DNA of 55,268 nt, filler included, from Catajapyx aquilonaris (taxonomy: Eukaryota): the NCBI GenBank assembly GCA_000934665.2. It is 2 parts of 2 records of this genome, joined end to end, with 100 filler letters (N's around TTAATTAATTAA, not from the genome) between each part and the next. Parts side by side here need not be neighbours in the genome. Positions count along the whole stretch, not along the records: positions 27,731 to 55,268 come from JYFJ02005040.1; 1 more part is not named here. The stretch is one strand, 5' to 3'. The translations under genes were made by a program, and so were the position numbers. The notes under the pieces are model-generated. The model was not told the DNA's origin, ran no database searches, and worked only from the letters and a program-made list of their open reading frames with translations. Every line of letters starts with the position of its first letter. The stretch's first letter is position 1. This document shows, in pieces, positions 1 to 55,268 of the stretch.

Positions 1-1519
1 TGTAAAGAGATTACAGGATGCATTATCCAATTCCGAGGTTGGCCTGCGGGCTGACATTACCCCCCAATGAAACGGATATTATGTTGGCAGCCCTGGCAGA
101 ATATTATGACGGCGTCCTTGTCAGATTCTCCGCTCTGTTGGCATCCACGATGGTCACATGATCAGAGTCATCCAATCACAGGAACGGATGCTCATCATTG
201 GCTGATTTGCATCACGTGACGAACGTGGTTGTCGTGTGACTTTTCTTATGACTAATAATTGTAATTTTTAATGTCAATTTTAACTTTCATTTTAAATTAA
301 AATAGTTTTTATACGTTAATTTTTAAGTACAAATTAAAATGGGCACGTGCCATGTAGCATGACACCCACATTCGTCACATGCTGCAGATTTGATTTTAAT
401 TTCACTTTTTTCACTTAAATGTAAACATTAATGTAAATTTTACTTACTTTTATTTAACCTTATTATTCAATAATATTCCTTGTTTTCCTATTTAGCAATT
501 GATTTATTCCATTTTTTATTTTCAAACTCATTTAGTTATTTAATTTTTATATATTAAATTTCGATTTGATAATTAATTTTAAATTTATCAGTCACCCCTG
601 CTAATCACATGATCCCAATTAGCCAATCCTCGCAATGTCTCCTCCCAATAATAGCCTGATTTACATCACGAAACAGTGACGGGCCAACAATCAATTTCCC
701 AATATAATAAAGGGGCCTTCCACTACATTGTTGCCAATGTTACTAAGAGGTTACTCCTCCCTTCAAAAGTTGCCCCACTCTGACCCACTCGGATGGTTGA
801 CAACAACATTTTCACTAAAATTGCCCCCCGAGTTAACCCTCAGCAGTGTTTTTTCGTCTTTAAAAAGATATCTCTCCAAAACACAATGCTCCTAAAAATT
901 TCCTCGAGCGCTCCGAAAGACACAATGCCATTGTCGTCCACTATTTTTTTTCTCTCTCCCCCTTCTTCCATAACTGAATGGAAAGTTTCACTTATTTGCT
1001 ACTGTTCACCCCCAGCATTTTCTTTTAATTTTTCTGTTTGTTTTTGAAAGCTTCCCTTATACCGGTATACATAAAAAAGTGAATTGGTATCGACAGTTTT
1101 ATTTGATGAGGAAAAAAAATTGATCCNGGGGGGGGTTCCCATGAAACATCCTGATCTTCCCAGCCAATAATATAATCAGCGAACACCCCCGCAGAAATCG
1201 ACCAGTCTCCTTTCTTTTTTTTTGTTTGCAAGGAATTTTTACGTCGGGTCATTACTAGTTGCTATTACAACCTTATGTGTCTTTAACAACAGACAAGGCC
1301 AATGGCCCTCCCATGCAATATAAAAGCCCGAACTGGAAAGGTCAGTATTGCAATTCGGACGTGCGAAATAACTGTTAGTGCCCCTATTATATGCAAGTGG
1401 GGCAAGTAACAGCTACCTGGTACTAATCAATGAGAAAAATTTCTGCATTGTGTTGTATAGACCCCGTCTTTGCTTGAGTGACATGGAGGCTTGAAGCGGC
1501 CACTACTTGCTTCGGAAAC

Positions 1520-2200
1520 AATATGCTGCCAACACGGAACCTCAAATTGCCCATCCCCGATTGCATGTTGATATCGTAGGAATCTGTTGGCAGCCATGAA
1601 TAATATGAAGCCAAAACGCTTAAGCAAATGTTGCCAACACACACGGAAATTGACGCCGGATTAGTCTAGCCTCTAGCGGAAATTTCAACCTGAGACGAAG
1701 CCAGAGACGACCCAACTCTGCACGAGATGAAGGAGGGAACCCCGGGCTGGGATCGAACCCGGGGACCTTAACATCCGTGGGCGCGTGCGTTACCGCAGCG
1801 CCACTCCGCCTCCCCTTGAGAAGCAATGTTACCAACACGGAAACCCAAACCATACGATTGTCGGTTGATATCGCAGAATTCTGTTGGCAGCAATGAGTGA
1901 AATCTGAAGCGAAAAACGTTACTTTGCTTGAAAAGCAATATTTGCCAATTGCGAAAAACGCAAAACTATAGCCATTCGATCGCATTCGATCGCCTGATGA
2001 CATCGTAGGATTTCTGTTGGCAACAATGAATGTTGCTTGGAAAGCAATGTTGCCAACACCCAACACGGAAACGCAAATAATTGGCCGCCGGATTCTTCCC
2101 CCTCATCCACGAATTCTGTTGGCAGTACTGGAAACCGGCAGTACCAACCGAATTCATCCACGTTGGTTTCGTGCCGGTGAATTGGCAACACTGATTTGGT
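1520..2200. repeat. Degenerate ~110-bp tandem repeat (aatgttgccaacacggaa...ttctgttggcagc units), interrupted by a SINE
   Basis: Four to five diverged copies of tgccaacacggaa / ctgttggca(g/a)c motifs are visible directly. Confidence 0.6.
1690..1815 (-). mobile_element. tRNA-derived SINE head (truncated copy)
   Basis: Minus strand has A-box-like TGGCGCTGCGG and B-box GGTTCGATCC; nearly identical to 41690-41813. Confidence 0.8.
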
Positions 2201-2443
2201 CACGTGATCCAATCAGCCAATCACAGCGATAGATGCTCCTGATTGGCTGATTTGTCTTAATTTTTAAAACAAATTTGTTAGTACGTGCACCTGTAATTAT
2301 CACAGGTGCACGTACTAACAGTTCAAGGAGCTGGATTGGCAACACTGGCTGGTCAAAGTGATCCAATCAGCCAATCACAGTGATTGATGCTCACTGATTG
2401 GCTGATTTTATAACTCAATCAATCAGCTTTGGCTCCTTCCCGA

Positions 2444-2486
2444 TCAAACAAACAAACAAACAAACAAACAAACAAACAAACAAACA
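2444..2486. repeat. (AAAC)n microsatellite
   Basis: Seen directly. Confidence 0.95.
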
Positions 2487-3611
2487 GGCAAGTAGAGGTG
2501 CATGTACGATCAGCTGTGCTCGGACACAACATTACCACCGGTCCTAAAACCCGCCCTCAATGATTCTTGCATAACTATCAAGTGAGCCTTGAAAACTTCA
2601 ACATTCCCCCTCCAACAAGAGCTCGGGAGCAACTAAACCTGTTGGTCAGCTTCTCTAAAAAAATTTAAAAAAATGCACGTGCTCAGTCGATACAAAAATT
2701 CTCCCAATATAAAAACCTCCCACAGTAAACCCCTGGTACGTGTATTCCTGCTTCTTTGTCTCCCCCCCCCATAAACTCACCCGTGGGTTTTGTTGTTGTC
2801 AAATGGCCGGGTGGTTCCTCTCCATCAGCTCCTTTGACCCGACCGTGACCCCCGATCATCCATGTTGACCCCACACATGCAGTATGATGTTCAACCGGCG
2901 TACATTTCCCAGCGGTATTAGTGAAAAAGAAATAAAAGAGACCTCCACTCTATATAGGTATGGCAAGTCCGACTGACAAACAACGACTGGAGCACGGACT
3001 GGAGTTTCCAGTCGGCGGGAGGGGAAGGCCAAAGCTGGTGGTGGGGGAATTACAAGGGGTGGAAGGTTTGTGCTGGGGGAGAAAGAGAGTCACTCTGAGA
3101 GAGAAAAAGTGCAGGCGAGACTCGATTGTGGCGCCATTGCCGGCTGCCGGCAGAGCTGTCGGAGAAAGAGAAAGAGAGAGGTGCCATCTGGCCATTGGGG
3201 AAGGAAGCTGCTTATCAACATTTCGATGTAATATATCCCCCTTAGCAACAACATTGAACAATAATCCCACTTTTCATGTTAACAGCATGGAGATGCTTCC
3301 ATTCATATGCATATTGTACACAATAGAAAAACAGACTGGGACTATATAGACATACGACATATGTTGTAATAGGACACCCAGTGATAGTCCTCTTTGGCAC
3401 AGTGTTTCTCAAGCTTTTTTTTTGACCGTGGCCCACTTATGGATGGTCAAAACTGTGATCCCTTGTTTGGCCCACTTTGGCCCACTTATTACCATACCCA
3501 CACGCCTATACGTGAGCAATTATCATTAGGCAACTAAACCTGTAACAGCTGTGATGATTAATTTGGTTGCTTTCTCCTATTGCTTTTTTTTTGACTGGGC
3601 TTCTATAGGTA

Positions 3612-3725
3612 GTGGAAGAAGCCCGAGAAAACCTACGCAAACACGGAGATAACTCAATGAAAATTTCATATGTTCTACCCGGGTATCGAACTCGGGACCT
3701 CAGACGAGTAATGTCCACTACCATT
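3612..3725 (-). mobile_element. Degenerate V-SINE-like fragment
   Basis: cccgagaaaacctacgcaaacacggaga...atcgaactcgggacct matches the copy at 41960-42080; B box GAGTTCGATAC on minus. Confidence 0.65.
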
Positions 3726-5948
3726 GAGTGGAAATAATAATAATTTTTGTAGATAACAATCCAGCATTGAGAAAATGTTCAATTCAGAATAAATTATGAA
3801 GCTGTTTCTCACAGGCTTGTTCCTGTTAGTAAAAGTAACCACTTCCTTCCTCCTAACGTTTGCTTATCAATGACGCTGACGTAAGTCCTGATTGGATTTG
3901 TGTACGTATTGATGCGATAAGCTAATTCGTACGAAGCAAGTTGTAGAATAACCAATTTTTACTTTCGCAAAAACATTACCAAATTGTATAAGCTGCTAGT
4001 CGTATATAAGGTTCCAGAATAACAATAGTGAAAATCTTGCAGAGGGATAGAGAGAGCTTTATTGTAGTTTCACAGAGTGATGGCTGTTCCACATTCGTGC
4101 AAGGCCTGAGTTTCCCAGATTCAGTAGACATAAATATATTATGAGTAAAAATATGTATGGATAGAAGAATAATGCAAGGTTATATCGGGAACTGTCAGTA
4201 ATGTAGGGTGAGATCCTCTCACCAGAACTTTCATTCATGACTCGAGTCGGCGTGACGATGACTGGCGCATTGTGGTGTTAAAACAAAATGAATGGTAATA
4301 CTGCATTTTTTTTGCATGTAAATGACAAGTGAAACTGAAGCATCTTTGGGGTCATTATAAGAGTATGTACATTAATTTCTTTCCCAAACTCAATAAAAGA
4401 AACAAATCTAGATTGTCAACTGTAGGCTACTTATGTTACAAAACAATGTTTTAATTAATCTACTTACCTACACTTGCTATTGTAGTCGCGCTTTACTATG
4501 CTTCCAATTATATTTAAAGCAGGGTATCAAGTTTATCCTCTACCACTGTATAGTGAGTGTAGATATAAATATGTTTTGTACAGTTAAGGATATTATTTAC
4601 AAATAAGAGCTATGTTTTGAACGGAAACAAATTTTCAAATAACGCCAAAAGATAGAGACATAGCAAGATAATGATGAATAACAATATTATTAGCATGTTG
4701 TTATTTTGTACTCTTATCTATGTCACCATGCATTATTTTAACATAGTGTAAAACAGCATATTCTGGAAGCATGCGAAAGAAAAATTACAGGTTACAAAAA
4801 CAGATTAAATAACAAACAAAAGGTCAGCTCATATTCTGTCCCCTGGAATAAGGGCAGCGCCTATACTTATAAACGTTTTAACTCTTGGCACAAGAGTACA
4901 TAAAAATTAAAAACAAAATAAAAACCTCCTCACAAAAATATGGCAAGTTTCTGCTAATATAACAGTAAGTCTGTCGCCAAGCAGGCCATTTCCTTAGTTT
5001 TCTTCCTTCATTGGTCCATAAGGAAGACAAGCCTAATTGTCATTGGTTCATTCTCTTATCTGAAAGGTAAATAAAAACCAGTAATTAATGTATATTACAT
5101 GCTGGCTTAAATTGTTCCATTATTATGAAATGTATCGAGTACAAAGATTAGGCCTACATTCAAGTATATTCTAAGACCTAAGCTACGATGAACATCATTT
5201 AACTTTAAATTCGAATTAAAATTAATTAGTGTGAAGCAATTTCAAGTGTACATCAGATCATAATAAAACAGCACCAAATAAAATATTGGAAAACTCCATT
5301 CACTTTTTCAACAGAATTTATAGCAATGTCAAAAATTTTTAAATTTGTAACTTTCAACATCGCATTTATATTTTAAGAAATCCAAAGCATGCCTGTATGA
5401 TTTGTATAGAAAACTGGGCTTCAAATTATTTTGTAATATAAATTAATATTATTTATCTGTGCTGAAAATTAGAGTAGACCACTGAAAATAGTTCCTCGAC
5501 ACTTTTTTTTTTTGTTGTACTCAAATATTTCTGTTTATTAATATTAAAACATTCAATCCCAACCTAACTCCAATAAAGATTTTCTAACATTATATTCTAA
5601 TTATATTAGGCAGAGGATTGCTTAAATTATTAAGTTCCTGAGACAGCTTGAAGCATCTAGGCCACTGCAAGGTAAATATCCTGGCAACTATGCAACCCTT
5701 CGTGAGATCATGCCTTTGCAATTAAAACTTCGGGCACATCAATTGCAGTAAAGCAAAACCAATAAAAGATTAGTAACAATCCAGGTCAAAAGTTGACCTT
5801 TTATAACGTTTATTATAGTTCACTTATTCAGTGTTAGCATTGATTAGTTTCCTCGGTGCTGTGTAAATGGCCTATTTGTTCATTGCTTCATTGTAGGTAA
5901 TGCACTGCACCTGAATGGTTTTATCAGAAGACCTGGCTTGCTGCTGCT

Positions 5949-8900
5949 TCACTTGAGGATGGGTGTCGGATTGACCACCCTTCCCATGAAAAGGACACTG
6001 CCACTGTGGTAGTCCCAGATGAAGAACAAGAAGGCGTGATCCACTTCGAAGTACTTCTCTCCGAATGTTCCCAGTCGCTCCAGACCTGCTGAGGTCGCAG
6101 CAGTGGCTTCAGCACCTTCTTCGCGAATCTCCAAAGTGGTCCTGGAATCACAAAAATCAAGGTGATAAAATCACATTCGCATATTAAACGCAAAATATGG
6201 GGGACAATTCTGTGATTTACCTAATGTGAATGCAAGACCGAAAATTTTCACTAATTTGCGTTTATGTAAGTGTTGCAGCTGTTGCTTATACAAAACGGTG
6301 AACTCTCAATTTTTAGTTAATAATTAACTTATAGAATTATACTAAATGTGAAGGAAGATATTTATTTCAGAATTTACTTATTGAGTCGGTTGGGAGAAAA
6401 TGCTCACAGCCATTCAAAACAAATGGTTACCATTCAACTGAAAGTAATTTAAATTGAGCAGCAAACCACAAAATATTTTAGAAATACATGTAGCCTATAT
6501 TACAATCATGTGATTGCTGCTTCTCATTGAACTAGCTTCTGAGGTGTACAATTAATTAATTTCTCATAATATGTTCTTTATTTGTATCATAATTTATATA
6601 ATTTATTACCTATCACAATATTTTCTTTTCTCCTTACCCATACTTAGGTATGTGCACTTGAAAAATGAACAATTTTATACATTATACTCACTTGTGTGCA
6701 ATACCGCTGACGTACAGCTTGTCTTCTTCGGATATTGCGCTCAGGTCAGATTTGTCCTGTAGGAAGATGTCGGATAGACCCATTTCACGCAAGGCAGGAA
6801 CCATGTTGGACCTGAACTCTGACTTGAAGCGTGGCAGCCTGATGTTCACTATCTCGTCCTGCAAAGGAATGTTGATTTAAGACCCAGTGTGTAAACAAAT
6901 ATGGATATTAAGCCGAATAAGTTGTAAAAAGCCCAAGAAGCCAATTCAACTATAAAATAATGTGGAATTAATTTTTCAATGTCTAACTGCATATTGTTGT
7001 ACCCTGAACAGTGAACATTCAAAAATATTAATACATATACATATTCATGATTTTTCATTCGCAATATTTGCAGATTAAAAACTAACTTTGAGAGTAGAAA
7101 AGAGAGCCTTGATGTTGTCCGAAGTTAGGTTTCCTTCCAAGGCGGACAGACCCCTGTCCAGGTCATCGGGCAAGAGGATGAAGAGGGACACTCTTCGCCT
7201 CTGGAAGGGCAGTTCCAGGACCCTGCACTCCAGGGACGGGCTGTATCCCAACGGTAGCTTGAATTTCCCGATCATCATCGGTATCTCGAAGCTGAAGTGG
7301 AAAAACTGGGTTTCAGCTCAAAAGATGTACACAAAGAAGAAAATAAAGCGCACACCTGGTTCAAAAAACCATTCATGGAAATCTTTACATCGAAATCGTG
7401 ACTAATACGCATGAGAAAAATCGTACACCTTTTTTTGTCAGCCCAAAACTGCTCGTTCTTAGAAGGCATCAAAACCTGTTGGAGAATCAGCAGGTGTTAA
7501 GGTCTAAGGCGCGTTATGATTAATACCAAGTGTGTGACCTAATTAATGTATATGCCATTGTTAATGAATGGGCCATTTAAAAAAATATTTGCATATCAAT
7601 GTCATCTTGTGCGTTGAATATTACAAAGGTGGGCAGTGAACTAAAATGCTTTGCCATTTTTCTAGTACGGGTCATAGGGCATGAAGAGACCTATTTGTCC
7701 ATTCAATCAGAAAAGAGGAGCAATTCAGTAGCTGACTGTACGGAGAAAGTTGTTCAATCAGTTCTTTCTCTGACTTACTGTTAGAGCAATAAAGTTTAAT
7801 AAACGTGTTTTTATACATGTTGTACCTGAAACTTATAATAAATCAACCGGAACAATGATCACAACTGAAACGTAAACTTTGAGGAACAAAAAATATATAT
7901 ATACGGTAGCACAATATTCTGAGAAAATAATTGGCAGACATAAAACTCCCACTAATTACCGTTTCTTGTAGGTGATGTAAAATAGACCTTTATCGAATGT
8001 CTGGGCTTCATCAAACCGGTACAACCAGGAGGCTTTGAGAGCCAGCGCATTCACCAGCACCAGTCTGGCATCCGGAGGCAGCGGATGAGACACCAGATCC
8101 GTGATCTTCCCATCAGTCTTCTGGCTGCAATTAAAACACAGAAAAATCAACCAACTGGTGAAAATTAGAATGATGACCTCTAGTTGTAAAAGCCAGACAA
8201 AAATAAATAAATAAATAGAAGCTTTGTCCTCTAATATTCTGGGTCGGTCAGGGCCACCAACTCCTGTGATTCCTATCTAAATGGGGAGGGGAAAAAACGG
8301 TTTTTCTTTTCCGACTCCTTCTGACCGAAACGCGAAGGTGTTCAACGTACCTTATCCATCGGTTGATCTGTTCTCTGGCCGATTCCTCGTTGCCTGCGAA
8401 ATCCAGATCGTCCACTGTGCTCTTGTAAAACTCCTGCACGGCCCGCTGGTAGTAAGGAGACAGAGGAACTCCGGTCTGCTTGTACACCTTGTTCGCCATG
8501 TGCAGGATGTCCTGGTAGTAAGATTCTTCGAAGGTCTCCAGGACAGACTAGAGAGAGTGAGAGAAACGCATTGAATTGCTATATAAATATAACATATAAT
8601 AAAGAAGAAAGTTTTTATGTATGTCCGGGCTACCTAACCGACTTCCGGACTACTGATAGCCCTAACCATAGCCACAGGTCGTCATGGCTACGGGATTCTG
8701 AAGTTCCCGTGCGAAGAACGGGTATCCTGCTAGTAATATATATTATACAGTAGACGAATTTGCTTGGATTTGTGTCTTTTTCTTGTCCGAGGTGCAGAGA
8801 GGGGTAATGAGCCATCTGTGTGAGATACATGGCACTGCGTTCACTGGGAGAGCACAGTGTTGCCGTTTTGGGAATGGGTTCACTCTCGCATATTTTAAAT

Positions 8901-9826
8901 ATAAATAAAGGCACTCTCTACTTTAATAAGAGAAAAGCACCTCCGTATTGCCATAGTCATCTCCAGACTGATTGCCACATTCATTTCCATAAACACAAGG
9001 CTCATGGACTTATGCAACTAAAACTTTTCAACTATGCATGATACTTCAATACTTTATATTATTAATAATATTTGAATACTTTAAAAAGAAAAAAAGCACG
9101 TCCATATGGCCATAGTCATCTCCTTATTGCAACATTCATCCCCATGTTTCCATATATACACAAGACCCTTGGATATGCAACGCAAAATTTCCAGCTATGC
9201 ATACTGTAATGTTCTTAATGCACAATTTAAAAAATACAGGCCCTTAAGTGGAAATGTAATAAAATCGGCAATAAAATCAACCAAGGTGGTTCATTACGAC
9301 AAAATAATTTAGGTCTCGGACGATTTTATACGTATTTTTGAGCCGTCCTTTAGGTGCAAAAGAGTGTCATGGTCTCCATGGCCACGCGCATATTCATGCG
9401 TGGAAAAATATCTACAAAACTCGCCGTACCTTGAAGGTGCTGTGGACGTCCGCATAGCTGAGGTTTGTGTAATGTAGAACCTCTCTCAGCTGGAGAGATG
9501 TGTTGGAACCGGGTCCAGCACCGAGGAACAGCATGGAAAGCACTGTGGCCAAACTGGACGGCGAAAACATCACATTTTCCTTACTTCCAGCATGTGTTGC
9601 CAAACTGGAATTTTTTTAAAACAAATTGTGTTTATGTCAGTTACATTCAACTGAAATATAAAAAAATTATGTACCTTCGATACAAGCTGAGACAGAACTC
9701 AAAATGGGCCCTGGAGACCCTCTGCAGCTTGGACCCATCCACTCCGACCCTTCCGACAACCAGGGGCAGAAGAAGTGTCCCACCAAGCAGTAGGAACATT
9801 TTGGGCAGCCTGGACCGTGGTATCAT
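5949..9826 (-). CDS. Secreted serpin (serine protease inhibitor family), 7 coding exons, ~417 aa
   Basis: Exons 9826-9675, 9604-9430, 8547-8351, 8124-7960, 7291-7087, 6858-6692, 6141-5949; all GT-AG and phase-compatible (1254 nt). Serpin motifs NVMFSPSS, LVLVNAL, ILLPD, RLPRFK, hinge EEGAEATAAT, C-terminal FEVDHAFLFFI...LFMGRVVNP. Hydrophobic signal MFLLLGGTLLLPLVVG (alternative start 9799). Confidence 0.93.
8579..8733 (+). mobile_element. Short non-autonomous Helitron-like element in serpin intron 2
   Basis: 3' hairpin CCCGT-gcgaaga-ACGGG (8706-8722) followed by CTAG|T (8730-8734); AT-rich 5' part, 5' boundary approximate. Confidence 0.6.
8934..9201. repeat. Diverged direct duplication (~105 bp x2) in serpin intron 2
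   Basis: aaaagcac..ccatagtcatctcc..acattcat..cacaag..tatgcaac..ctatgcat occurs near 8934 and again near 9092. Confidence 0.7.
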
Positions 9827-10402
9827 CTCTCGTGGTGTCCACAACAGAGTCCCAACTGCTCCGAAGGGACCAGAGAGAATAAGGCTCACAGAAGAAGAAG
9901 AAGAAGAAGGAGACACTGGCGCCGTGGCGCCATTCACGACTAAACTAGCGATGAATAGAAAAAGGGTCCGGTCTGGAGCCTATCCTGGTTGGCTGGACTT
10001 GATCGTTTAATTACAGGACGCCGAAAATCATTGAGCGGGAAGCTGCGAGGGGGTTCTCCGGGAGAAGTTGAATGGGCCAAACCGGTCCTTCCAAGATGGA
10101 AAGGTGGAGCTTTTTTTCTTTCATGGTGGGGAGGGGATAATGGGAGTAATGGTCTTCCCCCAACCACCCACTATACCCACCCAAAACCCAGCCAAGCCAG
10201 CCAGCTCTTTTTTGATGAGGGTGCGGTATCGTCTGGAACCAAGGTTACACCTTGTAATCAAGACTAGACGTGGCCGCTGGGCCCATTTGTTTGGGAAGCT
10301 GACCGTGTGCATCTTTTCCAAAGGGTCACAGAACCGTGGTGCAACATAGGAATATTCAACTCTTCCGGATTTGTCTCAAAGAAACTTCAGGACATGTCAA
10401 AC

Positions 10403-10544
10403 GGGGTGAGATTGTGCCAGCGAATTTTTGGACAACAGTGCGCCCTACTGTTAGGCATGTTTCACTACATTTATGGATGGTCAAGGTTGGAAAATGACAA
10501 TGGAATTCGCAAAAAAAACAAATGCGCTGGCACAATCTCACCCC
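10403..10544. mobile_element. MITE-like inverted repeat
   Basis: ggggtgagattgtgccagcg ... cgctggcacaatctcacccc (20-bp inverted pair). Confidence 0.55.
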
Positions 10545-10783
10545 ACCTGGCACAAACTCATCCCAATTGAAGGGATATGTCAAACCTGCCACGTTTGGGA
10601 CCTTTTCACCGGATTTGCTTTTAGCTTATAACGGTTCTGGCTTGTCAATGTCACTGGAATCTAGGCTTGTCATTCAGGCTAAGGTCGAAGGGTACCGGTG
10701 GCTGTAAATATTTTATGCTTCTCTAAAACTGCTTCAGGGGCATTGCACCAACACAGAAAGCAACAAAATGACCCAAAAGACGA

Positions 10784-10978
10784 CACTGTAAACCTCAAAA
10801 CATTAAAAGAGAATCACTGATGGTGAGTCTCCCATAGAACATAAATTACCTCTTGTAATTATCTTTTCGTGCGTTTTTTTTGTACAAATAAATGAAGCAT
10901 TACTAGAGTATTAGAAGAGCATTAAAAATTGATTCTCCATGGGAGGCTCACCCTTTTCATGTTTTGCGGTTTACAGTG
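10784..10978. mobile_element. MITE with CACTG...CAGTG termini
   Basis: cactgtaaacctcaaaaca / tgttttgcggtttacagtg plus internal inverted ggtgagtctcccat / atgggaggctcacc; no TSD seen. Confidence 0.55.
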
Positions 10979-11659
10979 TGTGCATACCTGATGCGATCCT
11001 CACATTAGCTGGACACCATGCTTGACACTAACTGACCAGCACTTGCTGTGTGTCCTCAGCCAACCTGACGTCTGCTCCTAACTCGCATTTGCTCGCCAGC
11101 ACCTTTGCGCCAGAAAAACTTGGTAAGTGGGTCAGGTTTCTCTCCAAGCCTCCGCTCAAAAGCACTCTCTCTTTCCTTTGAAATGCAGGAGAACCATTTT
11201 GAGGGTTAGTTTTTGGTGGGTGGGCCACCCCCTCTCTCAGGTTCTTTTTTTTCGCCCCAAATGTAGTAGGGGGGGAGATCGTTCTTTCCTATTACTGCTA
11301 ATCTAACCTACCTCAATCATGAAACTAGTGTTTCAGTCACGGTTCCATCAATAGGGTCACTCTCTGCTCAGATAAAGATTCTTTGTTTTCCCTTATTTTG
11401 GAAGGGGGTGTGTATACGTATCCACTTCTTTTTAGTATAGAAGGAGGTCTACGTGACGACGTGTATCACGTGCACGTCCCGCTCCACTTGGAACCAAGAG
11501 GATTCGAATTGGTGAAAGGAGACGACAAAAAGGACACCTTTTGTTATACATGCGAAGAGAGACTTCAACGCGCGAATAAGTGTGGAGCAAAGACTTCAAT
11601 GTGCGAATACGACAAAAATATTAATTACAACTAGACGCAATTAATCCAACACGTACATT

Positions 11660-12150
11660 ATCTGAATCCTTAATACACCTATGAATATTGTCCACACGAG
11701 TTCCTAAAGGAGTTTGTCTGAATCCTTACAACACATCTATTGACACCTCTACTGTTCTACATATTGTCCACACGAGTTCCTATAAAGGAGTTTGTCTGAA
11801 TCCTTACAACACATCTATTGACACCTCTACTGTTCTACATATTGTCCACACGAGTTCCTATAAAGGAGTTTGTCTGAATCCTTACAACACATTTATTGAC
11901 ACCTCTACTGTTCTACATATTGTCCACACGAGTTCCTAAAGGAGTTTGTCTGAATCACTATTACAACTATTGACACCTCCATATATTGTCCACACGAGTT
12001 CCTAAAAGAGTTTGTCTGAATCCTTACTATTGACACCTCCATATATTGTCCACACGAGTTCCTAAGAGAGTTTGTCTGAATCCTTACTATTGACACCTCT
12101 ACATATTGTCCACACGAGTTCACATAAGAAGTTTGAATCCTTATTACAAC
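11660..12150. repeat. Minisatellite, ~7 units of 60-78 bp
   Basis: atattgtccacacgagttcc recurs at ~11685, 11761, 11839, 11917, 11983, 12043 and 12103, with near-identical intervening sequence. Confidence 0.95.
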
Positions 12151-15008
12151 ACACTGTTAGATAACACTTTCATTCTGGAGACAACCCATGAATTCTCAAG
12201 GCAAACTACAAACTTTAGGAGGGAGTCTTCCTCAACAGTTTTTTCCCCCCCTCCTCCACCTTACACACCGTTGCACAAATCAAGCGGTACACGGTCCCGA
12301 TTTTTTGGACAACGGCATAATGGACATAGGTTGCAAGAGGAGTGTGAGAAAGAATCGGGAGGGAGAGAGAGAGAGAGAGAGACGGTGCCTTCGACCTCAA
12401 ACAACCTTCCATGGGTAAGCTTTGGGTGATTCCTGCCGGTCAATGGCCCTCTCAAGAAGAGTCGTGTCATCCTTCTCTCGCCAACGCTTATGAGGCCGGC
12501 TCCCTGCCGGGGGGAAGGTCGCCATTTGCTTGCAGAATTTTTTTTTGCGCACTTTTTTTTTGCAATACAAAGAAGAGGGCAAAACCTCGTGAGTACGTTT
12601 TGTGAATGAACCACTCCGAATTTTTGGGACCTGCAGGAAACATTGGCTGGAAAAGAATTATTGTTGATAATTAAGTGTGCTCTCTTTGTAAAACATAATT
12701 TTCAAAATATAATAATTAAAATGTATATAGGTACTTCTCTCTGGCCATGTGAATAATCCGTGCTCCTCAACATCCGCCAGGGTTGATTTAAAGACGGACT
12801 TTGGAGAGGCACGATTCCGTGAGGCCATAAACTTCCAAAGATGGTTCTAGATACTCCTTTTTATTATGATCCCTTTGCAACCAGACATGCAACGTGACCT
12901 GCACCCATTTTTTGACTCGGTTGTTTTGCTGGGACTGTACGGAAACTTCTTTTCTTTTTTTTTTTAAAGTTGATGGATGCTGGTCGCAACCGACGCAGAG
13001 TGACCTTCGTGGGGGCCGAGGCCACCATGCAGGCAGAAGTCAGGCGCCTTCACTGCAACCTACGGATATAATATGTGGCCATCTCCTACCTGGTTCCCAA
13101 CACCAAGAAAGGAGATAACCACCAACTGATGCGGCTGCTGCTGCCTGGGTGGGTTCACCTTTGACCTCAGTCCAGGGGCCTTTTTGGCAAACTACCATCT
13201 CCTCCAACACCACCCGATGACATTGTTGTAGCCCAACGGAATATACTCACACATGGTGGTCCGTGCAGAAACACTTCTTCATAAAGGGACCGGTAAATGT
13301 TGCGTGCAGTACACAATAAATATTATAATATGTAAGAAATATGATACAATATAAAACATGGTATTTGCTGGGTGGAATTTTCGTCCCACTACTATACTAG
13401 CAGTGGGACGAAAATTCCACCCACCATCTTCTAAATTAAATAAATGTAAAATGTCATAATATGCAGAATAATACTGGTGATAATAATAATATACAAGTTC
13501 CTATACCAGACGACAATTTCTTTCAGTCTCGTTACCAGGATGGGCTGCAAACACAAGGTATTAAATATCCTGGCACGTATGCAACCCTCCAGGCTACCAT
13601 GATTTTCTCATATAAAATACAGTAATTACATTAGCAAGTACCATAACGTTAAACTATGGAAATAAAATTAGCCCGCATCATGCACACGGTTATTACGCGG
13701 TCGAAAAATATTAAAGAAATGGCAATAATTGTAAAAATATGCATTGTTATGACTGTATCCATATTATATGCTCTACAGAGCTAATTTATTTTGTTAGTCT
13801 TAATGTGTCGCATTTTAAACTTATCGCAGGCGTGTTTTAAAATACAACTATAGCATAAAAAGGGGGAGTTTCACATAACCCATGGATATTATTGAGAGAA
13901 AACAGCTGCTTTATAACATTCCTTAAAAATTGTGATGGGTCAAAATCCGTGCAGCTTATTTCCACTAGCTCGGCTTGAACTATCACAAGCGAGGACCAAG
14001 TGCCATTTTCCACTTCCCTGTTCGTTTTCTGAGAGTCGACACGTGGATTCAAAACCAGTCCTCTCTTCCTGCACTGCCCTTACCTGATCCAAGTGCACAA
14101 GAGGATCCCACACCTACGGAGAAGCAGCGGTCACAAGCGTCCTTGAGTCGCATGACCTATACATTTTTGCCCACTCTGTGACCTCCAGCAGTGGCCTTTA
14201 CACCCACTTGCATTTTGCCCCCAACCATAACTCACCACTGAAAACAAGCCGCTGATTTCTTTTCCATTTATTTAACCAAAGGAGAGGGCACAGGGGGGAG
14301 CTTTCCATTCGACATTATTCCCATTCTTTCAACATACGCGCTTGAAACATACCCTTGCACTCAAGAGCCACGCATTCCCAGCTTCTCATTGACACGTCTC
14401 GATTGGCTTTAATTTCTCAGGACTCCATACAATCACAACACGTACTTCCTTTGCATAGTTCATTATTTCAAAAAGGCTTCTCAATGCTTCCCAGCCTTCT
14501 CTTCGACATGTTCTCCCACAAAATTCAGTCGCAAAATTCATCAAGCATTCTGTGGGGGTTTTTTTTTTTGACACAAAGTATAATTTAAATTGTGAGCATT
14601 GGTTTCAGTGACAGCATTACGTGAAGATACGTATACGCCTGTTGTGGGGAACCCAAATAAAGAATGTAAAAAGTGCAAGCCTCACACTTGTTGTTGTGGC
14701 CATAGTAAAAAAATAGATCCAACAATTTGTTAAACCTCATTACCGCAAAAAAAAAAAGGTGGTCCTAACACAAAAATTCAACTCAAAATATTTTCGAAAT
14801 CAGCACAGATTTTTAACATTGAGCGTCTCACCCGCTGAACGAAAACAATAATTAAATGAAAAACAGCGAGAGAATGGTGCGGGCAGAAAAAGAACAAGTT
14901 ATGTTACAATTGTACATGCATTTTATGAATTATTTACCAAACTTTTTTTTTTTCCAGGCGTCCTGTTATTTTGTTTTTTTCGCCATTTTTTGTTCCCTAA
15001 TTTAATCG

Positions 15009-18000
15009 TCATCCTAGTATGTCTATTTCTTCTTCAGATATGGAGTGCTGAATAGACAAGACCTGCTCTCTGTGGAAAAGTCCGCTGCGACGCTCCTTCA
15101 GGGACTGCTGATGGACCTTTCGACTTGGTGGTAGTGATGGAGGTGGTGGAGGGGGGTTAGGAGGTTTTCGAATCTGAAAGGAAAATAAAGTCAGAACATA
15201 TTAGAGGCTGCTTCAATTATTACATTTCATGCCATAAACATGCATATATTCAGATGAACCCCACTTACGGAATTCATAGCTATTGAATTATGACTTCAGC
15301 AGTGCGTCAAACTCAGTTGGGATTCGAGGCTGGTTTCAAATGTAAAGCTTACCGTTTCCTTGTCTATGCGTTTGACTCGCTTCAACTGCAGCTTTTTTCT
15401 CGAGGGTGCCTTGGAAGAGGAAGTGGCACTATCTGGTGGACACCTCTTTTGTGACGAGGTGGATGCATTCTGGTTGGCAGCTTTGGAGGAAGAGCACAGG
15501 TGACTCTTTCTTGTTGCCGACTCATTAGTTAAGGAATGAAACCTGGAATTAAAAAGCCTTCATAAGCTGGGTTGCATAAACAATGGTAAATCCTCCATAA
15601 GTAATTAATCCTACATGAAAAACAGAATCAGTTTCATGCAACCAGGACCAATAAATTGATTAACGATGGCGATTTGGCAAACGTGGATAATTAGCCACTA
15701 GTTTTACTGCCTGCAATAAATAATTACTTAATTTTATATTCAACTTGGAAAGTACTTTCTACAAAAATATCCGTCATGTCAAAGCTCTTTCTGCAGGTCA
15801 AAATAATGTGCAGGCATTATTCCACTTTTTAAATTTTGTGGCCCATTCTTCTATGTGCAACAAATTACATACATCCATAATATAACTGGTAAGGTACATG
15901 AAATTCGAAACAGTGTGGTGGATGATGAATGCCTGCTGACAGTGTTAAATCTGATATGTATGGTTAACTTTGAGCATTTTATGACGCCACTTTACTGTAC
16001 TGTGCTATGTTTAGAATTTTGCCAAATGCAGAGAAACTTAAGAGATTCTGCTACACACTGTACTTATCACAGAACATTGCAGTTATCAAATGAAAGCCTG
16101 AAATTGCCTCGTAACCCTTTGTCTCCAGCTCGATTCTGCACGGTTTGGGTGGGGGGTTTTAAAATAGCGCCCCAGGTGAAAATCACTGGATCTGACACCA
16201 TTGGTTTCACTCTCGATTAGTGCACAAGATGGGGCTCAAGCGTCTAAGACATACAAACCCGAGTTGCAACTTGAGAGAGCCATGTACCGCCTCATATGCT
16301 GTGCATGAGGTGACGTCATCCTATTGCAACATCTACGCGGTTTTTTAAAGGAGGCTTCTTCCACACCTTCTAATAATCCAAGATAATTGCTCACTCCCTC
16401 TCATAAACCATGAAACCATTAAGTCCGTTAAATTTTTTAAAAATGTCCAGTTTAAATGGAGGTAATGTGAGCCACCAGGTGGAAGAAAAGGCAGCTCAGG
16501 TGGCAAGCAGGGACCGCTCAGTTTTACGACCGAAATGGGGCCGGAGGAGTTTGCCTACCCTTCACAGATCATTCTGATTTTCTTCCAGGCGAAAAGTAAG
16601 TCGCAGAATTTCGGGATTTCAAAAAATTTTCAGCTGCACGTCCAGTTACCGGGAAATATGCAGCAGGGAACTATGTGTATTTAAATTCGTGAGTAAATGT
16701 TTGTTTACAAGGAATGAGACCTTTGCCCTATGATGCCATCCCATTGAAAATATCATGCGAGTGGTGTAAATACTCATGAACATAGCCTTAGGTAACTCTA
16801 GTTTCTGTGGTGAAAGATTTTTCTGTTGGGGCTATACCAGTGAATGTCAAAAAATTATTTTGTTCGGTTGCATTATATTTCTACATAATCACCACCTACA
16901 GCAATACACTTGCACCAAAGATGTCCTAGATCTTTCCTCCTGTCGGTGTGGGACTAAGGGCTGCAGGAGCACCGCCAGCAGCCTCAACTTGTGGTGTACA
17001 CTGCCCTTCAGGTGTCTCTTCATTTTTGGGAAGAAGTTGCAAAGCATAAGATCTGGGCTGTATGCCGGATGAGGAAGCGCACAGAATCGGAGTCTATTCA
17101 CGTCATCTGGAGTGTGAAGGTCTATGTGGTCGAGAATTATTGTCACGATAAATCTTTCCTGCGCGCACCCTGTTCACTGGTGCCTGAAACCTCAGCAGTG
17201 TGTCCCTTGCACCTCTGAATGCAAGTTTGCACCCGATCAGCAACTTGACATGCACAGCACCTTCTCCAGATACTAATTCCCCGTTCTTTCTCATCCAGCG
17301 CACAGCCCAGATCTGGCATCCTGAGATATATTTACTTTTCCCAAAGATGAATCCACACCTGAAGGGAAATCAGTACAGCTCCAATGTAGAAGTTGAGGCT
17401 GCTGTTCTCTCTCAGTGCAGCTCCCACATCCCTGAATTCTACGCTGACAGGAGGGAAGAACTAGTACATTTTTGGTGCAAGTGCATTGCTGTAATTGGTG
17501 ATTATGCAGAAATGTAAATATATGGTTTTGAAGAGGACATTTCAGGCTTTCATTTGATGTTACCAGCATTGTTCTGTGATATGTTTCTTCGGTCAACTTA
17601 CACCTAACCTCACTTTGACAATAATCCTGAAAATCCCGAAAAAGAATAAGCACTTCCACAAAATTTTATTCGTAGGATGCAAGTTTTAGCTGCATGCTCA
17701 TTATAAACAAGCTTAATTTACTTGAGGTTTTTAACCATGTGAACAAACAGTCTCAACAGACACTTGATAAATTAATAGCAGTGCTCCCAAACGATCCAGG
17801 ACTTGCCATTGCAATATTTACCTTGTGTTTTTAACTTGTTCTTGAGGTGCAGGACTGCTTGGAACACTTGGTTCGGTGACATCACCATCATTATTCCAGT
17901 CATCATCTTCGAGAAGACTGAATCCCAGGTCTGCCAATGCAAACATGATCAGTTACTATTCAGATTATGTACAGAGAATTTAAAATGAAATGCTCTAGGT

Positions 18001-19867
18001 GGCCATTGTCAGTAATCTTATCATTATTAATCAGTAACTTTGAGAGGTTATAAAATACACTATCGGATTATGTACAATGAAAAGCATCTGAGGCCAGTTT
18101 CACAAACTTTCTCATCGGGAAAGAATGACCCACGTAATGTTCAATCAACCGTTGCGTTGGTACCAACATTCACATACCATTGACCTGAAGTGCTTCTAGG
18201 AATGAACTTCCAGAGACGTCATTTGGAATCCATGAGGTTGTCTGGAAAGTCTCTTCTCCATCTGAACTCTGGTCCCCATCTCCGCTTGCATTCCAGGCCT
18301 CTATAGACTCAAACAAGCTGGACGAAGACTCGAAATGGCAGCATTCACTCTCGCTACGTTCAGAGTTGTTGCTCCCATTGTTGTAGTACCTGTCGTTCAG
18401 GTTCCCCCAGAACACCTCAGGGGTCCACACGCTGAAATGTTCAAAATATATAACAATTATCAGGGTGATTCGAGTCGAGTGCAACAGTGAATCTAAACGA
18501 AAGGCAGTGTCTGGTATGCGATTATTCAACAACTCATATTCTAGATGCTACTGTGAACCTGAATCTGGACTCCGGATTCCCTGGAAACTTATCCATCACA
18601 AAAATGTCCGTTTTGGAAGATTTTTTTCAATGCATTTTTGCTGAACACAAGAAATCTTTCATAGCCCAGAAAATTGTCTTGTAACAGAGCAACTGTCCTG
18701 CAGGCAGGCTTAACAGTACTGCTATTTGGAACATTCTTACAATTCAATATATGCCAAGCCCAAATTTTTTGTGGCAGCCTGTATCAGCACATAACATTTC
18801 AACAGTATTTCTGCATACCACACATAATAAGAAAAGTATGCTGCCACCTTACATGTAAACAGCAGGGGGGAGGAAAACAATCACATGTCGAATCCATGCA
18901 GCAATATGGAATTTGCCCTTGTCCTGAACATGATTAGGAAAAGGTATCAAACAATGGGTAATAACCTTGTCTTACATAAAAAAAAGTATTCAAAAAGCAC
19001 CCTAATATTCCATGTCACACCAAAACTCACTACAGTAGAAGCCCGATTATCCGCCACCCACGGGACCAGGACATGTTCGGAACACAAAAAAGGTTGGATA
19101 ATCTGAGGAGCAACAAAACACAACAAAAACACATAAAATAGGGTGCAATGTTACATGTTTCTAAGAAAGAGCGCAATATGTATTTTTTACATACATTACT
19201 ATACTGTACTGTATTTACAGGTAATACGAAGCAAAAGTGTAGTAAATTGCAGTATTTGATGAGACAAATATATTTTTTGCCGAAGCAGGATGGTCGGATA
19301 ATCAGATAATGACCTCAAAAAAATTAGTTTTCTGCAATAATTGGCATTTCAATAGGAAATTACACGAATAAAAATTTAACGACACAAACTCAAAGTACAG
19401 TTAGCACAGTCCTGTGATATGAAAATGGGAACCTGAAGCTGTAGGTTTAATCTGTATTTAAAACAGTTAATCTACCAAATGACCATAAGCATCATTCCTG
19501 GCCAGATGCCTTCAGATAATTAATATGCATTTTACACAAATTGGCCTAATACAAAGACAAAAAAATTCAGATGTAATTAATTATAACCGGCTGTCTTGTC
19601 CCAGATTTAAAATGTACAAAAATTTCACGGAATAGCAACACCTACCGGTACGTAAACATGACGTACACTTGGCGATAATTTCTGGTATTACAATATGATG
19701 GCACTCCTGAGTGCGCTCCACATTTTCCATTACATTCCAAGCGTGCAGGTGACCTTAATAAAATTCTTTAGTGTTCCCCCTCCCACCCTTTTCCAACAGG
19801 TTTCCAACATGACCTGTGACCTCCCCGCAGCATGGGTGTGACCTCCTGATTACCTTGACGAGAGCAT
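15009..19867 (-). CDS. Orphan Ser/acidic/Pro-rich protein, 5 coding exons, ~243 aa
   Basis: Exons 19867-19854, 18431-18178, 17930-17822, 15542-15353, 15173-15009; all GT-AG, phases match, 732 nt open (MLSSSVWTPEVFWGNLNDRYY...RKKLQLKRVKR...PPNPPPPPP...SEEEIDILG*); in-frame TGA upstream of the ATG. No family recognised. Confidence 0.75.
16870..17260 (-). pseudogene. Mariner/Tc1 transposase relic (C-terminal part)
   Basis: LPHPAYSPDL...FFPKMKRHLKG resembles the mariner HPPYSPDLAP motif; frameshifted downstream. Confidence 0.75.
17285..17517 (+). pseudogene. Second mariner transposase relic, opposite orientation
   Basis: LFPKMNPHLKG...FYADRREELVHFWCKCIAVIGDYAEM* resembles the mariner C-terminus (FY..GI..L..RW.KC...GDY); DNA is an inverted homologue of 16880-17075. 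Confidence 0.75.
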
Positions 19868-19869
19868 GT

Positions 19870-21420
19870 CCCCTGTTCCTTCACCACCACCGTCCTTCTT
19901 ATCCTTCTTCTTCTTCTTCTTCCCTGGAGAAATGGCCGTTGGATCGCGCCTGCCTGAAGATGCCGTGTGGGCGGTGGGTCACTGGACGCCGGGAGACGCC
20001 TCCTCCTCTCTCTCTCTCTCTCAAGAGCGTCGATGGGCGTCCCTTCCTTTTACCCAACCTGGTGCCCTCCCTCCAACCAGCGGGAGGTCAGAGGTCACTA
20101 GCCAACAAGGCGGGCAAACGGTATAACAGAAGGCGGGAGAGGCAGGCGGAGAAGGGGAGAGAAGAAAAAGGAACACCGGATGTGTGTGTGTGTGTGTGCC
20201 GACGTGGGTTCATTCGGCGGGCGGGTCGCTTTGGAAGAGGGGGTAGCACAGCAGCTACACAGTTAACAGCTCGTGCCCCACTCACCGCAATGGGAAGTAG
20301 CCGCTTATTAAGCAGCTGTTTAGAAAGTAGCCGCGATTGCACGCCCGGCTGGAGGGAAGCCTCGCTCTGATTGGTCGGCGCCATGTTGAGTCCAACAGCC
20401 ATTTTGGATCCGGCGGCCTTGTTGTTGAATCCAAGCAGGACGTGTGAACGCACCCACCAAAAGTGCTGGAATGAGGTTGCGTTCATATACTCGACCATGG
20501 ATGTGACCGCTCTGTTTGTGTGACGTCATGCATTCCCCTGTTCTATTGCAACTATGTTAGATCCAGCCAATTTGAATCCAAGCGGCCATTTTGAATCCGG
20601 CAGCCATGTTGAGTCCGGCGTCCATTTTGGGTCCCAGTTTTCCCATGACATAGTGGGACCCATTGGGGTGTGGGCCGGGGACTTGGTTGGTGCGTCAGGA
20701 GCTCTTTGCACACAACTACAATCGGTGGGGGCTGCTGTACTTAGCACTCTCTGTACTGTACCAGCAGGGTCTTGATCTGCAGCACAGCAACTAGCTCGAG
20801 CCAAAGACAGCAGACATGGACACGCAAGTAAGTACACTTGCTAAGTGCACGTACTGAGAGGGGGTTGTGGGGGGGATGGGAGGGGGGGTTGTGGGCGAGC
20901 CTATTTTTTGACAAAAGGCCTAATTGAAAGTACGGAGAGGGGTGTGGGGGGAGAAGCATGACTCGAATTGAAATTGGGGAGTACAGGGCGTGTCACACAT
21001 CCTCTAATTAAAGCACAGGCCACTATGTACAAAGGATGATGGTTTAATGCCAAGCGCATCAACAGGTTACATTGTATGTGTGATACCAAGGTGATACGCA
21101 TTGTTGGGGGGAGACCATTGCCATACATAAAATTATCGAACGTATTGCTTATTGATTGCGCTATAATGTAAAGTGCATAAGCGCTAATTACGCCAACATC
21201 ATGGCCACACACGCCAAAGTAATCGAAGAAGTGTTTGCACAATGTGATGGTGTAATGTTTCAAAAAAGGTATGATCTGATCACATTTTTCACTTTTAAAA
21301 TCTAAGTACGTGCCGTTATCAATTTGTTGCATGTACTGATATTATTGTGCTAGTTACCGTAGATGTACTTAATTGAACGCCAAGTTGTACTGTATGTACC
21401 AAACATTTTTAATTCCCACC
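19870..21420. promoter_or_regulatory. Divergent promoter region (GC/CpG-rich) between the orphan gene and synaptophysin
   Basis: Head-to-head start codons at 19867(-) and 21429(+); GC-rich stretch with (CT)n, (GT)n and repeated GCCAT motifs. Inferred from position only. Confidence 0.45.
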
Positions 21421-21428
21421 AACTGGCC

Positions 21429-22612
<1,184 letters not shown>

Positions 22613-24422
22613 ACAACAGCAGATTATCCCACCTTCTATAGCACAAAGCAATCTCCTCTCCACACGTATCCCGAGTTCACGCTAAGCGAAACCATGAAAA
22701 TCTCAGTCGATAATCACAACTGTTTTTTTTTTTCTTCCGACCCTTTGAACGAGCGAAAAGCAAAAGCGGTTAAAAAAGATGAGTACATTGCTCAAAAAAT
22801 TCCATAGCGATCGTCAAACAGCATTTTTCTGGTTGTAATATTTCCCAGGGTTTATTATTTTTTCCCCAAAAAATCAAGTCAGATTTTTCTCACCAGATAA
22901 TAAAATAGTACACAACGAAAGCTGCATTATATTCAGTTTTTTATAGTTTTTTTTTTGGGAAGTTACGCTTTTTCTGAATCTCTTTTTTAAGTTTGCCTTC
23001 CGTAATTTCTAACACAAAATTTTTGAAAACTCTTGCTGCTAAAAGTGCCTACACAACTTTTTCTAACTCAGTTACTCTTGGATTAATAAAGTACATATGT
23101 CATCCAGGCAAACATGACTTAACATTCAAAAAAAAAAAAAGGCGTGGGATTTAACAACAAGTATTTATTCACACTGCAATTTTTTTGGGTTATGATAATT
23201 CACTCTTTTCGATGCAAATGCACATGCTGCAAGATGCAAGCATAAAAAGGTAACAGTACATAATAAATAGTATGCAATAGAATGTACAGTCTAGAAGAAA
23301 TTGTGTTGGTGAGAAAACTGTTTATTGCACGTTTAAACGGAAAAAAAAGAGACCAAACTAGATCGATAAAATGTAGTGTATGTTACATATTATGTGTTCG
23401 TTAAATCTTCGTGTGTTCTAATCTTTGGGAAAAAAATTGTGGCATCGTAGAATCTTGTTCGACTAACAAGCCCTACCCCTCCCCTCATGTTTTTAGAGAA
23501 GGCTATGTGTATATTTTTGACTGTTTAATTAGTCCTCTTTAATCGCACTTGTTACCACCAAGTCATGTTCGTGCAGCGTGTACTTTTTGCAAAATGCACC
23601 GGATGTTTTTAGTCTGGTACCTTAAAAAAATAATCATATAAATAAGTAGCACTCAGGCAAACCTTAGAGCTTCCAAAAGCGAGTAAAAAAATGTGCTTAA
23701 CCAAAACGTTTTTAAAAAAGTCGTTATTTTATTAGAAATGTTGGGTAGTTATGTCAGTGTTTGTACAAATTATGTCAGCTGAATATTTGGGATTTAAATG
23801 CTTTGTCTCCACAAGAAATTCCTACCAATGTTAGACTGAGTGAAGCCATGCCTTTCATGTGTCACTTTTGTTGTGATTTAGTTAGTGAAGTTATGTCTTC
23901 ACTAGTTGATAAAACTCGTTGCAGTTTAAACAAAACGAAGGCATGCCTTTGCAGGCGTCACTGGTGTTGCAATTTAGTGAAAGCATACCTTTACGGATTG
24001 TCGCTGGTGTTGTGATTTAGCGGAAAAAAAACATTCCTTCACAGGTTGTCACTAATCGTTGCAATTTTTTTAGTGAAAGTAATTTTCTGGGCTGTCGCTA
24101 CTGAGCGATTCGAAGTGAAAGCATGCTTTCGCAGAAGTTGCCAGTAGTTGGACAGTGAAGGTATGTTACGGCAAACCTTCACTGATGTTGTCAATGTTTG
24201 AGGTCAGGAAGACAATGTTAGGAATTAAATCCAGTGTTGGAACTTCGCGTCGATTACGACTAAGCAAACGTTCTTCCACGTGGTGTCAATTCAATGAGTT
24301 AATATCCGGCTTGTAAAAAAATATATGCCATGAAGGTGCCAAAAAATATGTACCATTGAAAACGACACTAAAAAATAATACATATCAGTTTGTACTTGTC
24401 CTGTCATTTTCTTCATTCCCTG

Positions 24423-25996
24423 CTATCGGCCTCTCCGCAATTCCTCTTCGGCCGCGTAGATCTGTGCTTTTGCTGAACTTATGCCTTCCTGTGCGTGCTT
24501 GGTGGTCGCCAGGACTCGTTTGAGTGCGGTCAGCATCGTCAGTTCCACAGGATCTGTACTTCCCGGCATCACTCCAGCCCGCAGCATCTGCGCCACGTTC
24601 TTTTCCAGATCGGCCACCTTTTTCCGAAGAAACCGTATGTCCGTCAGGTATCCCTCGGCCTCCAGTTTGCGACGGCGCTCAAGGTCCTCATGGTGATCCT
24701 TGAGCCGGGAAACATGCTTGCTGAGCTTAGTGACCTGCTCCCGGAAATGCACACGGTTTTTCACAGCCTCCTCGCGGACTGCAGATATCTCAGATTCCAT
24801 TAAACTGCATTGGCTCTTATACGCGTCTGCTATTTCAATCTTCTCATCCAAATCTTCCTGCAATATGTATAATAAGTGAAACCAATTGTAGGCACATAAG
24901 TGCAACTTACCTTCAGACTCTCGATCTGCTCTCTTAACTTCTTGTTCATTTCGGCGAGTGCCTCAGCATCGTTGACCACACACGCGGTATTGACCATACT
25001 GATAACGTCCCCCATTGCGTTTTCGTCATGCTGGCAATGTCCGTACAGAGCGGCCATCTTATGAAGTATGGAGCCTTTCTCAACCATCCAGGCCCTCTCT
25101 TCACGCTGGTATTCGGCCCGCATGTTCAAAAAATCCTTGGCCGCAGTGTGTAGCATTTCCTGCGTAACCTGCAGGTGACCAACGGTCTTATCCAGCTGGG
25201 TGCTGACTCGGTTAATCTCTGCCTTCCTCTCCTGCTCCATGAGACGTTTCTCTTCCACCAGCATCTCGACCTCATCGCGGGACAAGCGAGTCTGTTGGGG
25301 TAAAGAGGAAGTAACGCAACTGCAGTATTTGTTGACGAGGCGTCATACTTGCCTGTTCATCAAGTTGTGCCTGTAGCGACTTAATATGGAGCTTGAGCGT
25401 CTCTGGATCTATTATAGGCGGTTGTTCGTCCTGTGTCTTCTCGGATACAACGACCTTCTTCCCAGCCTGCGGAACAAGCGTCGGATTCTGCAGGAAGAAC
25501 GTCAGATCCTGCTCCGTGGTCCCGCACAGACCCAACAGCAGCGAGATCTTCTTACGGTCCTCCAGCTCACGCAGCTTCAGACGGTCATTCTCCGCATGTA
25601 ACCGCAACACCTGTAATTTGAATTATCATTTGCGAATCATCTTTTTTGGGAAAAACATACCTGCTCCCGCTCCTGAAACAGAAACAGCTGCAAATCCGAT
25701 GTCGCCTGCTGAAGCTCCGCAATCTCCTCATTCCTCCGCTTCAACTCCTGCTCGAACTCTATGCTGCGATCAGCCGCCGCCTTATAATCATCCAATCGAT
25801 CGAGCAGCTCGAAATGCTGCTTGTCAAACTCCTCCAGCTTCTTCCTGTAGTACTTTACGAGATCCTGCGTCGGCTGTAAACTCCGGATAAGCTTCTCCCC
25901 TGCAGTCGCACGGCCCCGTGTACGCTCACGTGGGCTGGGTACAACAGGCGGATTGTGCAGCCGGGACTTGACAACAATACGCTTCGCGGCGCACAT
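24423..25996 (-). CDS. CCDC77: Coiled-coil domain-containing protein 77, 4 coding exons, ~469 aa
   Basis: Exons 25996-25661, 25610-25353, 25291-24911, 24857-24423 (1410 nt). YYRKKLEEFD...EEIAELQ...[29 protein letters not shown] matches CCDC77 as I recall it; intron 2 is GC-AG. Confidence 0.88.
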
Positions 25997-26039
25997 CCTA
26001 GAGTAAAATTATATATCACAGCACATAGCAACATAAATA

Positions 26040-26250
26040 TACACAACAGTGTACAGTACAAAACAGTGGAACATACACAACAATGTACAGTACGGTACAG
26101 TGGAACATACATAGTGTACAGTACGTAATGGAACATACACAATGTACAGTACGGTACAGTGGAACGTACACAACAATGTACTGTACCAACTACCAAGCTC
26201 TTCACTGTACAGTATGGAATATGTGTAACCAACTCGACGTGTGGAACATA
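26040..26250. repeat. Degenerate minisatellite (gtacagtacggtacagtggaacatacacaacaat units) in the CCDC77 5'-UTR intron
   Basis: About 6 copies of tggaacatac / gtacagtac motifs; minus-strand donor GTAAGT at 26278 and acceptor just before the ATG. Confidence 0.8.
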
Positions 26251-27630
26251 CAGTTCATTTGCCACAACATGTACTTACGCTGCGAATATTGGTGTACGTA
26301 ATGGCCTGGTAAATGGTAAGTGCAAGTAAGTCACATCCAAGCTGCCAACATGGTTTTAGTCAAGTAACACCTACAAACTATACACGGAACAGAATTTTCG
26401 AACACATGTCCGTTACAACGTTCGAATTCGAATCGAGATGACGTCACAGTACAAATGACCTGAACCAGTGCAGTGACGTCGCGGTCTGATGACGTCACGT
26501 GTTAAATAGTTCAAAAAAAAATTTAAAGGTCCGGTCCGTTTACTATTTTTAAAAAAAATTGGTCGTTATTTGGGAGGCTATTTAAACGGACCGGTTATGT
26601 GCTCTGATTGGTCGCCGGTTTGTGAGGAAATTGAGCCAATCGGATCTAGAGTCGGGCGTGTAGACTCGCCTTGAGGCTGGGAATGGGCCGAACGGGGGCC
26701 CGAATTATGTGAGGTAGGATGTGGTAGTAATGGAACCATTGGAACGTGGTTGGTTCTGCCCCGGGGCGAATGCTGGGGCGTACGTACCCGGCGGGTTTGA
26801 GCCCCGTGGCTGACACCGGAGTTGCGGGCTTGTCGGATTGGCAGACTGGAAGCTGTGGGCGTGGAAAAGAAAGGGGGTTGGCACAGCGAGCCTTTTTTTT
26901 CCACCCCTATTCACCTTTCTTTTTTTTTCTTTTCTTTTTTCTTTTTATTCAGAGGTGCACGAGTTGTGGTTTTTTTTGGGTTGATTTTTGCGGCAGTATC
27001 GATACGACGTATCGATACTGGATTTTGCGAATTAGGATGAATGGGATAGGCTCGCAGAATTGCATTTCGCAATACACAAAGACATTTTTTCCTCCCCAGT
27101 AACATACCCAAGTCCCAAAAACAATTTTGCTGATTTTGCAAAAATCACATGACATTTTCCCCCTGATCCTTCAGTGTACATGTCCAGTAAATTAAGTTAC
27201 ATTTTTCTGAACCCGTCTGAACCCTTCAAAAATACAAAAAAAAAATGCAAAAATACTAAAAATATTTGTGCCAATTTCTGCGAAAATTACATCAAGACAT
27301 TTCCTGACGTCTCTTCCATCCAGAAATGCGAAAAGAATGCCACAATGCTAAACTAGATATTTTTTTGCAAACTTTGCATCAAGTACATCAACACATATTT
27401 CCTGGACCCTTCCAAAATACGAATAACTTAATTTACAAAAAATTACGCAAATTCTTGCCAATTGGGCGAACAATCGTGTAAATTGGAAGGATCTAGACGC
27501 GCTCGACACGTGGTCATAAGTATAAAGACGTCCGCAGCTAGAAAAAACATGTTCATCATCGCATGGTGATGGTCTTCAATGCAACGAAATAAAAGCCACT
27601 GTATGCCTGAATATTAATTATTGGAGTTTT

Positions 27631-27730
27631 NNNNNNNNNNNNNNNNNNNNNNNNNNNNNNNNNNNNNNNNNNNNTTAATTAATTAANNNNNNNNNNNNNN
27701 NNNNNNNNNNNNNNNNNNNNNNNNNNNNNN
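27631..27730. other. Artificial contig spacer N44-TTAATTAATTAA-N44
   Basis: Exactly 100 nt, symmetrical, with a central six-frame stop linker. Confidence 0.95.
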
Positions 27731-27959
27731 CAGTGGACAGGACCAGGCCGCATCCCCGCATGTCCTCCCTCGTGTCCAGGACGCCCCTCACCAGTCTGGA
27801 CACTGCCCACCACTCTCCTTCCTCCCCTCCCTTCCTCTTCTCCTGCTCTCCCATCAGACCAGACACGTTCTTCCCAACACCCGATGATGATGAGGATGTG
27901 TGGCCACCAAACATGGCCATGGCCACGGAGCAAAGGACCAGCACTTGCAACCCGAACAT
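27731..27959 (-). CDS. 5' fragment of a signal-peptide protein truncated by the gap (possibly a divergent ionotropic receptor N-terminus)
   Basis: ATG 27959, MFGLQVLVLCSVAMAMFGG... hydrophobic signal, then RLVRGVLDTREDMRGCGLVLST running into Ns. Family guess is weak. Confidence 0.35.
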
Positions 27960-29450
27960 GGTTCACCCAAGCACAGACGTGGCCCAAGTACTGACCCACC
28001 TCACCACTCCAAACTAGATTAATAATGAATTAGCCTGATTAACTCCACCAAGTGGTAGCGGCCGCTATCCAAAGCTTTGCAATCACGCGCTCCATCAGTC
28101 CTTTGCGGCCAACGCACACTGCCGCACAACCCAAACACCGATAAAGCCCAATTAGCTTGGCCCTATGCCGAAATGCTTCAAATAATTCATATATGGGAAC
28201 TAGCTGAATCGCGCCGAATGGAAAAGACTGACGTGTGCCCGTAACCATTCCACCTCATGCTCCAACCATTCCCATGGAAAGGAGTAAAGGACCATCACAT
28301 CTAATCCGGGCATGCTTCACCCGCGCAACCACTGATGACTTCACACAAGTGAAATGGATGATTAATCTCCTCCATGCACCTAATAATAAATTGGAAACAT
28401 ATCTACAACGCGTGCCTCCGTTGGCACAACAGCATACCGCACTAGCTTGCTATCGAGGTAGTGCTGGTCCTCAGATTGAAAGATAGTGTAATAAGGAGGA
28501 CTGTATAGTCCCCTGAAAGCCCAATCTTGGAGGTATATTATTATATCATGCTCGTTTTGACCCTTGACATTCGCCTCTCTGCTCTCTCCATCCCCTGCCT
28601 GTCAGCAGACCTGCGCTTATCTCTCTCCATTCCGGCAATCACCTTGTCTGAATATTTTATATCCACGCTAGGAGGTTTCTGTTTGTGTCCCGATATCATA
28701 CCGCAACGAGCGTTGAAAGCCTATCTTTTCAGGTTCAGTTCGGGGAATGGTGTTTGCCACATATCGACCAGTGAAGCAGATCAATTACTCGTCATTTATT
28801 TAATCCAGTCCAGAGTATCTTAAGTAGTAATAATCTCCGTTTTATCTGGTTCGGGCCAAATTGAGGGAACTGAATAAGAGAAATTTGCGGGGCTCTGTCC
28901 ATTTTTAAAAAATCATGAAGTGTCGAACCTGGCAATTATTTCTCAACATCGCCTCGCCATAAAAGTACACCTCATGGCTTAAAATGGGTTGTTTAGTATG
29001 CTGCATCTGATGCCACTGGTGTCCATTATTGTGACTGACGACGTCTCCGATCCTGCGTTTTGGAAGGAATATGATTCATTTCTGGCATGCAAAATCAAAA
29101 GACAACTTCCCGTCGCGTCGTATTGTCAATTGTGACGTTGCTGTCTTGATGTCCCTTAATTACCATCCTACCTTGACAGAGTCTGGGGCGCTCACAGGTG
29201 GTCACGGTCAGGTCACGGACACGTCGGGCAGAGGGTTAATAATTTTTTAATTATAACTTAAGGTTAACAACACATTTCCCTATGAGGGGTAGTCAGCGAT
29301 GAAGGGAGGCGCAAGCTAACCCAACATATGAACTAAATTCAAAACGTGTGAAAATAAACATATAAACAACCCGTCCCACACGCCCCCACCCCTGCCCATC
29401 TCACAAGGGAAGTGTAAGTGTTGTCAATGGCGTTTCTGAATCAAACTTGG

Positions 29451-29948
29451 CACAATGATACAGGCAGGTAAGTTATTAAAGAAAATGCAAAAAAAAATGG
29501 CGGATGCCCACAAGGTCAAAGGTTATGACCTCTTGAACTCACAAGGGACACTTTCCAAGGTCTCGCCGATTTTCTTGAAATTCGGAACATTGATAGGCCA
29601 CCCCAAGGGATGAAAAACGCACCTAAAGTGACCTGCTCAAAATGATCCGGTGGCCCCTTTTTGGGGGCTACCAATGCACCGAATTTCAAGAAAATTGGTG
29701 AGTTTTCGGCATTTAAGACTTGACCTCTGCCCTCCAAAAAGGGGTCACCAGGTCATTTTGAGTAGGTCACTTTATGTGCGTTTTTCATCCCTTGGGGTGG
29801 CCTACCAATGTACCGAATTTCAAGACTATCGGTGAGACCTTGGAAAGTGTCCCTTGTGAGTTCGAGACTTTTGACTTTATGCTGGGGATCCGCCAATTAT
29901 TTTTTTTTTTCATTTTTTTAAAATAACTTACCTGCCTATATCATTGTG
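29451..29948. mobile_element. Foldback/MITE with ~210-bp inverted arms and CACAATG...CATTGTG ends
   Basis: Arm ~29451-29665 is the diverged reverse complement of ~29730-29948; flanks cttgg / attgg. Confidence 0.75.
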
Positions 29949-30589
29949 ATTGGCACCACCCTTGCACCTCATCGACCCCGCCAGGAACAAAGAGGTGCGT
30001 TCCGTACCTCCGTTCATCATATGTGAGGGTGCGTTCCGGCGGCTGTGACGGAACGCGCACAGGAAAAAATATATATATATATATATAAGAATCCAATTAT
30101 TATAAAACACGCTGGTGAAACATTAAATGTATTGTTCCAGTAATTATTATAATAACAAAAATGAGCTCTTTACTTTAACTATCGATACGATACGTCATTT
30201 CTCCATGTATCGATATGGCAGAGTATCGATTCTCAAGATGGCGGCCTTCAGCGATCGAACATTTTTTTGGAAGATTCGGCTAAGGTTTGTCTCTGGTTTT
30301 TCTCCAGCTTCCGCAGGCTCTTTACGGGGCTAGTCTGGCTCGGGGCAGGGGCAGGGGCAGGGGCAGGAACGATCGGACGAGACGAGGAAAAGAGGAGAGA
30401 CGCCAAGGAAGGAAGAAAGGATCAAGAAGAACAAAAAAAAAAAAAAAAAAAGTATGCACAAAAAAAACGACGAAAATTAATTTGTCGGTTTTCCCTTGGA
30501 TTAAATAGCATCATAATCTACAATTATTTACGTCAAAGGCACGTCAAATTATTTATCGACCACTGAGCAGTAGTGGCCGTTTGGAAAAA

Positions 30590-30771
30590 CCGTTGCCATG
30601 GACAAACAAACGGACAAACTTTTTTTCCTTATAATACTACCTTCCATATATCTCTTGTGTAAAATCTCAGGCTTACCTACTGCTTGTGCAACACGTCCTT
30701 AGGTTCAATTGTTGCCATGGCGAGCCGTTGCCATGGGACAAACCGACAAACTTTGCCTTGTATATGAGATT
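30590..30771 (-). mobile_element. Two Helitron-like non-autonomous 5'-end remnants
   Basis: Duplicated ccgttgccatgg(g)acaaac..gacaaacttt; minus strand begins ATCTCATATACAAGG. Related motif at ~52290-52330. Confidence 0.4.
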
Positions 30772-30974
30772 GAAATAATAAGGGTTAAGATTGACTACTG
30801 TTCGTCCAACCTTATAGTTCAGATGTGTGATAGGTAATGAAACGTGAACTCTTTATCGCAGACGCTGTCATTACATGCGGTGTATTTTTCAGGGCGTGAA
30901 GACTGTCGCAATAACAGTGCCGTACCTGGGCGTTTCCAGATTACGGACAGAGGCATCCCGACAGATACGATTCA

Positions 30975-33413
30975 ATGGCTTCGACTAGAAGTAATCAGTT
31001 GTACTGCAATTATGGCGTAATGCGCAATTTGAATTTGCGTTTTTCGGTCCTTTCAGAAGCCAGGAAACACTGTCCGAGATTCCGAACTCCTTCCGCCGCC
31101 TGGAAGTACTTCCAAAAGATACGCCGCATCAACGAGAGCGGCAAGGCTTTGATCCAGTGCCAGTTGTGCAAGAAGCTGCTGGTTTGTCGCAGGACAACGT
31201 CGATAATGAAGCGACATTTGAATGCGAGACATCAAGGATTGTACGACAGAGCGTCAAAACGGCTGCACAAGCAGGTAAAAATTACGACTAAAGTGCGCCC
31301 TGTAATGTCGCACCGATTAATTACATGTAAACAACATCGGCAAAGTCGTCTCACAAAATTTGTGAGACGACTTTGCCGATGTTGTTTACATGTAATTAAT
31401 CGGTGCGACATTACAAGGCGTACTTTAGTCGTAATTTAATAAATACAGTGTAATTTATGCCGCATTGCTGCAGGCAGAGAAAAACCCAAGTCGGATGGAC
31501 TGCGATGAAGAATCTACAGAAGAGGAAACAGACAACGCTATGGCCATGCAACAATCGGAGACAACTTATTCTTGTAAGTCATTTACGATTGAAAGTACAT
31601 GCAGTGCCATTTAATTTTAATTTTTATAAATAGCAACCAGTGCAATTAAGAAGCATCTGGACAAACTGCTGATTAAGATGATTGCGATTGACCTGCATTC
31701 ATATTCAATCGTCGAGGATGAAGGATTTGGCGAGCTGACGAGAGGATTGGATCCGAAGTATACCCTGCCATCCAGAAAAGCGATCAAGGAAATGATGCAG
31801 CAGGAGTTCGTTTCGTCGTTAGATGTGTGGAAGCGCAAATTGGAGGTTAGTACTGTTGACTAATTAAAGCGAGTGTCCTATTCCAAGTGAACTATTGCAG
31901 GAGGCGGAGTACGTTGCATTGTCAGTAGAAACCTGGACGGGCAGTATGTTGGACCACTACATGGCCGTGAGAGGTCACTTCATCGACTCGGAGAACCAAC
32001 TTCGGGAGTGGACGCTTGACTTTTTTTCGTAAGTGTCATTGTCTCGTTGACATTTTTAAAACAGTAATATTTTTTGGGTTTTTACAGCTACACTGTTTAC
32101 GATATCTCGCAGTATATACAAAACGTGGTGTGCGACTGGAACATTAAAGGCAAGATAACATGTGTTGTGTCTAAAAACTTGGGAGAAGCTGCCAGCCGAC
32201 TGAAGCTCCCAGATGCAGCTTGCTACGCTCATACGCTTAACACAATTGTGATTAAATCGATCGCGTCTATCCCTTCCGTGAATAGCATGATAGGCACGGT
32301 TGATCAAATATTAACACACCTGACATATAATGATTCGGACGCAGCGAAGCTCGAGGGTTGCCTGGACAACTTGGAAGCAGATGTGGACGAATTCCGGGGA
32401 ATGTACGGCGCATATTGGACTTCAAAATACGTTGTTCTGAAGCAGTTCATGGGAGTGAAAGAGCAGCTGTCCACTATGGAACTGCCGGAAGACAATCCAT
32501 TCATGTCACCACGTGAATTGAACATTGCCGAGCAATACTTAACGGCGAGTTATTCAGTTTAGCGCATGAGACAAGTCTAAACCTTTCTAATTTTTCAGGT
32601 TCTGAACCCGTTTTATCTCGTGACCGAGGAATTGCTGGCCGAGAAATCAGCAGGCATCTCCAAGGTGATTCCGATGACTCGGCTGCTCCAGCAGAAAATG
32701 GCCAAGTTCGCCGAGATGCATCAGGAAAGCGAGGGTCAAGACGAAGCCCGTCGCCTTTCGCTAAAACTTAACGAGGAGTTGACTGAAAAATTAAGCAAAA
32801 TGGAGTCGAATAGGTAAAGACATGTCACATTATAACATGGGAAAAAATACACTTGGGAAATTTTTTTTTCAGGGTGTACCGACTTGCCACGCTGCTTGAC
32901 CCACGATTTAAAGCCGTGTTTACAAGCGACAAGATATGCTCGGAGGCTATTAAACAGCTGAAGGAGGAAACGAGGGAGTTGATCAACAGCGATGAAAGTC
33001 GTCGTCAAGTTGAACAAGGATGCGCCGAAGAAAAAGACGCACTCTGGGAAGATCTGGATCGAGAGGTAAACGGGGAGACCTCATTGAATCGGATTGGTGT
33101 TAAAAGCAGATTTCGATTGCAGATCAGTCAACGTGATTCGATGAGCCGAGGAATAAGCGGCGACCTTGAGGTTGAGGCGTACTTGGCTACGAAGAGTATT
33201 CCGCGGACATCGTCGCCTCTGGAGTTTTGGCGGGAACACAAAGGTCAATTCCCGACTCTGAACAGGTTGGCCGCTAAATACTTGTGCGTACCGGCTACAC
33301 ACATACCTCCCAAGCGAATCTTCACGATGGAAGGCGAGCGTTTAGCTCAAAAGAGGGCGAGTCTCACGGAGAAGAACATTCGCATTCGCCTGATGCTGCA
33401 GAATAATTTTTGA
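30975..33413 (+). CDS. ZBED-like protein derived from a hAT transposase (BED finger, dead DDE core, hATC dimerisation domain), 9 exons, ~609 aa
   Basis: Exons 30975-30990, 31057-31274, 31474-31573, 31634-31845, 31901-32028, 32088-32544, 32599-32813, 32873-33065, 33123-33413 (1830 nt, open). BED: WKYF...CQLC...MKRHLNARH; hAT blocks MIAIDLHSYSIVEDEGF, CYAHTLN, LATLLDPRFK, PLEFW...FPTL..LA.KYLCVPAT. Confidence 0.88.
31279..31437. repeat. Near-perfect 159-bp palindrome filling intron 2 of the ZBED-like gene
   Basis: 79-bp arms around position 31358, two mismatches. Confidence 0.95.
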
Positions 33414-34254
33414 CACAGTTGCGTAAATCACAAAATTGTTCAATTATGCGGAATATCTCAAAGACTGAGTTCAGAATAATATATTTAATTCCCCTTTTAC
33501 GCATATAATTCAAACCCTTTTTTTTCCAGACATAAATGTTGCTGCCTGGTCATTTTACGAGTACCGGTGCGGTTAGTTTAAAAGAGTACGGACTGAGACG
33601 GAACCGACACATATCAATCGCACTACATATTATCCCGAAACCCGACATAAGTTGCGAAAAGTAGACGTTGCAAATATAATTATTGCGAAACACATCCATG
33701 GCAGTATTTGAGGATGGAGATTCATAAAATAACATTGGAACACTGTGCGGTTAATTGCACTATCAACCCCCTACGTACCGTACGACACCCAAATGTCAAC
33801 ACATCTTGATGCTACGATTCTACGTTTTGCATACATGTGAGGCCCACCGTAACGAACAACCTTTCCCTTTTAATAACTAATATCGCAGTATGTCAGTACT
33901 TTAGCACTGAACGTACTCAAGACCTGCAATCGCACAGTAATTGTGATGTAAATCGTAGGCGACTAGATTCAATTGCGGCGTTTAACTCGCATAATTCAGA
34001 TAAAAAATGTACTAAAAAAATTAATAGTAAAATTATAAATCTGATTAAATCGGATAAATGTTAGTAGAACTCCGCCTTCGTAGTAGTATATAAGAGTACC
34101 TTAACATACAAATGCAAACTGAAATGCAGAACAATCTTGCAATGTTCCGCATTTTCTGAATATAAATGCACATCGTTCGAGGCCCAAATTGTTCTCATTA
34201 AAATGCTTCCCATACATTTCGGGTAAAAATGTAAAACGTTTCGTGGCCGGTGCC

Positions 34255-35525
34255 TCATCGCAGCTCCAGAATGTGCAGGTGTGGATAGCAATCGCGTATC
34301 CATGTATGAGCATCAGTGAGGTCCACGCCGTAGCAGTGCCGCAGCCGGATGTACCGAAGGGCTTGGCACTCATTGATGAAGTCGATCACGCCGGCCGAGG
34401 TGATTCTCTGGCAGTCGAGCAGTGCGATGTCCGTGAGCAGCGGGCAGTTGTCCGCAATGGCATCCAGGCACATGTCGGTCAGTGCCTCGCTCTCGATGAA
34501 GCTCAACCTCTCCAGCCGCCCGACGACTTCCGGCTCGCAGAAATACGCAAGGAGATCGGATCCGGTACGCTCCCAAGTGTCACCCATGCTGAGCTGGCGG
34601 AGGCTGATCAAGTTGCACATCGCCTGGAGGAGGCCGTCCGGAGCGTCCCAGTTTGGCTCAGAGATGTCCAGCTCCTCCAGTCGGCTGCACTGCCCCAGGA
34701 GCACGTACGATTGCGGCAGCCCGAATCGGCCGATACGCAGCTTACGGAGGTGACCCAGGCTCTGGGCCAACACTTCCATCTCCGCGTCCGGGTCGCAGCT
34801 GTCTCCGGACACCCAGCTGAGGGTGACCTCGGATAACCTGGACCACTCCCGCTTGATGGTGCGATCCAGCGGGCGTCGACGGCCGGTGAGTCGGCCCAGG
34901 TCGATCTTCTCCAGCTTGGCACATCCCGCGAAGATGTCCAGTGGATGCTGGAAGCTCGCTGGAATGCTAATGTTGGCCATAACGACCTCCCGCAGTGCTG
35001 TGCACCTGTCAGAAAATGCGTTAGTCACATCGTTGGGTTAGGGAGCCGGTGCGGACTCACTTTTCGGCCACGTGCGCCAGTGGTTCCGAGCGAGCCAGCG
35101 CCATCCCCTGGATGATCAGCACCTCCAGGAAGGGCAATCCGTCCCCAACCTTTTGAATGAGCTGGTCCGGATCCGACATATGTGTGAGCGTGAGCTTCCT
35201 CAGCAGCGGCATCTGCTCCAGCAGGCGCCCGGCCCTCCACTTGCAGACCATCCTGCCGCTCAGCCTGGCCTCCTTCCACAGCCGCCGGTCCAATGCCGCC
35301 CTGCGCCATGAGCGGCACACCAGAGAGGCCGCCAGCAGGTCTCTGGTCGGCAGGTACCAGAACAGCTTCACCTGCATCTCCTCCGGAAGGTGATCAAAGG
35401 TCTGGAAAATCAAAAGGCCCACAAATTAACACCTATTGATGACAATTAAATTATTACTTATGTATTGATTGTTGTCCAGATTTGCTATGCCGCACCTTGT
35501 TATTGCCTGGTACGGCTCCCGCCAT
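34255..35525 (-). CDS. F-box/leucine-rich-repeat protein, 3 exons, ~373 aa
   Basis: Exons 35525-35496 (ACCATGG context), 35401-35061, 35005-34255 (1122 nt). F-box FDHLPEEMQVKLFWYL...ASLVCRSWR...LW; cysteine-containing LRRs (LTDMCLDAIADNCPLLTDIALLDCQRITSAGV). Confidence 0.9.
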
Positions 35526-36139
35526 GGTGTCGACGATGCTCCTCCGCTGCGCTAGACTTGCACAAGACCGGCTGCGCTTCAGCCTGTGTACGCAGCACCC
35601 TTCAGCTCAATGTAAACCCTGCAAGTACACCACATGTCGGTGAACAACGACAACAATCGCTGTGAGTCTGCTCTTTGCGTAACGTACTAGTAGTGCAATG
35701 TGCGTGATGCTCAGTGGCTTCCCTGCAATGCGCTGAGTAAATGCAATCCGATAAAGTACCCAATAAGTACTTACATTTAGTGTAAAAAATGATCGAAATT
35801 TAAACTCATTCCGACCATACGTCCAACAATGTCCGGTGGTACAGTCAACACCGAAATAAATTGGGACGGCCACCCTGGCAACCGGGCAACAATATAGCAA
35901 TGTTTCAACAAGTGCAATCGCTGATTGCATTTGCGTTAGTGCCGCAAGTAATGCTGGTGCTGATTTGCCGCACTTGCGTACTTGTTAATTGTTTAGAAAA
36001 TTGAACGAAATTTGGCGATCATTAGATTTTGACGCGTCCGTACGTGATGATGAACCGGTATGCAACTCACTTACTAGTTGGATATTAACATGTGACGTCA
36101 GCATCGCAGGAGGGTATTAACAGCTACTGTTTTATGTAG

Positions 36140-37817
36140 CAGCGTAGTTTATCCACCAGCATTTTTAATCGTCTTTACCACACTTAATTCAGGTTAACAA
36201 GTAATTAAATCGAACTCCCTGGCCAATTGGATGTAAGAAAATTGATGGTTAAATGTACCAGAAGCGCTCTGTTTGCTAATTAGCAGTTAGCTGATAATAG
36301 CCGTTATTTTTGTTAAACGCGATGTGAATTTATGGGACAAATATTATTAATTTTCTTTTAAAATCGCAGTTTTCCATTTTTCCATTAATAGACCTAATTA
36401 GTCGAACTCGCTCGCCAATTAAATGTAAAAAAACTAGTGGTTAAATGTACCAGAAGCCAATTAGCAGTTAGCTGATAATAGACGTTATTTTGTTAAACGC
36501 GATGTGACTCTATGGACAAATATTATTAATTTCCCAGTTTTCCATTTTTCCATTAATAGACCTAATTACTGGAACTCGCCCGCCAATTAAATGTAAAAAA
36601 AAAAATTACTGAGCGCTCTGTTTGCTAATTAGCAGTTAGCTGATAATAGCCGTGATTTTTGTTAAACGCGATGTGACTCTATGGACAAATATTATTAATT
36701 TCCCAGTTTTCCATTTTTCCATTAATATACCTAATTACTGGAACTCGCTCGCCAATTAAATGTAAAAAAAAATTACTGGTTAAATGTACCAGAAGCGCTC
36801 TGTTTGCTAATTAGCAGTTAGCCGATAATATCCGCTATTTTGATAAACGCGAAGTGATTTTATGGATAAAAATGGAAAAATTGGAATAAATATTTAGAAA
36901 TATTTAATATTATCAAGTTTTATATATTTTTTAAAAATTTGTCCATTTTTCCAGAGCTTTTTCCACTTTCTGTTGTTGGCTGTTCTAGAAGCGGGGCGGG
37001 CGATGCCAGGCACGGTGCCAGTCGGAGGAGGATCCACTGGTCGTGGCGGGTCGTGGGCTCCAGCCAGCGTAGTTTATCCACCAGCATTTTTAATCGTCTT
37101 TACCACACTTAATTCAGGTTAACAAGTAATTAAATCGAACTCCCTGGCCAATTGGATGTAAGAAAATTGATGGTTAAATGTACCAGAAGCGCTCTGTTTG
37201 CTAATTAGCAGTCAGCTGATAATAGCCGTGATTTGTGTTAAACGCGATGTGACTTTATGGACAAATATTATTAACTTTTTTTTAAAAAAATCTCAGTTCC
37301 ATTTTTCCATAAATAAAGATAATTACTCGAACTCGCTCGCCAATTAAATGTAAAAAAATTACTGGTTAAATGTACCAGAAGCCAATTAGCAGTTAGCTGA
37401 TAATAGACGTTATTTTGTTAAACGCGATGTGACTCCATGGACAAATATTATTAATTTCCCAGTTGTCCATTTTTCTATTAATAGACCTTAATTACTGGAA
37501 CTCGCTCGCCAATTAAATGTAAAAAAAATTACTGGTTAAATGTACCAGAAGCGCTCTGTTTGCTAATTAGCAGTTAGCCGATAATATCCGCTATTTTGTT
37601 AAACGCGAAGTGATTTTATGGATAAAAATGGAAAAATTGGAATAAATATTTAGAAATATTTAATATTATCCAGTTTTAATTTTTTTTAAAAATCCATTTT
37701 TCCAGAGCTTTTTTCACTTTCTGTTGGCTCTTCTAGAAGCGGGGCGGGCGATGCCAGGCACGGTACCAGTCGGAGGAGGATCCACTGGTCGTGGCGGGTC
37801 GTGTGGGCTCCAGCCAG
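36140..37817 (+). repeat. Higher-order tandem duplication: two units (~925 and ~750 bp), each built from ~170-190-bp subrepeats plus a copy of Tudor exon 1
   Basis: cagcgtagtttatccaccagc at 36140 and 37065; subrepeats at ~36212, 36404, 36572, 36742 and ~37137, 37329, 37498; exon-like block at ~36955-37067 and ~37705-37817. Confidence 0.92.
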
Positions 37818-39523
37818 GTGAGGGGCATTGTTCCCCACACATTCTGCAGTGCTTATGGTGCAATTATTAATTATTAATAATTTTTCTGTATAATTTCCCT
37901 TCCACATACACCCTGCATAGATTGCCCAGCCATGTCAGCCTCTGATGGACAAAGTGTTTTGGACATTTTGAGGTCAGGTGGACATGTTGGCAACATATCT
38001 GGCTACCCAGAGCACGAGCCACTGGTGGCAGGGGACACGGTGAGAGGCGTGTGCGTTCTCATTGAAGGAAACCGCATCTGGATGCAGCTGCTGCGGGACT
38101 TGCATCGTCTCGAGAGGCTCATGCGGAGGGTCCAGCGCTGTGGTGCTGCTGGAAACACCTTGAGCCCTAATCTGCTGTATCCTGGAACAGCATGTCTCGC
38201 TCGCTCCTCAAGTGACCGTGCCTGGTATCGCGCAGAGATTGTGTCGGACCCTGCTGCGAAATCAGTACAAGTCATGATGGTGGATTATGGATTCAAGGAA
38301 GAGGTATCCATTGCTGAAGTACTGCCAAAGATGGATGATGATACGCCCAAGACAGCCATACTGATAGAGCTGGATGCCGTTGGAACTATTCCAGACCAAT
38401 GGGCTCCTATGCTGATTGAGAAGGAATTGGACATGAATGTGCTGGAAGTGTCAGACGGCAAATATGTGTCGAATCTGATTCTGAAGGGAAATAAGTGCGT
38501 CAATGGGGCACTTGTCCTTGAGTCGCTCAAGTATGGCTTTCAACGAGATGATAACAACAACCAGAAAGCGACCTTTCCGAGGCCAACAACCAGCTTTGCT
38601 CCATGTCCAGTTTCCGCAAAGGAAGCTGAGGCCATACCCGAGTTTGAGGGACCAGCTTTCTCCGTGGGCGATCACTTTGGAGCGTACATCTCTAACATTG
38701 AGAGTCCAACACTTCTCTGGATTCAGCTGAAGGCCAATGAGGACAAGGTATTTCCCTTGCTTCACCAACCAATGTGCGTTTAATGATGCTTCTTCAACTA
38801 ATTCAGGTGTACCAAGTGGATGCGGCCATGGTAGCCCAGTACATGAACGAGGACGAGGAGATGAGCGAGGGACCTGGGAAGGAAGAGGTTGCTCCTGGGA
38901 GCATCTGGGCTGCCATGACGGAAGACGGCAACTGGCGGAGGGTCAAGGTGGTGTCGTCCACTCCTGCGGGCGTGGAGGTGATGGCTTGCGACTGGGGCGG
39001 TCAGGAGGTTGTTGACATCGCCCTGCTGCGACCCCTGCATTCTTCCATGGATTTGGATGCCATTCCTCCACTGGCCGTTGCCGTTCAGTTGATGCCACCC
39101 ACTGGCGGCGCCTTTCCAGACGATTCAGACGCAACGAAGTATATTGTGGGCGTCACTGAGTTTGGGGAAGCCCTTGTCGACATTGAGGTCATTGCTGTCG
39201 AGGAAGTGATGGTAGTGGGAGCCAAGGTCGGTGTTGTTGACCTTACCCAGTCCCTGCTCGAGTTGGAGCTGTCAGTAGACTCCTGCGCAGATGGTGATGA
39301 ATCAACCAAAGGGGGAAGCGTAGCCATGGACAGCTCTGACAGTTTCTATTCCGCCAAAAGTGGAGTCAGTGACGAAGCCGAGGATGAAGGCGGCACAATT
39401 CCTGTGGATGAAGCCGAGAATGAAGCGGCAGCAGATGGCGCCCCCTCGGTCATCGTTAAGGAAGGAGTGAGGCTTACTAATGAGCATGCGGCTGGGAAGG
39501 TGGGGGCGGTTGAGATTTTTTAA
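37751..39523 (+). CDS. Protein with two extended Tudor domains and an acidic tail, ~536 aa
   Basis: Exons 37751-37817, 37921-38747, 38807-39523 (1611 nt, in frame; downstream ATG 37932 is an alternative). Tudor motifs ACLAR..DRAWYRAEI..VMMVDYG and WAAM.EDGNWRRVKV..VMACDWG; AATAAA at ~39584. Confidence 0.85.
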
Positions 39524-40240
39524 ATGAGAGTTCAACGGCTGTGTTCATATTTATGCTTTTATATTTTTTTGTTACATGTTTAAATAAATGCAAGTTGAAG
39601 TCATCTTGTGGTTGTCTATGTGGGGTGCAAGAGACAGTTTTTTCCCCCATAAAACTGACATAGAAACAGGTTTCATCTTGGAAACTTGAAAATTCAAATT
39701 GCCGCCAGATTGGGTGACGTCACGAGATGACTGCGCGCGCATCGGCCGGTTCCTTTTTAAATTAAACTGTTAAAAACGGTGCATAAAGTTATTAAATAAA
39801 TTAAAAGTCAGATAATTATAATAACAATAGTTTTTTGGGGGGTTTAGGTTGGTACACGACGTTGCAACGCTGTTTCTGATGAGCGTACGTCACGGACGGA
39901 AGAGATGATACACCTTGTACTTGCACTTGTAGGAGGCTCACTTGTACATTACTGTGTAGTTCATACCAGGTGAAATTGTCATATTGGCTGCAACAAACTA
40001 TAATTACACATTATGTTGCATGCGTACTTACATGTATTGCAGCAATAATTGCCATTCATACATGTACATTTCTATGTAGTAGCAGCAATCATTGCACAAA
40101 ATCATGTTGAGTTTCATACTCTATTGCAATTACTAATTCTGATTGTTACGTCAAACTGTTGTTCGTACTCGCATGTACTGCAATTGCTAATTACTAATGA
40201 CATCTCATTCTGACAGGAGGAATTGAAGTAGTGGGCGGCC

Positions 40241-40834
40241 ATGCGGTTTAGATTTTGTGGCGATTTGGACTGCCCCGATTGGGTTCTGGCCGAGATGAGC
40301 ACGTTGTCCCGCCTGACGTCGGTCAAGATGAAGCTGCTCTGTCTCCAGGTGGTCAAGTCGCTTGAAGGGCAGACCATCGACTACGACAAGGTGCGGCAAA
40401 TCACATCGGACGCCAAGTACGACTCGCATGACATCAAGCGCACCGTGGCTGCCCTGAGCTTCATCTTGTCCTCGGCCGTCAAGCACCAGATTGGCGACGA
40501 CGTCCTTCTGAACGAGCTGCAGCAGCTGGGTTTGCCTAAAGAGCACAGCACGTCGCTGTGCCGCACATTCGCAGACCGCTCCCCATCCATGCTGCAGCAT
40601 TTCAGGAGCCAAAGCCTGCGACTCAGCACCTTGAGCGACGTCCAGTGGAGAGTGGACTACATCCTATCGTCCAGCCACTTGGCCGAGGTTAAGGAACCCA
40701 TGGTGCAGCTGCAGGTCGTGTACAGAGCGACCGGCGACAACGATGCGCAATCCACATTTGTCATTCCCATGTCCACCGTCCGGACGTTACTCGCCGGGCT
40801 CAAGCAGGCCCAGTCCATCATGGAGGGACTCTAA
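40241..40834 (+). CDS. COMMD4: COMM domain-containing protein 4, single coding exon, 197 aa
   Basis: Signature N-terminus MRFRFCGDLDCPDWVLAE, ELQQLGLPKEH, COMM-domain WRVDYILSSS; AATAAA at ~40910. Confidence 0.95.
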   Translation: MRFRFCGDLDCPDWVLAEMSTLSRLTSVKMKLLCLQVVKSLEGQTIDYDKVRQITSDAKYDSHDIKRTVAALSFILSSAVKHQIGDDVLLNELQQLGLPKEHSTSLCRTFADRSPSMLQHFRSQSLRLSTLSDVQWRVDYILSSSHLAEVKEPMVQLQVVYRATGDNDAQSTFVIPMSTVRTLLAGLKQAQSIMEGL

Positions 40835-40985
40835 CGGACACACTCTCCTGTAAACATTACGCCAAATATTGTGAAGCAGAGAAATAATGCCTCCAAGTGC
40901 AATTTTGTAAATAAATACAATTAGTAGTACTTGGTAGTACATGAATTTGTTTATTTCAACGTACGGTGGTCATTTCCCATATTTT

Positions 40986-41352
40986 CAGTAAATTAGGAAC
41001 AAATTGAGAACAAAATGATTGTCCATAGGTGGCCTTGCCTCTGTTTCGAGCGCCTCTCGCGGCGTCTTGTTCATACGTCGCTCCTTTTGTTGGCCCTCTG
41101 CAATAATCTTCGGTTGTCTTTCGAACGTGTCCTTAATATTTTCCAAGATGGCGGATTCTTCGGAACGGAAGGATTTGCCCCCGCCGAAGATGGAGGGCTC
41201 CTCGGCGTCCTCTCAAAAGGCATGGTGAACCTCCTTCCCAGGCTGCTGGACGGGCATCTCCTCCTCACGGCCTCCAGGGGACTGTCTCTTGTCCGGCAGC
41301 AGTGGGGGAGGCAAGGGCACTTCCTCCGCGGGGCCGCCTCGCCGGTCAGGGG
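40986..41352 (-). pseudogene. Possible orphan terminal-exon or pseudogene fragment with one in-frame TGA
   Basis: GC-rich island; minus frame PDRRGGPAEEVPLPP...HHAF*EDAEEPSIFGG...LFLIY*, followed by AATAAA at ~40950; no start codon or acceptor found. Confidence 0.25.
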
Positions 41353-41468
41353 AAATTAAAATTAATTTTATTTAATTAAAAAAAAGAACAATAGAAAATG
41401 CAAGGCGGGATAATTAGCCGTAATTACACCCCCCCTAGTGTGCATAGAAAGTGTGAGGTATTTAACTT

Positions 41469-41813
41469 AATAATAATAATAATAATAATAATAATATCCG
41501 GGTAGTGCTTGGCCTTCTCGGCATGTAGCACGGACCTTGTACGATGTACATATTTGGAACCTAATTATTGAAGCTCCCGGGCCCATGGGCAGGATGACAG
41601 GAGGGGATGTGCAAGGTGCAGTGCAATGTCTTAAACGTGGCCATTTTTAGTGAACTCCCCCGGGTGGTTTAGTCTGTGGATATACCACCCGAGACGAACC
41701 CAGAGACGACCCAACTCTGCACGAGATGAAGGGGATGTCCCCGGGTTGGGATCGAACCCAGGACCTTAACATCCGTGGGCGCATACGTTACCGCAGCACC
41801 ACTCCGCCTCCCC
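41469..41813 (-). mobile_element. tRNA-derived SINE (longer copy) with (ATT)n tail
   Basis: A/B boxes at ~41750-41803 (GGTTCGATCC), body to ~41497, then (ATT)n; head shared with 1690-1815. Confidence 0.8.
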
Positions 41814-41866
<53 letters not shown>

Positions 41867-42122
41867 GATACCCCTTGATAAACCTCCTTGGGCCTCTTAG
41901 GGGATCATCTTTTGAATAACCGACTTTAATCCTTGCCTGCGCTGTGATGGATTTTGATTGTGGGAAGAAACGGGAGAACCCCCGAGAAAACCCACGCGAA
42001 CACGGAGAGAACCCATCGAAACTCTATCCACATAAGCGTATACTCTGCCCAACACGGGGATCGAACTCGGGACCTTAGAGGTGGAAGGCTGCGGCGCTAA
42101 CTACTCCGCCACTGTGTCGCCC
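41814..42122 (-). mobile_element. V-SINE-like element with stem-loop tail and (ATT)n
   Basis: tRNA head (TGGCGGAGTAGTTAG, GAGTTCGATCC), then GTTCTCTCCGTGTTCGCGTGGGTTTTCTCGGGGGTTCTCCCGTTTCTTCCCACA resembling the V-domain; 3' GATCCCCT..AGGGGTATCC stem and (ATT)n. Confidence 0.72.
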
Positions 42123-42159
42123 TCGGTATTAAACTAAATATTGCCAGGTCAATCGAGGT

Positions 42160-42248
42160 CAATAATAATAATAATCATCATCATCATCACCATCACGACA
42201 TTTCCCTGTAAGGGGTAGTCAGCGATGACAGGAGCCACAAGCTAACCC

Positions 42249-42302
<54 letters not shown>

Positions 42303-42412
42303 CCGGGTGGAGCAAGGCAGGATAATTAGTAATAATTTATTACACCACAATTAGGGAAAGTATGAGTAAACGCTATTGCAAATTGCATCATCCTGTCAGG
42401 TCAATCATCATG

Positions 42413-42462
<50 letters not shown>

Positions 42463-42600
42463 ATTATTATTATGATACAGCAGGGTGGGGCAGGATTATT
42501 AGTAATAATTTATTACACCGAAATTAGGAGAAGTGCGAGTAAAAGCAAGTGCAAATTGCATCACCTGGCCAGATCTATTATTATTATTATTACCATCACA
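42160..42600. repeat. (AAT)n/(ATT)n/(CAT)n microsatellite cluster with a short direct duplication
   Basis: Seen directly; gcaggat(a/t)attagtaataatttattacacc...tgcaaattgcatca at ~42317 and ~42490. Confidence 0.85.
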
Positions 42601-42692
42601 TGCTGCAATATCCTGTGTTACTTCCACGATGTAAGATAGTGCAGATTGTGCAGTTTATTCTGAAAGCAACTTGCACAGTACGTGTGACATAC

Positions 42693-42820
42693 AAAGGTGC
42701 GTTTACATGTGAGCGGTTTGTAGAGCGAAATCTTCGCCTAGGCTACCAAGTGTTTGAGGCGAAAATTGATTGTTAATTTCAGCCTCAGCGATGATTTCGC
42801 TCGCATGTAAACACACCTTT
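42693..42820. mobile_element. Small MITE upstream of ThrRS
   Basis: aaaggtgcgtttacatgtgagcg ... cgctcgcatgtaaacacaccttt inverted ends. Confidence 0.6.
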
Positions 42821-42932
42821 ATTGTAACGGGGGTTAGTCGCGAATTGCAAGGTCGGGATGTACTTTTGTGCGTGGTTTATTCCGCCCTCTTTTTTTAATT
42901 GTGGTGGGTGTTGTTGCAGTGAGCCGTAAGTG

Positions 42933-45900
42933 ATGGACCCTCTCGATATAGACTCGCTGAACGAGTGGTTGTCGGACCACAGCTACTTGGGTGGGTTCGT
43001 AGCCTCCCCTGCCGATGCCCAGATGAGGCAGAGGCTCCTCACTGCCTTCGGAGGCCAGCTGCCCCCTAGATGCCCTCCCCTCATCCACCTGCAGAGGTGG
43101 TTCTCGCACGTCTGCACCCTCGGACCCTCGCTTGTCAGAGGGGCCACTTCCGCAGGACCTTCCTCTGCCCCACAGGTTGGCAGACCTTTCGTTGGCCAGC
43201 CTCGCTTTTTTACGGACGGGCAAAAGTTACCCATGCTTTGAATTTACGTACAGAACTTTGCTGCATGACATTCCGATATGTACGCCTCTTAATTTTTAGC
43301 GTAATTAATGCTTCGTTTGGTTTGCAATCTGAGGGTGGATTCACCGTAGTAACCATAGTTACTAGTAATTAACTATTTGATGAACCCACCCTCTGCTTAG
43401 CATTCAATGTTAGGCAATGTAATAAGCGATCTGACAAGCTTATTCGCAATAGCAGGTGTTAGAATCCGTAATGAACACCTGCGCATACTTTATGGTGGTA
43501 CGAATCGACCGAGTATCTCATATCTCGTAAATGAAAATATCCAACGTAGAATTTGTTATTAAAGCATGTCGGAAGAATAATTGGAATGGGTTGTAATTTA
43601 TTTTGAATTATGATGCATGGCAATGCGTGTGAAAATTGCATTTTCCGTATGTGTATCTTTGCGGATTCATTTTCCGGTTTCATTTAGCAGGAGGTGAAGA
43701 TGAAGGGAGAGAAAAAGAAGAAGGAAAGCGGCGACTCGGGTCCGGCCTTGACGGAACTGAAGCCATGGCCCGCCTTCATCGATTCCCGGCTTAAACTCTG
43801 GGATGAGTTCAAGACGGAGCGAGAGGCTTTTGTTGCTGCCCAGACGCCAGCGACCATCCAGGTGACCCTCCCGGACGGAGCCAAGGTTGAAGCCGAGTCC
43901 TTCCGAACCAGTCCGTACCAGGTGGCGGCCAAGATAAGCCAGAACCTTGCCGATTCTGTTGTGATCGCTCGGGTTGACGGCGACCTTTGGGATTTGGATC
44001 GACCTCTGGAGAGGGACTGCAAGCTGCAGCTTCTCAAATTCGACGACGACGATGCTAAGCAGGTGAGATGGTTCATAAAAGTACGTACGTTTTAACGCTC
44101 ACTCTGGTCGGTAGGTGTTCTGGCACAGCACTGCACATGTGTTGGGCGAGGCTTTGGAGCGAATGTACGGAGGATGGTTGTGCTACGGGCCGCCGCTAGA
44201 GTCAGGCGGGTTCTACTACGACATGTACTTGGAAGGAAGAGGAGTGTCCGGACAGGACTTTCCGTCTCTTGAAAACATGATGAAGACCATCGTTAAGGAG
44301 AAGCAGCCGTTTGAGCGACTGGAGCTGACCAAAGACCAGCTACTCCGCATGTTCGCCTACAATCCGTTCAAGGTTGGTGAACACTTAACGTCTGACTATT
44401 GATATGAGAATGTCTCTCGTTAATTATAGGTGCGGATTCTAAACGAGAAGGTTAACACCCCGACTACAACTGTGTACCGCTGTGGTCCGTTGATCGATCT
44501 GTGTAGAGGTCCGCATGTGCGCCACACTGGAAAACTGAAGGCCTTGAAAGTGACCAAGAACTCGGCCTCGTACTGGGAAGGAAAGGCTGAAGCCGAGTCG
44601 CTGCAGCGGGTGTACGGGATGAGCTTTCCCGATCCGAAGCAGATGAAGGAATGGCAGCGTTTGCAGGAAGAAGCGGCAAAGAGGGACCATCGGAAGCTCG
44701 GGAAGGAGCAGGAGCTGTTCTTTTTCCATGAGCTGTCTCCAGGATCATGCTTTTTCCAGCCGAAAGGAGCGCATGTGTACAACAAGCTGCTGAACTTGAT
44801 GCGGGAGGAATACAGGAAGAGAGGATTTCACGAGGTCATCAGTCCGAACATGTATAACGCCAAGCTCTGGCAGACCTCGGGACATTGGGATCATTATGCG
44901 GTCAGTTTCACTTCCTCAATGTTGATCCGCCATTAATCCGTTTCATCCACAGGATAATATGTTCTCGTTTGAAGTGGAGAAAGAGCGTTTCGCTCTGAAG
45001 CCCATGAACTGTCCCGGCCACTGTTTGATGTTCTCGCATCGAACCCGCTCCTGGCGAGAGCTCCCGTTGCGACTAGCCGACTTTGGGGTTCTCCATCGCA
45101 ATGAGCTTTCCGGCGCGTTGACCGGACTGACCAGGGTCCGTCGGTTCCAACAGGACGACGCTCACATCTTTTGCGCTCCGGAGCAGATTGGCTCGGAGAT
45201 GAAAGGGTGCCTCGAGTTCCTCGGAGACGTTTACGGCGTGCTCGGATTCGAATTTGATCTGGTGCTGTCGACCAGGCCGGAGAAGTTCCTCGGTGAGGCC
45301 GCGGTTTGGGATCAGGCCGAAGAGCAGCTTAGAAAAAGCTTAGATTCGTTCGGGAAGCCATGGAAGATAAATCCAGGTGAGATCATAAGCAGGGAGCTTA
45401 ATACTACATAAGAGGCGCAAACTTCGGTCAGCGCCATTGATTTCCGCGTCTCTCTGTTTGGGGCCGTTGCCAAGGCTGGCGGCCATTTTGAAGTGTGGGT
45501 AAGGCCAACGAGGTATAAATAGGGTACAGGGTAAAATAGGGTCCGCCATCTTTGATGGTTTTGGCGGACCCTATTTTTTGCCTGTACCCTATTTATACCT
45601 CGTTGGCGTTCCACACACTTCAAAATGGCCGCCAGCCTTGGCAACGGCCCCAAACAGAGAGACGCGGAAATCGAATGTTTGCGCCTCTTATGTAGTATAT
45701 GCTCCCTGATGTAAGTGCGTACATGATCGGTTGATGTTTATAATAATTATCCGCAGGTGACGGTGCATTTTACGGCCCCAAGATCGACATAACCGTAAGA
45801 GACGCACTGCAGCGGCCGCATCAGTGTGCGACAATCCAACTAGATTTCCAGCTACCGAATCAGTTTGATCTCGGCTTTGTTGCGGAATCAGGCGAACGCA

Positions 45901-46376
45901 AACGGCCTGTCATGATCCATCGTGCGATTTTGGGTTCGGTGGAGCGCATGATCGCAATTCTGACCGAGTCGTGCGGCGGGAAGTGGCCCTTCTGGATATC
46001 TCCTCGGCAAGCAATTGTCGTGCCTGTGGGACCCTCACTGGACGGTTACGCTGTGGACGTGAAGGAGCAGCTGTACAGGGCCGGATTTGAAGTGGAAGTG
46101 GACGTGGATCCGGGCGACACACTTAATAAGAAGATCAGAAATGCACAGCTTGCGCAATTCAATTTTATCCTAGGTCAGTATCGCCGACTCGGTTTGCGGT
46201 TCTGTCGTTAACAGCCTCTCGTTTCAGTGGTAGGCGACCGAGAGAAGGCGTCGGGAACTGTCAATGTCCGCACCCGCGACAACAAAGTGCATGGAGAGCA
46301 CACTTTGGCTGCGTTGGAAGCTCGCTTCAAGCAACTGCAAGAAGGACATGTCCTCAATGCCGAGGATGACTTCTGA
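42933..46376 (+). CDS. TARS1: Threonyl-tRNA synthetase (cytosolic type) with a putative N-terminal EF1B-beta/GST-C-like exon, ~777 aa
   Basis: Exons 42933-43175 (putative), 43691-44062, 44115-44372, 44430-44900, 44953-45376, 45757-46173, 46228-46376 (2334 nt). TGS (WDLDRPLE), editing HSTAH and DLCRGPHV, catalytic [42 protein letters not shown], anticodon-binding domain. Core is certain; the exon-1 join is inferred. Confidence 0.95.
45390..45708. mobile_element. Almost fully palindromic MITE (CAGGGAGC...GCTCCCTG) in a ThrRS intron
   Basis: ~150-bp inverted arms; second family copy at 51707-51997. Confidence 0.9.
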
Positions 46377-47092
46377 ATCCGCCGCTGAATGCAAGCCTTT
46401 TCAATTTCTCCCCAGTGTGTTTGGTTGTGTGGGCTGGCCTATGAATAAAAAAAATAAATTTGAAATTGAAATCTAGGGTTAATTTCTGCTAACCGCTCGC
46501 CTCCTGTTGAATAATGCGCAACCGGCTGAATTCGCATTCGTTGCGCCTGTTTGTTCCATGTTGACTAGTGAAACGGTGCGAACGTCACGACATGCGCAAT
46601 GCATACGGACCCTGACCTGAATTTTGGCGCATTTTTAATGATGTTTTGATCGCATTACCATGAACTAGTTTTTCGACCTTGAGTCGGGAGATGTTTCCCT
46701 TCAGATGTGTCTAGAGGTTTCTGTAACTTCAATCAAACGCAGATGACAGGTGACGAAACGAATGATTTTATTATATACAGTTCAATGAGGCAATACAATT
46801 CCCTTTTTATCTGTTTATTGATTGACAATATCTGAGTGTTGAGCAAAATGGAAAGATAATCTCGCTGATAAAAATGGGTTACGTAAAAAAAAATTAATGG
46901 AAGGGTACGTTCTCTCGAGAGGTTCGCCACTTGTGTAATCATACCTTTGCAAAGAAATGTGTCTATTAACACATTGGATTGTGATTGAGTGTACAGTGTA
47001 TGATGTAATTAATCGGCCTTTCTTGCAGAGAAATTGCGATATGAGCACACTTGAAAATTGAGTGGGAAATCCCTTGATGTTGGAAAATTGGA

Positions 47093-48470
47093 CTAACTGC
47101 TACAAAGCAGTTGTTGGGATGCGTCCGCAGCTTCTAGGAAAGAGCTGTTCCGGCGTCTTTTCAGCAGGATGGACTGTCGGTATCCGCATGCGAAACCACG
47201 TGTTCCGTCGGGGCCTCGAGGGAGACGGATGACATTGTCTGGAAGTGTGACTCCAGCCGTTGCGACCCCCAGAAGCGGACTGAGACGACCGGCTCCATCC
47301 AGCGAGTCGATGTCGCCGGTGCTTCCATTGCTGGTGCTGTCACGTCGGGCTGCCAGCAACCGCCGTTGCATCCATGGACTCCGGCTGCCTTCCGAGACGC
47401 TTGCGGATTTGTGGCGGGGCATCACGGGAGCTTCCGAGGTCCAACGAGACTCGGTTGCAAGAGATGCAACGCTGTGTCTGTGGTGCGGGCGTGATGGTGA
47501 GAGCATGGACGGTGGCGGGGGCGTTCTCGACCTGAATGTTGGGGATGCAATGAGCCCCATTGTAGCCGCTGTCGACGTAGCGCGGCGCCGGCCTCCCTTG
47601 ATAGCGACCGGTTCTGACGCAGGCGGCGTCTTCACCATCGCTGGCATTGACTCACGGCGCTTCGACTTATTGGTTGGTACCACAAACAACCGGACGCCCA
47701 AGTCCGATGCGGCTCTGACCGCTTTGGCTGCCGCATCCGGCGCATCAAACTCGGCCATTGCGCACAGCTCGGCGCCAAGCTGCGGAAACCTGGATGCCAA
47801 TGGCCGCAACTCCTCGGGTGTTGACGACCCTGGATGGATAAGCCGGACTAGTGACAGGTTGCCAAATGGCGCTAGGAGTTCGGCCACGGCGTCGACAGCG
47901 CCGCGCTCCGGAGGCAACCCCAGCGCCAAGACCAACCTGGACGGAGGAGACGACGGGGGTGAAGACGACAGCGACTCATTCGATCCGGAGATGGGCATGG
48001 CCTCCAGCTCCGGAGAAAGGGGCTCCAAGCGACGCACCTTGGTTCCCTCGGAGTTGACCTCAAGGATGGTCGAGTACTTCCGGACGGCATTAGCCACCTG
48101 TAACGCATCCATATTAGGTCGAGCTCACATAATTATGTATAATAATTTCAATTACCTGCGTCCAGTCCCGGCAGAGATGCTTGACCTTCTTGAAGGAAGC
48201 GACCAGCTTGAGTGAGACGTAGCCGTCCCTTGCCTTCTTGACGTGCTTTCTGAGGAATGCGTCTTTAGACAGGTGGTCGTTGGACAGGTAGTCCTCCACT
48301 TGGGCTGCTATCCGTCGCCCCGAGGCTGCCTCTTCGCCTCTTCCCGTCTCGTCAGCCTCACACCCCGAGTCGTCTGGAGGTGTCGATGGACGTGTCGTCG
48401 GAGGCGTCGGAGGTGTAGTCGACGTCACAGACTCCTCCTGGTCGTCTTCTGGCTCGTCCACCTCCGCCAT
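47093..48470 (-). CDS. LARP6: La-related protein 6 (La motif, RRM, C-terminal LSA/SUZ-C), ~439 aa
   Basis: Exons 48470-48156, 48097-47093 (1320 nt). KDAFLRKHV..GYVSLKLVASFKKVKHL..KVRR, SPWMQRR, IRLPRGPDGTRGF. Confidence 0.92.
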
Positions 48471-48756
48471 CTCGTCATATCTGCAATCATATCTGAAACA
48501 TAATATTTATTGCTCTTTAAAAAAATCATGCAATAGACTCGAACTGTTGACAAAAAAATGTGCAAAGTAATGTTTACAATACTAATTAAAGTGTAGTGTT
48601 TGCAGTTGTGGTACCAAAGCAAATGAGGAAAACTTGTTGCAGTTCTTCACAATACGTAATAAGAGTGTGACATTATTGTGAATTATTGTATATTATCCAA
48701 TAATTTTTCCAATAATTATAATACCGGTATCATATAATATTATATATATATATATA

Positions 48757-48904
48757 TATATTTATTTGATTATGACATAACCTAATAAATATAATACAAT
48801 AATTATAATATCATATAATATTAACATATTATGTTAATTATTATTATATGATATTATAATTATTGTATTATATTTATTAGGTTATGTCATAATCAAATAA
48901 ATAT
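48757..48904. repeat. AT-rich inverted repeat (~63-bp arms) in the LARP6 5'-UTR intron
   Basis: atatttatttgattatgacataacctaataaatataatac... and its reverse complement ...gtattatatttattaggttatgtcataatcaaataaatat. Confidence 0.85.
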
Positions 48905-49582
48905 GATACAATAATTATAATATTAATTATTGTATCATTTGTATATTTCAAAGTATAAATTATCGTGAAGTACTTGTACGAAGATTGTGAAACAGAAGTG
49001 AAATTTAATATGTATACGGGGTGTAATTTATCGAACTGATGATAAATGAGTATAACTAATTAATATTAACCTGGTTACGATGAGACGAGGCACGGACACT
49101 GCGGCGGCCATTCTTTCTTCCAGCAGGTGACACACAAACACTACAGGCGACGACGTCCTCCTCCGGTCACTCCTTGTCCGCTTCTGACGAGTCCAACACG
49201 CCGTACCGAAGTATACGTATTATACCCCTATCCTCCTCTTCACCTATACGATAGATAAGAGACGCATGCGCCCCACGTACACTATCAGCAATTTATCATT
49301 ACACACGTACAGTACACGTATGACCTTGCTTGGTGAAGACCTCTCTCACCTTCAAGGACACCATATATTATTATAATAAACTGAATAAGTCAAAGGGAGG
49401 GGATGGACAGACATTGAACGACGGACATCCGTTCCAGGTCCGTGGGGAAAGGTCTACCAGAGCAAAAAAAGCTGTAGACGACTATCTATTTCCGTCGTCC
49501 GGACTTAATAATAGGACCAACAAGAGATAGATCATTCTGCTGATGCCCCGTTGCACGAATAAGGAATAATGTCGGACTCTAT

Positions 49583-50653
49583 GGGCCGAATTCAGAGAGG
49601 TTGCTTAACGTAAACGCGCCCGATTGAATCCTTTAGTCATCCTCGATTAGCAAACAGGGCCGAATTCAGAGAGGTTACTTAACTTAAACGCGCCCGATTA
49701 AATCCTTTAGTCATCCTCGATTAGCAAACAGGGCCGAATTCAGAGAGGTCACTTAACTTAAACGCGCCCGATTAAATCCTTTAGTCATCCTCGATTAGCA
49801 AACAGGGCCGAATTCAGAGAGGTTACTTAACTTAAACGCGCCCGATTAAATCCTTTAGTCATCCTCGATTAGCAAATTTAAAAGTGCTAGCAAGTGCGAT
49901 TAGGGGTCGTTTAGCGCTAATCGCGCCGTCTTTGTATTAGCAGGTTGGTTTTTGCTAATCGAGGATGCCTAAAGGATTTAATCGGGCGCGTTTACGTTAA
50001 GCAACCTCTCTGAATTCGGCCCTTGTTGTTTGAACTTGGCGGGTTTTTAATGTTATTTCGACGGGGAATTCCCCGCTTCGTTATTATTCCACATTTGCAC
50101 CAATCAGCACCAATCTCATCTATTTTCATTTATTTTGGTCCTTTGCCTATTTCTCATTCATTGGGGCCGAATTCAGAGAGGTTTCTTAACGTAAACGCGC
50201 CCGATTAAATCCTTTAGTAATCCTCGATTAGCAAATTTAACCAACCTGCTAATACAAAGACGGGCGATTAGCGCTAAACGACCCCTAATCGCACTTGCTA
50301 GCACTTTGGGCCGAATTCAGAGAGGTTGCTTAACGTAAACGCGCCTGATTAAATCCTTTAGTCATCCTCGATTAGCAAATTTAACCAACCTGCTAATACA
50401 AAGACGGGCGATTAGCGCTAAACGACCCCTAATCGCACTTGCTAGCACGTTGGGCCGAATTCAGAGAGGTTGCTGAACGTAAACGCGCCTGATTAAATCC
50501 TTTAGTCATCCTCGATTAGCAAATTTAACCAACCTGCTAATACAAAGACGGGCGATTAGCGCTAAACGACCCCTAATCGCACTTGCTAATCGAGGACGAC
50601 TAAAGGATTTAATCGGGCGCGTTTACGTTAAGCAACCTCTCTGAATTCGGCCC
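49583..50653. mobile_element. Two oppositely oriented MITEs (GGGCCGAATTC...GAATTCGGCCC) with tandemly amplified arms
   Basis: Arm starts at 49583, 49657, 49731, 49805 (74-bp period), inverted end 50022; starts at 50164, 50308, 50452 (144-bp period), inverted end 50653. Confidence 0.88.
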
Positions 50654-51549
50654 TTGATAATTATTTAATTTGATATGTACACAGCCTGCTTTTCATGGAA
50701 ATATTTGATATGTTGACACGATTATTTTTCGCCAAGGTTATAGCCTGCAATATTATTTAATTGCAATCGCTGTACTTCCAATGTACTTTACAGTGTACAG
50801 CGCATCGCAGAGTGCGTTTATTGGCTGCTGTGTCTGCTTATGTGAATGTACAGAACAAAATAAAACAGTCGCAATTTACGAGTGTTTATACATTCGTCGC
50901 GCACACATCGGTATGCCAATTAATTAGAAGCTAAGAAGAAAAAAAAGGGCTGCGTTTTATGGACTTGTCGACCTTTTGAAGACCCCCTACAGTCTATGTG
51001 AAATATCTAGTTACATAAGTTAGCGGATTTTCCGACTTATGCGCAACCAGTCTGACTGGTTGAAATATTATAATCACACTTGGTGCACAGCATATAAGAC
51101 ATACCGTTATAAACCAGCATATAATGAAGATGATTCATTTAAACTATAAGCATCACATATCTCGATCATCATAGTGTGTGAATTGGGCTTAATGATATCA
51201 GCGCTGCGTAATTGATAACAATTAGAGCTTTGCTAAATCCGGTCGTCATGTCCGGCGTACTCTAACTTCGTCGTGATGATGAAACCGGATACATTTTCGA
51301 TGACGTTTCATGGCTTCCGTTGCGTCACGTACGTATAAAACCGGTCTTTCGTCATACACACCTATACGTGATACCGGATTCGTCTGGAGAGGAGACGACC
51401 CCCATGCAAATTCAGGGGAGGATTGAACACGCTCTAATTGTACATTCAGATTGGTCGGTACTTGGGGGTAGCAAGTGCCGTCCTACATACGCAACAATGC
51501 ACTGACCTATCAGGTTTAAAATCGTGCCCGACAGTCGACTCTGGCTCTA

Positions 51550-52271
51550 CATGTGACTCATCACCAACGTGCATGGGGTTGCCACTTTCCCCCGTGGAGT
51601 GGCAGCAGTGTGCAGAGAAGGACGATGAGCGCCATCTGTTTGTGCCATATCGTACTTGGTCCGGAGGTGGGCCAGCTAGGCAGTGTTGCCAAATTTTAGC
51701 ATCTGGTACATAAGAGGCGCAAACATTCGATTTCCGCGTCTCTCTGTTTGGGGCCATTTTGAAGTGTGGGCAACGCCAACGAGGTATAAATAGGGTACAG
51801 GCAAAAATAGCGTCCGCCATCTTTGATTCGCGCGTGTTCTTGCCGTGTAGTTGCCATGGCCGCTAAAACCATCAAAGATGCCTAGCTGTACCCTATTTAT
51901 ACCTCGTTGGCGTTGCCCACACTTCGAAATGGCCCCAAACAGAGAGACGCGGAAATCGAATGTTTGCGCCTCTTATGTAGTAAGTATATGCTCCCTGATC
52001 TGGCAGCATATAGGAAAGTTTGTAGACTAATGTTTATGGCAACAAACATATCAAAAGAAAGAACTGGCTTCACTGCTATATTAGTCACATGCAGAATAGG
52101 CGTGACTCTCTGTCCCTGCACATGCTGACTCATCACCAACGTGCATGTAGTTGCCACTTTCCCCGTGGAGTGGCAGCAGTGGGAGATGCGCGCCATCTGT
52201 TTGAGGCATATCGTACTAAGTCCAAATGGGGACCTATCCGGACAGTGTTGCCAAGCGTTTTGGCATCTGGT
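51550..52271. mobile_element. Second copy of the ThrRS-intron MITE (51707-51997) between two diverged ~150-bp direct repeats
   Basis: tacataagaggcgcaaac...gtttgcgcctcttatgta..gctccctg; direct repeats tgactcatcaccaacgtgcatg...gcatctggt at ~51552-51707 and ~52120-52271. Confidence 0.8.
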
Positions 52272-53260
52272 TTTACTACTAGTGTAGCCTACATAAGGGA
52301 ATGTTTGTTTGTTTGTTTGTTTGTCCATGGCGATTTGTCACCATTGCATCAAACAGTTGCGCACACATATCTCGCCATGTGATTTCCGATCGCTAAATTG
52401 CGCGACAATTATTATTATCCAGATCTAATCAAAGATGACATACAATGTTCGCACTTGAACTATCGACCACTTATTTTTAATCGGTCTCTGTGTACTTTCA
52501 GTGCGACACTTTTATTGTGACAATGTGAAGAAGAAAGAAAAACAGAGTCGCGCAGTAATATTGTAAACAAGTCCGCGACTTGACCTCTTCCCTTACATTG
52601 GAAAAAAATATATAATACATAGCTATATATTATAATCATATGGTGTTGTTTGATAAATGATGTCCAAAGCACCGTATTGATTGATCGGAATCGATCACTC
52701 AAATCGTCTCACCTTCACCTTCACCTTGAATAATGAGACCATTTACATCTATTGACGTGAATAGAAGAAGAGGAAAAAAACACCCACGTATGTACAGAAA
52801 ATTTCATCATAACTGAACAGCCCTCCCCCCCCCCCCATTCAAATCACTCTGAAGATAATTTCAAGTTGAGAAAAATTAATAATAAGGAGCAACGAACGTC
52901 TTTATAAATAGATCTGTGGGAATATATTACATTACAATTAAAGGTCCAGCAGGTTTATTTCTAGTGCTGACCCAAACTTCATCCATAAATGGATAAGGTT
53001 TCCTTATTGCGATAGATGCAATTGCTGTGCCAGGTCTTATCTCCTCGCGACAAGGTATAGGCTGAATCTTTACCCAGAAGATCCCGTCAACATTATAATT
53101 TGCTATCATCGACGACTATCACTATATAGTCACCTTTACCTGCGTCAGAAAATGTCCCATCAGTCACGAGGAAACCTATTAGTCATTCATTTGGAGAGAG
53201 AAAAAAAATTAAAGATAATTCCAAGTTCAGTTATTGCACAATTAAAAAGGTGGGCGACAA

Positions 53261-53316
53261 ATATGACGTACGTCACTGTTTATTTATTAATAAATAAACA
53301 GTGACGTACGCCATAT
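53261..53316. repeat. 56-bp loopless palindrome
   Basis: atatgacgtacgtcactgtttatttatt|aataaataaacagtgacgtacgccatat (one mismatch). Confidence 0.9.
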
Positions 53317-53547
53317 TAAAGACACAGTGAACAATTGTACGTGTCTTTGCATGACTCGTCATGACACCAAAGAAAAATATATAATTCACAGTATATTAAA
53401 TCTCATACTTTGAGTATATCAATGCTGTGCTATATTAAAGTTTCATATATCGTAAATATTATTTATTTTTATAATAAAAGGGTCGATTTTCTCAGTTCCT
53501 TACGTGTACTGTCGCGTATTGACACTTTGGAATAATATTATAGACTC

Positions 53548-53710
53548 CCCAGGTAGCACACTTCGTCGGCCCGATGTCGGCAAATGACATCGGGCCAATG
53601 TTGGGGAGCGATGTCGGGCCAATGTAAAACGGTTAACTTTTTGTCACATCGGGCAGACGTTGGCATTCGATGTTGGGCCGATGTTGGCATACAGTGCTGA
53701 CCCGATCTAC
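53548..53710. repeat. DNA-transposon-end-like fragment with short cgatgtcgg/gggccaatgt repeats
   Basis: cccaggtagcaca followed by several internal motif copies; no partner end seen. Confidence 0.4.
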
Positions 53711-54329
53711 ATTATACCCTATATTTATATGAAACCTGACGTCATTATCATGCTTTATAGACCACTGCAACAACACAAAAATAAAGATAAGACCTGTTGT
53801 AATAAGTGTACACCCTGTTTCACCCTGTACACTCACCTAAAACAATCTCTTCAATTTCTGCATGAAGGTGTCGTGTATATGCAAATGAGGCGAAATCCTG
53901 CGAATAGAGTTCACGTGTAATTAACAGCACGTACTGTTTGCAATTTCAATTAGCAATTACGGTCTGAGCATGGTCAAGGACGAAATAAGATGAGGTCATT
54001 TCAATATGCGTCCAAAATCCTGCGTACTTTTCAACGAAACGGCATAAGGAGGCATCCTATGATCATCCCGTATAATTTTTTAAATAATTAAATAGCGCTG
54101 GTTTTTTAAATGTCCACTTTAAATACAGTACTGTAAATGGAATTAAAGCAAGTAGTGTACAAGTTGGCCGCGAGAGGCGCCACATTCCGACGGCACGTTG
54201 CGCCTCCAAACGGGCAGATCCGGAACTAGGTGACAGGCATGTACTCGCAGTCCGCACTTGAAAAGTCTAATTACTTCAATGCCTCGCTAATTACAGGGTG
54301 TACATTGCTGTTAAATTCTTCCAGACACG

Positions 54330-54627
54330 ATGGGCCGAATCAGGCACAGAGTTGGAGACGGCTCGTCCAAGCTGGTGGCCCCCAAAAGCGATTTCCACCT
54401 CTGCATCGGAGAGGCGCTGGAGAATCTCGGTAATTAAATCATATTTAAAAAAAAAGTGCAATTATTCTGATTAAAGGCATTTAAATCATTTCAATTTTTG
54501 TACAGAGACTGGACATGTGTCGGAGGTACTGCAGCGAAGAGCGCTGGTCATGCCGGACAAGCCGGTTACGGAGTACGTAGATGAGTACGTCTTCTGCATG
54601 TCCGGAGGAAGGATCAAGAGATTTAAG
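54330..54627 (+). CDS. Probable 5' exons of an unidentified gene continuing past the window
   Basis: Exons 54330-54429 and 54506-54627 with GT-AG and matching phase 1: MGRIRHRVGDGSSKLVAPKSDFHLCIGEALENLETGHVSEVLQRRALVMPDKPVTEYVDEYVFCMSGGRIKRFK; GC-rich islands in AT-rich DNA. Confidence 0.55.
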
Positions 54628-55011
54628 GTTATAAAGGGACCTAATATTTACACTATAAGTAATGTAGGAAATAACATACAAAATGATATGATACTATAAA
54701 AGAAATAATATCAAGTTGTATGGAAATATGAAAATTGTACGAAATAATAAGTGAAATTAAAATGAAATATAAAAATTATGTAAAAATGAAATTAATACAA
54801 AATATATTAAAATAGTGCAAAATATATGGAAAATATCAAAGTGCTACAATGTCTGAAAATAAAAAATTATGCACAATTGATGAATATATTATGATAAAAT
54901 TTATATTGCATTAATATATTTTGTATCATCTTTTCCATATATTTTGTTGTCATTTTCATAATTTCATACATTTTGTATTATTTTTATGTTTAGGGCCTAC
55001 ATTTATTTTGT

Positions 55012-55040
55012 ATAGCAAGATACCCGGCGTTGCTCGGGTT
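55012..55040 (-). mobile_element. Helitron-like 3' hairpin end
   Basis: Minus ACCCG-AGCAACGC-CGGGT ATCTTGCTAT resembles 8706-8734, but the CTAG is mutated. Confidence 0.4.
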
Positions 55041-55268
55041 ATGAAATACTTTTCCATAGGAGTGACCCATTGATTTGGTAGTAACCTTTGCAATAATTAT
55101 GGCTATACAATGTCGGCATACCTGTAACATGGAGCATTGCATGTATACATGAAGTCCAAGCAACACACTGCGGATGTCATATTGTAAGAGAGTACACAAT
55201 GCACCTCCAAAATCCAGCAAAAGTATGTAATGAAAAATTGAAGGTTGTGCAGTAAATGTAGAATGTAG

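Follow-up and report, generated by a model that had tools for sequence, protein, structure and literature searches.

A candidate optional 5' exon encoding an eEF1B-alpha N-domain-type module in the threonyl-tRNA synthetase gene of Catajapyx aquilonaris

GST-related docking domains carried by aminoacyl-tRNA synthetases are the basis of both the multi-synthetase complex and the complex of ValRS with eEF1B, and the known GST-GST interfaces of the multi-synthetase complex are formed by the N-terminal subdomain and most helices of GST-like domains. An optional exon can also supply a synthetase with an EF-1/GST-related module, as in the human CysRS with an 'elongation factor-associating domain', an isoform in which, as Kim et al. 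reportedly described in 2000, an alternatively spliced module increases binding to EF-1-gamma. In vertebrates, an N-terminal GST-related appendage ties ValRS to eEF1B, where the enzyme is thought to pass aminoacyl-tRNA directly to eEF1A (PMC9458455; PMC4394549). A review restricts the ValRS docking domain to Deuterostomia (PMC4394549), and the human eEF1B structure paper asks why ValRS alone attaches to eEF1B (PMC9458455). Appendages for protein contacts occur at the N-terminus of ThrRS as well; for example, the extension of TARSL2 brings the protein into the multi-synthetase complex, with ArgRS as interaction partner (PMC6794377), and the UNE-T region of TARS1 binds 4EHP (PMC6430810). The sequences of the TARS3/TARSL2 extension and of UNE-T are unrelated to the ThrRS appendage considered here.

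That appendage is encoded on the plus strand of a 55,268-nucleotide stretch of Catajapyx aquilonaris DNA (assembly GCA_000934665.2; hereafter the window), in an exon just upstream of an otherwise ordinary ThrRS coding region. The reading that we favor, with a probability of roughly 0.7, is that of one ThrRS gene whose 5' end varies between transcripts, which would produce a module-bearing form of 777 amino acids in addition to an ordinary enzyme of 693 amino acids. If exon 1 is spliced to exon 2, translation from position 42933 would yield the 777-residue ThrRS, in which a three-helix module would lead through a short flexible linker into a Lys-rich stretch and then the TGS, editing, catalytic and anticodon-binding domains; if another leader is used, translation from the ATG at 43700 would yield the 693-residue form.

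The ThrRS gene is arthropod-like and complete, with a core 68-73% identical to animal ThrRS by blastp, and its seven exons, of which the first coding exon is optional, join by coordinate into 2334 bases, or 777 codons whose sole stop is terminal. Exon 1 (42933-43175; 81 codons) begins with an ATG that has an in-frame TAA upstream at 42927-42929, and its peptide ends in ...SSAPQ at a phase 0 donor, CAG/GTTGGC, at 43175/43176 (slashes mark possible splice points). The proposed intron 1 (43176-43690; 515 bases, 39% GC) closes with a tandem NAGNAG acceptor, TAG/CAG/GAG, so that exon 2 could start at 43688 or 43691, both in frame. These features agree with the first-pass annotation, which had described an 81-codon exon ending in a phase 0 donor and able to join the ThrRS acceptor in frame. 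The intron also contains an extra in-phase GTTGGC donor at 43190.

The remaining exons carry Pfam domains (exons 2 and 4 to 7) in the order of cytoplasmic-type class II ThrRS, namely TGS, tRNA_SAD, tRNA-synt_2b and HGTP_anticodon. Exon 2 (43691-44062) encodes a Lys-rich linker, with the internal ATG at 43700, and the TGS domain (PF02824, E 6e-16, 58.6 bits vs a cut-off of 22.2), and exon 3 (44115-44372) ends at an AAG/GTTGGT donor. The second additional domain, or editing region, lies on exon 4 (44430-44900; tRNA_SAD, E 2.6e-13), the first part of the class II catalytic core on exon 5 (44953-45376; tRNA-synt_2b, E 1.4e-28), and the second part of the core, together with the start of the anticodon-binding domain, on exon 6 (45757-46173; tRNA-synt_2b, E 1.4e-15; HGTP_anticodon, E 1.1e-9). 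Exon 7 (46228-46376; HGTP_anticodon, E 4.5e-4) holds the last part of the anticodon-binding domain and the TGA stop. GC content at the three codon positions is 0.60/0.54/0.74 in exon 1 and 0.60/0.38/0.66 in the other exons, the third position being highest in both.

Transcript-like evidence was obtained by comparing the contigs of one run, X1, with positions 42400-46600. These contigs are transcript-like in that they skip five GT..AG introns: a 2153-base contig starting at 43689 joins exons 2 to 7 and leaves out 44373-44429 plus the four other downstream introns, with joints at 44060->44113 and 44370->44428 around exon 3, further joints at exons 4, 5 and 6, and a contig end at 46436, beyond the stop codon. 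The AAG/GTTGGT donor at 44372, which the first-pass annotation had already assigned to this gene, is thus in use. A second contig matches 42919-43143 with zero differences and covers exon 1 with its ATG. The joint between exons 1 and 2 (43175 to 43688/43691) is not among the listed run X1 joints and pieces, which likewise do not cover 43144-43688, a gap that does not show the joint to be missing; the case for this splice is made by the reading frame, the splice signals and collinearity with homologues, and on these grounds exon 1 is very probably spliced onto ThrRS.

Although contig depth reflects expression poorly, a transcript lacking exon 1 as the commoner form would agree with the start of the long contig at 43689 and with the low word depth of the exon-1 contig (3.3, vs 36.8 for the long exon 2-7 contig). 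The break at 43689 could mark a branch between at least two upstream partners; since exon 1 and the unspliced intron share a C three bases ahead of the joint, the partners would have to differ at that position. Spliced-leader trans-splicing was also considered as a cause of this break and was set aside with nothing in its support. Just upstream of the start codon, positions 42911-42921 hold an acceptor-like ttgttgcag/tg that includes GCAGTG, which is initiator-element-like, and the exon-1 contig starts at 42919, within this boundary; exon 1 may be either a cassette exon or a first exon, both being compatible with the boundary. A tRNA scan of the SINE-like region at 41300-42950 found no tRNA genes.

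The peptide encoded by exon 1 consists of a module of ~65 residues followed by a short Ser/Ala/Pro linker, and several sequence comparisons relate the module to the N-terminal domain of eEF1B-alpha (the eEF1B-beta of the first-pass annotation, alias EF-1-beta, PDB 5DQS chain D). Compared with PDB sequences, exon 1 alone matched 5dqs_D (human EF-1-beta, residues 11-63) at E 1.9e-4, and a profile of six module sequences matched it at E 6e-14. A profile built without the window sequence recovered exon 1 at E 9e-11, and the profile comparison that had been proposed with the first-pass annotation thereby upholds its assignment of the exon to a GST-C-related type found at the eEF1B N-terminus. L9, S17, Y18, D28, R55, W56 and H59 vary little or not at all among the modules and an oyster eEF1B-beta, and the eEF1B-alpha N-domain of 5dqs_D shares with exon 1 its length, the hallmark residues L..L...SY..G...S.AD...RW..HI and, going by the predicted structure, its three helices. 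In a search of 1.84 billion proteins, the best match to exon 1 (E 8e-12) was P0001 and its cluster; a word-index search with exon 1 alone returned no longer protein at E <= 0.01 among 111 candidates. One 772-residue protein, P0002, was examined as a homologue and rejected, as it matches a short internal repeat alone and is unrelated.

Predicted structure is compatible with this relation. An AF2 model of exon 1, of moderate confidence (pLDDT 69.6), contains three helices at about residues 6-15, 26-39 and 48-62, and comparison of this model with 48,161 chains placed 5dqs_D first (rmsd 2.8 A over 63 residues), at a Z of 5.7, a value at which a match may reflect a common helical arrangement. A Foldseek search of the PDB gave no match at E <= 0.001. 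None of the Pfam GST_C clan cut-offs (Arc1p_N_like, GST_C, GST_C_2 and others) was reached by exon 1, for which Arc1p_N_like scored best (15.4 bits vs 27); oyster eEF1B-beta also fell below this cut-off (23.3 vs 27), as did all the other ThrRS modules. Because a genuine eEF1B-beta and every other ThrRS module fail as well, these Pfam models cover the short module poorly. Taken together, exon 1 almost certainly encodes a module of the eEF1B-alpha N-domain type.

The first-pass annotation had spoken of a GST module on ThrRS, a description that holds for an eEF1B-alpha-N-type piece and fails for a complete GST-like domain of the kind found in ValRS, MetRS or EPRS. The full two-subdomain fold takes ~170-200 residues and exon 1 has just 81 codons, and the alignment is confined to ~55-65 residues that correspond to the final helices of the C-terminal subdomain (107-164 of AIMP3; 134-197 of a delta-class GST). 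Exon 1 thus encodes a part of the GST-C fold, ~65 residues with three predicted helices, and falls short of a whole GST-like domain.

In eEF1B-alpha itself an acidic region and the EF1_GNE nucleotide-exchange domain come after the N-domain, whereas here the module precedes a complete ThrRS and no such exchange domain was found in the window. EF1_GNE (PF00736) was absent from 79 of the 92 window ORFs of >=95 codons, the other 13, which overlap the ThrRS gene, having been left out of the scan, and oyster eEF1B-beta had no tblastn match in the window at E <= 1. On these results exon 1 does not belong to an EF1B gene, in keeping with the earlier observation that the rest of such a gene is not visible.

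The same architecture is present in other animals. The module is N-terminal on long ThrRS models of Cloeon, Neocloeon, two Frankliniella species, krill and Ciona; public models that bear it are Cloeon dipterum X1 (XP_065337591.1), Neocloeon triangulifer X1, Frankliniella occidentalis X1 (XP_026279598.1), F. fusca, a partial model of Meganyctiphanes norvegica, and Ciona intestinalis X1/X2. Among the 120 ThrRS proteins listed by the exon 2 query, three match exon 1 by phmmer (P0093, 2e-6; P0011, 4e-4; P0004, 7e-4), and a search with the module profile adds the ThrRS of Frankliniella fusca, Meganyctiphanes and Neocloeon. The Ciona protein P0101 was recovered at E 2e-14 by a profile built without it. 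By blastp, the 777-residue model is collinear end to end with P0004 (4-777 vs 1-795), P0011, P0124 and P0093, the long ThrRS models being 64-65% identical to it, and local alignment of the N-termini agrees that module, linker, Lys-rich stretch and TGS follow in this order in the long isoforms and in the model alike. Even the junction falls in the same linker (...AAAPQ/MVNEA in Cloeon; ...SSAPQ/EVKMKG in the window). That the module belongs before ThrRS follows from its presence at this place in the full-length enzymes of other animals, with which the model aligns over its whole length; in addition, the contigs that encode P0004 and P0011 are of mRNA-like size (2.6-2.7 kb), which makes it probable that relatives express the fused form as mRNA.

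These matches qualify one proposal of the first-pass annotation, that this lineage may tether ThrRS through a GST module: the appendage is not confined to the lineage, as mayflies, thrips, krill and Ciona have ThrRS models with the same module. Another statement of the annotation is upheld, that typical TARS1 lacks the module and that TARS3 has a different extension: in the TARS3-like proteins P0016, P0088 and P0040 this extension looks like a coiled coil, and the module profile matched none of them at E <= 0.01 in a search of 147 proteins. The module itself is divergent. That of the window is 17-31% identical to the other ThrRS modules (17-29% for the public long-isoform models), oyster eEF1B-beta being equally close (31%), and it has no counterpart of the SFG..FP tail of the others, so that orthology of the exon rests on position, not sequence, and separate acquisition in different lineages is possible.

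A different account would place exon 1 outside ThrRS, either as a separate small gene of ~103 residues with its stop at 43239-43241 or as a decaying relic upstream. Proteins made of the module only do exist, among them the P0001 cluster (183 residues, two tandem modules) that provides the best match to exon 1 and P0003 (104 residues), in which the module is followed by apparent read-through, and a separate gene would agree with the lack of the joint of exons 1 and 2 among the listed contigs. Neither version explains why the frame, the CAG/GTTGGC donor and the in-frame acceptor fit exactly, in a gene that demonstrably uses a GTTGG donor at 44372, or why the module occupies the same position on the long ThrRS of at least seven other species. 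The hallmark residues of the module are also all intact, and an 81-codon frame with enrichment of GC at third positions is not expected of a relic. An origin of exon 1 outside ThrRS is thus unlikely, and the single gene with alternative 5' ends accommodates these observations better.

Alternative 5' ends of this kind are found in Cloeon, F. occidentalis and Ciona, which have isoforms with and without the module and the rest of the protein in common; the sibling isoforms without the module start with a presequence-like or short leader instead. With presequence-like leaders present among these alternative exons in Cloeon, Frankliniella and Ciona, it looks usual for a single ThrRS gene to provide dual targeting, and exon 1 might on this basis serve mainly in organelle targeting or regulation. 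A start at the Met codon at 43023, for example, would leave 51 exon-encoded residues with 5 basic and 0 acidic ones, an N-terminus that could act as a mitochondrial presequence. In Cloeon, Frankliniella and Ciona, however, the presequence-like leader and the module are different exons, and in the window the first ATG, at 42933, is flanked by a purine at -3 and by G at +4 and is included in the run X1 contig, which makes a targeting role for exon 1 very improbable. A search for a presequence exon upstream gave 59 in-phase ATG-to-GT segments in 40850-43690, none of them convincing.

If the long form is made, its module would be predicted to act as a docking site. Docking to eEF1B-gamma would bring some of the ThrRS pool to the eEF1B complex, beside eEF1A, like vertebrate ValRS, and we give this partner about even odds. 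The proposed function is that of the ValRS appendage, and the means differ: ValRS has a full GST-like domain that binds eEF1B-beta/delta, whereas the ThrRS module is a short piece of the eEF1B-alpha type with eEF1B-gamma as its expected partner. The likeness to human CysRS is one of proposed mechanism, binding to EF-1-gamma; CysRS is a class I synthetase of another lineage, whereas ThrRS belongs to class II.

The module could instead dock long ThrRS to the multi-synthetase complex, through the GST-like domain of AIMP2, AIMP3, EPRS or MetRS. After 5dqs_D, the next PDB match of the module profile is AIMP3 (E 1e-6), followed by delta-class GSTs and, far lower, the GST domain of EPRS (E 0.05), and in the structural comparison AIMP3 and the N-domains of Arc1p and yeast GluRS are among the chains that reach Z 5.0-5.2. 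The match to the eEF1B-alpha N-domain is nevertheless eight orders of magnitude better than that to AIMP3, and the module lacks most of the helices, as well as the whole N-terminal subdomain, that a GST-like domain has. Attachment to the multi-synthetase complex accordingly seems improbable, and eEF1B-gamma remains the preferred partner.

Should a ThrRS isoform carry the gamma-binding domain of eEF1B-alpha, other animals would attach other synthetases to the elongation-factor complex than ValRS, through a different handle, and could make the attachment optional by means of alternative 5' exons. The survey of ThrRS N-termini found the architecture in public gene models, whose long isoforms have the module at the same N-terminal place, ahead of the Lys-rich linker and TGS, and bear the plain name 'threonine--tRNA ligase' without annotation of domains; no paper describing an EF1B- or GST-type module on ThrRS was found in a literature search that covered few subscription journals. 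The significance of the locus is tempered by the fact that the architecture, though public, has gone unremarked, and in this organism both splice and binding are predictions from sequence. Conservation of the module extends across insects and crustaceans and as far as a tunicate. A broader and still tentative idea is that one small exon module of the eEF1B-alpha type is used on several synthetases in pancrustaceans and tunicates, where, by mimicking the handle of eEF1B-alpha for eEF1B-gamma and being confined to optional isoforms, it might form a lineage-specific, splicing-regulated synthetase-eEF1B channeling complex in place of ValRS-eEF1B, perhaps in competition with eEF1B-alpha. Beyond ThrRS, AsnRS isoforms of decapods also bear the module, and MetRS possibly does so as well.

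Exon 1 of the ThrRS gene (42933-43175, forward strand) is genuine: it is transcribed and codes for an eEF1B-alpha-type module, and its proposed attachment to the synthetase is strongly supported by comparative evidence. The exon comprises 81 codons from an ATG at 42933, is preceded in the window sequence by an in-frame TAA (42927-42929), and ends in phase 0 at a CAG/GTTGGC donor (43175/43176). The exon 2 acceptor region, TAG/CAG/GAG, lies 515 bases after exon 1 and places the start of exon 2 at 43688 or 43691, either one in frame with exon 1, so the 81-codon exon, its phase-0 donor and the in-frame acceptor described in the first-pass annotation are all seen in the sequence, and the seven exons joined by coordinate form an open 777-codon frame (2334 bases) with a single terminal stop. 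Use of an ATG at 43700 as the start would give a ThrRS form of 693 residues. Another in-phase GTTGGC donor for exon 1 is present at 43190, and the one at 43175 is preferred because of the CAG on its exon side and the evidence of homologues. GC content is 53-63% in the exons of the gene and 35-54% in its introns; by codon position it is 0.60/0.54/0.74 in exon 1 and 0.60/0.38/0.66 in the other exons, the third position being highest in both. If translation began at the Met codon inside exon 1 (43023), the rest of the exon (43023-43175) would encode 51 residues, 5 of them basic and 0 acidic, a composition like that of a mitochondrial presequence.

The gene downstream of exon 1 encodes a complete ThrRS, with Pfam matches to TGS in exon 2 (E 6e-16) and to tRNA_SAD, the class II core and the HGTP anticodon-binding domain in exons 4-7, and the core of the 777-aa model is 68-73% identical to animal ThrRS. 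A search with exon 2 returned 138 ThrRS at E <= 1e-5; among the 120 matches listed the best are from arthropods and none is close, indicating that the protein collection holds no near relative of this organism.

When these 120 listed proteins (138 in total) were searched locally with exon 1 by phmmer, the module was found in three: P0093 (Cloeon dipterum isoform X1; E 2e-6), P0011 (4e-4) and P0004 (7e-4). The source contigs of P0004 and P0011 are 2.6-2.7 kb, approximately mRNA size, which makes it probable that relatives have an mRNA for the fused form. A module profile compared with longer proteins gave 12 matches, comprising four ThrRS that were already profile rows, the ThrRS of Frankliniella fusca, Meganyctiphanes norvegica (partial) and Neocloeon triangulifer (X1 and, weakly, X2), AsnRS isoform X1 of Homarus and Macrobrachium, oyster eEF1B-beta, and one MetRS. 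Because matches of a profile's own rows are circular, leave-one-out profiles were run: the profile without its Ciona row finds Ciona ThrRS (E 2e-14), that without the window sequence finds exon 1 (E 9e-11), and one built from the four other ThrRS modules alone also finds exon 1 (E 2.5e-9). Alignment of the 777-aa model to the long forms extends over their full length (for example, residues 4-777 with P0004 1-795, and 6-777 with P0093 12-791).

Cluster look-ups revealed module-bearing and module-less isoforms of one ThrRS gene in three species: Cloeon (X1, module; X2, basic presequence-like leader; X3, short leader), Frankliniella occidentalis (X1, module; X3, short; P0010, presequence-like) and Ciona (X1/X2, module; X3/X4, presequence-like; X5, short). 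This layout is already in public gene models, where it is unremarked. The composition of the additional leader suggests that it probably sends ThrRS to mitochondria in these relatives. In Cloeon the isoform-specific part ends ...AAAPQ/MVNEA, and the junction proposed in the window reads ...SSAPQ/EVKMKG. The window module is only 17-29% identical to other ThrRS modules; it is as close to oyster eEF1B-beta (31%) and closer to P0001 (40%), a stand-alone database protein. The SFG..FP motif located after the final helix of most other ThrRS modules is absent from it. Position thus points to a common origin of the ThrRS exon, which the sequence itself does not prove.

The identity of the module was approached by sequence and by structure. 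Against PDB sequences, the exon 1 peptide alone matches residues 11-63 of 5dqs_D, the human EF-1-beta (eEF1B-alpha) N-terminal domain (E 1.9e-4), and in Pfam it has a sub-threshold match to Arc1p_N_like, a GST_C-clan family (15.4 bits; cut-off 27). A six-module profile finds 5dqs_D at E 6e-14 and AIMP3 at 1e-6, followed by delta-class GSTs and the EPRS GST domain, and its matches to GST-fold proteins all fall on the last helices of the GST C-terminal subdomain, which bears out the GST-C/EF1B-beta similarity claimed in the first-pass annotation. A protein-atlas look-up for exon 1 likewise returned short Arc1p_N_like and GST_C clusters. An AlphaFold2 model of exon 1 (13-row alignment) has three helices and a pLDDT of 69.6; Foldseek gave no match for it at E <= 0.001, and exhaustive structural alignment to 48,161 chains ranked 5dqs_D first (Z 5.7, rmsd 2.8 A over 63 residues), with Arc1p, GSTs, the GluRS N-domain and AIMP3 next (Z 5.0-5.2). 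A Z of 5.7 is modest, yet it agrees with the sequence evidence for an eEF1B-alpha-type module.

Among 1.84 billion representative proteins, exon 1 has three matches at E <= 0.001: P0001 (183 aa, two module copies in tandem; E 8e-12), P0003 (104 aa, module only; E 8e-4) and P0002, which was rejected as a module homologue because it is an unrelated repeat protein. P0001, the best database match, P0134 and P0135, all from eukaryotic contigs, are 183-aa stand-alone proteins with the module twice in tandem, each copy preceded by a basic Ser/Leu/Lys-rich stretch, and one source calls one member of this group a 'glutathione S-transferase'. In decapod AsnRS isoform X1 (P0127, Homarus americanus; P0128, Macrobrachium rosenbergii) the module occupies approximately residues 79-149, inserted after the first ~70 residues within the N-terminal AsnRS_N region (Pfam Arc1p_N_like, E 1e-5; GST_C, 4e-4), and P0003 looks like such an AsnRS module exon read on into its intron. 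An 869-aa MetRS from a Logan contig (P0130) matches the module profile at its extreme N-terminus, residues 14-71 (E 2e-11 in a local search, 8e-4 in the longer-protein search).

Transcript-like evidence comes from one public run covering the ThrRS region (run X1), which is not recorded as RNA, yet whose contigs leave introns out. In one of them, 2153 bases long (43689-46436), exons 2-7 are contiguous and five GT..AG introns are missing, among them the one at the AAG/GTTGGT donor (44372) that the ThrRS gene had been said to use, and a 225-base contig (42919-43143) lies within exon 1, ATG included, with zero differences. No bridge from exon 1 to exon 2 was found among the contigs listed for this run. 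The long contig starts right at the exon 2 acceptor, and word depth is 3.3 for the exon 1 contig versus 36.8 for the long one; both observations are compatible with a more abundant ThrRS form that uses another leader, although little weight can be put on where contigs end or how deep they are. The start of the exon 1 contig at 42919 coincides with an acceptor-like ttgttgcag/ and an initiator-like GCAGTG, so exon 1 may be either a cassette exon or a first exon.

Exon 1 is not a leftover fragment of an EF1B gene. As the first-pass annotation had noted, the rest of such a gene is not visible: no EF1_GNE domain was found in the window ORFs scanned (79 of 92, each of at least 95 codons) or by tblastn with oyster eEF1B-beta. 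The neighbours of the ThrRS gene are a COMMD gene (40232-40831, forward strand) and a La/SUZ-C gene (47096-48506, opposite strand).

For human CysRS, Kim and colleagues are said to have reported in 2000 that an optional exon adds an EF-1-associating domain. The window ThrRS joins the synthetases with optional GST/EF1B-related docking modules, docking itself being predicted. GST-related appendages on ValRS, MetRS, EPRS and scaffold proteins are textbook knowledge, and a review that covers them, which restricts the ValRS docking domain to Deuterostomia, contains 0 occurrences of ThrRS (PMC4394549). The module differs from the N-extension of vertebrate TARSL2 (PMC6794377) and from vertebrate UNE-T, which binds 4EHP (PMC6430810). 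In full-text literature searches, no account of a ThrRS with an EF1B-type module was found. The simplest reading, and a plausible one, is that the long ThrRS, carrying an eEF1B-alpha-domain homologue on a flexible N-terminal linker, could sit on eEF1B-gamma and would thereby make Thr-tRNA beside eEF1A recycling, the short isoform being the free enzyme. The main alternative to eEF1B-gamma as partner of the long form is the multi-synthetase complex.

Upstream of exon 1, (ATT/AAT)n microsatellites are interleaved with tRNA-derived SINE-like fragments (41400-42640), exemplified on the reverse strand by motifs resembling GGTTCGATCCC near 41730-41770 and 42050-42075; an ARAGORN scan of 41300-42950 found no tRNA gene. 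Two hairpin-type MITE-like elements are present, one in ThrRS intron 5 (45401-45698; 98-base arms 95% complementary, plus perfect 22-base outer arms) and one upstream of exon 1 (42693-42820; 23-base arms), and summed depth in run X1 is high at both because its contigs link element copies to other loci. Pfam also identifies a hAT-type transposase with zf-BED and hAT dimerisation domains (30915-33410) and a Tudor-domain gene (37881-39520) on the forward strand, and an F-box/LRR gene (34258-35425) and a serpin (7959-8547) on the reverse strand.
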